A stretch of 47,431 bases of DNA, filler included, from Bacteroidales bacterium (lineage in GTDB: Bacteria; Bacteroidota; Bacteroidia; Bacteroidales; CAIWKO01), in assembly GCA_035389045.1 (NCBI GenBank). It is 13 parts of 13 records of this genome, joined end to end, with 100 filler letters (N's around TTAATTAATTAA, not from the genome) between each part and the next. Parts side by side here need not be neighbours in the genome. Positions count along the whole stretch, not along the records: positions 26,696 to 30,192 come from DAOORA010000129.1; 12 more parts are not named here. One strand, written 5' to 3'. Of this stretch, positions 1 through 47,431 are shown piece after piece (position 1 is the first letter of the stretch; each line of letters begins with the position of its first letter). Both the position numbers and the translations under genes were made by a program. Below the pieces are notes generated by a model that was not told where the DNA came from, made no database searches, and saw only the letters and a list, made by a program, of their open reading frames with translations.

Positions 1-1
1 C

Positions 2-1696
2 CCAGCAGCCCAGATTACCAGCCCTGAAATAATATGTTCCGGAAGAAGTCACTGCACGTGTTGTCGTTGGAGTACCAGTTGATGTGCCATTACTAGTGGT
101 TCCCTGCCAGTAAATGGTTCCATTCGTCCCGCCTGTAGCGGTGAGTGTTTTACTGTCGCAATACGTACCGTCACCATAAGCTGTAACAGCACCTGGTATA
201 GTTGTTATTGTCACTGCTGCACTGCCTTGAGTTCCCCAACCACAACTGGTGTTATATGCACGGAAATAATATGTATTTGATGATGATACTGTTTGAGAGG
301 TTGCTGGCGTTAATGTAGAGGTGCCGCCACTAGTTGTACCCTGCCAATAAATAGTGCCATCGGTACCGCCGGTAGCTGTCAGCGTGTGACTGCCGCAATA
401 GGCACCCGCACCATAAACTGTAACAGGATCAGGAGACGGGTAAATTGTCACAGCGGCACTGCTCTGGTTACCCCAACATCCCTGATTATAAGCCCGGAAG
501 TAATAAGTTCCGGAAGACGTAACTGTATAGGCAGTAGTAGCTAAAGCTGTGGACGTACCGCCACTGGTTGTACCCTGCCAATAAATTGTGCCGCTGGTGC
601 CTCCTGTTGCTGTGAGCGTTTTACTATCACAATAAGTTCCTGGGCCATTTACTGCTACTCCCCCTGGTGTTGCCGTTACGGTTATTGTAACGGTACAACA
701 ATTCAGTGAGAATCCTGAGGCATTATAACCTCTTGCATAATAAATGGTGGTTGAGGCGGGAGAAACAGGATAGGCTGCACCCGGAGAACTTGTAAATACC
801 TGCCCTGATGTAGCACAGCCACTCGTAAACCAATAGATGGATGTTGCACCACTTGAAGTAGCCGAAATATTTGCACTCGCCCCACTGCATATTGTAGTGG
901 TACCTGAACAAACAGGGTCTAATGGAACAGCGGGCAACATAACTGTTGCGGGAATAGTGTTTTCAGAAAAAAACAACACTGAAGCGGGATCTTCCATACA
1001 ATTCACTTCAATTTCAGCCATCTCAATTTCGCTGCAGTCCTCGTCAAAAGGCAACAGCTCATTCGATAGATCATCATCATCAACAACATCAGCACGTAAA
1101 TTCCCTTTCCCGATACCGGAAAGAGCTGAAGCATCTTGCATAGGAGCACATCTGTTCCGTAACGAAAGATCAGAATCAATATCATTACCGGGTACAACCT
1201 CCGATACCTCATCGGCTCTATTCTCAGAGCTATTTAATAAAATTGCATCTTTCGCCTCATCAATTTCGGTTATTACCACATCGGCGCGTGCAGGATATGT
1301 TTCATAACCGGCCAACCCAGCAAAAGTTCCATGATTGGAAGATATTGCAACAAAATTAACAGGATTGGAATTTAAAAACCCGCAACCAACTTGAGAAAAA
1401 TATTTTGCATGATCGCCAGTAACAGCGATCCAGTTCAAACTATAATCAGCATTTAAGAAATTGAATACCTCGTAACAACAAATTTCCCCGTAGTGGTATG
1501 TCAAGGATTTTATGTTAGAAAGAAAAATTTTACTATCAGAAGAAACTTCTTCCTGAATTTTTTTCTGAGAAATGCAAATTGTTGCGCCAGATGAGAACTG
1601 GAAAATCCCGCAAAGCATAATTCCGAACACAAAAACCCTGAGCATTTTAAAAGCATCGTTGGTAGCTTTTGTCTGTGGTTGGGTAAATTTTTTCAT
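2..1696 (-). CDS. Large secreted protein, N-terminal part, with at least 3 tandem Ig-like repeats of about 78 aa; runs off the window start
   Basis: Hand translation from ATG 1696 (MKKFTQPQTKATNDAFKMLRVFVFGIMLC...) stays in frame to position 2. An acidic linker is followed by repeats YCxSxTLTATGGTxGTIYWQGTTSxGTS...TYYFRA. Absent from the ORF track because no stop lies in the window. Confidence 0.85.
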   Translation of the reverse strand, partial: MKKFTQPQTKATNDAFKMLRVFVFGIMLCGIFQFSSGATICISQKKIQEEVSSDSKIFLSNIKSLTYHYGEICCYEVFNFLNADYSLNWIAVTGDHAKYFSQVGCGFLNSNPVNFVAISSNHGTFAGLAGYETYPARADVVITEIDEAKDAILLNSSENRADEVSEVVPGNDIDSDLSLRNRCAPMQDASALSGIGKGNLRADVVDDDDLSNELLPFDEDCSEIEMAEIEVNCMEDPASVLFFSENTIPATVMLPAVPLDPVCSGTTTICSGASANISATSSGATSIYWFTSGCATSGQVFTSSPGAAYPVSPASTTIYYARGYNASGFSLNCCTVTITVTATPGGVAVNGPGTYCDSKTLTATGGTSGTIYWQGTTSGGTSTALATTAYTVTSSGTYYFRAYNQGCWGNQSSAAVTIYPSPDPVTVYGAGAYCGSHTLTATGGTDGTIYWQGTTSGGTSTLTPATSQTVSSSNTYYFRAYNTSCGWGTQGSAAVTITTIPGAVTAYGDGTYCDSKTLTATGGTNGTIYWQGTTSNGTSTGTPTTTRAVTSSGTYYFRAGNLGCW

Positions 1697-2175
1697 ATGC
1701 TGCTCCGTTTAATTTATTAAATTAGTTTATTTTATTTGCTAAAGTTTTATTTTATATTTGATAAAAGTAACAAAGATAACATACAATAATGTCAAATACA
1801 CAAAAAAAAACGCTTTTTTTGTTAAAAATTTTTTAAAAAAATCTTAATTCTACTAACAATTTAATTATCTGGATTTTGCGTAACTAAATTTATCAAAAAA
1901 ACATTATGAATTTTAGATTTTTTTCAACAGGTATTTGTTAATTCTATTGAAATAGTAACCAAGTATAGAATCAACCAATTTAAACATTACAAATTTTTAT
2001 TATTTCTTAATTTTCAATTAATTAATTTACACTTTCATACAAGACTAAAGGTCGAAATAATCAGATCAAAAAGAATTAATAAGAAATGCTATTGCATATA
2101 TTTTTATTAAAAATTTTTATAAAAAATCCGCTCCATTAAATGAACTTAGATTCAAATTGAAGTACATAATAATCA

Positions 2176-2305
2176 GAGTTTGTCCATAATGTCCGATTTC
2201 TTTTCTGTTCGTCCGCCAGTTGGCGAACTCCTTGATTTTCAAGACTACGAAAGCCTCGAACTCGAACATTCTGGTTCAAACTCTGACCCTATAGAAACAG
2301 GCACT
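2176..2305. mobile_element. MITE-like element, degenerate copy A
   Basis: Starts GAGTTTGTCCATAATGTCCGA and shares TCCGCCAGTTGGCG and TCGAACATTCTGGTTCAAACTCTGAC with 2764-2935; right end is decayed. Confidence 0.6.
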
Positions 2306-2331
2306 AATTAGTTCTTTTTCGAAAACTATTT

Positions 2332-2531
2332 AGTGTCTGAACGAAAAACTCCATTTTCTTCCCCGCCTGTCCCAGTCGGGCAGGGTTACGCTTGCTCCAA
2401 AAATGCTCATTTACCCCAGTAAACTCGGCTTTTTGTCGCTTCGCAAGCCCGCCTGAATGACGCAGTCGGGCAGGCCTGCCTGGCTGGCCAGTCAGACAGG
2501 CCTCGAAACTGAACTTTTCGATTCAGACACT
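2332..2531. mobile_element. MITE-like element with terminal inverted repeats and internal GC-rich hairpins
   Basis: AGTGTCTGAACGAAAA ... TTTTCGATTCAGACACT inverted ends, with a weaker outer IR (TAATTAGTT 2305 / AACTAATTA 2555); no ORF. Confidence 0.6.
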
Positions 2532-2763
2532 GAGTTTCCGCTCAGAAACTAATTACCGGAATAAATCATTTTATTGTCGTGCCAAAAAATCATTTTTTAA
2601 ATATGCTTTTAGAAATAAAGTTTATCGTAACACAGAAAACTTATTTTTCGAATTGCAGAGCACCTGACTGATTAACAATAGCGAGGCAGACATGGTGGCT
2701 GATTTTTACTTTGTTTTATATATTATTAATATAATATTTTACGTTTTATGAATTCAATAAAAA

Positions 2764-2935
2764 GAGTTTGTCCATTATGTCCGACTTCATCCCTGACTGA
2801 CTGACGCCAGTCGGGCAGAGTTATTCTTGACCTTCAAACCAGTCATCCGCCAGTTGGCGGACTCCTGTTTTTCAGGTCGTCGAAAACCTCAAATTCGAAC
2901 ATTCTGGTTCAAACTCTGACTTTATGGACAGACTC
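2764..2935. mobile_element. MITE-like element, copy B (172 bp)
   Basis: Imperfect 18-bp TIR GAGTTTGTCCATTATGTC ... GACTTTATGGACAGACTC; homologous to 2176-2305. Confidence 0.65.
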
Positions 2936-3106
2936 GAAATAGTTTCACTGCAATAATAGTATAATAAACAATCTATATTATTTATTATATCTTTTTTATA
3001 AAACATTATTTTGCAACAACATACTTTGTATATATCAAAAAAACATCTTAATTCAAAATGAAATACAAAAATAAGAATCTATATTTATCTACAATAAAAA
3101 GTGATG

Positions 3107-5464
3107 TTAATATTCTCCAATAATAAAACCGCCCTGTGTTCCCCCACCCGGACCAAGTTCAATATATTTTGCTGCCGCCTTGACCAAAAGAGGCTCATGA
3201 GTAACACAAACAATAGTATTACTATCCATTATTATTTCATTGAACAGGTTAATAATTTTTATGATATCTTTCGGATGCAAACCACCAGTGGGTTCATCAA
3301 GCAGAAATAACGTATTATTACCTTTTTTTGATGAAAGTCCCAAAACTAATTTCAAACGCTGTAACTCACCTGTAGACATCGTATTTAAAGAACGACAACT
3401 GTTCAGATATTCTATGCCGGTTTTCTTTAGAATAGAGAGCATATTTCTGACAACCAATCCAGATCTGCCAGGAAGATAACTATCAAAAAACAAGGATAAT
3501 TCATTAAATGGAATTTGCAATACATCAAAAACTGTTTGTCCATCAATGGATATTCCCAGGATTTCATCTTTAAATCCTGTACCTCCGCATCGTTCACAGG
3601 GAGAAACAACATCATTGAAAAAATCCATGGCTACCTGACTGAGGCCTGTGCCATCACATGCTACACAACGACTATCGCGCGATCCCTTAATAAAATGAGA
3701 GGTTTTTAAACCCCGCTTTTCACTTTCATCACAATTTGCAAATATTTTGGCTATTACTTCTGATATTCCGAGTTTATTACCAATAGTCGTATGATTCCCT
3801 TTGCCAGGTCCGGATTGCCCGATAAAAACAACATCAGAAAAATTTTCAAAACCATAAAAACTTTCACAAAAGACCGGTTTTCTTACAGAAAAACTAGAAA
3901 AAATTACATTTTCTAGTAGGCTGGTTTTACCACTACCACTTACACCAGTAATTACGGTCATCATCCCGGCCATTATGGTTACATCAATATTCCTGAGGTT
4001 ATTTGCATGGGCATTATTGATACTAATCGCCCGCTCCAAAATATTTTTATTGAATACCGGTTGTGAGTTAACTATTTTAACATCAATACTATCAGAACCA
4101 GATCCTTCATATATTAACCGTCCCCCCTCCTTCCCGGCACCCGGGCCAAGTTCAATAATATGTTCAGATTTTTTCAGCAGCATCGGAGCATGTTCAACCA
4201 TGATAATACTGTTGCCATGTTTATTCAAATTCTCTATCAGTTCTGAGATACGCCTCACATCTTTTGGGTGTAAGCCAAAGGATGGTTCGTCAAGGACATA
4301 GGCAACACCTGTAAGCGGCGATCTGACCAGTCCAGCCAATTGCAACCTCTGGAATTCGCCCCCCGAAAGAGTTCCAATTGTTCTTGATGCGGAAACATAA
4401 CCCAAACCAGCTTTTTGCAAAGCAAGCAGGTACCTTATGATCGCAGGTTGAAAAACAGCTGCGGCATTTTTGGACAGATCATCCTCAAATATGCAAAAAA
4501 AATCACTGGAAAACCATTTTAATGCATCATCAGCTGTCATATCGGTAAGTTGGCCAATATGCATTCCGTCTAAAACAAATTCAAGCCATTCCGGTTTCAG
4601 GCGATAACCAAAACAATGAGGACACTTAGCTGCTGTCATCACCTCCATCAATTCATCACCGCGTGCATCGGCATGTTTGCGGACATATTCTGCTTCTACT
4701 AATTTTAAAAATCCCGGCCAGGTTGATTTAAGTTTATGAATTCCTGTATGTACTCCACGCTTATAACGCCATTCGACATCAAAGATTTCATTTCCGCAAC
4801 CCTTCATGGCCATCTCTTTGGCTTTTTCATCCAGTTCATTATAGGCAACAGAAAAATCTATTCCATATTTTTCTCCAACGGTCAACAGTGCTGCGACATA
4901 TTGCCCAGATGGTTCACTATAAAAACGTCCGGCCCGGCTGCCATTCAGCGCCCCGGCAATCAACGGCTTTGACACATCGGAGACCAGTTTATACTGATCA
5001 CATAACATAATACTTCCCAAACCTGTACATACCGGGCAGGCTCCTTCTTCACTATTAAATGAGAATGCTGTTGACAAAGGCTGGGTATTGCCGGATTTTG
5101 ACGCTGACAACCTGCTGAATAATAAACGATACAAATCATAAAGCCCGGTGTAGGTAGCAATGGTGGAGCGGGGATTTTTTACCGGATTTTTTTTTGGTAA
5201 GCGAACTGCAGGAATTAATCCATGAATTTCACGCACTACCGGGACCCCTGCTTTAACAGAATACTGCCTGCTATAAGATGATAGTCCTTCAAGAAATCTC
5301 CGTTGGCTTTCAGCATACAGTGTGCCATAAACAAGAGACGATTTTCCGCTTCCCGACACGCCTGTAACCGCAGTAATTCCATCAGCCGGAAAAGTAACAT
5401 CAATATTTTTGAGGTTATTGGTTTGCGCTCCCATCAAATGAATGGGTGCTTTGATTGTTTCAAC
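3107..5464 (-). CDS. uvrA: UvrA-family excinuclease ATPase, 5'-truncated at the contig end
   Basis: Two Walker A motifs (GVSGSGKS, GVSGSGKT), LSGGE signature, LDEP Walker B and CxxC zinc motifs. The frame is open upstream of the track start to the contig edge (VETIKAPIHLMGAQTNNLK). Confidence 0.9.
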   Translation of the reverse strand, partial: VETIKAPIHLMGAQTNNLKNIDVTFPADGITAVTGVSGSGKSSLVYGTLYAESQRRFLEGLSSYSRQYSVKAGVPVVREIHGLIPAVRLPKKNPVKNPRSTIATYTGLYDLYRLLFSRLSASKSGNTQPLSTAFSFNSEEGACPVCTGLGSIMLCDQYKLVSDVSKPLIAGALNGSRAGRFYSEPSGQYVAALLTVGEKYGIDFSVAYNELDEKAKEMAMKGCGNEIFDVEWRYKRGVHTGIHKLKSTWPGFLKLVEAEYVRKHADARGDELMEVMTAAKCPHCFGYRLKPEWLEFVLDGMHIGQLTDMTADDALKWFSSDFFCIFEDDLSKNAAAVFQPAIIRYLLALQKAGLGYVSASRTIGTLSGGEFQRLQLAGLVRSPLTGVAYVLDEPSFGLHPKDVRRISELIENLNKHGNSIIMVEHAPMLLKKSEHIIELGPGAGKEGGRLIYEGSGSDSIDVKIVNSQPVFNKNILERAISINNAHANNLRNIDVTIMAGMMTVITGVSGSGKTSLLENVIFSSFSVRKPVFCESFYGFENFSDVVFIGQSGPGKGNHTTIGNKLGISEVIAKIFANCDESEKRGLKTSHFIKGSRDSRCVACDGTGLSQVAMDFFNDVVSPCERCGGTGFKDEILGISIDGQTVFDVLQIPFNELSLFFDSYLPGRSGLVVRNMLSILKKTGIEYLNSCRSLNTMSTGELQRLKLVLGLSSKKGNNTLFLLDEPTGGLHPKDIIKIINLFNEIIMDSNTIVCVTHEPLLVKAAAKYIELGPGGGTQGGFIIGEY

Positions 5465-5564
5465 NNNNNNNNNNNNNNNNNNNNNNNNNNNNNNNNNNNN
5501 NNNNNNNNTTAATTAATTAANNNNNNNNNNNNNNNNNNNNNNNNNNNNNNNNNNNNNNNNNNNN
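5465..5564. other. Artificial contig linker N44-TTAATTAATTAA-N44, first of 12 (others start at 10352, 15115, 19135, 22867, 26596, 30193, 33424, 36589, 39696, 42467, 45069)
   Basis: Identical 100-nt spacer with six-frame stops; contig sizes decrease monotonically. Confidence 0.98.
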
Positions 5565-5627
5565 AGTTAGGAGTTAGGAGTCGGGAGTTGGGAGTCGGGA
5601 GTCGGGCGGTCCCGATAGCTATCGGGA
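5565..5627 (+). repeat. Heptamer tandem repeat (GGAGTYR) followed by perfect 18-bp palindrome TCCCGATAGCTATCGGGA
   Basis: agttaggagttaggagtcgggagttgggagtcgggagtcggg, then the palindrome at 5610-5627. Confidence 0.85.
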
Positions 5628-5650
5628 AGGAGTTGGAAGACGAAAGCCTC

Positions 5651-5740
5651 GTTCGGGATAGGCTCCAGCCCCTCGTTCGGCATAGGCTCCAGCCTGAGCC
5701 GTTATTATTTATGCAGGCTCCTGCCTGTTAAATTAAAATG
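5651..5740 (+). repeat. REP-like family GTTCGGCTTAGGCTCCAGCCTRAGCCG plus CAGGCTCCTGCCTGTT, cluster 1
   Basis: Hairpin copies at 5651 and 5675; same family at 8713-8762 and 10184-10351. Confidence 0.8.
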
Positions 5741-5791
5741 TCCCGAGGTAGATCATTATTGAAGATCAGGAGTTTTTAACAGCCCAAAGAT

Positions 5792-8509
5792 TTACTGCTT
5801 TATAAATTTCAACACACCGATCTTTTTTTCTGTTTGTAATTTCACAAAATACATGCCTCTTGAAAGGTCAGAAATATCAATATTTGTTTTATCTCCATTT
5901 GCATATATCCTTTTGATCAATTGTCCCTGGAAATTAATAATTTCAATTTCCGATCTTATATTGGTTTCAACAGTAATGTAATCATTTGCCGGGTTTGGGT
6001 AAATATTGAATTGAAGATGCTGCTTATGGCGATCATCGATTCCTGAAATTGAGCTTCCGCAGGGTGTATGATCTTTTCGAAAGTAGCTTCTGATACTGTC
6101 AATTCTCTGATTCATCACGGTTATAGCAGCTAACTCATCCGGATCTGTAAAATCTCTTCCATACACAAAAGCAACATCTATTTCCTGTATTTCAGCAGGA
6201 GTAAAAGTAAATGGCCCGGTGGAACCGATCCCTCTGCGGTCATATGGTATATTGCCGGCTTGTGTTTCATTCCAGTAAGGTGGGTGAGCAACCGCGACTC
6301 CATCAGTGCCCCAGTCACAAGGATCTGAATCGCCGGGAAACATAAAATTACATGCCGGGCCGGTAGCGCCTGCTGATGGATGTCCGTTGCCCCAATATTT
6401 CAAGTGTACTCCGTCTTTCCAGAAACCCCGCAAATAGTTATAATAGTCAGCAGCGGTATCAGGAATAGTCAAGGAACCAAAGCCACCAATGCCGTTAGGA
6501 ATGATAAAACCACTCATACCATGATGCTCATCATCGGTAATACCATTGCCAAAATTGAAGCCATTCAATCCTTCATCACACAAGCCGGCAGGATTGTCTG
6601 TACCATCATCATCCATTTTAGCGCCTGAGAGGAAAACAATTGACTGAGCAGGCGGATTTGCGCCATATCCGAGAGGATTGACATACCCCTGATCGATACT
6701 ATCTCCGTTATAAGCATAAAAAGCGCCTCTTGTAACATCGCTGGCAATGAAATCATCATCAGGACCGCCTAATGCCACATCAATATATAACCCTATAAAA
6801 GAACTATCGTAAGTTGACGCAGAACGATTGAAGATTTTATAATTGAGAAAAACAGTGTTCCACAACGCTGAATCGGCATTGCAATCAAAACTATATGCCA
6901 TAGCATGCACTTCGATCCTTAACTTATTACCTTCGCTTTCCGTATGTGGTTTACGGTCGTCATTGAAAATAAAGAGAACAGTTTCGTCGCCTTTGATCAG
7001 AGGAAAATCTCCGGCGAAAGGATCATAAATACCATCGTTATTCCAGTCTTTGAAAGGAGCCAGAATTGGCGCTTGTCCCAGGGCTGTATCACCGTTTCCG
7101 GGCCAATTGATCAATGCCTGTGAAGGAATATATCCCGGGTCGAAGCAATGAGCCATGTGATTATCAATATCCGACTTTTTTATTCTCCACACCCTGTTCC
7201 ATTTTTCCGACTCCTGCGAATAGAAAGCAGAATCCATAACAGGTCCGGGGAAATAATCAAATCCCTTGCCATGATATAGTTCGCCTGCCACATGCAGTTG
7301 ACCATTGGCATCTTTTCCGCCAACCCACAATGTCCCGGAAAACAAGGTATTTCTTCCGCTGCCCTTTGGAACTTCAAAAGTTGGAGTACCATTAAAATCC
7401 CAGAATAGCTGCCCGCCGGCATTAAATCTTGCCTTAATATTATTTGCTGATAAAAAATCATAAGCATCATACATCGTACCTTCATTAAAATTCAATGATT
7501 TCAGTTTGATCACTTTGCCGGGCGCGCTTCCTACTGACCATAATATATTATTCATATCGGAACAGATGTAATATGGTCTAAACTGGTAATATCCAGCCAA
7601 TAAAAAAATATAATTCATATAATAAGCTAAATATGAATCATCTGATGGGTTTACTTTGATAATAAACTGATCTGATGGGCCGAACTGCGGAGCAGCATAA
7701 TTTAGCAGTCCGGGTATTAAAACTTCATTATGTATGTTAGTAGTAATCGACCAGACTTCTATGGAATCATTTTTCTGAGGAATATTACAAATGGCTGTAA
7801 GGGGTTTGAACACATTATTGCTCATCCGGTATGCACCTGCCTTTGTGCCTATCCACAAATTGTTGTTTATATCATTTTTCAAACAGTGAATATGGCTGCT
7901 TTTCAATCCCGAATTCAAACTGTCATAATTCGTGAAAAAATTATTGTACAAACACGACAAACCCCTGATCGTTCCGATCCACACAGTATTGTTGTCAGCA
8001 AACTCGATTGATGTAATCGTGTCATTGACAAGGCCGGAATTTAATGAATAATAATATTGCCAATACTGACCATTATATATTGCCAGACCTTTGTTGGTGC
8101 CGACCCACAGCTTACCATTCCCATAATTAACAGCATTTACATGATTATTCAACAAACCATTAGCCGTATCATATAGTGTCCAGGACGAATTTCCGTCGAA
8201 TTTGGCAAGCCCCTTTTTTGTTCCCGCATAAATATCATTATTATATACAAACAGGCAGGTCATTTTGTCAGAAGGCAATGTTGAATTTGAAGTATCATAC
8301 ATGGTCCATGCAGTGCCGTCAAATTTTCCCAGGCCAATGGATGCGTAGGCTACCCATTTATTGTTCGAAGCATCTATTTCCAAACCTGATTTAAATTCTA
8401 ACTGCCCGAACGAATAACCGTCCGGATCGGGATAAATGGTAACTCCATCCTGTCCGTATCCACATAAATACGGAACTATCAGTAATAAAAAAAAGAATAA
8501 TTTTCTCAT
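5792..8509 (-). CDS. T9SS type A secreted protein with N-terminal regulator-propeller-like repeats
   Basis: Signal peptide; repeats of the form LWxGTxxGL...NSGL; C-terminal IYPNPA...LSRGMYFVKL...KFIKQ. Confidence 0.85.
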   Translation of the reverse strand: MRKLFFFLLLIVPYLCGYGQDGVTIYPDPDGYSFGQLEFKSGLEIDASNNKWVAYASIGLGKFDGTAWTMYDTSNSTLPSDKMTCLFVYNNDIYAGTKKGLAKFDGNSSWTLYDTANGLLNNHVNAVNYGNGKLWVGTNKGLAIYNGQYWQYYYSLNSGLVNDTITSIEFADNNTVWIGTIRGLSCLYNNFFTNYDSLNSGLKSSHIHCLKNDINNNLWIGTKAGAYRMSNNVFKPLTAICNIPQKNDSIEVWSITTNIHNEVLIPGLLNYAAPQFGPSDQFIIKVNPSDDSYLAYYMNYIFLLAGYYQFRPYYICSDMNNILWSVGSAPGKVIKLKSLNFNEGTMYDAYDFLSANNIKARFNAGGQLFWDFNGTPTFEVPKGSGRNTLFSGTLWVGGKDANGQLHVAGELYHGKGFDYFPGPVMDSAFYSQESEKWNRVWRIKKSDIDNHMAHCFDPGYIPSQALINWPGNGDTALGQAPILAPFKDWNNDGIYDPFAGDFPLIKGDETVLFIFNDDRKPHTESEGNKLRIEVHAMAYSFDCNADSALWNTVFLNYKIFNRSASTYDSSFIGLYIDVALGGPDDDFIASDVTRGAFYAYNGDSIDQGYVNPLGYGANPPAQSIVFLSGAKMDDDGTDNPAGLCDEGLNGFNFGNGITDDEHHGMSGFIIPNGIGGFGSLTIPDTAADYYNYLRGFWKDGVHLKYWGNGHPSAGATGPACNFMFPGDSDPCDWGTDGVAVAHPPYWNETQAGNIPYDRRGIGSTGPFTFTPAEIQEIDVAFVYGRDFTDPDELAAITVMNQRIDSIRSYFRKDHTPCGSSISGIDDRHKQHLQFNIYPNPANDYITVETNIRSEIEIINFQGQLIKRIYANGDKTNIDISDLSRGMYFVKLQTEKKIGVLKFIKQ

Positions 8510-8712
8510 GGCGTCAAAATAAATTATGATTCATTCTAAGATATTTAAAAAAAATCTAATTGATAAAGGTAAATATATTTGAATCATTATCAAAGAATAT
8601 TAACACAAAATCAGGTTTTGGTATCTTTTGATAAGTTAACGGTCAATCTGCCTTTAACATAGCAGGGGTGCATAAGTTTATTTAACCGGATTTAAAGTTT
8701 GAGACACTCCCG

Positions 8713-8762
8713 GTTCGGCCCAGTTCGGCTTAGGCCCGGTTTGGCTCAGGCTCCTGCCTGTT
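8713..8762 (+). repeat. REP-like family cluster 2 (degenerate)
   Basis: GTTCGGCCCAGTTCGGCTTAGGCCCGGTTTGGCTCAGGCTCCTGCCTGTT. Confidence 0.7.
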
Positions 8763-8869
8763 TTATAAAGTTGTCTTGATTTAAAATGCTATATGTGACA
8801 TCTGGTGAACGAACACTTACATTTTTTTGCTAAAAATAAAGGTAATGAAACTCATATTCCGATTTTTCC

Positions 8870-10075
8870 TTATGTTTCCAATAACCAATCAATTACGTTT
8901 TTCTTTTTTATTCCGTCAATTACAGCATTGTCATAATCAAGGGTTAAAAGAAATTTGGGATAATTGTCTTTGATACTTCTAAATGACGAAATTTCACGTT
9001 CAAATGTTTTTTCGTCATTAACAGAATAGGCTACCTGAAAATACTCCCGCTCATTATTAGCTTTCTGCAAAATAAAGTCAACTTCTTTGTCTTTGTTTTT
9101 GCCTACAAACACCATTCCACCGCGCCGCAAAAGTTCAAAATACACTACATTTTCCAATTTATGCCCGAAATCAGCATCGAATTTATTGGTCGACGTAATA
9201 TTTCTCAATCCTAAATCCACAACATAGTACTTTTCATTAGTGGACAAAAGCTCTTTTCCTTTTATATCGTAACGGGAAGCATTGTAAAGAATGTATGATT
9301 CAGTGAGATAACCGATTAGCTTTATAACAGTATTATGTGATATTTTCTTACCGGAGTACTTGTTCAATTGTTCGGCAATATTGGTAGGTGATACAAGCGA
9401 ACCCACAGCATCAAACAAAAATACGATAATTCGTTGTAAATTATTGATATTACGAAGCTTATGACGTATTATTATATCTTTCCCGATAACAGTATCGTAA
9501 ATAGATTTCAGGTAATCATTGACAAGTTCGGGGGCAGTTTTCGAAATATTGACAGCTTCAGGAAAGGCGCTACTGTTAAGATATTGCCGAAACAGGCGGT
9601 CTGTATTCTTTTCTTCAGGAAATGCAAGCGTATATTCGAGGAAAGAGAAAGGATGCAGATTGATTGCGATATAACGTCCTGTAAGCAATGTTGCCAGCTC
9701 ACCCGAAAGCAAGTAAGCATTAGAGCCCGTTATATATAGATCCACATCTTTCCTTACAAATAAACTATCTACGAGTTTCTCAAAATTTGTTACCAATTGT
9801 ACTTCGTCAAGAAAAACATAATTTTTTTGATTTCTTTTTGTTTTTGCTAAAATTTCGTCATACAAAGCAGTCCATTCGCAAAAACTGAGGTTTTCGCGTT
9901 CCTCAAAATTCATAAAAATGATATTCTCTGAATTTACTCCTGATTCCAACAACTTATTGCGAAATGCTTCCAAAAGGGTAGATTTACCGCAACGCCGCAC
10001 CCCAGTAATAACTTTGATTAAATCCTGATCGCGCAGCAAACAAAGTTTTTTAAGATATAATTCTCTTGTTATCAT
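8870..10075 (-). CDS. AAA_14 ATPase with DUF4143-type C-terminal domain
   Basis: ITGVRRCGKST, FLDEVQ, ITGSNA, LENVVYFEL and EVDF motifs. ATG 10075 is preferred because a TATCTTTG -7 box overlaps the GTG at 10090. Confidence 0.88.
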   Translation of the reverse strand: MITRELYLKKLCLLRDQDLIKVITGVRRCGKSTLLEAFRNKLLESGVNSENIIFMNFEERENLSFCEWTALYDEILAKTKRNQKNYVFLDEVQLVTNFEKLVDSLFVRKDVDLYITGSNAYLLSGELATLLTGRYIAINLHPFSFLEYTLAFPEEKNTDRLFRQYLNSSAFPEAVNISKTAPELVNDYLKSIYDTVIGKDIIIRHKLRNINNLQRIIVFLFDAVGSLVSPTNIAEQLNKYSGKKISHNTVIKLIGYLTESYILYNASRYDIKGKELLSTNEKYYVVDLGLRNITSTNKFDADFGHKLENVVYFELLRRGGMVFVGKNKDKEVDFILQKANNEREYFQVAYSVNDEKTFEREISSFRSIKDNYPKFLLTLDYDNAVIDGIKKKNVIDWLLET

Positions 10076-10183
10076 GGAATAATTTTTCACAAAGATAATA
10101 ATTATTGACGAAAAACCACACTTTTGAATATTTTCGTCAATAAGGTCTTATCTTCATTTCTAAACATCATGCTCAAACCCTGG

Positions 10184-10351
10184 CTCGGTTTAGTCTCCAA
10201 CCTAAGCCTTCATTATTCTCGTTCCGGTTCGGCTTAGGCTCCAGCCTAAGCCGTTTTTATTTTCACAGGCTCCTGCCTGTTATATTAAAATATTCTCCAT
10301 ATTTACAATTTCAAGACTCGTTCGGCTTAGGCTCCAGCCTGAGCCGTTATT
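10184..10351 (+). repeat. REP-like family cluster 3; the contig ends inside it
   Basis: Copies at 10184, 10227 and 10320; 10227-10292 matches 5675-5740. Confidence 0.8.
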
Positions 10352-10451
10352 NNNNNNNNNNNNNNNNNNNNNNNNNNNNNNNNNNNNNNNNNNNNTTAAT
10401 TAATTAANNNNNNNNNNNNNNNNNNNNNNNNNNNNNNNNNNNNNNNNNNNN

Positions 10452-11985
10452 CCCCACGCCAATGGTGATTGTTCCTGCTGATACCACCATTTGTGACGGT
10501 ACCGTCGTCGCAGCTTCGGTGTTTACAAGCCTCACAGCAGGCGCAACGTTTACCTGGTCAAATCCGGCAACCACCATAGGTCTTGCAGGAAGCGGCACAG
10601 GCAATGTACCCGCCTTTACTGCGACCAATAACGGCACAGTGCCTGTAACAGCAACAATTACAGTAACCCCTGCAGCAAATAACTGTACCGGTACGCCATC
10701 ATCTTATTCCATTACTGTCAATCCCCTCCCGGTGATCACGTTCACCCCAATGCCATACGTATGTTTCACATCACCTGCATTTACGCTGTCGCAGGCTTCT
10801 CCGGCGGGAGGGACGTATTCGGGAACGGGTGTCAGCGGAACCTCCTACGATCCGTCTGTGGCAGGTATCGGCACACATACCATTACGTATGATTATACCA
10901 ACCCGGCCACCGGATGCAGTAATACGGGCAGCACCCAGATTGTCATTAACGGATTGCTGACGGTTACCGTAAGCCCCAACAACCCTTTTATTTGCGAAGA
11001 CAACAGTGTTGTCCTTACCGCTGCAGGAGCCACCAGCTATACCTGGGAGCCCTCAGCCAGCCTTTCATCTGCCACCGGAGCCAATGTTCTGGCAACGCCA
11101 CCCGCAACCACAATATATTCTGTTGTGGGCACCAACCCCGACGGATGTATAGGTTCTGCCACCGTAGCTGTCGGCATATACCCTGTACCAGTGATGGTTA
11201 TTACGCCTTCCCCGCAGAAAGGATGCATCCCGCTGGAAGTGACTTTCGGGTACGGCCCATTGGGCCCCATAGATACCAATACCATATCATGGAATTTCGG
11301 AGACCTCTCCTCACCTTTCAACACATCCACAGAAACAACTCCAACGCATATCTACAATAACAGCGGTCATTTCCCTGTATATCTCAGCGCCCACACCACA
11401 GATGGCTGCCCGGTTTCCGTAGTGGATTCTATCTTTGCTTTCATTGTTCCTATTGCTGATTTTTATTATAACCCTCCGGTGGCCTATTCGGATAATCCCA
11501 GGCTGGACTTTATCGATCTGTCGTTTGCTGCCAACACCTGGCTATGGAATTTTGGCGATCCGCTTTCCTATAACAACAACTTATCCGATCTGCAAAATCC
11601 TTTTCACGTCTTTTCTGATTCCGGAACCTATGTGGTACAGCTTGTTGTTTTCAGCGATCAGAGTTGTTCCGACACTATAGAGAAACCCCTGATCATTTAT
11701 CCGTCGATCATCATTTATATTCCAAATGCTTTTACACCTAATCTGGACGGGCGTAATGAAACGTTCAAGCCTATCATAACCGGGAGTGATGAAAGCCAAT
11801 ACGAATTCTTTATATACGACCGCTGGGGCAGGCTGGAATTTCACACCAATGATTACAACGAAGGATGGGACGGAAAAAACAATGGTAAGCCGTGTGAATT
11901 AGGCGTATATGTTTATCTGGTCAAATACACCAGTGTTACCGGAAAGGATTATAAAGTCAAAGGGCTGGTTACGCTTATCAGATGA
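10452..11985 (+). CDS. T9SS type B (gliding-motility-associated C-terminal domain) protein with PKD/PKD-like domains, 5'-truncated
   Basis: WNFGD PKD motifs; C-terminal YIPNAFTPNLDGRNETF...IYDRWG...WDG...GVYVY...GLVTLIR. Confidence 0.88.
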
Positions 11986-12251
11986 TTTTTATCAAAACAA
12001 ATTAATCATTGATATTCCACACGAATGGTTATTATTAATAACTTACGGGAAGTTTTTTGTATACCATTGAAATGTTTTTCGCATATCACAAACAAAAATA
12101 TTTCTGATAAATTTAGTCTTTATTTGCCTGAAAAGACATTATTAAATGACTGTGCGGCCATGTATTTATTTGTTTTCTGTCTGTTGAATTTAGCTCATCC
12201 CCTATGAACAAATTACAAAAATCTATCCTGATTATTCATTAATAACTGTGA

Positions 12252-13199
12252 ATGAGCATATTATATAAACAAATGAAAACAGCGCCGGACATACTTTCAT
12301 TGATTGGCAACACGCCTTTGCTGCGATTAAACAGATTTGCTGAAGAATGTCATGCGGAAATCTTTGGTAAACTTGAGTTTTTCAATCCGGCTTCGTCAGT
12401 CAAGGACAGGATTGCACTGGCAATGATAGAAGGAGGTGAAACAACCGGCCGGATAAAAAAAGACACGGTTATTATTGAACCCACCAGTGGCAACACCGGT
12501 ATAGGACTCGCTATGGTCTGCGCTGTGAAAGGCTACCGCCTAATACTTGTCATGCCTGATAACATGAGCATTGAACGGCGTAACATCCTTAAAAGCTTCG
12601 GAGCGCAGGTTGAACTCACCCCTGCCTCCGAGGGAATGCTGGGATCCATAAAAAAAGCCGAAGAGCTGCTTTCCCGCTTTGATTCTTCATTTATGCCGAT
12701 GCAATTTACCAATGAGGCCAACCCTGACATACACCGGAAAACAACGGCAGAGGAGATATGGAGAGATACTGACGGGAAAATAGATATTTTTATTTCGGGT
12801 GTTGGCACCGGAGGGACAATTACGGGAGTCGCGGAAGCATTGAAACAAAAAAATCCCCGCATAGAAGCTATTGCCGTTGAACCTGCCGGATCTGCTGTTT
12901 TATCCGGAAGCAAGCCATCACCGCATAAAATCCAGGGTATAGGCGCCGGATTCATACCTGCTGTGTTAAATAAGAACATCGTTGACAGGATCATCACCGT
13001 GACGGATCAGGATGCTGTTGAAACAGCCAAAGTACTGATCAGGCATGAAGGGATTTTTTGCGGAATATCATCCGGAGCCAATGCCTGGGCCGCCAGACAG
13101 GAAGGATTAAATCCCGGAAATAAAGGCAAGATCATAGTGTTTATGGTTTGCGACACTGCAGAACGATATCTTAGTACAGAATTATTTAAATCTGAATAA
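12252..13199 (+). CDS. cysK: Cysteine synthase A
   Basis: NPASSVKDR (PLP lysine), EPTSGNTG, GVGTGGT and HKIQGIGAG motifs. Confidence 0.95.
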   Translation: MSILYKQMKTAPDILSLIGNTPLLRLNRFAEECHAEIFGKLEFFNPASSVKDRIALAMIEGGETTGRIKKDTVIIEPTSGNTGIGLAMVCAVKGYRLILVMPDNMSIERRNILKSFGAQVELTPASEGMLGSIKKAEELLSRFDSSFMPMQFTNEANPDIHRKTTAEEIWRDTDGKIDIFISGVGTGGTITGVAEALKQKNPRIEAIAVEPAGSAVLSGSKPSPHKIQGIGAGFIPAVLNKNIVDRIITVTDQDAVETAKVLIRHEGIFCGISSGANAWAARQEGLNPGNKGKIIVFMVCDTAERYLSTELFKSE

Positions 13200-13200
13200 T

Positions 13201-14085
13201 ATGACCAGTCCATTGGATAAAAAAAACATCATTGACAGAATTGTCCGTGAATTCAGTGAGCAGGATGTTTCGGGAGTATTACAGCATCTGTCCGCCCATG
13301 ACATGCCCATGCCATCCATAGAAAGTCTGAACGAGATTATGGAGTTATTGAAAAAAGTACTTTTTCCGGGTTTTTTCGGACATTCAGAAGTCAGCTCAGA
13401 AACCATGGATTATTACATCGGAGCAAACCTCGATAACGTATACCGTTTATTGTCGGAACAAATCAAAAGAGGGTTCTGCTTTGAATGTCATGATGAAAAC
13501 CGGCTGTGTAATGAATGTGAATACAAGGCCAAAGATGTCACCAAAAGGTTTTTATCATCATTGCCCGGGATCAAGCACCTGCTTTCGACAGATGTGATCG
13601 CAGCCTTCAATGGCGACCCCGCTGCCCGGAATTATGGCGAAGCAATCTTTTGCTATCCCAGTATTTCAGCCCTGGCTTATTACAGAATCGCCCATGAATT
13701 GCTAAAATTAGAGGTTCCGCTGATCCCCAGGATCATCACCGAGATGTCACATTCGCTTACAGGCATTGACATACACCCCGGCGCCACCATTGGTGAATAT
13801 TTTTTTATTGACCACGGCACCGGTGTTGTAATAGGTGAAACCACCATCATCGGAAAAAATGTACGATTATACCAGGGCGTCACCCTGGGAGCAAAAAGTT
13901 TTCCGCTGGATGAAAACGGCAAACCAATCAAGGGAATACCAAGACATCCCATAGTAGAGGACGATGTGATCATATATTCAAATTCCACTATTCTGGGGCG
14001 CATCACCATCGGCAGGGGTGCGGTCATCGGAGGCAATCAATGGGTCACAAAGGATGTTCCGGCAGAAAAGAAAGTTACTGAATAA
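13201..14085 (+). CDS. cysE: Serine O-acetyltransferase
   Basis: GDPAA, GIDIHPGA, IDHGTGVVIGET and RHP motifs with hexapeptide repeats; 1 nt after cysK. Confidence 0.93.
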   Translation: MTSPLDKKNIIDRIVREFSEQDVSGVLQHLSAHDMPMPSIESLNEIMELLKKVLFPGFFGHSEVSSETMDYYIGANLDNVYRLLSEQIKRGFCFECHDENRLCNECEYKAKDVTKRFLSSLPGIKHLLSTDVIAAFNGDPAARNYGEAIFCYPSISALAYYRIAHELLKLEVPLIPRIITEMSHSLTGIDIHPGATIGEYFFIDHGTGVVIGETTIIGKNVRLYQGVTLGAKSFPLDENGKPIKGIPRHPIVEDDVIIYSNSTILGRITIGRGAVIGGNQWVTKDVPAEKKVTE

Positions 14086-14430
14086 ATAGAATTAGGCGCA
14101 TAGATAATAACCGAATAAGGAGTAATATTGTGGAAAGTATACTTAATTATGTAGTGCATAGCTCCGGAGGAGCTTAATGTTGGTAAAATTAACACATAGC
14201 AATAACATCCCGCTCCTTAGGAGCGGAACCTTAACTGAATTATTTTTTTTACCAACATTACATTCCTACGGAATGAAAAAATATTGTAAAAGCCCTGAAA
14301 ACAAAGCTATTCAGCATATTTGTACTATTTTTCACGAACGACAGTGAAATTAATCAGTCGTTTTAAAAATAAATTGAATAAAGCGCATAGATAATAACCT
14401 AAAAAGGAGTAATGTTGTGGAAAGTAGACT
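14081..14430. repeat. 63-bp direct repeat (14081-14143 / 14368-14430) bracketing a multi-hairpin REP-like element (14161-14275)
   Basis: 7 mismatches in 63 nt by hand alignment; hairpins GCTCCGGAGGAGC, GCTCCTTAGGAGC and ATTCCTACGGAAT. Confidence 0.8.
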
Positions 14431-14622
14431 AAAATATTTGTGGTGCAAAAGTTTAAGGGCTTTATGATATTCTAGTTTCAGCAAAAATTCCCAAACGAAT
14501 TCGTATGAAAGAAAAAATATTTAATAATCTGATGAAACGAATTATAAATTGTTCACCACAAGCCTATAAATATCTTATTGCTTAAGTGCCTAATTCAAAG
14601 AATAAATTCAATACTAAATTCT

Positions 14623-15087
14623 ATGCGAAGAAAAGTTTTATACCAGGATCTGGAGAAAATTGAAAAAATAATCGAAAAATGTGATGCCTGCTTTGTTGGT
14701 ATGGCGGATGAGGACAATCAGCCTTATGTAGTCCCGTTCAACTTTGGTTACAAAGACAAATGCATATACCTGCATTCGGCCCGTACCGGGAAAAAGATGG
14801 ATATTTTACAGAAAAATAATAAAGTTTGTGTTTCATTCAGCACCGATCATCAGATTGCCTGCCAGCATCCCGATGTTGCATGCAGCTATCTTTTGCGTTA
14901 CCGGAGCGTGCAGGCATTCGGTCATATTGAATTCATCGAGGACCCTGATGAAAAAGCTGAGGCACTCAATATCATCATGCAAAAATATACCGGTCGCGAC
15001 TTTAAATACAGCACACCATCCATCAGGGAAGTAGCTACATATAAAGTGTTGGTTGATAAGATCTACGGAAAAGAATTCGGATATTAA
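14623..15087 (+). CDS. Pyridoxamine 5'-phosphate oxidase-like (NimA-like) flavin-binding protein
   Basis: MRRK...PYVVPFNFGY...IYLHSARTGKKMDIL...YRSVQAFG; ATG 14623 is the likely start. Confidence 0.85.
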   Translation: MRRKVLYQDLEKIEKIIEKCDACFVGMADEDNQPYVVPFNFGYKDKCIYLHSARTGKKMDILQKNNKVCVSFSTDHQIACQHPDVACSYLLRYRSVQAFGHIEFIEDPDEKAEALNIIMQKYTGRDFKYSTPSIREVATYKVLVDKIYGKEFGY

Positions 15088-15379
15088 GAAATTGTTTTGA
15101 TTTTATCTTTTCATNNNNNNNNNNNNNNNNNNNNNNNNNNNNNNNNNNNNNNNNNNNNTTAATTAATTAANNNNNNNNNNNNNNNNNNNNNNNNNNNNNN
15201 NNNNNNNNNNNNNNTATTCTTTTAAGTAGTACAATCAGTCAGGAAATTTTGAGGAAACTCCAGTAAATAAATGAAAGTCGCATTGGGCGGATAATCTTTT
15301 TTAAGCTGTGTGTTATAATGTGAAAAACACCTTATGAAACAAACCATTTTCAGGAACTTGTTGTTATACAATTATTTCT

Positions 15380-15813
15380 TTTGTGCCGTCAGGCACAATA
15401 TATTGGTAGCAATAATGATGATGTGCGTTTATACCGTCCCGTACGGGACGGAACATCCTGATACAACGATTTGTTATCCATATCAAATCCCTGCCGGGAT
15501 TTGCAGAAAAAATGATAAAATCATCGTAATCAGTGACATCAGAAACAATTATTTCTTTTTCAGATGGAGTTTTTCGGCTATCAGCAGCATGAATTTGTTT
15601 GTGCCGTCAGGCACAATATAAGGGTAGCAATAATGATGTTATGCGTTTATACCGTCCCGTACGGGACGGAACATCCTGATACACCGATTTGTAACCCATA
15701 TTAAATCCCTGCCGGGATTTGCAGAAAAAATGACAAAATCAGCGTAATCAATGACATCAGAAACAATTATTTCTTTTTCAGATGGAGTTTTTCGCCTTCC
15801 AGAAGCATGAATT
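15380..15813. repeat. 218-bp tandem duplication of a multi-hairpin REP-like element plus the last ~47 nt of the CCA-enzyme gene
   Basis: GTGCCGTCAGGCAC at 15383 and 15601, CCGTCCCGTACGGGACGG in both units; 15549-15595 copies 15767-15813. Confidence 0.9.
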
Positions 15814-17191
15814 GATAGGCTTCGTCAAAATTATTGCCTATTTTACCATCTAAAATGGCTTCCCGGATAGCCGTCTTGATGATGCCTACTTCTATGCAGG
15901 GTGTTAATCCGAATGTTTCCATGATGATCTCGCCCGAAATGGGGGGCTGCCAGTTTCGCAGGCGGTCTTTTTCTTCTATTTCAGCCATTTTGGAGCGGAC
16001 AGTTTCAAAATTTTTCAGAAAGCGCTCCACTTTGTGAATGTTCTTTGAGGTGATATCTGCCTCGCACAGCAGCATCAGGTCGTCAATACTGTCCCCGGCC
16101 TCAAAAAGCAGACGTCTTACCGCCGAATCTGTTACAATGTCTTCAGCCAGGACTATGGGTCTGAGGTGCAGAAAAACAAGGTTCTGAACATATTTCATTT
16201 TTTCGTTCAGAGGCAGACGGAACATTTTAAAGATATCATAAACCATGTGCGAACCTTTGGTTTCATGCCCGTGGAACGTCCAGCCGGTTTCCGGCACATA
16301 TTTTTTCACCGCGGGTTTGCCGATATCATGGAGCAAAGCAGCCCATCTCAGCCAAAGGTTGTCTGTGTTTAACGAAATCTTGTCGAGCACCTGCAGCGTA
16401 TGATAAAAATTGTCTTTGTGGCCTTTGTTATCTTTTACGTCAATACCCTTTAACGCAGCAAACTGCGGGAAGATAAGTTCAAGCAACCCGGTTTTGTCAA
16501 GGTGAATGAATCCGATGGAAGGGACAGGAGCCATGATGATTTTATTCAGCTCTTCGGCTATCCGTTCCTTAGAGATGATATTGATACGTTCTTTATTTGT
16601 AGAGATGGCCTGGTAGGTTTCGGGGTGAACCGAGAAATTCAGTTGTGTGGCAAACCTTATGGCGCGCATCATGCGAAGGGGGTCGTCAGAGAACGTAATA
16701 TCCGGATTCAGCGGTGTACGGATGATACGTTTTTTCAGATCCGAATAGCCGTCGAATGGGTCAATAAGCTCACCGTAGTTATTTCTTTGCAGGCTGATGG
16801 ACATGGCATTGATGGTAAAATCTCGACGGTCCTGATCATCTTTGAGCGAGCCTTCCGTTACTGCAGGTTTTCGCGAATCATGCCGGTAGGATTCTTTACG
16901 GGCGCCTACAAATTCGATGTTGTAATCGTTATAATGCAACATGGCCGTGCCAAAGTTGCGGAAGATCTTAACATGGCAATCTTTGCCAATGGCAGAGGCT
17001 ACCTGCTCTGCCAGTTGAATACCGCTGCCCTTTACCACGATGTCAATATCCTTGCAGGGGCGCTTCAGCATGATATCCCTTACAAAACCACCTATGACGA
17101 ATACCTGAAGGTCATTGCTCCAGGCAATATCCGAGATAATTTTAAAAACCGGATGTTGTAAGTGTTTTTTCAAAATAAACGGGTACGGCAA
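15767..17191 (-). CDS. cca: CCA tRNA nucleotidyltransferase / poly(A) polymerase family with HD domain
   Basis: GGFVRD...DIDI, RRDFTINA, DDPLRMMRA and LLHDIGK motifs. Confidence 0.9.
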   Translation of the reverse strand: MPYPFILKKHLQHPVFKIISDIAWSNDLQVFVIGGFVRDIMLKRPCKDIDIVVKGSGIQLAEQVASAIGKDCHVKIFRNFGTAMLHYNDYNIEFVGARKESYRHDSRKPAVTEGSLKDDQDRRDFTINAMSISLQRNNYGELIDPFDGYSDLKKRIIRTPLNPDITFSDDPLRMMRAIRFATQLNFSVHPETYQAISTNKERINIISKERIAEELNKIIMAPVPSIGFIHLDKTGLLELIFPQFAALKGIDVKDNKGHKDNFYHTLQVLDKISLNTDNLWLRWAALLHDIGKPAVKKYVPETGWTFHGHETKGSHMVYDIFKMFRLPLNEKMKYVQNLVFLHLRPIVLAEDIVTDSAVRRLLFEAGDSIDDLMLLCEADITSKNIHKVERFLKNFETVRSKMAEIEEKDRLRNWQPPISGEIIMETFGLTPCIEVGIIKTAIREAILDGKIGNNFDEAYQFMLLEGEKLHLKKK

Positions 17192-17216
17192 CGTGCAAAA
17201 ATACTAAAAAGATGTT

Positions 17217-17780
17217 TTAGTACCTTACAATTTCATATTCGCCTTTAAGGTTGAACCTGATGACAGTAGAGGACTTGATTTCTTTGATACGTGTCCTGTA
17301 CAGATCCACGGCATAATCAACCTGATCGATAATCTCTTTGCTGATTTTGCTGAAAATCAACGGCGTGGGTTCTCCCGAAATATTTGCCGAAGTAGACACC
17401 AGGGGTTTATTCATCATGCTGATCAGTTTGCTGCAGAATTCATCGTGTATGATGCGGATGGCGATGCTACCGTCATCGGCAACCAGGTTTTTCGGCAGGT
17501 TTTTGGCTTTGGGATAGATAATGGTGAGCGGTGTATCAATATTATTTATAAAATCATAAGCTATTTCCGGGATTTCCTCAACGTACTGGTATAACTTTTC
17601 GGGCATATCAAGTAAAATGATCATGCTTTTGTTTTCCGGACGTCTTTTGATCTGGGAAATCCGCTCAATAGATTTTGGTTTGGTGGCATCACATCCCAAA
17701 CCCCAAACGGTGTCGGTAGGGTAGAGTATGACTCCGCCTTTCCGGATGACTTCAAAAGTTTTTAAGAGTTCGTCTTTCAT
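17217..17780 (-). CDS. tsaC: L-threonylcarbamoyladenylate synthase (YrdC/Sua5 family)
   Basis: YPTDTVWGLGCDA, KRR and STSANISG motifs. Confidence 0.92.
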   Translation of the reverse strand: MKDELLKTFEVIRKGGVILYPTDTVWGLGCDATKPKSIERISQIKRRPENKSMIILLDMPEKLYQYVEEIPEIAYDFINNIDTPLTIIYPKAKNLPKNLVADDGSIAIRIIHDEFCSKLISMMNKPLVSTSANISGEPTPLIFSKISKEIIDQVDYAVDLYRTRIKEIKSSTVIRFNLKGEYEIVRY

Positions 17781-18769
17781 GAGTTAAAACACTGTAATAA
17801 TTGATCGTTAGTGATGGTAGTTGCGCATTTAAAATGTTTTTCGGGACATACCGTGTAGCCATGAATTCCGCAGGGGCGGCACTTAAGGGTTTCATGGGTC
17901 TGTACGATGAATGAGCGCCCGGACAAAGGCCCAAAACCAAAAGCGGGATCAGTAGAGCAGAATATCCCTGCCACAGGGGCATTTACTGCCGATGCCAGGT
18001 GTAATGGCGCCGAATCATTGGTAAAATTCATTTTTGCATCTTTTAGCAGCGCGGCAGTCTGTAAAAAACTGAGCTTGCCGGACAGATTTGAGATGTTATT
18101 TTTTACGCTTTTCCGGATGATATTGTTACATAGTTCTTCATCATTTTTTGAACCAATCAGAAAAACATAAAGCTCATCGGGCAGCGAATTCAAAAACTCT
18201 ATCCATTTTTTTTCAGGGAATTTTTTGGTTTCCCATATCGAAGAAGGGGCAATGCATATATATGGCCTGTCCTTATATTGCTTAACTTTTTCTTTATCTG
18301 CAATATCAGGATATAGTTTTATTTGCCGTTTTGCTTCTGTAATATGTTCTATCAGCATCAGGTTGCGGTCGATCTCGTGCAGGCTGGTACCTGTGCCTAT
18401 GATGTGCCGGACTTTGTTTTTAAATAAAAAAGAAAACGGATTTTTATCAAAGCCACTGGTGCTGGATGCTTTTGAAAAAGCAGTCAGCAGGCCTGTGGCA
18501 GCAAAACGCTGCAGATTGATCACATGGTCGTATCTTTTTTTCCTTATTTGTTTTAATAATTGAAAAAGATGGCTGTATTTGTTACTGCTTTTGTCCCAAA
18601 CCATTATTTGGTGAATATAAGGATGGCCTTCAAACAGCGTTTCGCATCCCTTTTTCAGCAAAAAGTCTATCTCCACAGGCGGGGCATGCCTGGCAAAACT
18701 TTCTATCAGGGGTGTGGTAAGTATTACATCACCGATGGAAGCTGTTTGTATAATCAGTATTCGTTTCAG
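17777..18769 (-). CDS. Glycosyltransferase family 9 (heptosyltransferase-like), probable CTG start
   Basis: NDSAPLHLASA motif; the frame extends 31 codons upstream of the track start to LKRILIIQTASIGDVILTTPLI, the typical GT9 N-terminus. Confidence 0.88.
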   Translation of the reverse strand: MKRILIIQTASIGDVILTTPLIESFARHAPPVEIDFLLKKGCETLFEGHPYIHQIMVWDKSSNKYSHLFQLLKQIRKKRYDHVINLQRFAATGLLTAFSKASSTSGFDKNPFSFLFKNKVRHIIGTGTSLHEIDRNLMLIEHITEAKRQIKLYPDIADKEKVKQYKDRPYICIAPSSIWETKKFPEKKWIEFLNSLPDELYVFLIGSKNDEELCNNIIRKSVKNNISNLSGKLSFLQTAALLKDAKMNFTNDSAPLHLASAVNAPVAGIFCSTDPAFGFGPLSGRSFIVQTHETLKCRPCGIHGYTVCPEKHFKCATTITNDQLLQCFNS

Positions 18770-18935
18770 AGCAGGAGATTTAAAAATGCTAAATTAATAA
18801 ATTTATTTGAAAACTTAGTGAATAATCGTTTGAAGCAGTCATGCCATAAATAGCTATTTATTTGTGAATATCCATATTAAACCTGTTTTTTAATAAATTT
18901 TCCTTATATTTGGAATATTAATCATCTACCAGCTT

Positions 18936-18995
18936 CACCCGTTGTGCGAAGTTTGTCACTTCGCACCCGTTGTGCGAAGTTTGTAACTTCGCACC
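18936..18995. repeat. Tandem pair of 28-bp hairpin units (GTGCGAAGT-N5-ACTTCGCAC)
   Basis: cacccgttgtgcgaagtttgt(c/a)acttcg twice. Confidence 0.85.
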
Positions 18996-19052
18996 TACAT
19001 GTTTTTCATTAATTTTTCTTATATTTGAAAGATCAATCATAATTTTTTTTCT

Positions 19053-19134
19053 ATGAAAAAATCACTGGCTTTTTTATTATTCTTTTCGATTTTGTTTTTT
19101 TACTTTATACCGTTAAATGCTCAGGTGGTGTCGC
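19053..19134 (+). CDS. Secreted protein N-terminus, truncated at the contig end
   Basis: MKKSLAFLLFFSILFFYFIPLNAQVVS signal peptide; TATATTTG box at 19020-19027. Confidence 0.65.
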
Positions 19135-19234
19135 NNNNNNNNNNNNNNNNNNNNNNNNNNNNNNNNNNNNNNNNNNNNTTAATTAATTAANNNNNNNNNN
19201 NNNNNNNNNNNNNNNNNNNNNNNNNNNNNNNNNN

Positions 19235-19389
19235 CACTGAATTAATGTCACCCCTCCGGTATAGGTTTTATACCCGTCGATGTTGTTCCATGCATAGATA
19301 TGGTATCCGTAAACGCCGGCCACGGCCTTCTCGATGCCGCCATTGTTATTCCTTGTTCCGTTCCTTCCTTCGCATGAACTACCCAGCCA
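19235..19389 (-). pseudogene. Duplicated 3' end (155 bp) of the 19951-22305 gene
   Basis: Gap-free match to 19952-20106 with 8 mismatches; homology is lost just past 19390. Confidence 0.85.
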
Positions 19390-19452
19390 GTTTTTCCTGA
19401 CTTCGCCGCTTAGGCACCAAATTTAATTTCCGGAAAGTAATGATTTTTCATT

Positions 19453-19620
19453 TTGTACTTTTTGTCTTGACACAAAAAGTACCAATCCGCCAGCTGGCGG
19501 ACAAGAAAATATTTTCCGAACCCTGTCTGCTTCCAGGCAGGCTTCGCACAGGCTACTCCCTGACACCTTGCTTCGGCAAGCTCAGCACACCGCATATTTT
19601 CTTGCCACCGCACTTTGCTG
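19453..19620. repeat. Composite repeat element with nested short hairpins
   Basis: GTACTTTTTGTCTTGACACAAAAAGTAC hairpin (also at 33379), TCCGCCAGCTGGCGGA at 19486-19501, CCTGTCTG-CTTC-CAGGCAGG at 19522-19541 and CTTCGGCAAGCTCAGC at 19571-19586. Confidence 0.75.
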
Positions 19621-19950
19621 CTTTGCAGCAATTCGAACCGTTCCAGCAAACAGTTGGCTTGTTAGCAATCAGTTATCGTTTTTTTTCTGTATAAACAATT
19701 CATTTAGAGATTAATGACTTATGAAAGTTGAGTTATTAAGATTTACAAGGCCTTCTATCATGTCTAACAATAATAGCCAAGTATGGCAGACGTTATTCTT
19801 GCCCGACGTCCTCCGGATGTCAAGAAATTTCATTACTTCTTTATCGTCGGGAAACCCATTTCTGAAATAAACAATTTTCAATGCATTATATATCAGAAAC
19901 TTGAAAGCAAATAAAATAAAAGTGTCGAAGTCGTGAGTTTTCCTTCACGC

Positions 19951-22305
19951 TCACTGAATTAATGTCACCCCGCCGGTATATGTTTTATACCCGTCGATGC
20001 TGTTCCCTGCATAGATATGGTATCCGTAAACGCCGGTCACGGCCTTTTCGATACCGCCATTGTTATTCCTTGTTCCGTTCCATCCTTCGCATGAACTACC
20101 CAGCCATTTTTTAGTTTCGTATACCTTGATCCCATAGCGGTCGAAAATGATCATTTCAAACCGTTCTGCGTCAATATGGGTACCATAGGGAGTAAACACA
20201 TCATTTCTTCCATCCCCGTTAGGCGTAAAGGTATTGGGAATAAAAAGCGTACATTCATCATTAACAACGACTGTCCTGCCGGCAGTGCCTGAACAGCCGG
20301 ACTCATCGGTTACCAAAAGGGTCACCTGGTAAGTTCCCGCCTGTGTATAGTTGTGGCTGAAGGCAGATGCAGCAGATGAAGTGCCATCACCCAGGTCCCA
20401 GAACCAGCTTGTTATAATCCCAGGAGTATCATCCGTAAAATTTATTGTACTTTGTGCAACAGAGGTCACAGGCGGATCGGCAATAAAAGATGCGTCCGGG
20501 CCGGGATCGCTATCCACGCTGACATTGCCGGCACTGCTGCAGCCATTGCCTGATACCGTCACCGAATAATCACCTTCCCCAAGCCCAATAGCTGTGGCTG
20601 AAACTTGCACCGGGACTGTATTCCATAAATATGTCAGGATTCCGGCGCCGTTCGTGGTGGCCACAACCGTTGCCGTACCATCTTTTTGTCCGCAGTTTTC
20701 AGATGTACTGCTCATGGTCAGATCAATAGTGATTACCTGCACCGAAATTGTTGCACTGGCAAAGCAATTTCCTCCGTTGGTCCCGGTTACCGTATAGGTT
20801 GTATTTCCTGAGGGCGCCACGGTAACGATTTCGCCCTGCAGGTTTCCGGGCAGCCATGTATACGAATCACTGCCTGTGGCCGTGAGTACCGTGGGTTGCC
20901 CGCTGCACACCACATCAGGAGCAGCGCTGAGTCCGATAACCGGAATATGGTTCACGGTAACGGCTACCTCATCTGTTGCCACAGACGAACAATGATCATA
21001 TACAGTCACGACGTAAGTCGTTGTAATTGCAGGACTTATTGTAAGTGTATTCCCGTTTCCTGTTGCAGAATTCCAAATATAAGTATAAGGCGGGATTCCG
21101 CCTGTTGCGGCAGCCGTAATAGTTACAGGTTCTCCCGAACAAATACCCTGATCACCCCCGGCATTCACATAGAGTGCGGCTTTATCAATAATATAAAGGG
21201 TATCCGCTATAGTGGCACATCCGTTGGTAACATTTAAAATAATGGTTTCGGTACCTTCGGTGAGCATATCGGCCAAAGGATGAATAATCAACCCCACAGA
21301 ATCCTGACCGGCTGGTATAATAACCGAAGCAGGAATATTGGTATAATCGGTTCCATTCAGGGCAGTTCCGGTGATGGTAAAACTGATCGTAAGCGGCGAC
21401 GTCACCGGTGTCTGGGTGGTGAATGTCACCACAGCATCCGAACATCCCTCAATGGAATTATCACCTGATATCGTATCTGTATAATAGTGGTTCACCGTGA
21501 CTGAGTTGGAAGAAAAACTGTTGGCTTCCAGAAACACGCCGGAATCGTACAATCCGTTATATCCATCGGCAACGGCAATTTTCATGTGATAGGTCTGGCA
21601 GGGCACCACGCTGCACCGGGCCGTCAGTGGGGTTGTAAACCCACCGAAGGTGATGGTTGTCCCGCTGATCGCTGCATTATTGATATAATATCCCGAATAG
21701 CTCAGGGACGTGCATCCGCTGGAAGAAAAACCGCTCCCCGGGATGCCCGAATTAACACTGTTAACCGACACGGGAATGGATGTTCCCGGTATTAATGCAA
21801 TGTTGTTATTGGTATAGTTACCTCCTGCAGGATTCGGCCCGGAGATGAAAAAAGCAAAAACATCATTGTACTGAGAGCAGATATAATTCGGGTATTCTTC
21901 GGAGGCAAAAACATATTTGAATTTCACGCTGTCGGACACCGGCACAAAATCGAATTCGAGCATGGAGGCATCATAACTGTTGGTCCCGAGATTGATGCTG
22001 TTCAGTGTTGCATCTCCGGCAAGCCCCAGATTATTAGACATTAAAAAGGATGCCGGATTGGAAATGGCCGACGCATATCCCGTACATAGAACAATGCCGC
22101 TGCCAAGACCCAGGTTCGTGGCGTTTCCATTGGAAAAAGAACCACGGGAAGCAGCGCCTCCGGTATATACGATATTAGAAACGGTCACTCCGCTGCCGAT
22201 AAAATCCTGCATCAGCTGATTAGCTGTCAATGAGGCATTTACTGCAAACTGTGCCCTGACAAAAATTCCCGGGAGCAACAATAAAATCAATAAAAAGTTC
22301 TTCAT
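19951..22305 (-). CDS. T9SS type B protein: choice-of-anchor L-like N-terminal domain, Ig/SprB-like repeats and PKD
   Basis: Signal peptide; LEFDFVP...FKYVFASEEYP...YNDVFAFFISGP; WDLGDG; C-terminal FIPNTFTPNGDGRNDVF...GGVTLIQ. Confidence 0.88.
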   Translation of the reverse strand: MKNFLLILLLLPGIFVRAQFAVNASLTANQLMQDFIGSGVTVSNIVYTGGAASRGSFSNGNATNLGLGSGIVLCTGYASAISNPASFLMSNNLGLAGDATLNSINLGTNSYDASMLEFDFVPVSDSVKFKYVFASEEYPNYICSQYNDVFAFFISGPNPAGGNYTNNNIALIPGTSIPVSVNSVNSGIPGSGFSSSGCTSLSYSGYYINNAAISGTTITFGGFTTPLTARCSVVPCQTYHMKIAVADGYNGLYDSGVFLEANSFSSNSVTVNHYYTDTISGDNSIEGCSDAVVTFTTQTPVTSPLTISFTITGTALNGTDYTNIPASVIIPAGQDSVGLIIHPLADMLTEGTETIILNVTNGCATIADTLYIIDKAALYVNAGGDQGICSGEPVTITAAATGGIPPYTYIWNSATGNGNTLTISPAITTTYVVTVYDHCSSVATDEVAVTVNHIPVIGLSAAPDVVCSGQPTVLTATGSDSYTWLPGNLQGEIVTVAPSGNTTYTVTGTNGGNCFASATISVQVITIDLTMSSTSENCGQKDGTATVVATTNGAGILTYLWNTVPVQVSATAIGLGEGDYSVTVSGNGCSSAGNVSVDSDPGPDASFIADPPVTSVAQSTINFTDDTPGIITSWFWDLGDGTSSAASAFSHNYTQAGTYQVTLLVTDESGCSGTAGRTVVVNDECTLFIPNTFTPNGDGRNDVFTPYGTHIDAERFEMIIFDRYGIKVYETKKWLGSSCEGWNGTRNNNGGIEKAVTGVYGYHIYAGNSIDGYKTYTGGVTLIQ

Positions 22306-22437
22306 CAGTAATGGAAAGAGAACCGCAAAGTTACTGATAATAAAGCAATAATCATGAAAATTTCAAAATGTTTATGGTGCTCCCTGCAATTTGTCACAAA
22401 ACTCAAAACATAATGAAATAATCTTAGTTATTACCCA

Positions 22438-22866
22438 GTACGCGCGCGTTCTCAACGCGTGCCTGTGCGTATAATTCAAAATTTATTATTTTACTGTTTT
22501 CCATTCCAAAGTTGAGCCCACTCCAAAAAGTTTGATTTTTGAAAATCAGCTTTGCCCCAGTCCTAAAGGGAGGCTGATTTTCTGCGACTTCCCCGTTCGC
22601 AACGCGTGCCTGTGCGTATAATTCAAATTTTATTATTTTACTGTTTTCCATTCCAACGTTAGCATTTCAATATCAATTACTGATGTTAATCCCCGTACGC
22701 GCGCGTTCGCAACGCGTGCCTGTGCGTATAATTCAAATTTTATTATTTTACTGTTTTCCATTCCAACGTTAGCATTTCAATATCAATTACTGATGTTAAT
22801 CCGGCATAATTTCCCCGTACGCGCGCGTTCGCAACGCGTGCCTGTGCGTATAATTCAAATTTTATT
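22438..22866 (+). repeat. Tandem array of at least 4 REP-like units (GTACGCGCGCGTTCGCAACGCGTGCC plus AT-rich tail), cut by the contig end
   Basis: Units begin at 22438, 22595 (5'-truncated), 22695 and 22817 with near-identical tails. Confidence 0.9.
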
Positions 22867-22966
22867 NNNNNNNNNNNNNNNNNNNNNNNNNNNNNNNNNN
22901 NNNNNNNNNNTTAATTAATTAANNNNNNNNNNNNNNNNNNNNNNNNNNNNNNNNNNNNNNNNNNNN

Positions 22967-23111
22967 AGCATTCCTTACATAGCATCAGGCCATCAGCCCA
23001 ATCACTTTCAGGTATACGGCGCGGGTAAACATCCGGGAGCCACTCCCCGCACTGCTCGCAGCAGCGTTCGTTCGGTTCATCCACCGGGCCGGTTGATGTC
23101 CATTTACTCAT
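22967..23111 (-). CDS. Small zinc-ribbon phage protein, truncated
   Basis: MSKWTSTGPVDEPNERCCEQC...CKEC. Confidence 0.5.
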
Positions 23112-23313
23112 TTTCAGCCTCCTTGTCAAGTGTTAATTTGTACAGGTCTGCCAGCCGCTCCATCTCGGCGGCGGCCATTTCACGGATGATCTCCATCGCT
23201 GCGGCGACCCGGATCATCCTGCAATATCTTAGCACGTCGCTGCTATATAACGCTCGAGCAGTTAGCACTTGCATTTTTATCAAAATTGCGTTTAGATTTC
23301 TTCGCTTTTTCAT
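23104..23313 (-). CDS. Small phage hypothetical protein
   Basis: MKKRRNLNAILIK... preceded by A-rich leader TTTAAAAACTAAAGCC-ATG. Confidence 0.55.
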   Translation of the reverse strand: MKKRRNLNAILIKMQVLTARALYSSDVLRYCRMIRVAAAMEIIREMAAAEMERLADLYKLTLDKEAENE

Positions 23314-23525
23314 GGCTTTAGTTTTTAAATTAGCGGGCACCACCCCGGGAGGGGTCAGGGGCCTCAACCAACCACGATCTGCCCGGTGCCCGCAATGCGT
23401 TATTTTTTGTGTCTTTCATCGTGGTTAGTTTTAAATTATGAAGTAAAGGTAATACTATTTTTCTTAAATTGTTCTTAGAATCTGTCTAAATTACGTTATT
23501 TTCTGTAATATAGAATCATTCTTAA

Positions 23526-23870
23526 TTACCACTCAGTAACGACTTTCACCGGCCATCCCCAGGCAGTAAGGTATTTCTCCACGTAATCGCACAACGTATC
23601 ACACTCATCCGGCGCGGCCTCCTCTACTGTTATGAGGTATCCATCGGCCTCCTTATCGACAGTAGCGTATAAGCCACCACCCCAGTTAACTGGTTCCGAC
23701 TTATCTATTTTGTACCTTTTAAGCCGGGAATTATCTATCAACGTACCTTCAATTGTCGGGCGGTAAAGTGCATCCAGCAAACTATTCGCCGCTGTGGTCA
23801 GAGTCAGAATGTCGTCTTCTGACTTTTTGAAACCTAATTCTACGAACTGATCAAACCTTTCTTTTTTCAT
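23526..23870 (-). CDS. Phage hypothetical protein
   Basis: 114-aa ORF, ATGA-coupled to the upstream VRR-NUC gene. Confidence 0.65.
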   Translation of the reverse strand: MKKERFDQFVELGFKKSEDDILTLTTAANSLLDALYRPTIEGTLIDNSRLKRYKIDKSEPVNWGGGLYATVDKEADGYLITVEEAAPDECDTLCDYVEKYLTAWGWPVKVVTEW

Positions 23871-24265
23871 ATCAAATAATCATTTACTGTTTTTTGGAAC
23901 TCATCGAACGACCGGCATACCCGGTACTGATAATTTTCGATGTTTGCTGCTATCATAAATTCTACCTGTGATTCTGTTTGTTTATTATTATTAACCTTCA
24001 ATTCGATCCATAACCCATGCCATATCGTTGTATATCTTTCCAGCTTTTCTATTTTTGCCTTCATCACAAACAGGTCTGGCGTTCCAGCCAACACCCCAAT
24101 CTTTTTATTTCGCGCGCCGTCTGGTGAATAACTTTTCCCGTTCGCCTTCATCACAACGCTTTTACGGTTGCCCTCATTTTTCGGATGCAGTATTACCACG
24201 TTCGGGTACTGGTAACGAAACCACTTTACGCAAGCGGCCTGTAAATCATCTTCAAGGTGTTTCAT
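23867..24265 (-). CDS. VRR-NUC domain nuclease
   Basis: MKHLEDDLQAACVKWF...HPKNEG...GVLAGTPDL...WIELK...SQVEF, a PD-(D/E)xK pattern. Confidence 0.85.
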   Translation of the reverse strand: MKHLEDDLQAACVKWFRYQYPNVVILHPKNEGNRKSVVMKANGKSYSPDGARNKKIGVLAGTPDLFVMKAKIEKLERYTTIWHGLWIELKVNNNKQTESQVEFMIAANIENYQYRVCRSFDEFQKTVNDYLI

Positions 24266-24477
24266 TTCGTATCTGCTTTTGATATTTTCATGTTTTTTTT
24301 TGTTTATCCCCGCGCCATTAAAACGGCGCGTAACAGTCGCTAAAATCAATCCTGCGGACTGATTTTAGCTTTGTGTTNNNNNNNNNNNNNNNNNNNNNNN
24401 NNNNNNNNNNNNNNNNNNNNNNNNNNNNNNNNNNNNNNNNNNNNNNNNNNNNNNNNNNNNNNNNNNNNNNNNNNNNN

Positions 24478-24734
24478 ACCAAATCGTCAGGGTGCGAATA
24501 AACTTCTTTTCTGTTTACTGCCAAAAAACTTGGTGTAAGCGGTTTATTAAAACTCATCAGCGAAAGCCACACCCTGCCGAATACCAGCACTTGTAAGCGT
24601 TCTTTAAATGATAACTTCCAACAACTAACTACTTCCCCTGTTGGGCTATCAATTCTAAGTGCAGGTAATGGTTGGTATTCGGGTTGGTCTTTTGCGAATA
24701 CAATGTTTTGGTGTTTAAATTCTACTGGTTTCAT
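24478..24734 (-). CDS. Phage hypothetical protein, interrupted by the N gap
   Basis: MKPVEFKHQNIVFAKDQPEYQPLPA...VSCWKLSFKERL. Confidence 0.65.
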
Positions 24735-24842
24735 AAAAATTGTTTTTAAATTATTGTTTAAAATAACGTTAGTGGTCATTCATCGCGCCATAATACCGGC
24801 TTACCGCTACCCGCTTCCAGGCGTCCGATAGGCTGATAACTT

Positions 24843-25424
24843 TCATTCGTCTTGGTCATACTCTTCCCTTTTCCTGTCCATCTTTATTTGCAGCAAATTG
24901 CGCTTAAATTCATGGTCCTTGTCAGCAAACATGCCTTCTGATGCCATATTATTATAATACTCTTTAGTAGCTGAATGCTTCGATAATTCAAGGTTGAACG
25001 CGGTATCTAAACGCTCATTTGCATACTTCCAAAATTCCGAAATAAGTTCCTGATAATCCTTATGGTAGAATTTATGTTTCTTCATCCTGTCTAAAAACAG
25101 TTTGAAGTCAGCCATAGTTAACCACCCCACCTGTCCGATCTCGTCAAGTATGTCGTTTTGCTGGGCCTGATTCAATTCAATACCCAATATTTCAGCAATG
25201 TAAAGCATATTAGAAGCTACAAAAGCATCAGCCAGTTCCCGGCTTTCCATTCTTAAACTGGTAACGGAAGCCAGTTCTGAATGTATTGCAAGTGCATCCT
25301 CCACCGTTTTAACCGCCTGCAGCAGCTGCCTCTCGCTCACGCTTACGCTGCTCAAGGATGTCCTGCATTTGGTTTTTTGCAACTGCACCGCTCTTTGTTC
25401 TGATCTCTGCAATGATTTTTCCAT
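24843..25424 (-). CDS. Phage hypothetical protein at the helicase-loader position after the initiator
   Basis: 193-aa ORF overlapping the initiator 3' end by 116 nt; function is inferred from position only. Confidence 0.6.
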   Translation of the reverse strand: MEKSLQRSEQRAVQLQKTKCRTSLSSVSVSERQLLQAVKTVEDALAIHSELASVTSLRMESRELADAFVASNMLYIAEILGIELNQAQQNDILDEIGQVGWLTMADFKLFLDRMKKHKFYHKDYQELISEFWKYANERLDTAFNLELSKHSATKEYYNNMASEGMFADKDHEFKRNLLQIKMDRKREEYDQDE

Positions 25425-26055
25425 AGTTGTTATATATCATGTTAATGTCCAACTTTTCTAAATAAAATTTTGGTAAACTTTTAAAAACTGCCTGAAATCC
25501 ATTAAATAAACTCTCATCAGTTACCGGCAAACTCTTTTCAATCATTGAATTTTTAATATACTTGAGTATTTCATTAACACTTTTGCCTTCCCTGGATTCG
25601 AAAGGAGGTTTTAATCCAACCTTTGATTCGTAATATTCAAAATAAAAATCGACCGCTTTTTTATATACATTTTTAATTACAATTTCATTTTCATTTTCAT
25701 TTTCAGATAGGTTAACCTTTCGGTTTTGTTTAGGTTTACCTTTAGGTTTTGATTTACTCTTAGGCCTACCTCCAAGTTTACCGTTATTTACGCGGCTTTC
25801 AACAAAATTTCTCCTTTTTCCGATTTCAATTTCCAATCTTTCATTATACCAAAATCCATTTTCATCTATCCTAAACTTATTTTTTAGGTTAACCGAAATC
25901 GATCCTACTATAAACCTAATGGTTTCTTCTGTCATTCTTCCCTGCTGATGCATCAAACAAAGGATTGTAATATATTTACCCCTGTCCTCCATATTTAAAG
26001 TGGCAACGCCAAGGTAAAAGTCCTGACTATAAAATAAAAATGCCGGGTCTTTCAT
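25309..26055 (-). CDS. Phage replication initiator-like protein (YdaU/DUF1376-like N-terminus)
   Basis: MKDPAFLFYSQDF...RGKYITILCLMHQ, NGKLGGRPK, then a low-complexity PK/ENENENE linker. Confidence 0.72.
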   Translation of the reverse strand: MKDPAFLFYSQDFYLGVATLNMEDRGKYITILCLMHQQGRMTEETIRFIVGSISVNLKNKFRIDENGFWYNERLEIEIGKRRNFVESRVNNGKLGGRPKSKSKPKGKPKQNRKVNLSENENENEIVIKNVYKKAVDFYFEYYESKVGLKPPFESREGKSVNEILKYIKNSMIEKSLPVTDESLFNGFQAVFKSLPKFYLEKLDINMIYNNYGKIIAEIRTKSGAVAKNQMQDILEQRKREREAAAAGG

Positions 26056-26438
26056 AATTCTATACCTTCAGATTCTGTAAAGAAAACTTGTGATCTATAT
26101 GCTGAGGCGTGTTCTGGAGATATATGTATAGCTACCCTTAATGCTATCAAATAATCTTGTAAGTTACCAATATACTTTGTTTGTTTAACATATTTTGCTA
26201 TCTCTTTATATAATAATTCAGTCTGGGTGTGTACACCAATATGACATTTATCACATAAAGTGATGTAAAATTCATCAGGATAATCCCACGCTTTTTTACC
26301 TTGAAGATAAAATAAATGATGTACGTGTAATTGGTCATCAATAGAACCACAATCCTGGCATCTAAATTGGTCCCGCTCCATTATATTCAATCTCTTTTTC
26401 TGCCATTTCGGGCTTTTCAATTGTTCAGCGTATGTCAT
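26052..26438 (-). CDS. HNH endonuclease
   Basis: MTYAEQLKSPKWQKKR...RDQFRCQDCG...LHVHH...LCDKCH; ATG 26438 is the likely start. Confidence 0.85.
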   Translation of the reverse strand: MTYAEQLKSPKWQKKRLNIMERDQFRCQDCGSIDDQLHVHHLFYLQGKKAWDYPDEFYITLCDKCHIGVHTQTELLYKEIAKYVKQTKYIGNLQDYLIALRVAIHISPEHASAYRSQVFFTESEGIEL

Positions 26439-26695
26439 ATAAGAAGCCCCGCCAGCATCGGAGTGACAAGTTCCAGGATCAGGCAAAGGCATAGACTTCG
26501 CTGAACCGCTTTCAACTGGCAGGGACTTATTAAAATGTTCTTTTTGTGTGTTACTATGCATGATGAACGTGTCAAGTTATCGGCAACAAATATACNNNNN
26601 NNNNNNNNNNNNNNNNNNNNNNNNNNNNNNNNNNNNNNNTTAATTAATTAANNNNNNNNNNNNNNNNNNNNNNNNNNNNNNNNNNNNNNNNNNNN

Positions 26696-28449
26696 CCTTT
26701 ACATGGACCAACTCCAATACGGCTATCGGCCTTGCCGCCAGCGGTTCCGGCAATATTGCATCGTTTACAGCCACCAATATCGGTACGGCGCCGATTTCAG
26801 CTACTATAACCGTCACCACGACGGTGAACGGCTGTGCAGGGACGCCCTCCCCTTATACCATAACAGTGAATCCTTTACCTACCGCAGAAGCAGGTGCCAA
26901 CGCAACATATACCGGCACGCCGGTGCAGATTGGCGACCCTTCCAACGGCCCCGGAACATTCAGCTGGCTACCTGTTGCCGGCCTGAGTAATCCATCAATT
27001 GCTGCGCCACTGGCTTCTCCAACCGTTTCTACAACATACACATTAACTGTGATGAACAATGGCTGCACAGCGACTGATGCTGTCACTATAACTACCGGAA
27101 ACACAGGGCATAACATCACAGGAAAAACGCGCTATGCAGCCAAGGCCAATGCCGGATATCCTGCCCCGAACCCCGCAACATATAATTCTGTAATCTATAA
27201 TATTGACCAGGTAATCGTGATTCTGAAAACTTCCTTAGGCGCTGAAATTGCCAGAGATACAAGTGATGCTCTCGGAAATTATAATATCACCAATATTCCT
27301 GATGGCAATTACATATTGTCCTACGACAAATATACTACAGATAGTATGCAATGGTGCAATGATGTTAACGCCATTGACCTTGCCTTAATAAAGTATTATA
27401 TCGGCAGTGATACGGTAAATGATCCTTCCAGAAATTTCTATCCAAAATACAGAAAAGCTGCCAACGTAGATAATAATACGGCAATCAATGCTATTGATAT
27501 TTCCAGAATGAAAGCAAAGATTGGCTCCCCGTATAATGTGAGCAAAAACTTCCCTAAAGGAAACTGGGTTGCTCTGGATACTTCTGTCACCATTGCCGGC
27601 GCCGACCTCAACCTCACACTGAAAACAATAAGTTACGGGGACTATAATGCTTCCAGCACCAAATACCGTGACTCACTGGTGAACTGGAACATGACCAAAT
27701 CACTTCCGGAAAATATTATCACCGTTTCGGATGAATACATTACCACCAGCAATCACTCCTACTTTGAAGTTCCTTTGTATATCAATGCTGATTTGGATGA
27801 CTTTTCTGCATTGGGACTGGAATTAAAATATCCGGATAATGATTACCAACTGGTACATGTTTTTATGCCCAATTCCGGAAATAAAAACACCTCTGTGAAG
27901 ATCAATCCTTCGCTGGAGGAAATTCTTGCCAACAATGATGACTTGCTGATAACAGACGAAGACGGAGTTATAAGGGTGGTGTTTGCAACGTCGGATCATT
28001 TTGATGTGGCTGCCCATGATGAGATGATAAGATTCGGGTTCCGTTCGCTTAAAAACCATACTCCCGGCGAACTTGATTTCAGTCTCTCCGGTACCGGTGT
28101 GATCGGCGATCAGTATGGCAGGGAAAAGGACAACATGTATCTTTTAATGCCTAAATTTTTTATTCAGGGAAATAACACTCATGCGGGATTTGAACTCTCC
28201 GGATACCCCAATCCGTTTTCAGATAGAGTAACCATTTACTACAACATTCCGGAAGAAGGAAATGTTAGTATTAATGTGTATAATTCACTTGGCGAAACTG
28301 TTTTGATACTGAAAAACGAAACTCAGCAAAGCGGAAGACATCTTGCAGAATTTTCAGGGAAATATCTTTCTTCAGGAATCTATACTATAAAACTTGAATT
28401 TACAGGACAGCACAACTCGGGAAGCAATGTGCTGAAAATGATCAGGTAA
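26696..28449 (+). CDS. T9SS type A protein with PKD-like, dockerin-like and cohesin-like segments, 5'-truncated
   Basis: DVNAIDLALI and ANVDNNTAINAIDISRM paired repeats; FEVPLYI...LGLELKY; C-terminal YPNPF...LSSGIYTIKL. Confidence 0.8.
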
Positions 28450-28548
28450 AAATATGTTTTGAATAATTGAAATCACTTTCGTCTAAGAATTCAAGCAAAC
28501 AAGATTTATCATTTTGCAGTGAACTGATAAAAACTTTTTTATCATATA

Positions 28549-28707
28549 GAAACTGTTTTGATTTTATGTTACATAAGATTTATGATGGATTTTTTAGCGA
28601 AACGAGGCAGATTTTGCAGACATAGTTTATCCTATGTCGAAAAATCTAACGAAGTTGCAGCAAAAAAGACGCATAAAGATATGAAAAGATAAAATCAAAA
28701 CAATTTC
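28549..28707. mobile_element. Complete 159-bp MITE with 22-bp TIR and ATA on both sides
   Basis: GAAACTGTTTTGATTTTATGTT ... AAGATAAAATCAAAACAATTTC; partial copies at contig ends 15088-15114, 30293-30360 and 33524-33571. Confidence 0.88.
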
Positions 28708-28728
28708 ATAATATCTGCCCCGGGAAAT

Positions 28729-29214
28729 ATGAATGAATGGAAATTACCTCCAAAGGAAAAAATCTACGAAGCATTCTGTGTTCTTGCAGACAAAAGATAC
28801 ACGATAGAATCGGCCGGAAAAGCATATATTACCTCATCCGGAAGAAACAAACAATATACTCTGGAATGGACGGAAGAGCACACGCCTTCGGCAATTGTGA
28901 TAAAAATCTCATCTAATGACAATGCCTCCTATTGGCAGGGTTATACCGGATATCCAATAATTGCCGTTTTGATGATCATTGACAAACTGCACTTTGATAA
29001 AAATATTCTAAAGTATTTAAAAAACATCCCCTGGAAAGTCCTGAATAAAACGTATAACAATAACTACACCAGGGCGGCAGAAAAAATACTTACTGATATA
29101 GATAATGAAGCCGTGGCTGTGAAGATCAGATCGGAAGTGGACAATGTTTTCAGTCAGTTATCCGGCTTGTGTCTGGTCAAACCGGATAAATTTATAAAAC
29201 CTCCAAAAGATTGA
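28729..29214 (+). CDS. Hypothetical protein
   Basis: 161-aa ORF (WKLPPKEKIYEA...SNDNASYWQGYTGYPIIAVLM); function not recognised. Confidence 0.7.
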   Translation: MNEWKLPPKEKIYEAFCVLADKRYTIESAGKAYITSSGRNKQYTLEWTEEHTPSAIVIKISSNDNASYWQGYTGYPIIAVLMIIDKLHFDKNILKYLKNIPWKVLNKTYNNNYTRAAEKILTDIDNEAVAVKIRSEVDNVFSQLSGLCLVKPDKFIKPPKD

Positions 29215-29598
29215 ACTCATAATGCGCCTGATTTAAAAAATCAGAACTACTGATTCAAGTATATGACATTTAATGGGTCACCGTATTCTCCAATGGCCCC
29301 GGAAGGATTGATTTCATCAAGACATTAAAAGAATCATTCATAACAAAAAAATTTTGTGTCTGTAAAAAGCCTTTTTTCATTAGTTCACATCTTTCAGATG
29401 TAATCCATTATATTTCTGATCGTAACCCTTATGAAAACCTGATAATATGTGATCTAAATCCGAAAATCATCCGTTATAAAAGACGTTGTATAATATATCA
29501 GAACTGTGTTTTAAATGCTAACTATGGCATCAATTCGACAGCACCTCAAAAAAATTTGCCAAAAACCGACAAAAAGTTTTTTGTTTTAGAAAATCTCT

Positions 29599-29606
29599 TA
29601 TCTTTG
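29599..29606 (+). promoter_or_regulatory. Bacteroidota -7 promoter element upstream of tRNA-Val
   Basis: TATCTTTG matches TANNTTTG. The same box lies upstream of genes at 30460, 35321 and 46045 (+) and 22326, 33170, 37601, 39461 and 44992 (-). Confidence 0.65.
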
Positions 29607-29730
29607 CACTCCCGATTTTGGGAAGTGCAATGGGCACTCTTGCCTGTTTGTTTTGTCAAGCAAGGCTGTTGGTGTGGTTGATTTTTTTAATGATTCATTG
29701 GCCCAAAAGATTGCGGGTTTAAAAAGATTG

Positions 29731-29805
29731 GGGAGCATAGCTCAGCTGGTTCAGAGCACCTGCCTTACAAGCAGGGGGTCATAGGTTCGAATCCTATTGT
29801 TCCCA
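29731..29805 (+). tRNA. tRNA-Val (anticodon TAC), CCA not encoded
   Basis: Acceptor GGGAGCA/TGTTCCC, D arm GCTC/GAGC, anticodon arm CCTGC-CTTACAA-GCAGG, T arm ATAGG-TTCGAAT-CCTAT. Confidence 0.96.
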
Positions 29806-29856
29806 CCCATAAAACAGAGGTCGCAGAAATTATTTTCCGGGACCTTTTTCATTAAA

Positions 29857-30102
29857 ATGTGTTTTGTCTATATATTATATTCGTTCGCCAGAGACCGGTA
29901 TTATATCGGTATAACAAAAAATATTGAGGACAGGATTCGCAGGCATAATAGTAATCATAAGGGATTTACAGGAGGGTCGGGTGACTGGGGTTTGGTCTGG
30001 CAGCGGGGTTTTGAGGATAAGAGGTCAGCATTATCTGAAGAGAAAAAGATAAAAGGTTGGAAAAGCAGGGTAAAGATAGAAAAGCTGATTTCGTCTGAAT
30101 AG
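29857..30102 (+). CDS. Stand-alone GIY-YIG nuclease family protein (81 aa)
   Basis: FVYILYS...YYIGIT...RIRRHN...FT...W...ALSEEKKIKGWKSR; ATG 29857 lies just after a terminator-like hairpin. Confidence 0.9.
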   Translation: MCFVYILYSFARDRYYIGITKNIEDRIRRHNSNHKGFTGGSGDWGLVWQRGFEDKRSALSEEKKIKGWKSRVKIEKLISSE

Positions 30103-30104
30103 AT

Positions 30105-30192
30105 GCTGGTTCAGAGCATCCCGACAGCACGTCGGGAGGGTCATAGGTTCGAATCCTATTGTTCCCACCCATAAAACAGAGGTCGCAGAAAT
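30105..30192 (+). pseudogene. tRNA-Val-derived direct repeat with the anticodon arm replaced; cut by the contig end
   Basis: 30105-30118 equals 29745-29758 and 30138-30192 equals 29776-29830; TCCCGAC-AGCAC-GTCGGGA lies between them. Confidence 0.9.
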
Positions 30193-30486
30193 NNNNNNNN
30201 NNNNNNNNNNNNNNNNNNNNNNNNNNNNNNNNNNNNTTAATTAATTAANNNNNNNNNNNNNNNNNNNNNNNNNNNNNNNNNNNNNNNNNNNNCAAAATCT
30301 GCCTCGTTTCGCTAAAAAATCCATCATAAATCTTATGTAACATAAAAGCAAAACAGTTTCTAAACACTAAAATAAATTAATTTATTGAATGAACGTAGGA
30401 ATTTTTTTCACGTTCCGATAAATTCTTTCCATATCCTAATTTTATAAGGATATAAAGTGTAAATTTGCAGGGAAAAGAGGGATGTG

Positions 30487-32262
30487 ATGGAAAAGCGCTG
30501 GGTACTCAAGCAACTAGGCAATAATGAGTTAATTATGCAATTAGCAAACGATCTAAACGTATCGTTTCCTATTGCCAACCTGCTTTACCAGCGCGATATT
30601 ACCACTTTTGAAGAAGCCCGTTCTTTTTTCCGCCCCGAATTAAGCCATCTGCATGATCCTTTTCTGATGAAGGACATGGACAAGGCTGTCGGACGCATCG
30701 AAAAAGCCATTAAAGAAAACGAAAAAATACTGGTATACGGCGATTATGATGTTGATGGAACATCGGCTGTGGCGCTGGTTTTCTCCTTTCTGAAAAATTT
30801 CTGTTCGAAAATAGATTTTTATATTCCTGACCGCTATCAGGAAGGTTACGGGATTTCGTTCAAAGGTATAGATTATGCACATGAAAACAATATCAGTTTA
30901 GTCATCGCTCTTGACTGCGGTATAAAAGCCGTAGAAAAAATTGAATACGCCAACGAAAAAGGTATTGATTTCATCATCTGCGACCATCACCGGCCCGGCA
31001 GTGAAATCCCCCTTACTGCTGCCGTACTTGACCCCAAACGCCCCGACTGTCCTTATCCCTATAAAGAACTATCGGGCTGCGGTATTGGTTTTAAATTAAT
31101 ACAGGCTTTTGCAAAGAACAGAAAAATTGACGAAGAAATTCTGTATAAGTATCTTGATCTTGTCACGGTGAGTATAGCTTCCGACATAGTTCCCATCACC
31201 GGAGAAAACAGGGTATTGGCTTTTTACGGACTTAAACTGATCAATTCAAACCCCCGTCCTGGCATAGAAGCCGTTTTACAGAGCAGCGGAATGAAACGGA
31301 TAAGGGAATCCTCGGATGTTAGCGAGGCATTGGTTTTCTCACGGCAACTCAATATCAACGATCTGGTATTCCTGATCGGTCCCCGTATCAATGCTGCCGG
31401 GCGCATCGAAAGCGGTAAAAATTCGGTTCAGCTGCTTATCGCCGATAATATGAAAGATGCTCTGGAAATAGGATTACAAATTGATAACTATAACACGGAA
31501 CGGCGCACGCTGGATACCCAGACCACTTTTGATGCCCTTGAAATGATCAAATCTTCAAAAGCATTGCTTGAAAGCAAATCCACTATTGTTTATCACCCCG
31601 AATGGCACAAAGGTGTTATTGGTATTGTGGCATCACGCCTGACCGAGGTTTATTACCGTCCCACCATTGTTTTTACCGATTCCAACGGGCTTATCTGCGG
31701 CTCGGCACGGTCTGTAAAAGATTTCGATATATATGATGCCATTGATGCCTGCAGCGAACTGCTGGAACACTTTGGCGGACACAAATATGCTGCAGGCCTG
31801 ACTATTAAGCCTGAAAACCTTGAAAAATTCAGTAAACGGTTTGAAGAAATTGTCAGTTCAACGATCACTGAAGATATGCAGGTTCCAGAAGTGGAAATCG
31901 ATGCAGATCTCGACCTGCGGCAAATCAACCCAAATTTCTATAAAATCATCAAACAGTTTTCCCCTTTCGGGCCGGGAAATATGTCGCCGGTATTCAGAAC
32001 CACAGGTGTGGTGGACTTTGGCAATGCACGACTGGTAGGCAAAAATGAAAAAAATCATCTCAAGCTTTCCATAACTTACCCGGAAATATCCCTGCCTCCT
32101 TTTTCAGCCATTGCTTTCCAAATGGGCGACTTTTTCGATTACATCCAGGCTGGAAACCGTTTCGATATCTGCTACCATATCGAAGAAAACGAATGGAACG
32201 GCAACGTTTCGCTGCAACTGAATATCAAAGATATTAAGAAGCCGGAACCCGAGCAGAACTAA
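30487..32262 (+). CDS. recJ: Single-stranded DNA exonuclease RecJ
   Basis: YGDYDVDG, LDCG, CDHH, PRINAAGR, GSARS and FGGH motifs. Confidence 0.95.
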   Translation: MEKRWVLKQLGNNELIMQLANDLNVSFPIANLLYQRDITTFEEARSFFRPELSHLHDPFLMKDMDKAVGRIEKAIKENEKILVYGDYDVDGTSAVALVFSFLKNFCSKIDFYIPDRYQEGYGISFKGIDYAHENNISLVIALDCGIKAVEKIEYANEKGIDFIICDHHRPGSEIPLTAAVLDPKRPDCPYPYKELSGCGIGFKLIQAFAKNRKIDEEILYKYLDLVTVSIASDIVPITGENRVLAFYGLKLINSNPRPGIEAVLQSSGMKRIRESSDVSEALVFSRQLNINDLVFLIGPRINAAGRIESGKNSVQLLIADNMKDALEIGLQIDNYNTERRTLDTQTTFDALEMIKSSKALLESKSTIVYHPEWHKGVIGIVASRLTEVYYRPTIVFTDSNGLICGSARSVKDFDIYDAIDACSELLEHFGGHKYAAGLTIKPENLEKFSKRFEEIVSSTITEDMQVPEVEIDADLDLRQINPNFYKIIKQFSPFGPGNMSPVFRTTGVVDFGNARLVGKNEKNHLKLSITYPEISLPPFSAIAFQMGDFFDYIQAGNRFDICYHIEENEWNGNVSLQLNIKDIKKPEPEQN

Positions 32263-32269
32263 GCTGTTT

Positions 32270-33151
32270 TCAGTAAAATCCCTGAATTTGTTTCCAGCGT
32301 TTATGTGACCATAACCAGTATGCCGGTTCGCGGAGGATCGTTTTTTCGAGCAGGCAGATATAGGTATTCATGATGTAACCATGATGACATACTGCCGGGT
32401 TGCCGGTGATATCAATAAGATGTATGTTATAATAGCCTCGTCTGATACGTGTAAAATCCGCATAAACCACAGGAAACCCGTAATCTACCGCATACTTCTC
32501 AGCACCGAATAAAAAATGGGTCTCTTTATTCAAAAACAAGGCATGAATGCCTTTATGTGACCCTCCGGGATACTGGTCTGAAAGAAAAAGACTCGCTGTA
32601 AGTTCATTTCTGTCTTTATTAAACTCTTCCTTGATATTTTTTGCACTGATAATTTTCATGCCGAAACGGGCGCGCCGTGCATTGGTAAGTTTATTCATCA
32701 CCTCATTTGACAAAGGTTTGCCCACGCCTATTGCCCAGTGTGGAAACAACAGGTTCATGGAATAAATAAGATACTCCCAGTTGCAATAGTGCGCCGACAT
32801 AAAAATCACACTCCGGTCTTCACGGGCATACTGCTCCAATATTTCCGGATTATCGCAGGTGATCCTTTTCAACAGATTCTTCTTCCGGATGGTAAAACAT
32901 TTGATGGATTCCAGAAAAACATCGGCCAGAAACCGGTAAAACTGCCAGGCGACTTTATTTATGTCATAAGTTGCCGGAAGGCTCCCTTCAAGGTTTTTAA
33001 AAACCACTTTCCTGCGGTACCGGATGACGTAAAATAATAAAAAAGCCAGCAAATCCGACAAAAGATATAAGATCCAAAAGGGCAGTAAAGACAATAACAG
33101 CAAATGAAAAAACAAAAAATAACTAAGCAGTTTTGATAAGAGTTTTTTCAT
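32270..33151 (-). CDS. Lipid A biosynthesis acyltransferase (LpxL/HtrB family)
   Basis: YRRKVVFKNL, AHYCNWE, SDQ and YWLWSHKRWK motifs. Confidence 0.88.
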   Translation of the reverse strand: MKKLLSKLLSYFLFFHLLLLSLLPFWILYLLSDLLAFLLFYVIRYRRKVVFKNLEGSLPATYDINKVAWQFYRFLADVFLESIKCFTIRKKNLLKRITCDNPEILEQYAREDRSVIFMSAHYCNWEYLIYSMNLLFPHWAIGVGKPLSNEVMNKLTNARRARFGMKIISAKNIKEEFNKDRNELTASLFLSDQYPGGSHKGIHALFLNKETHFLFGAEKYAVDYGFPVVYADFTRIRRGYYNIHLIDITGNPAVCHHGYIMNTYICLLEKTILREPAYWLWSHKRWKQIQGFY

Positions 33152-33376
33152 TTATCGGCATTTTCTGAACAAAGGTAGTTGAAAATTGTATATACCATAT
33201 TCCGGATGTCAACAGTGTTAAATCTTTTTTGAGGTGCCAAAATTAAATAAAGATTCCTCAATTCGCTCCGTAACATTCGGAAAAATAATGATTTATATTA
33301 ATCAGAGTACGGGGAATGAGTAAAATACAGGCAGGACTGCGAGAAATCTTTATATTATTTTAAAAGATTTTTTCTA

Positions 33377-33423
33377 TTGTACTTTTTGTCTTGAAACAAA
33401 AAGTACCAAAAAATTCAAGAAAA
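33377..33423. repeat. Hairpin repeat homologous to 19453-19509 but without the 16-bp palindrome
   Basis: TTGTACTTTTTGTCTTGAAACAAAAAGTACCAA-AAAATT-CAAGAAAA. Confidence 0.8.
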
Positions 33424-33692
33424 NNNNNNNNNNNNNNNNNNNNNNNNNNNNNNNNNNNNNNNNNNNNTTAATTAATTAANNNNNNNNNNNNNNNNNNNNN
33501 NNNNNNNNNNNNNNNNNNNNNNNGCAAAAAAGACGCATAAAGATATGAAAAGATAAAATCAAAACAATTTCTTAATCAGAAAAGATTATTTTTACAAAAC
33601 AGGATTAAAACCAATTTCATCAGTATAAATCTGCACTTATCGATGAATTTTTCGCGAGTGGACAATTTTTGTCTTGTATAATTTTCAATCAC

Positions 33693-35207
33693 ATGAACGA
33701 CCTTGCCGGCAAAATAATACATACCTCTACACGTTGGATTAACCATGCAAGAAGTTTGTTTTATCCAACCGGATATATGAAGAATTATGGATCATTGGGA
33801 CGTAAAACCTACCGTGATTTTAACTCACACAGGCCTATTGGCCCCTTACCGAAACTTTGTTATGCTCCCTGGACGAACCTTTTTTTTAATACGCATGGCA
33901 ATGCTATGGTGTGTTGTAAAAACACCAAAGTAATTCTTGGAAAGTATCCTGAAAAAAGTATTCATGATATTTGGTTCAGCAGTCAAAGGGAAATGCTTAA
34001 AAAAAGTATTAATAAGAATGATTTATCATTAGGTTGCTTTAAATGTAAAGATTCCATACTTCAGGGGAATTACAGTTCAACCACCTCTGTTGTTTTTGAT
34101 AAACATAACATGATGCCTTTAAAAAAATATCCCCGGGTAATTGAATTTGAATTAAGTAATAAATGTAATCTGGAATGTATCATGTGTTCAGGCAGAGTGT
34201 CTTCGTCTATCCAGGCGAACCGTGAACATCAGGAGATCATGAAAATGACTTATGACGATAATTTTGTGGGGCAGCTTGATGAATTTATTCCTTATTTAAA
34301 AGAAGCTAAATTTACCGGGGGAGAACCATTTTTAATACCGATATATTATAAGATCTGGGAAAAGATTGAAAAGATCAATCCATCAGTTAAAATACTAATA
34401 CAAACAAATGGCACCATTCTGAATGATGAAATAAAAAAACTAATAAAAAAACTTCATTTTCAAATTAATGTTTCCATAGATTCCGTTAATAAAGATACTT
34501 ATGAATCCATCAGGAGAAATGCAGATTATGAAAAAATGGTGAATCATGTTGAATGGTTGGGAAAAAACACACAACACCTGAGCGTCCTGGCAACACCTTT
34601 TCGAATGAATTGGAAAGACATTCCGGATATTATTCTTTTTTGCAATAAAAATAAATATCAATTCAATATCAGCCAGATGTATTGTCCCGGGGAATTAGCC
34701 CTTTGGAGTCTTGATATTGATATAATAAAAGAGATTATCGATTACTATCATTCTATAAAACTCACCGCAGGTAACAGGCTGGAAAGACATAACATTGGCA
34801 TTTATGAAGAATTGATAGCTACTTTAGAATATTGGATTAAATGCAAAGAAAAAAATGATGAATTTAACAATAGATTTTTAGACGTCATGAATGAACAGGA
34901 ACCGGAAATTATTACACACCAAACAGTTAATAAATCAGACATAAAGAATTCTAAAAACACTTTCAGATTGATTTTATTTCAAAACGGATTTACAGAAATA
35001 GAATTTGAGAATTTCGCCAAGGCTATTGATGAGTACTGCCAGAATGATAAAGATGCTGTTTGTACAGAGTTGTTTTATTTTCATATTACTCAAAGCCACA
35101 AACCAGAAACTATTATTAAATTTTACAGAGATTCGTCGGAATATTTAATTAAAGAAAAATTGATAGAAGAGCATGATGTCATTAAAAAGAAGTATTCAAT
35201 TGTATAA
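33693..35207 (+). CDS. Radical SAM protein with N-terminal SPASM/Twitch-like domain
   Basis: CYAPW...VCC...CFKC precedes CNLECIMC, TGGEPF and QTNGT. Confidence 0.85.
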   Translation: MNDLAGKIIHTSTRWINHARSLFYPTGYMKNYGSLGRKTYRDFNSHRPIGPLPKLCYAPWTNLFFNTHGNAMVCCKNTKVILGKYPEKSIHDIWFSSQREMLKKSINKNDLSLGCFKCKDSILQGNYSSTTSVVFDKHNMMPLKKYPRVIEFELSNKCNLECIMCSGRVSSSIQANREHQEIMKMTYDDNFVGQLDEFIPYLKEAKFTGGEPFLIPIYYKIWEKIEKINPSVKILIQTNGTILNDEIKKLIKKLHFQINVSIDSVNKDTYESIRRNADYEKMVNHVEWLGKNTQHLSVLATPFRMNWKDIPDIILFCNKNKYQFNISQMYCPGELALWSLDIDIIKEIIDYYHSIKLTAGNRLERHNIGIYEELIATLEYWIKCKEKNDEFNNRFLDVMNEQEPEIITHQTVNKSDIKNSKNTFRLILFQNGFTEIEFENFAKAIDEYCQNDKDAVCTELFYFHITQSHKPETIIKFYRDSSEYLIKEKLIEEHDVIKKKYSIV

Positions 35208-35406
35208 GTAAAATTACTACATGAAAAGAATAATAATATTAAACTATATATTATGATTGATCATTCAGGTTTTTATTTTCATTACATGCTAAGATAATTG
35301 TGTTTGGTCATTTTTTTTACTATATTTGCATTCCTCCATTTTTGCAAATTAATAATAGTTCATATTATCCCTATCATTTTTATTTTCAGGCATCAATCTA
35401 ATTTTT

Positions 35407-36588
35407 ATGAAAACATTTATACTTCGTGTAAAAAAAACTGCAATTTCAGCAAATTTTCTTTTAGTGATCTGTTTGGGTATTTTATGTATGATGATTTCAA
35501 TACCAGACATCAATGCACAAACAGGCAATTTAGCTCAGACAGAAGAAGATTTTAATCTGATAAAAGTACAAAGTACAAACGCAAAAACCGGAGCCAAAGG
35601 AGCAACAGCTACTTTAGAAACAACAACGGGGATATGCCCGGGTGATACTGTTTTGGCCGATATAACTTTATCTGGTTTTACAAGCCCCATTGTTGGATTT
35701 CAATTCACCATACGATTTGATACCAATCATCTCAAATATCTTGTCGATACCAATTGGTATCCCGGAATTACACAAGTCTGGATCAGTCATAATTATTATG
35801 GCGCCCCGCCTAATGTCATTGATGGTTTGACTTTTGTTTGGGGAGACGGGCCGGCAAATGTTGCTGACATCCTTTGCCAGTTAGTGTTTATTTATAAAAC
35901 ACCATACAGCGGCTGCCAGAATTTAAGCTGGTCCGACATGCCGACGCCCCGGTTATTTGCCGATACATTATATAATGAATTTGTTGTTACCTATGTTGAT
36001 GGAATGATATGCCCTCTTCTGCCCGAGGAAATTACGGGAACAACACCAATATGTGCCGGGGAAACAGAAACCTGGAGCGGCGCCAATCCCGGGGGAATTT
36101 GGTCCAGTTCCGATCCTTCGGTGGCTGCAATTAATTCAACTTCAGGAGTTGTAACCGCGGTTTCTGCCGGAACATCCTTGATTACTTACATAGTGACTGA
36201 AGGTAACTGCGTCAGTTCGGCAACAAAAACAGTAACAGTTACAGCTCCAATAACTCAAGACATCACGGGACCAACAGAGATATGTGTTGGGTCAACAGGA
36301 GTATGGACCAGTACTACATCCGGAGGGACATGGTCAAGTTCTGAACCGGCAACAGCGACAGTTGATATAAATTCAGGGATTATAACGGGAGTTGCTTCTG
36401 GAACATCTGTGATAACCTATACGGTGACTGTGGGTGCGTGTACGAATACAGCATCACAAACTGTAACAATAACAACTCCTGTTCCTCAAACTATTTCAGG
36501 AACCACCCCGTTATGTGAAGGTTACGCAACGATATGGACCAGTACCACTTCGGGCGGAACATGGACAAGTAACACCCCCGGAGTGGCT
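35407..36588 (+). CDS. Secreted protein with cohesin-like domain and Big_2-like Ig repeats, 3'-truncated
   Basis: Signal peptide ending INAQ; GDTV...IVGFQFTIRFD; repeats GGxWSSSxPxxAxxxxxSG. Confidence 0.78.
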
Positions 36589-36688
36589 NNNNNNNNNNNN
36601 NNNNNNNNNNNNNNNNNNNNNNNNNNNNNNNNTTAATTAATTAANNNNNNNNNNNNNNNNNNNNNNNNNNNNNNNNNNNNNNNNNNNN

Positions 36689-37572
36689 CGGCCAAAAGGA
36701 TCGTTCATCCATTTATTCCTGTTCCAACGCTTAACGCTGTATGGAGGATTGGCCATAATCACATCAAACTGTTTCAGCTCATCATTTTCCAATATCTGCG
36801 GATTGTCGAGCGTATCGCCCTGCACAATCAAAAATTCATCAACATTGTGCATAAACATATTTATTCGGGCAATAGCCGATGTAATCAGGTTTAGCTCCTG
36901 GCCATAGAGTTTAAGGGTACGATATTCTTTGCCTTGTTCCTTTACATGCAAAGCGCTGCTGAGTAAAATACCACCACTTCCACAGGTAGGATCATAGATG
37001 CTTTCCCCCGGTTGCGGGTTGGTTATCTGAGTCATCAGCTTAACAACGGTGCGGTTTGTATAAAACTCAGCAGCGGTATGGCCGCTGTCATCGGCAAACT
37101 TTTTAATGAGGTATTCATACCCTTCGCCCATGATGTCATGAGGTACTTCTGCCACGGTGAGTTTCATCTGGCTGAAATGCTCAATCAGGTCAAGCATTTT
37201 CTCGTCACTCATCCGGCGTTTGTTCGTCCATTGCGCATCGCCAAACACGTCATGCAGCATTTCAAAGTTTGCTTTTTCTATGCCGGTTAATGCCTTTTGC
37301 AGCGAAGCCCCAACGTCGATAGTCTTTTTTCTTACATCTTCCCAATGGCATCCCATTGGAATCTGAAACCGATGGTTCTCGGCAAAAGAGGCATAATCCA
37401 TATCACCGCCTCCTTCATCGAGCGCTTGCTGATACTCCTCGTCCCACAGATCGCTGATTCTTTTAAAAAACAATAATGGGAAAATATACTGTTTGAAGTC
37501 GGCAGCGTCAATCATACCACGCAGGATATTGGCAGCTCCCCATAGGTAATCTTCTAATTCTTTCTTATTCAT
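36689..37572 (-). CDS. hsdM: Type I restriction-modification M subunit, 3'-truncated
   Basis: LWGAANILRG, YEYLIKKFA, EFYT, YDPTCGSGG, GQE and ANPPY motifs. Confidence 0.93.
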
Positions 37573-37862
37573 CTTGTCAAAATAATGTACTGAACACCTT
37601 CAAAAGTAAAAATAATTTTCATTTTCCAAGTAAATAAATAAAATTTATCCTTATACATAAATAAGCCTGTGATTTTATCATGAGAGCATGATACCGTTTT
37701 TTTAAAGTGCAGGGTTCACTTGTATTGAATTTGCCCGGTGCGGCCTTTGGTATATATAGCGTTCAAAAGATACGAACTGAAAAATATAAGGGTAATTTGT
37801 ATAAAAACAGCTATAGTCATAAAATATGAAATATATTCATTTGCGCTATGGTCCGGGAAAAA

Positions 37863-38010
37863 ATATTACGTTCCTACGGAACTTAATATCCTTTGTATAA
37901 CTAATTATCTACCAATATTCAATCCCAATAGGATTGCCACGTTAGGGGCATAATATTGGTAATAAAAAAAGAAACCCCTAAAATAAATAAGTTCCGTAGG
38001 AACGTGATAT
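37863..38010. repeat. Inverted pair of multi-hairpin REP-like units (REPIN-like)
   Basis: ATATTACGTTCCTACGGAACTTA / TAAGTTCCGTAGGAACGTGATAT and TACCAATATT / AATATTGGTA. Confidence 0.8.
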
Positions 38011-38264
38011 AGCAAAGCATTGAACATTTGAAAAATATTTTTGTCAGTCAGTACTGATCTATTTTATTTCATTACTGCACCATAGCTGAAAAGTACCTGT
38101 CCGGCTATGCCTTTAAGGGACGTTTATAACTCATTTGTTTTTTGGTATAATGATTCCTCAAACTGATTTTACTGTCACAGCGTATGGTTTTTGAAACTAA
38201 TTCATCATATGATAACAGCTTGTGTCTGTTTTGTGTCTGAGCGCCGTAACCGGCCTGCCACTCA

Positions 38265-39386
38265 TCAAAGATCTTTCTTATAAGCTCTTCTGGTCATGTG
38301 ATGGTGTTTTTCGTAGCCATTGGTGAATAATAAAAATGATTTTTTATTATATTCCAGTACGGAACTTGAAATAGCCGTCTTGATGCCGTTTTCAATGAAA
38401 GCTTTAATGATCTCGGCATAAAAAAGCGCCGGTACACCTTTGGCTTTATATTCCGGTTTTATGGCCTGAATGATAAGATCAACCGTGTCGTTTTTTTGTA
38501 AGGCTTTATAAATGTGCATAAATCCAAACGGGAAAAGGCTTCCTTTGGCCTTCATCAGAGCTTTTGACAGAGACAGAAAACAAAATCCGAAACCAACTAA
38601 CTCATTATTCTTATCCACTATGAATTTTGTGTATTTCGGATTTACAACAGGAAAATACTGGTCGGTATAATATTTTATCTGCCTGTCGGAAAGCGGGACA
38701 AAGCCATACAGATCTTTTAAGGATTCGTTATATAAATTAAACATTTTACCTGCATAAGGCAACAGGTCTTTGGCTTTTTTAACCTCCAGCACTTTCAGGT
38801 CGTATTTTTGCCTGACAAGCTGTGATACCCGCCATACTTTATCAGGGATTTTATCAGGGAGATTAATTTCAAACTGTATCCAGTCCACATCTTTTGTATA
38901 ACCATGTTTTTCGAGATGAGCAGGATAGTACGGGTAATTATATATGGCGATCTGGGTCGAGATCTCATCAAAGCCTTCGACGAGCATGCCTTCCAGATCC
39001 ATATCGGTAAATCCGAGTGGCCCGGCTACTTTAGTCAAACCGTTCTGTTTTGCCCATTGCTCTACTTCATTTATCAGGGCTGCAGAAACATCCGTATCAT
39101 CAATGAAATCAATCCATCCAAAACGCAGCGTTTTTTCATTCCAGATTTCATTGGCCTTATGATTAATGATACCGGCTATCCTCCCGGCAAGTTTGCCGTC
39201 TTTATAGGCCAGCCAATATTTGGCCTCGCAAAACTCAAAGGCGGGATTTTTTTTTCGTGAAAGGGCTGATTTCTCAAAAAAATGAAGTTGCGGCACCCTG
39301 TATTTATTACCGCTGTAAAGTTTATCAGGAAATTTAATGAATTCCGACAACTGCTTCTTTGTTTTTACTTCAACCAGCCTGATCAT
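38265..39386 (-). CDS. GNAT-fold N-acetyltransferase-like protein (YghO-like)
   Basis: GRIAGIIN, RFGWIDFIDD, GPLGFTDMD-EGMLVEGF and YNYPYY motifs. Confidence 0.75.
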   Translation of the reverse strand: MIRLVEVKTKKQLSEFIKFPDKLYSGNKYRVPQLHFFEKSALSRKKNPAFEFCEAKYWLAYKDGKLAGRIAGIINHKANEIWNEKTLRFGWIDFIDDTDVSAALINEVEQWAKQNGLTKVAGPLGFTDMDLEGMLVEGFDEISTQIAIYNYPYYPAHLEKHGYTKDVDWIQFEINLPDKIPDKVWRVSQLVRQKYDLKVLEVKKAKDLLPYAGKMFNLYNESLKDLYGFVPLSDRQIKYYTDQYFPVVNPKYTKFIVDKNNELVGFGFCFLSLSKALMKAKGSLFPFGFMHIYKALQKNDTVDLIIQAIKPEYKAKGVPALFYAEIIKAFIENGIKTAISSSVLEYNKKSFLLFTNGYEKHHHMTRRAYKKDL

Positions 39387-39795
39387 ATGATATCTTTCTT
39401 TTTAAATGGCTTTGTCTTTGTATATAGGAGCGGCCACGCATTTGTATAAATAAAAACCTGCAAAAGTAATTATTATTTTAAAGTAGATAAAAAACAATTT
39501 TTTCAAAGCAGCCATGGTAGATTAAGGAGATATTGAATTTATAACAAGCTGTTTTATAAACATTAATTCTGAGGGAAACCGGTGAGAAAACTTCATTTTA
39601 TTTAAAAAATTATCCATGCAGGGGAGTTTTTTTATTACATTTGTTTTCAGCTCTCTGAGAACGATTATCGATAGTAATTTATATTTAATGTATGANNNNN
39701 NNNNNNNNNNNNNNNNNNNNNNNNNNNNNNNNNNNNNNNTTAATTAATTAANNNNNNNNNNNNNNNNNNNNNNNNNNNNNNNNNNNNNNNNNNNN

Positions 39796-40247
39796 GCAGC
39801 AGGAGATTGTGTTACACCGGTGATCGTTACCGGGTTGTATGAAGTTTCTAATATTGACATGTCATTATTTGAGGAAGAATTTTTACCGACAATCAGGGTA
39901 TAATAATTATTTCCCTGTACATTGCATGTCATATCGGCATCCCAGCTGCCTGACGTATAATAATAGGCATCTCCGGCTATTTTTACATTTAAGCTGCGGG
40001 CATAATCACTGGTTGAGCCGCACCATTTAGGATTATAATTGCCTGCTGAAGGGTTGAACAAAAAAGACATGGATGCAGTGGAGGATGATTGTAAAATTCC
40101 TGCCATTGTTACACCCCTGTTTGTAAGGGTTACATCACTCCAGGTCCCCGAAATGCCGTATCGAACATTTCCGGGCTGGCCGAAAGAGTTATTTCCCATT
40201 AAAAAAAGGAAAAAACACAGTAAAAAAGAACCGAATATTTTTCTCAT
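39796..40247 (-). CDS. Secreted protein N-terminus, truncated
   Basis: Signal peptide MRKIFGSFLLCFFLFLMG...; frame open to the contig edge. Confidence 0.7.
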
Positions 40248-40462
40248 ATGGCAAAATTTTAAACTACTAACGATTTTTTTAATACGACAATAAAATAAGA
40301 TTCTTTGTATAAAGAATAAATAAGGTCAAAGTTATAACTTAATTTGTTGAAAACAAAGAGTTATTATAAAATTTGTTGATTAACATAAATTAACTGATAT
40401 GTTGCAAAAAAGATTTTGAGGTAGCGGGTAAAAGGTGAATAAGACTTGTTTTCAACAACAAC

Positions 40463-41968
40463 TTAATCATTATCTTTTACAAAGAGCACGGTGACGGCAG
40501 CGATAAACAACGATATACCTCCGAGGATCAATGAATAGATAGCCTGGCCTTTGAAAATTTCTTTAGTGATAAATCCCAGGACACTGGCGGCAAGGATCTG
40601 GGGTATTACAATGAAAAAGTTGAATATCCCCATATATACGCCCATTTTATCCCGCGGTAGAGCTCCTGTGAGTATGGCATAGGGCATAGATAAAATACTT
40701 GCCCAGGCAATGCCTACGCCCACCATGGACAGCAAAAGCAAACCAGGGGAATTAAAAAAGAAAATGGAGATAAGCCCTAAGCCTCCGGCAACAAGGCATA
40801 TCATGTGAGTGATCTTTCTGCTTGTCAGCCTGGCAATCACGGGTAACAAAAAAGCCATAAGCGCTGCAAAACCATTGTACACGGCAAAACATATGCCTAC
40901 CCAGTTGGCTCCTTTGTTAAATAATTCAGATGTAGGATCGCTGGTGCCATAGATATGACTGGTAACCGCCGGTGTGGTGTATATCCACATGGCAAAAAGG
41001 GCGAACCATGAAAAAAACTGCACTACAGCAAGTTGTTTCATGGTTGCGGGCATCTTTGAAAAATCGTCGAGTACCGACACAAAACCATTTTTGTTATGTC
41101 CGTGTTTTTCAAGTAGTCCGGCTATGAACATCAGCAGGCCGAAGACAAGAAGTCCGACCGAAAAAATGTAAAGTTCGCCGGTGAAATTTCTCCAATAGAA
41201 AATCAGTGAAAGTATAATTCCTGTGATAATGAAATACAGGGAGATTTTTATTTTATTGCTCCGCGGGGAGTCCTTTATACGCTCTTTGGTTTCAGGGTGT
41301 TCTGCTTTTTCTTTTTTTAATTCTGTAAAGGATGCAAGTTCTTCCGGTGAATATTCCTTTGTTCGTATCACGGTCCACAGCACTGCCAGGAAAAACGCAG
41401 CCGCACCGATATAGAAAGAGTATTTAACTGATGGAGGGATTATTCCTTCGGGTGCGGTATTTTCGACACCGAAAAGGTTGGTCAGGATGTAGGGCAGGGC
41501 GGAGGCCACAACGGCGCCTGTTCCGATAAAAAAGCTTTGCATGGCAAAACCTTTTGTCCGTTGTTCCGGAAGAAGCATGTCGCCGACAAAGGCGCGGAAA
41601 GGCTCCATCGAAATATTGATGGAGGCATCCATGATCCATAACATACCTGCAGCCACCCATAATACGGGTGAGTTGGGCATGACAAGAAGGGCGAGGGAGG
41701 CCAGTATGGCGCCGGTAAGGAAGTAAGGACGCCGGCGTCCGAGGCGATTCCAGGTGCGGTCGCTGAGATGCCCGATGATCGGCTGTATGATCAGTCCGGT
41801 GAGAGGAGCGGCTATCCAGAGGATCGGGATATCTTCAATTTTGGCTCCCAGTGTTTCAAAAATACGGCTTACATTGGCATTTTGGAGGGCAAAGCCAAAT
41901 TGTATACCGAGGAACCCGAAACTCATGTTCCATATCTGCCAGAACGATAAACGGGGCTTACTTTTCAT
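40463..41968 (-). CDS. MFS/GPH sugar transporter (maltose/sucrose permease-like)
   Basis: [39 protein letters not shown] and [16 protein letters not shown] motifs. Confidence 0.88.
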
Positions 41969-41987
41969 AGTGGTCAGGGATCAGAAA

Positions 41988-42466
41988 CTAATTTTCTATA
42001 TATACAATTTTTTGGGTGGAAGAAAAATTTCCTGACCGGATGGTCAAGAAGTAATAGCCGCTTTTAATCTTTTCACCTGTGCGGTTGGTGCCGTTCCATT
42101 TTAAATAATGGATTCCTGCCTGCTGAGTGTCATTGGATAAGATATTAACTTCTGCACCCACCAGGTCAAATACGGTAATGACAACGGTTCCCGAAGCGGG
42201 TAATGTATAACAAATAGTCTGTTCATCACTGAAAGGATTAGGATATACCGAAGTCTTGAAAGGATCCTGAATTTCTGCTTCGCTGATTCCGGCACCCGTG
42301 GTGTCAACATACAGATCGGGAACAGGAAGAAGTGAGTCAATATAAATATGATATTCACCGGGGTCGTATTGGATCGTAAAATTGTTGCCTGCCGTTTGAT
42401 TGGGCAGGATATTAATACTGTCACCGGTAAAATAATCATACCATTTACCGGCATGAGGAAATTCAG
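41988..42466 (-). CDS. C-terminus of a T9SS type A protein, probably GH13/alpha-amylase-like; 5'-truncated and missing from the ORF track
   Basis: Hand translation [14 protein letters not shown]...GEYHIY...VYPNPF...WNGTN...SGYYF...KIVYIEN*; ends 19 nt before the sugar permease start. Confidence 0.75.
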
Positions 42467-42658
42467 NNNNNNNNNNNNNNNNNNNNNNNNNNNNNNNNNN
42501 NNNNNNNNNNTTAATTAATTAANNNNNNNNNNNNNNNNNNNNNNNNNNNNNNNNNNNNNNNNNNNNCGCAAGTTGCATCTATTTGATCAGATGGGAAAGA
42601 TGCATTTCGCCGGCGGCTTACGAATATTCAATAAAGCCCAACTTCTGATAATTGTTGT

Positions 42659-44962
42659 TTATGGGCGGGTGATAATAAATTTTCTGACACCTTGCTCTGT
42701 CCGGAAGTTCTGATTTTCTACCCTTGAAACACGGCAGAAATAAAACCCGCTTTGCAGGTCTGATAACGGTATTTCAACATCGGTTACACAAGACAACTCT
42801 TTTATAAGAACCTGTTTTCCAACAATATCGTATATTTCTACACGGACAAGTGATTTATAGGATTTGTCAAACGTTATTTTTATTTCTGAACGGGCTGGAT
42901 TAGGATAAAGATGGAAGCCGATCTTTTGATCAGGAAACAGTTCGCTCACACTGCTCAGATGATGTGGTTTAATACCGCTGTAATAAGCTAATCCCCCGGA
43001 AAAGTTCCCTGTTATCATATCCTTGTAGCCATCGTTATCAAAATCGTATACGGCTACCCCAGAACGCATACCTTCCCGGATATAGCTTGTGGAGGAATCC
43101 TTTTCTACCTGGATTAAAACAGAATCAGTCGCAGTAAACTTCCCCGTGAGATTGTTTTCAATATCTTTGTAATAAAAAATCATCCCTTTTTCTGAGCCGG
43201 TGAACAGTTTGATTTTATTTGAATCCTTAAAAAAACAGGGTGCACTGTAACCGTGGACGGATACAGCCGGATCCGTCACATTTACTTTCCCCAGACTGTC
43301 TGTTATCATCGTAAACACCGGGTTGCTGCTTGTCCCCGTATTTTGATAATAGGAAATATAACCATTCTTTTTACCCAAGGCAAGATCCAATAAATTATCA
43401 TTATTTAAGTCAAATAGCTGTGGCTTGCTGTAATCGCCCGCATCTAACGACTGATAATGCAACACCGGCGGATCATAAACCGGAATATTACCCGGACCTG
43501 CGATATTTTTAAAGTACAGCAGGCTGCCATCTGAGTTGCCGCAGATCATATCATGGTCCCCGTCATGATCTAAATCGCCGAAAGTGGGTGTGAGACCGAT
43601 CAGTTTCAATTGCGAAAGATGGCCATAATCTTCGTTTACCAGTTGAAATAACGGGCTGGTCAGTGTACCTTTGTTTTCCAAAACGGCAATTTGTGACCTG
43701 AAAACCGATTTCAAATAACCAAATTCATAATATGAAGAATCGAGGTAGCCGTAATTTCCTATGATAATATCCTGCAAGCCGTCGTTGTTGTAATCGTAAA
43801 CAACCGGATAAGAACCGCTTCCTAAATCAATCATGTCGCCCTGAAAAAAATCCTTTTTCACAAAATTGAAAACAGGCATTGCAGGTGTACCCGAATTCTG
43901 ATAATACCAGATGCTGTTTTTATTTTCTGTCAAAGCGTAAACAGAAGAGAAAGGTGATACCAGCAGATCTTTTTTGCCGTCATTGTTCACATCCAGATAA
44001 CTGGCAACAGGAAACGAATTGAAATTCACCGGTGCGGTATTCGAAGGAAATAAGGTGTCCTGGCTGATCATGTGTGCAGAGTCGGATGTGCCGCCATTGG
44101 TCAGTTTTATAAGATTGAAGTAGTCCACATCACCCAGTACCATGTCGACCAGTCCGTCACCGTTAAAATCATCGGTCAGCATAGTTGACCCTACGTGGCG
44201 TGTGGCTTTGTCCGCGGCAATAGTGTCGTTGCGCCAGGGGCAGGTGATATTCAGATTGAGGGTGTTATCCAGCGCACCTTCCGAAAAATCACCCCAGCAA
44301 TGATACCGGAGTTCATAAAGCAGGGTGTCGTTATTGTTGTAAAGTTCCTGTGAGAGATTCTTATGCATCTCAAGGAACGTGCCCAACCCGAAAAATACCA
44401 GTATATCCAGGTCACCGTCGCCGTCCAGGTCATGAATGGCGGGATAATCATCATTGGTAACCATGATGTTGGAAGTACTGCCTCCCATATTTGAATTCAG
44501 CATGGTATACAGCAGCTGAAATTTTAAGATGGTGTCGGAAATGTTTTTATATACAGCTATTCCACCGGGAACATAAGTGAAAATGTCGTTTTTCTGGTCA
44601 TTATTATAGTCAATAAAATGTACCCATCCGTTTAAAGCCGGGAAAAACTTCTGATAAAAAGCATCGTATGAATAACTTATACTGTCGGGAAGGTTGTTCT
44701 TTATAAAGGTAAGGATTTTATTTCCGGTCTTGTCAAAAACTACCAGATCGTTTATTCCGTCCAGATTTATATCAAGTTCCGCAAAATGACAGGAATTCAT
44801 ACCTCCGGTCCAGCCAAACTCAAGTTCTGTCCCGCCTGTGTCCGATAACGGTACGGAAAAATCTCTGATAAACCCGTAATCATATATGGTTTGTCCGTAT
44901 GATATTCCGGAGCCGGTCAGTAATAAAAAAAACAAAGTTATCCTCTTAATATTTAATTTCAT
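42659..44962 (-). CDS. FG-GAP/VCBS repeat protein with T9SS type A domain
   Basis: Many DxNxDGxxD repeats; C-terminal LYPNPA...LQSGFYF...KFII. Confidence 0.88.
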   Translation of the reverse strand: MKLNIKRITLFFLLLTGSGISYGQTIYDYGFIRDFSVPLSDTGGTELEFGWTGGMNSCHFAELDINLDGINDLVVFDKTGNKILTFIKNNLPDSISYSYDAFYQKFFPALNGWVHFIDYNNDQKNDIFTYVPGGIAVYKNISDTILKFQLLYTMLNSNMGGSTSNIMVTNDDYPAIHDLDGDGDLDILVFFGLGTFLEMHKNLSQELYNNNDTLLYELRYHCWGDFSEGALDNTLNLNITCPWRNDTIAADKATRHVGSTMLTDDFNGDGLVDMVLGDVDYFNLIKLTNGGTSDSAHMISQDTLFPSNTAPVNFNSFPVASYLDVNNDGKKDLLVSPFSSVYALTENKNSIWYYQNSGTPAMPVFNFVKKDFFQGDMIDLGSGSYPVVYDYNNDGLQDIIIGNYGYLDSSYYEFGYLKSVFRSQIAVLENKGTLTSPLFQLVNEDYGHLSQLKLIGLTPTFGDLDHDGDHDMICGNSDGSLLYFKNIAGPGNIPVYDPPVLHYQSLDAGDYSKPQLFDLNNDNLLDLALGKKNGYISYYQNTGTSSNPVFTMITDSLGKVNVTDPAVSVHGYSAPCFFKDSNKIKLFTGSEKGMIFYYKDIENNLTGKFTATDSVLIQVEKDSSTSYIREGMRSGVAVYDFDNDGYKDMITGNFSGGLAYYSGIKPHHLSSVSELFPDQKIGFHLYPNPARSEIKITFDKSYKSLVRVEIYDIVGKQVLIKELSCVTDVEIPLSDLQSGFYFCRVSRVENQNFRTEQGVRKFIITRP

Positions 44963-45168
44963 ACCATTTCCATTTTTTAATGTCTTATAAACAAAGATAG
45001 CAAAATTATTGTTTTTGTATTGCCGGTTTTTCCGGGAAACTTTTTGATTGGATGAATTAATTATTAATNNNNNNNNNNNNNNNNNNNNNNNNNNNNNNNN
45101 NNNNNNNNNNNNTTAATTAATTAANNNNNNNNNNNNNNNNNNNNNNNNNNNNNNNNNNNNNNNNNNNN

Positions 45169-45938
45169 TTTTTGCAAAGATCACCATGTACGTGATGATA
45201 GCGGCATGTCTGATTAGGATCTATCTTGTATGGAAAAAGAAAATCAACAGCGGCCTTAAATGGCTCGTGGTCTTCCTGTACCTGGTAGCCACCTGCACTG
45301 TGGGTTATACAGGCCTTTTAGGCGGGACACTGGTATACAACCACATGATCGGATTTGAATCCGCTCCCGGCGAGCAAACCGTTGCCGTTTCAAATAAAAC
45401 CGTTGACAACCTGAAAGCTGCCCTTCAGGGAGAAACCACCGCCTCGGCCAAATATGCCGCCTTTGCACAAAAGGCCAATGAAGAAGGTCTTCCTCAAATT
45501 GCAGCACTGTTCAGCGCTGCATCAAAAGCAGAAAGCATACATGCCAATAATCATAAAAAGGTATTGGAGGCTCTTGGAAACAAAGTGGATGTGCAGCCCG
45601 AAGCATTTACGGTAGGGACAAGCTTAGAAAATCTCCAGGCAGCTTTTAGCGGCGAAAAACATGAAGTAGAATCTATGTATCCAGGTTTTATCGAACAGGC
45701 AAAAACAGATAACCTAAATGATGCGGTAAAATCTTTCGGATGGGCTGTTGATACAGAAATGAAACACATGGAACTATTTACTGCAGCGATTGATGCTTTA
45801 AATGCAAAAAAAGTAAGCAGTCTTCCCACCACATATTTTGTATGTCCCAAATGCGGATTCGCCTATTCTGATGAGGATGTAGAAGATTATTGTGAGCTGT
45901 GCGGAACAGAAAAAGAAAAATATTTCACTTTGAAATAA
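45169..45938 (+). CDS. Rubrerythrin with fused N-terminal membrane domain (DUF2231-like), 5'-truncated
   Basis: Hydrophobic ...TGLLGGTLVY then NLKAALQGE...AESIHA...GEKHE...EMKH and CPKC/CELC. Confidence 0.82.
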
Positions 45939-45955
45939 GAATTACAGAGCGACAC

Positions 45956-46024
45956 TGGCTGAAAGTGGCAGTACGACTGCGCGAAAGGCTCAAGCTGCTG
46001 TCAGTCGTACCGCCACTACAGCCA
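45956..46024 (+). terminator. Long GC-rich hairpin after rubrerythrin (terminator or repeat element)
   Basis: TGGCTG-AA-AGTGGCAGTACGACTG ... CAGTCGTACCGCCACT-A-CAGCCA followed by a T run. Confidence 0.55.
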
Positions 46025-46071
46025 CATTTTTTCATCCTTTTATTTACATTTGTAAACTCAAATAACATTTA

Positions 46072-47367
46072 ATGGAACAACAAGCACTAAAAAAATCAGG
46101 CTTCAAAAGTTTTCCCCGGAACTTCTGGACTGTGATCACTATGGAATTTTTCGAACGGGGCTCCTATTACGGAGTAATGTCAATATTATCGGTGTATCTG
46201 GTTATGAGCACCAAAGACGGCGGCCTGGGTTTTTCTAAAGAAAGCGTAGGTGTCATTAAAAGCACCATCACACCATTATTATATCTTCTTCCTATTATTT
46301 CAGGGGCAATTGCCGATCGCTATGGTTATAAAAAGACCTTATTTTTTGCATTCATCGTGATGAGTTGCGGGTATTTCATGACGAGTCAGTTCACTGACTA
46401 TCCTTTGGTATTCGCAAGTTTGTTGCTGATGGTGTTGGGTGCGGGATTTTTTAAACCCATTATTTCGGGAACCATCGCGCGTTCGACCGATGTAAGCAAC
46501 TCATCACTGGGCTTCGGAATTTTCTACTGGTCAATAAACCTGGGAGCCTTTCTTTTTCCGCTTATTTTAATACCCTACTTAAAGACTTACTCGTACACTT
46601 ACATTTTTATCATGGCCTCGATGATCACCGGATCGTTGTTGCTGCTCAACCTTTTCGTGTACAGGGAACCCGCAAAACCTGCCAGCTCCAAAAGCCTGAT
46701 CACCATACTCAAAGATGCCGTATTGGTATTAAAAGATTACCGTTTCATTATGATGATTCTCATTTATTCATGTTTCTGGATTTTATATTTCCAGATGTTC
46801 GACACGGTACTGTGGTATTTGAGCGAGTATATGGACATGACTCCGGTAAATAATTTTGTCAATTCTGTATTAGCCATTTTCATGAATAACCCGCAATGGA
46901 AATTTGAAGCAGAGCATGTAACGGTTATCAACGCGGGAACCATCATACTCCTGCAGATCCTGGTTTCAAGTATTGTCAAACATACCAAAGCATTGCCCAC
47001 GATGATCGTTGGCATCTCACTCGGAACCATCGGGATGGCCATACTTGGCCTGTCTTCCAATGCATGGGTATTTATTACCGGTATGATCGTTTTTTCCCTC
47101 GGAGAAATGACCGCACATCCTAAATTTATTTCATATGTCGGACTTATTGCACCCGCTGATAAAAAAGCGCTTTACCTCGGGTATTCCTTTTTGTACGGAG
47201 TGATTGGCAGCGGTGTCGGCGGGGTGCTGGGCGCCAATTTATACGTTTACTTTGTTGATACCCTGAACCGGCCTTCCACCCTATGGTTTATTTTCAGCCT
47301 GATCGGCGTGGCGACTATCATAGGGCTGCTGCTTTATAACAGGTTTCTGGCGCCTAAGAAAATCTGA
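46072..47367 (+). CDS. MFS POT/PTR-like peptide transporter
   Basis: EFFERGSYYG (ExxERxxYY), ADRYG and FYWSINLGA motifs. Confidence 0.88.
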   Translation: MEQQALKKSGFKSFPRNFWTVITMEFFERGSYYGVMSILSVYLVMSTKDGGLGFSKESVGVIKSTITPLLYLLPIISGAIADRYGYKKTLFFAFIVMSCGYFMTSQFTDYPLVFASLLLMVLGAGFFKPIISGTIARSTDVSNSSLGFGIFYWSINLGAFLFPLILIPYLKTYSYTYIFIMASMITGSLLLLNLFVYREPAKPASSKSLITILKDAVLVLKDYRFIMMILIYSCFWILYFQMFDTVLWYLSEYMDMTPVNNFVNSVLAIFMNNPQWKFEAEHVTVINAGTIILLQILVSSIVKHTKALPTMIVGISLGTIGMAILGLSSNAWVFITGMIVFSLGEMTAHPKFISYVGLIAPADKKALYLGYSFLYGVIGSGVGGVLGANLYVYFVDTLNRPSTLWFIFSLIGVATIIGLLLYNRFLAPKKI

Positions 47368-47431
47368 AAAATAGTAATGCTGAAAACCTATTTCAAAAAA
47401 AACACTATCGAAGCCGGCTGCGACGAAGCCG

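Follow-up and report, generated by a model that had tools for sequence, protein, structure and literature searches.

We have analyzed a tRNA locus of a Bacteroidales genome (assembly GCA_035389045.1) at which a small nuclease gene lies between an intact tRNA-Val(TAC) gene and a partial copy of that tRNA. We think it fairly probable that the locus is one copy of a widespread cassette, comprising a tRNA-linked nuclease and a hairpin-bearing partial tRNA, and that nuclease and hairpin form a module that persists, amplifies and spreads by virtue of tRNA homology. The window, i.e., the whole stretch of DNA analyzed, comprises 47,431 nucleotides of concatenated contigs separated by N/TTAATTAATTAA linkers, taken from a fragmented metagenome-type assembly of 135 contigs. 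The cassette lies at the 3′ end of contig C129, and its features are collected in Table 1.

Table 1. Features of the tRNA-Val cassette, in coordinates of the window
Feature	Position	Strand	Basis or remark
Intact tRNA-Val(TAC)	29731..29807	+	ARAGORN; Rfam tRNA 73.8 bits
Repeat R copy 1, 78 nt	29776..29853	+	tRNA variable loop to 3′ end + 46 nt trailer
Terminator-like stem-loop AGGTC...GACCT, then T run, within R	29818..29850	+	DNA fold z = -3.5, 1/200 shuffles
81-aa single-domain GIY-YIG gene	29857..30102	+	Pfam PF01541
D-arm remnant GCTGGTTCAGAGCA of partial tRNA copy	30105..30118	+	identical to 29745-29758
Signature hairpin TCCCGAC-AGCAC-GTCGGGA, in place of 17-nt anticodon arm	30119..30137	+	sequence, fold
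Repeat R copy 2, cut by contig end	30138..30192	+	55 nt identical to copy 1
Artificial contig joiner N44-TTAATTAATTAA-N44, not biology	30193..30292	.	

ARAGORN finds a single tRNA in the window, and this is also the one Val-TAC gene found in the genome. A reading of the sequence without database searches (the sequence-only reading) had described a tRNA-Val, an 81-aa GIY-YIG gene and a tRNA copy in succession, and this anatomy is borne out to the base. The open reading frame (ORF) begins with an ATG at 29857, 4 nt past repeat R, and ends with a stop codon at 30100-30102; the partial copy begins at 30105, 2 bases further on. Two blocks of identity relate the copy to the tRNA, one of 14 nt (29745-29758 = 30105-30118, spacing 360) and one of 55 nt (29776-29830 = 30138-30192, spacing 362), and the start of the copy and the lengths of both flanks agree with those first read. 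Between the blocks, the 17-nt anticodon arm CCTGCCTTACAAGCAGG of the tRNA is replaced by the 19-nt TCCCGACAGCACGTCGGGA. The unit length is 362 nt, with 284 nt between the R repeats that hold the 81-aa gene only.

The partial copy cannot be read as a tRNA. It lacks tRNA positions 1 to about 12 and with them the 5′ acceptor strand, its arm of a 7-bp stem and 5-nt loop departs from the cloverleaf, it scores 20.4 bits in Rfam against a 29-bit threshold, and ARAGORN makes no call for it in the window. Its R repeat, identical over 55 nt in the window, is completed by a second contig of the same genome (G000:C49), which opens with the same 417 nt and runs on. There 23 further bases are identical, making R exact over 78 nt (29776-29853 aligned to C49:363-440), after which the two diverge and C49 goes on as single-copy DNA, in which ddl lies on the opposite strand. 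The flanks encode a T9SS-tailed protein, an unknown 161-aa protein, Ddl and a PASTA-domain protein; none of these flanking genes has an integrase or recombinase domain, as the sequence-only reading had also held. Promoter consensus matches for the nuclease gene are at chance level (3 vs 1.9 expected), and a consensus terminator scan made no call at the stem-loop within R.

The product of the cassette gene is a member of the GIY-YIG superfamily on both domain score and catalytic residues. The Pfam profile aligns with residues 1-71 (E = 1e-15; score 58.2 bits, cut-off 22.6 bits). The catalytic motif consists of the Tyr of 'GIY', the Tyr of 'YIG', an Arg, a His or Tyr, and a Glu; the cassette protein has residues Y5, Y16, G18, R26, H30 and E62, and each is kept by at least 98% of the 95 intact homologues at the loci listed. 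The best matches of solved structure are UPF0213 BH0048 (1zg2), EF2693 (1ywl) and the SLX1 domain (E = 3.9e-11, 8.7e-5 and 5.6e-6, respectively), and by sequence comparison UPF0213/SLX1-type domains appear to be the closest. The match to I-TevI (1mk0) has E = 0.16, and the group I intron endonuclease family TIGR01453 (NCBIfam) scores a sub-threshold 16.7 bits against a cut-off of 56.05. A tblastn search of 50,697 phage records returned no homologue at E ≤ 1e-3, which lends no support to a phage origin of the gene. The protein thus has neither the extra domain nor the phage match of a Seg/I-TevI-type homing endonuclease, and a classical homing endonuclease was rejected in favor of a single-domain GIY-YIG protein of UPF0213/Ssn-like type. 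At 81 aa, with the GIY-YIG domain alone, it has the single-domain build of the Ssn family (about 80-110 aa), and it probably belongs to that family of hairpin-specific ssDNA nucleases, with a putative activity of that kind.

The sequence that replaces the anticodon arm is a conserved hairpin. Folded as ssDNA, TCCCGACAGCACGTCGGGA forms its 7-bp stem and 5-nt loop with -10.5 kcal/mol (z = -6.3; 0/200 shuffles reach this value). A scan of a genome collection gave at least 452 relatives among 600 candidate stretches, and 80 of these loci, all in other genomes, were taken for the counts that follow. The 80 loci listed contain 169 instances of the motif in 99 distinct hairpin sequences; 156 have a perfect TCCCG...CGGGA-type stem of at least 5 bp, mostly 7-8 bp. 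The outer 5 bp were part of the search pattern, so that their 'conservation' among the matches is circular, the pattern having demanded those bases, and only the frequency of matches counts as evidence. Further in, the sequence varies with compensation, pair 6 being AT 115, CG 18, TA 6 and GC 5 times, and pair 7 TA 80, CG 38, AT 10 and GC 2 times. The family consensus is (AG)AGCA-TCCCGA...TCGGGA-GGGTC.

The position of the hairpin is equally regular. In 79 of the 95 intact ORFs (loci listed and the window's own) a YCCCG...CGGGR hairpin lies between -45 and +110 of the stop codon, and by our own count from the loci listed the stop codon falls within the hairpin in 28 of these 79; the other 16 ORFs lack the motif as so defined. 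Comparison of the loci shows that the two hairpins of one locus face the same way, as direct and not inverted repeats. Val and Arg tRNAs share the same hairpin classes, and hairpin class clusters on the protein tree, with 24 changes vs 33.4 for shuffled labels (0/300 as low), a contrast that tandem near-copies inflate. The genome under study contains 34 TCCCGA...TCGGGA hairpins, compared with 0, 7, 4 and 2 for control palindromes, and many of them sit outside tRNAs.

Does the nuclease gene associate with tRNA genes elsewhere? Among the homologous ORFs of the 80 loci listed, 89 have the at least 200 nt of upstream sequence needed for scoring, and in 61 of these a tRNA on the same strand ends upstream at a distance of less than 200 nt; no upstream tRNA was called for 28. 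Many ORFs with no motif or no upstream tRNA are either internal array units or situated at the end of a contig. The nearest upstream tRNA of the 95 intact ORFs, that of the window included, is Val-TAC in 39, Arg-TCT in 9, Arg-ACG in 3, Val-GAC and Lys-TTT in 2 each, and Ser-TGA, Ser-GCT, Leu-AAG, Val-AAC and two odd ARAGORN calls in 1 each, with none called in 34. In 17 of 27 further loci the gene again lies 3′ of a tRNA, these including Thr-CGT, Pro-GGG, Asp-GTC, Asn-GTT, Arg-ACG, Met and Val-TAC. At most of the listed loci having a downstream copy, identity to the tRNA restarts at positions 43-47, i.e., the base of the anticodon arm. Cassettes of the same tRNA-Val design are found in the same genus (L012), in another genus (L004) and in another family (L005), and the design also occurs in genomes of named isolates and in one that consists of a single contig.

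The distribution of the family is patchy. It is present at E ≤ 1e-10 in 28 of 41 related genomes, with 1-8 copies each, and copy numbers differ between close relatives. The ORF is intact in 95 of 98 homologues (loci listed, the window's own included), while pseudogenized copies and gene-less scars occur. This genome itself carries a second cassette on contig C22, one decayed cassette 3′ of tRNA-Arg(ACG), and three gene-less hairpin copies behind tRNA-Val(GAC). About half of the related loci also have 5′ partial copies upstream of the tRNA, carrying the same hairpin as the 3′ copies, and some same-genus relatives keep only the 5′ copy and the tRNA. Mapping tRNA type onto the protein tree (87 columns) requires 12 changes, where the minimum is 3 and shuffles average 14.9 (3/200 as low), in a count that left out 37 rows with no clear upstream tRNA type and a tree that is poorly resolved (13 of 88 inner branches starred).

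These comparisons bear on most of what the sequence-only reading had proposed. The link of the nuclease to tRNA genes and the exchange of the anticodon arm hold in the homologues, with the replacement proving to be a conserved motif, and so do the lack of an integrase and the tandem arrays described below; the targeting of tRNA anticodon stem-loops by the nuclease, which it had proposed, is conjectural, and the 5′ copies lay outside its model. We found no account of small GIY-YIG genes with arm-swapped tRNA copies in the open-access literature searched, and the cassette looks like an apparently undescribed selfish or semi-domesticated element.

Tandem amplification, also part of that earlier model, is common in relatives. 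In the single-contig genome (G018) a tRNA-Asp is followed by three units with a period of 401 nt, and triple arrays also lie behind Thr-CGT and Pro-GGG tRNAs. Loci L140, L141 and L142, like this one, have one intact tRNA and n disabled copies. For this locus the evidence is k-mer depth in public runs. Run X1 shows depths of 35.1 for the flank, 145.9 for the gene, 132.1 for the gene-hairpin junction and 178.7 for R, giving ratios to the flank of 4.2, 3.8 and 5.1, which correspond to n, n and n + 1 with n = 4; run X2 gives about 3 units. Metagenome depth is not copy number, since the excess may come from other strains or circles, and the X1 values are a hint of about four tandem units. Contigs of run X4 contain a joint that 'goes back 362', which proves no tandem join because contigs of k = 31 cannot bridge the 78-nt repeat; X3 and X4 leave parts of the stretch with no cover, and neither these gaps nor the joint speak for or against an array. 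The locus probably has several tandem copies of the cassette.

The closest functional parallel is SsnA of Neisseria meningitidis (Chenal et al., 2025; PMC11893778). SsnA is a single-domain GIY-YIG protein that cuts ssDNA beside a TTCCCG...CGGGAA hairpin and restricts incoming ssDNA; its gene is flanked by copies of the hairpin repeat (NTS) in what the authors note as an IS-like 'repeat-gene-repeat' layout, further NTS repeats are dispersed in the genome, and the Ssn family corresponds to CDD cd10448 (GIY-YIG_unchar_3). The cassette shares the small single-domain protein, the TCCCG...CGGGA stem (NTS CGTCATTCCCGCG-MAV-GCGGGAATCYRG vs cassette GAGCATCCCGAC-AGCAC-GTCGGGAGGGTC), the short hairpin repeat flanking the gene, and the further hairpins dispersed in the genome. 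It differs in that its hairpin is inside tRNA-derived DNA, exactly at the position of the anticodon arm, and its gene within a predicted tRNA transcription unit; the word tRNA has 0 occurrences in the main text of PMC11893778. The activity of the cassette protein is putative. The sequence-only reading had suggested recognition, immunity or RNA processing for the swapped arm, and the hairpin resembles the cognate hairpin of an Ssn nuclease more than an immunity site.

Membership of the Ssn family may also be examined through its tabulated homologues and its flanking motif. In Supplementary Data 4 of PMC11893778, four of the five cassette-bearing species found there are entered as 'ssnA homolog / cd10448: YES' with a score >100, and the fifth is psiblast-only; the flagged genomes have 5-12 small GIY-YIG ORFs each, so that 'YES' may mean a paralogue. 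In the table of that paper the enrichment of the Ssn-related motif (SRM) is about 0.3-1.5 for those Bacteroidota genomes. The SRM, HGTCWYN(0-2)YYVSBRHN(0-5)WNVSBRGN(0-2)RNCYNB, has no match in 29701-30192, and the cassette therefore lacks the SRM flanks of the family. On visual comparison the two halves of the stem, TCCCGAC and TCGGGAG, agree with YYVSBRH and WNVSBRG, but both flanks fail. Neither is the SRM enriched in the genome as a whole, with 12 matches vs 3, 7 and 7 in Markov-1 random genomes. The exact NTS has one match in 401 genomes of one order, with nothing callable as SsnA; the GIY-YIG genes of the one genome concerned comprise a further tRNA-linked cassette and two that have other repeats on their flanks.

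Other known systems resemble the cassette in part. The UPF0213 proteins are the best structural matches and share the GIY-YIG catalytic residues, but they are structural-genomics entries under the label hypothetical. SLX1, a structure-specific nuclease of eukaryotes, has a further domain and acts together with SLX4. We know of no tRNA link for either. SegB is a free-standing GIY-YIG homing endonuclease of about 220 aa. According to PMC13096335, SegB of phage T6 adjoins the tRNA genes of the T-even phage tRNA cluster and drives tandem amplification of a tRNA + segB unit, the repeats meeting between the 3′ end of segB and the 5′ part of a tRNA. Unlike the cassette protein, which has no phage match, SegB is a phage protein with additional domains, and neither a signature hairpin nor an arm-swapped pseudo-tRNA is described for it. 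The discussion in the Ssn paper draws a comparison with IS200/IS605 and REP/RAYT (PMC11893778). These too have a small gene between hairpins that are recognized as ssDNA, and dispersed gene-less hairpins. Their enzymes are however of the HUH class, in contrast to which GIY-YIG enzymes hydrolyze and form no covalent intermediate, and the hairpins of the cassette are direct repeats with no evident target tetranucleotide.

How might such a cassette be maintained? Its gene would be part of the transcription unit of the tRNA, with the working tRNA before it and the disabled copy after it. In the manner of SsnA, the nuclease may recognize its own hairpin in ssDNA and cut beside it. The breaks would be repaired via tRNA homology, provided by the D-arm remnant (14 nt) at one end and by R (78 nt) at the other, and this would keep the cassette in place. 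Repair would also drive unequal recombination, leading to tandem arrays of gene plus hairpin copy and to 5′ partial copies, and might occasionally move the module to other tRNA genes through blocks shared among tRNAs. The hairpin swap would make the extra copy useless as a tRNA, so that one functional tRNA-Val(TAC) would be made. The full form, represented by about half of the related loci, would then be a 5′ partial copy with hairpin, the tRNA, the nuclease gene and a 3′ partial copy with hairpin; the present locus would be that form minus the 5′ copy, and the same-genus loci having a 5′ copy and the tRNA would be scars from which the gene was lost by recombination between R repeats.

A stronger version is possible, and we offer it tentatively, giving it rather less than even credence: that the cassette is a minimal mobile or self-amplifying element on tRNA genes, with an Ssn-type nuclease and a hairpin at the anticodon-arm site, moving between tRNA genes via their conserved flanks. 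Because these genes are very highly transcribed, the tRNA-like DNA and its hairpin would become accessible in single-stranded form, and the host would survive on a working tRNA that the element carries or regenerates. Were this so, the element would be an unnoticed driver of tRNA duplication and pseudo-tRNA arrays, and of the breaks that assemblies show at tRNA loci, in Bacteroidota and other phyla.

If the nuclease-hairpin cassette is as we propose, it would place the small GIY-YIG 'nuclease family protein' entries, a very large family, in a genomic context and supply them with a natural role, and would extend the Ssn ssDNA nucleases to a tRNA-embedded form with other recognition flanks, which could be useful for ssDNA tools. 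It would also account for truncated tRNA copies with palindromic arms, 2-base 'anticodon' calls, tandem arrays and contig breaks at tRNAs, and offer a chromosomal counterpart to phage SegB, as a nuclease reshaping tRNA gene arrays.

The nuclease and hairpin might instead be a domesticated function kept for the benefit of the cell, either setting tRNA dosage by segmental amplification, as SegB does in T6, or restricting incoming ssDNA in the way of Neisseria SsnA. Each of these precedents is documented (PMC13096335 and PMC11893778), and the high proportion of intact ORFs with conserved catalytic residues, the presence of the family in most relatives, and the many hairpins outside tRNAs, comparable to the dispersed NTS of Neisseria, would all fit. 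Yet the arrays at this locus and at L140, L141 and L142 multiply the nuclease gene and dead tRNA copies, not functional tRNA. The patchy distribution, the variation in copy number between close relatives, and the pseudogenized copies and gene-less scars point the same way, and we regard host function as unlikely.

We give a lower probability still, and a small one, to a role at the level of RNA, in which the partial tRNA would provide the mRNA with a structured 3′ end, or act in processing or as a decoy RNA, stabilizing the nuclease message or freeing it from the tRNA co-transcript, with the DNA repeats as by-products. The gene has no recognizable promoter and starts 4 nt past the tRNA trailer, the copy is always on the strand of the gene, the stem covaries, and the stop codon is often in the hairpin loop. 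RNase P and RNase Z recognize the acceptor stem, however, and this cannot form in a copy that lacks the 5′ acceptor strand. The characterized relatives act on DNA (PMC11893778). Further, the stem is constant across phyla in its sequence and not in its pairing alone, gene-less arrays exist, and the 5′ copies upstream of the tRNA bear the same hairpin with no mRNA at all.

Several origins in DNA rearrangement were also considered: a long target-site duplication, a hairpin-bounded element carrying its own tRNA, and a 362-nt circle integrated by homologous recombination within R. That the two hairpins of a locus are direct repeats argues against transposition by inverted terminal repeats. Direct repeats of the 3′ part of a tRNA around foreign DNA are the classic mark of tRNA-integrated islands, and such repeats are present here. 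A decayed attL/attR duplication from an integrase-mediated insertion is nevertheless highly improbable, given a unit of just 362 nt with no recombinase in its flanks, a repeat that extends 46 nt past the tRNA end and is joined by a D-arm segment, and replacement of the arm by one conserved motif at well over a hundred loci and many tRNA types.

The contig ends within the repeat in a fragmented assembly, but an assembly artefact, or ordinary tRNA duplication and decay beside an unrelated small gene, is the least credible explanation of all, as two contigs (C129 and C49) have the same junctions, the design recurs in named isolates and a single-contig genome, and random change would not yield a perfect 7-bp palindrome between perfect flanks. 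Misassembly of the second copy had been raised as a possible fault by the sequence-only reading. The junction of gene end, D-arm remnant, hairpin and repeat is found with zero mismatches in the Logan contigs of four public runs, one of which may be the source sample, and it is thus not a misassembly of this genome alone. The public-run contigs also contain a copy diverged by 7%, in which the reading frame is still open.

The thirteen small contigs of the window come from a 135-contig genome and are separated by N44-TTAATTAATTAA-N44 linkers; the cassette site is the 3′ end of one of them (C129, window 26696-30192). The sequence-only reading had described an intact tRNA-Val, an 81-aa GIY-YIG gene and a second tRNA copy starting 2 nt past its stop codon. 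This arrangement is borne out by the sequence, by ARAGORN and by Pfam, which finds no domain besides GIY-YIG in the 81-codon ORF. Sequence comparison also confirms that the anticodon arm has been exchanged between identical flanks of 14 and 55 nt. The 17-nt arm CCTGCCTTACAAGCAGG becomes the 19-nt TCCCGACAGCACGTCGGGA in the partial copy, beyond which the identity to the tRNA-Val region continues for 55 nt, to the end of the contig. The swapped arm forms a 7-bp stem without mismatch around a 5-nt loop; its folding energy of -10.5 kcal/mol as DNA was reached by none of 200 shuffles. The second copy is not a tRNA; ARAGORN makes no call, and its Rfam score is 20.4 bits against a threshold of 29 bits. 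No recognizable promoter was found for the GIY-YIG gene, which starts 4 nt past the tRNA trailer, and from this layout it is likely to be expressed by read-through from the tRNA promoter. A 161-aa ORF with no Pfam match (28729-29214) lies directly upstream of the tRNA promoter region.

Features of the cassette locus (window positions) and REP-like copies elsewhere in the same genome (G000; contig:position)
Feature	Position	Remarks
tRNA-Val(TAC)	29731-29807	only tRNA in the window (ARAGORN); Rfam 73.8 bits
Terminator-like stem-loop and T run in tRNA trailer	29818-29850	DNA fold
81-codon ORF	ATG 29857 to stop 30100-30102	single GIY-YIG domain, PF01541, E = 1e-15
Partial tRNA copy, from D loop	begins two bases past ORF stop	first 14 nt identical (30105-30118)
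REP-like copies	C12:78188, C22:48816, C25:1594, C34:21385, C107:2198	

The contig ends inside the repeat, as had been noted, and a second contig, C49, continues the same sequence. The first 417 nt of C49 (35 kb) match the end of C129 exactly, and C49 then runs on. Because it extends the identity past the end of C129, the exact repeat, R, is seen to be 78 nt long; it comprises the 3′ part of the tRNA and the trailer with its terminator-like hairpin. Past the second R lies unique sequence, toward ddl (opposite strand) and a PASTA-domain gene. The order is A-R-B-R in C129 and R-B-R-C in C49, which is an assembly-graph loop whose number of turns is undecidable for the assembler. Contigs probably also break at a dispersed repeat of about 70 nt. 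It is present in mutually inverted orientation at window 28537-28616 and 30293-30372, has about 66 BLAST matches (95-99% identity) scattered over the genome, and contig C130 opens with one of its copies. It could be an element of the MITE or REP type, or a repeat that carries a promoter.

Depth and junctions were taken from Logan contigs of public runs. The junction of gene end, D-arm remnant, hairpin and R occurs without mismatch in four runs, one of which may be the source sample; this, and the sequence shared by C129 and C49, contradicts an assembly artefact. In run X1 the k-mer depth was 35.1 for a 17-kb flank contig, 145.9 for the gene, 132.1 for the gene-hairpin junction and 178.7 for R, i.e., ratios to the flank of 4.2, 3.8 and 5.1, where n, n and n+1 are expected at n = 4. 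Run X2, at far lower depth, gave about 3 units. The proposed check of read depth for extra units gave figures that fit several units (about 4 in X1 and 3 in X2), but since summed metagenome depth is not a copy number, and other strains or circular copies give equal figures, it amounts to a hint of about four tandem units at the window locus. A second version of the gene is also present, with 12 differences in 171 nt (7 synonymous, 5 non-synonymous, no stop).

In a DNA search of 41 related genomes the tRNA-plus-gene arrangement was found in another genus (locus L004) and in the same genus (L012). In L004, two 5′ partial copies with the arm TCCCGAC-TTTAT-GTCGGGA precede tRNA-Val(TAC), which is followed by a terminator, an 82-aa GIY-YIG gene and a 3′ partial copy beginning in the D loop, with the arm TCCCGAC-TTCAA-GTCGGGA. 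At locus L005, in a genome from another family of the order (G023), eight or more tRNA-Val-like units form an array, with two intact tRNAs and two gene copies, each gene followed by a D-loop-truncated copy with the arm TTCCGTCTTAAAACGGAA; several units are called by ARAGORN as 'tRNA-???' with a two-base anticodon. At 1206-2947 of this locus there are full-length tRNA-Val-like units with the hairpin arm, some of which keep an intact acceptor stem (e.g., 2368-2444). The family is present in 28 of the 41 related genomes, with 1-8 copies each, and at 17 of 27 further loci the gene lies behind a Thr-CGT, Pro-GGG, Asp-GTC, Asn-GTT, Arg-ACG, Met or Val-TAC tRNA.

Scanning a public genome collection with an alignment of five such proteins gave at least 600 matching stretches, at least 452 of which encode a relative; 80 loci were retained for analysis. 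These hold 98 homologous ORFs, 95 of them open reading frames. The nuclease gene is conserved and catalytically intact, with Y5, Y16, G18, R26, H30 and E62 each at least 98% conserved. The expectation that stand-alone GIY-YIG homologues would be flanked by tRNA copies with replaced anticodon arms holds at most of these loci. In 61 of the 89 ORFs with enough upstream sequence, a same-strand tRNA ends fewer than 200 nt before the gene (30-60 nt in most cases); it is mostly Val-TAC, and also Arg-TCT, Arg-ACG, Lys-TTT, Val-GAC or Ser. In most loci with a downstream copy, identity to the tRNA restarts where the anticodon arm has its base (tRNA positions 43-47). The conserved hairpin stands exactly where that arm had been, and the D-arm remnant before it agrees with the tRNA of the locus, be it Val, Arg or Lys. 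A search of open-access literature gave no account of small GIY-YIG genes that are associated with tRNA copies carrying a swapped arm.

In 79 of the 95 ORFs a YCCCG...CGGGR hairpin lies within the interval from -45 to +110 relative to the stop codon. By a count from the listing the stop codon falls within the hairpin in 28 of the 95, and there the reading frame extends through the D-arm remnant. The 80 loci contain 169 instances of the motif, 156 with perfect stems of at least 5 bp, and 99 distinct sequences. Stems are mostly 7-8 bp and loops 3-5 nt; the inner stem pairs show compensated variation and the loops are free. Since the outer TCCCG/CGGGA was part of the search pattern, only the frequency of matches counts as evidence for the outer stem. 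The commonest flanks, 5′ AGCA (90/156) and 3′ GGGTC (74/156), are both tRNA-derived. The same hairpin classes occur at Val and Arg tRNAs, and therefore the hairpin is tied to the cassette and not to the type of tRNA.

The motif is also found upstream of the intact tRNA in about half of the loci (27/55), often as two or three copies in tandem. Of 44 upstream hairpins, 29 are preceded by the full 5′ part of the tRNA (26-28 nt), and 25 have only 8-13 nt of tRNA homology behind them. Comparison of the listings shows that the upstream and downstream hairpins of a locus are usually identical or one base apart and share their orientation, i.e., they are direct repeats and not inverted ends.

The gene is surrounded by direct repeats of tRNA sequence, and tandem arrays are frequent and, in the relatives, real. 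Two to four gene units stand in tandem at many of the 80 loci, and triple arrays lie behind Thr-CGT and Pro-GGG tRNAs in two relatives. In G018, a 4.9-Mb genome that consists of a single contig, three units with a period of 401 nt stand behind tRNA-Asp, and a partial copy with the hairpin closes each unit. Every one of these arrays combines a single intact tRNA with n disabled copies. Gene-less copies and scars also occur. Five genomes of the same genus (G001, G002, G007, G008 and G009) have just the 5′ hairpin copy directly upstream of tRNA-Val(TAC), with no family member at E ≤ 1e-10 on that contig; one such locus, L003, was inspected base by base. These loci look like scars left after loss of the gene by recombination between R repeats. 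The window locus is without a 5′ partial copy.

A role of benefit to the host, in tRNA dosage or in the control of incoming ssDNA, is possible, although the patchy distribution, and arrays in which it is dead copies that multiply, are hard to reconcile with it. That the hairpin copy acts at the RNA level seems improbable, as both the upstream copies and the gene-less arrays would be left unexplained. Duplication of an integrase att site is contradicted by flanking genes that include no recombinase, in keeping with the original remark that an integrase is lacking.

Hairpin copies are present at all three tRNA-Val isoacceptor loci of this genome. On contig C59 (5319-6100), three partial copies without a gene stand in tandem behind tRNA-Val(GAC), repeating every 226 nt. 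In each, the arm is replaced by a nested hairpin, TCCCGAC[...]GTCGGGA, and the T loop contains a second hairpin, TTCCGATAGCCATCGGAA; about 400 nt beyond, at about 6370-6500, there is a fourth copy, which is diverged. C22 encodes a 42%-identical paralogue, behind which lie a nested TCCCGAT...ATCGGGA hairpin and the 3′ end of a tRNA resembling Val-CAC, and on C1 a decayed copy of the cassette lies behind tRNA-Arg(ACG). Genome-wide there are 34 TCCCGA...TCGGGA hairpins, compared with 0, 7, 4 and 2 for control palindromes, and these include REP-like families outside tRNAs. In one such family, with five copies outside tRNA genes, TCCCGAC-N12-GTCGGGA precedes a second GC-rich hairpin (CCCCGCC...GGCGGGG). 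The same nuclease might act on these five copies as well. A perfect 18-nt palindrome, TCCCGATAGCTATCGGGA, whose stem is that of the cassette hairpin, occurs at 5565-5630 (the start of contig C121) and in at least 12 other places in the genome (e.g., C14:26398 and C70:22526-23063), within long GGGAGT-type hexamer repeat arrays and often at contig ends. The identical palindrome also lies upstream of tRNA-Val at two foreign loci, L046 and L052, and at L125 it is placed between tRNA genes.

The best solved relatives of the protein in a profile search are UPF0213 BH0048 (1zg2, E = 3.9e-11), SLX1 (7cq2, 5.6e-6) and UPF0213 EF2693 (1ywl); the match to I-TevI is marginal (E 0.16). NCBIfam gave a sub-threshold match to a group I intron endonuclease model and no other, and there was no match in phage records. 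SsnA is described as a single-domain GIY-YIG protein of CDD family cd10448 that binds the NTS hairpin CGTCATTCCCGCGMAVGCGGGAATCYRG in single-stranded DNA alone, cutting next to it; hairpins of this kind often flank its gene, a layout that the authors liken to insertion sequences (Chenal et al., 2025; PMC11893778). The stem TCCCG...CGGGA is common to the cassette and the NTS, and the stem halves fit the degenerate SRM motif (PMC11893778), whereas the flanks of the cassette hairpin do not. The full SRM has no match in the cassette, and its 12 matches in the genome, against 3, 7 and 7 in random genomes, are not an enrichment. In Supplementary Data 4 of that paper the species of four of our loci (L030, L036, L039 and L080) are entered as 'ssnA homolog YES, cd10448 YES, score >100', with SRM enrichments of only 0.5-1.5, and that of L019 as psiblast-only. 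Each genome so matched has 5-12 small GIY-YIG ORFs, so the link of the cassette to cd10448 is indirect. The word 'tRNA' is absent from the main text of the paper (PMC11893778). We would rate the cassette as a probable Ssn-type nuclease with its cognate hairpin repeats, embedded in tRNA genes.

By analogy with the Ssn enzymes, the nuclease would recognize its own hairpin in ssDNA and nick beside it. The breaks would be repaired through the flanking tRNA homology, a process that would maintain the cassette, while unequal recombination would expand and contract the arrays. Now and then the module might move to another tRNA gene through blocks common to tRNAs. Its arrival could have been by a long target duplication, by a hairpin-bounded element bringing its own tRNA or by integration of a small circle through R, and we prefer none of these. 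There is a precedent in phage T6, where the GIY-YIG enzyme SegB is reported to drive tandem amplification of a 718-bp unit of tRNA-Tyr and segB; SegB homologues are enriched beside tRNA genes in phages, in a survey of phage and archaeal-virus proteins only (PMC13096335).

In another genome (G352) two other small GIY-YIG genes (L103 and L104) are each bracketed by a repeat type of their own, that of L104 occurring on both sides (e.g., ...GTCATTCCGATATGG...GGAATGAGGAATCT). These loci suggest a general theme in which a small GIY-YIG gene has private repeats on its flanks, several repeat families being involved.
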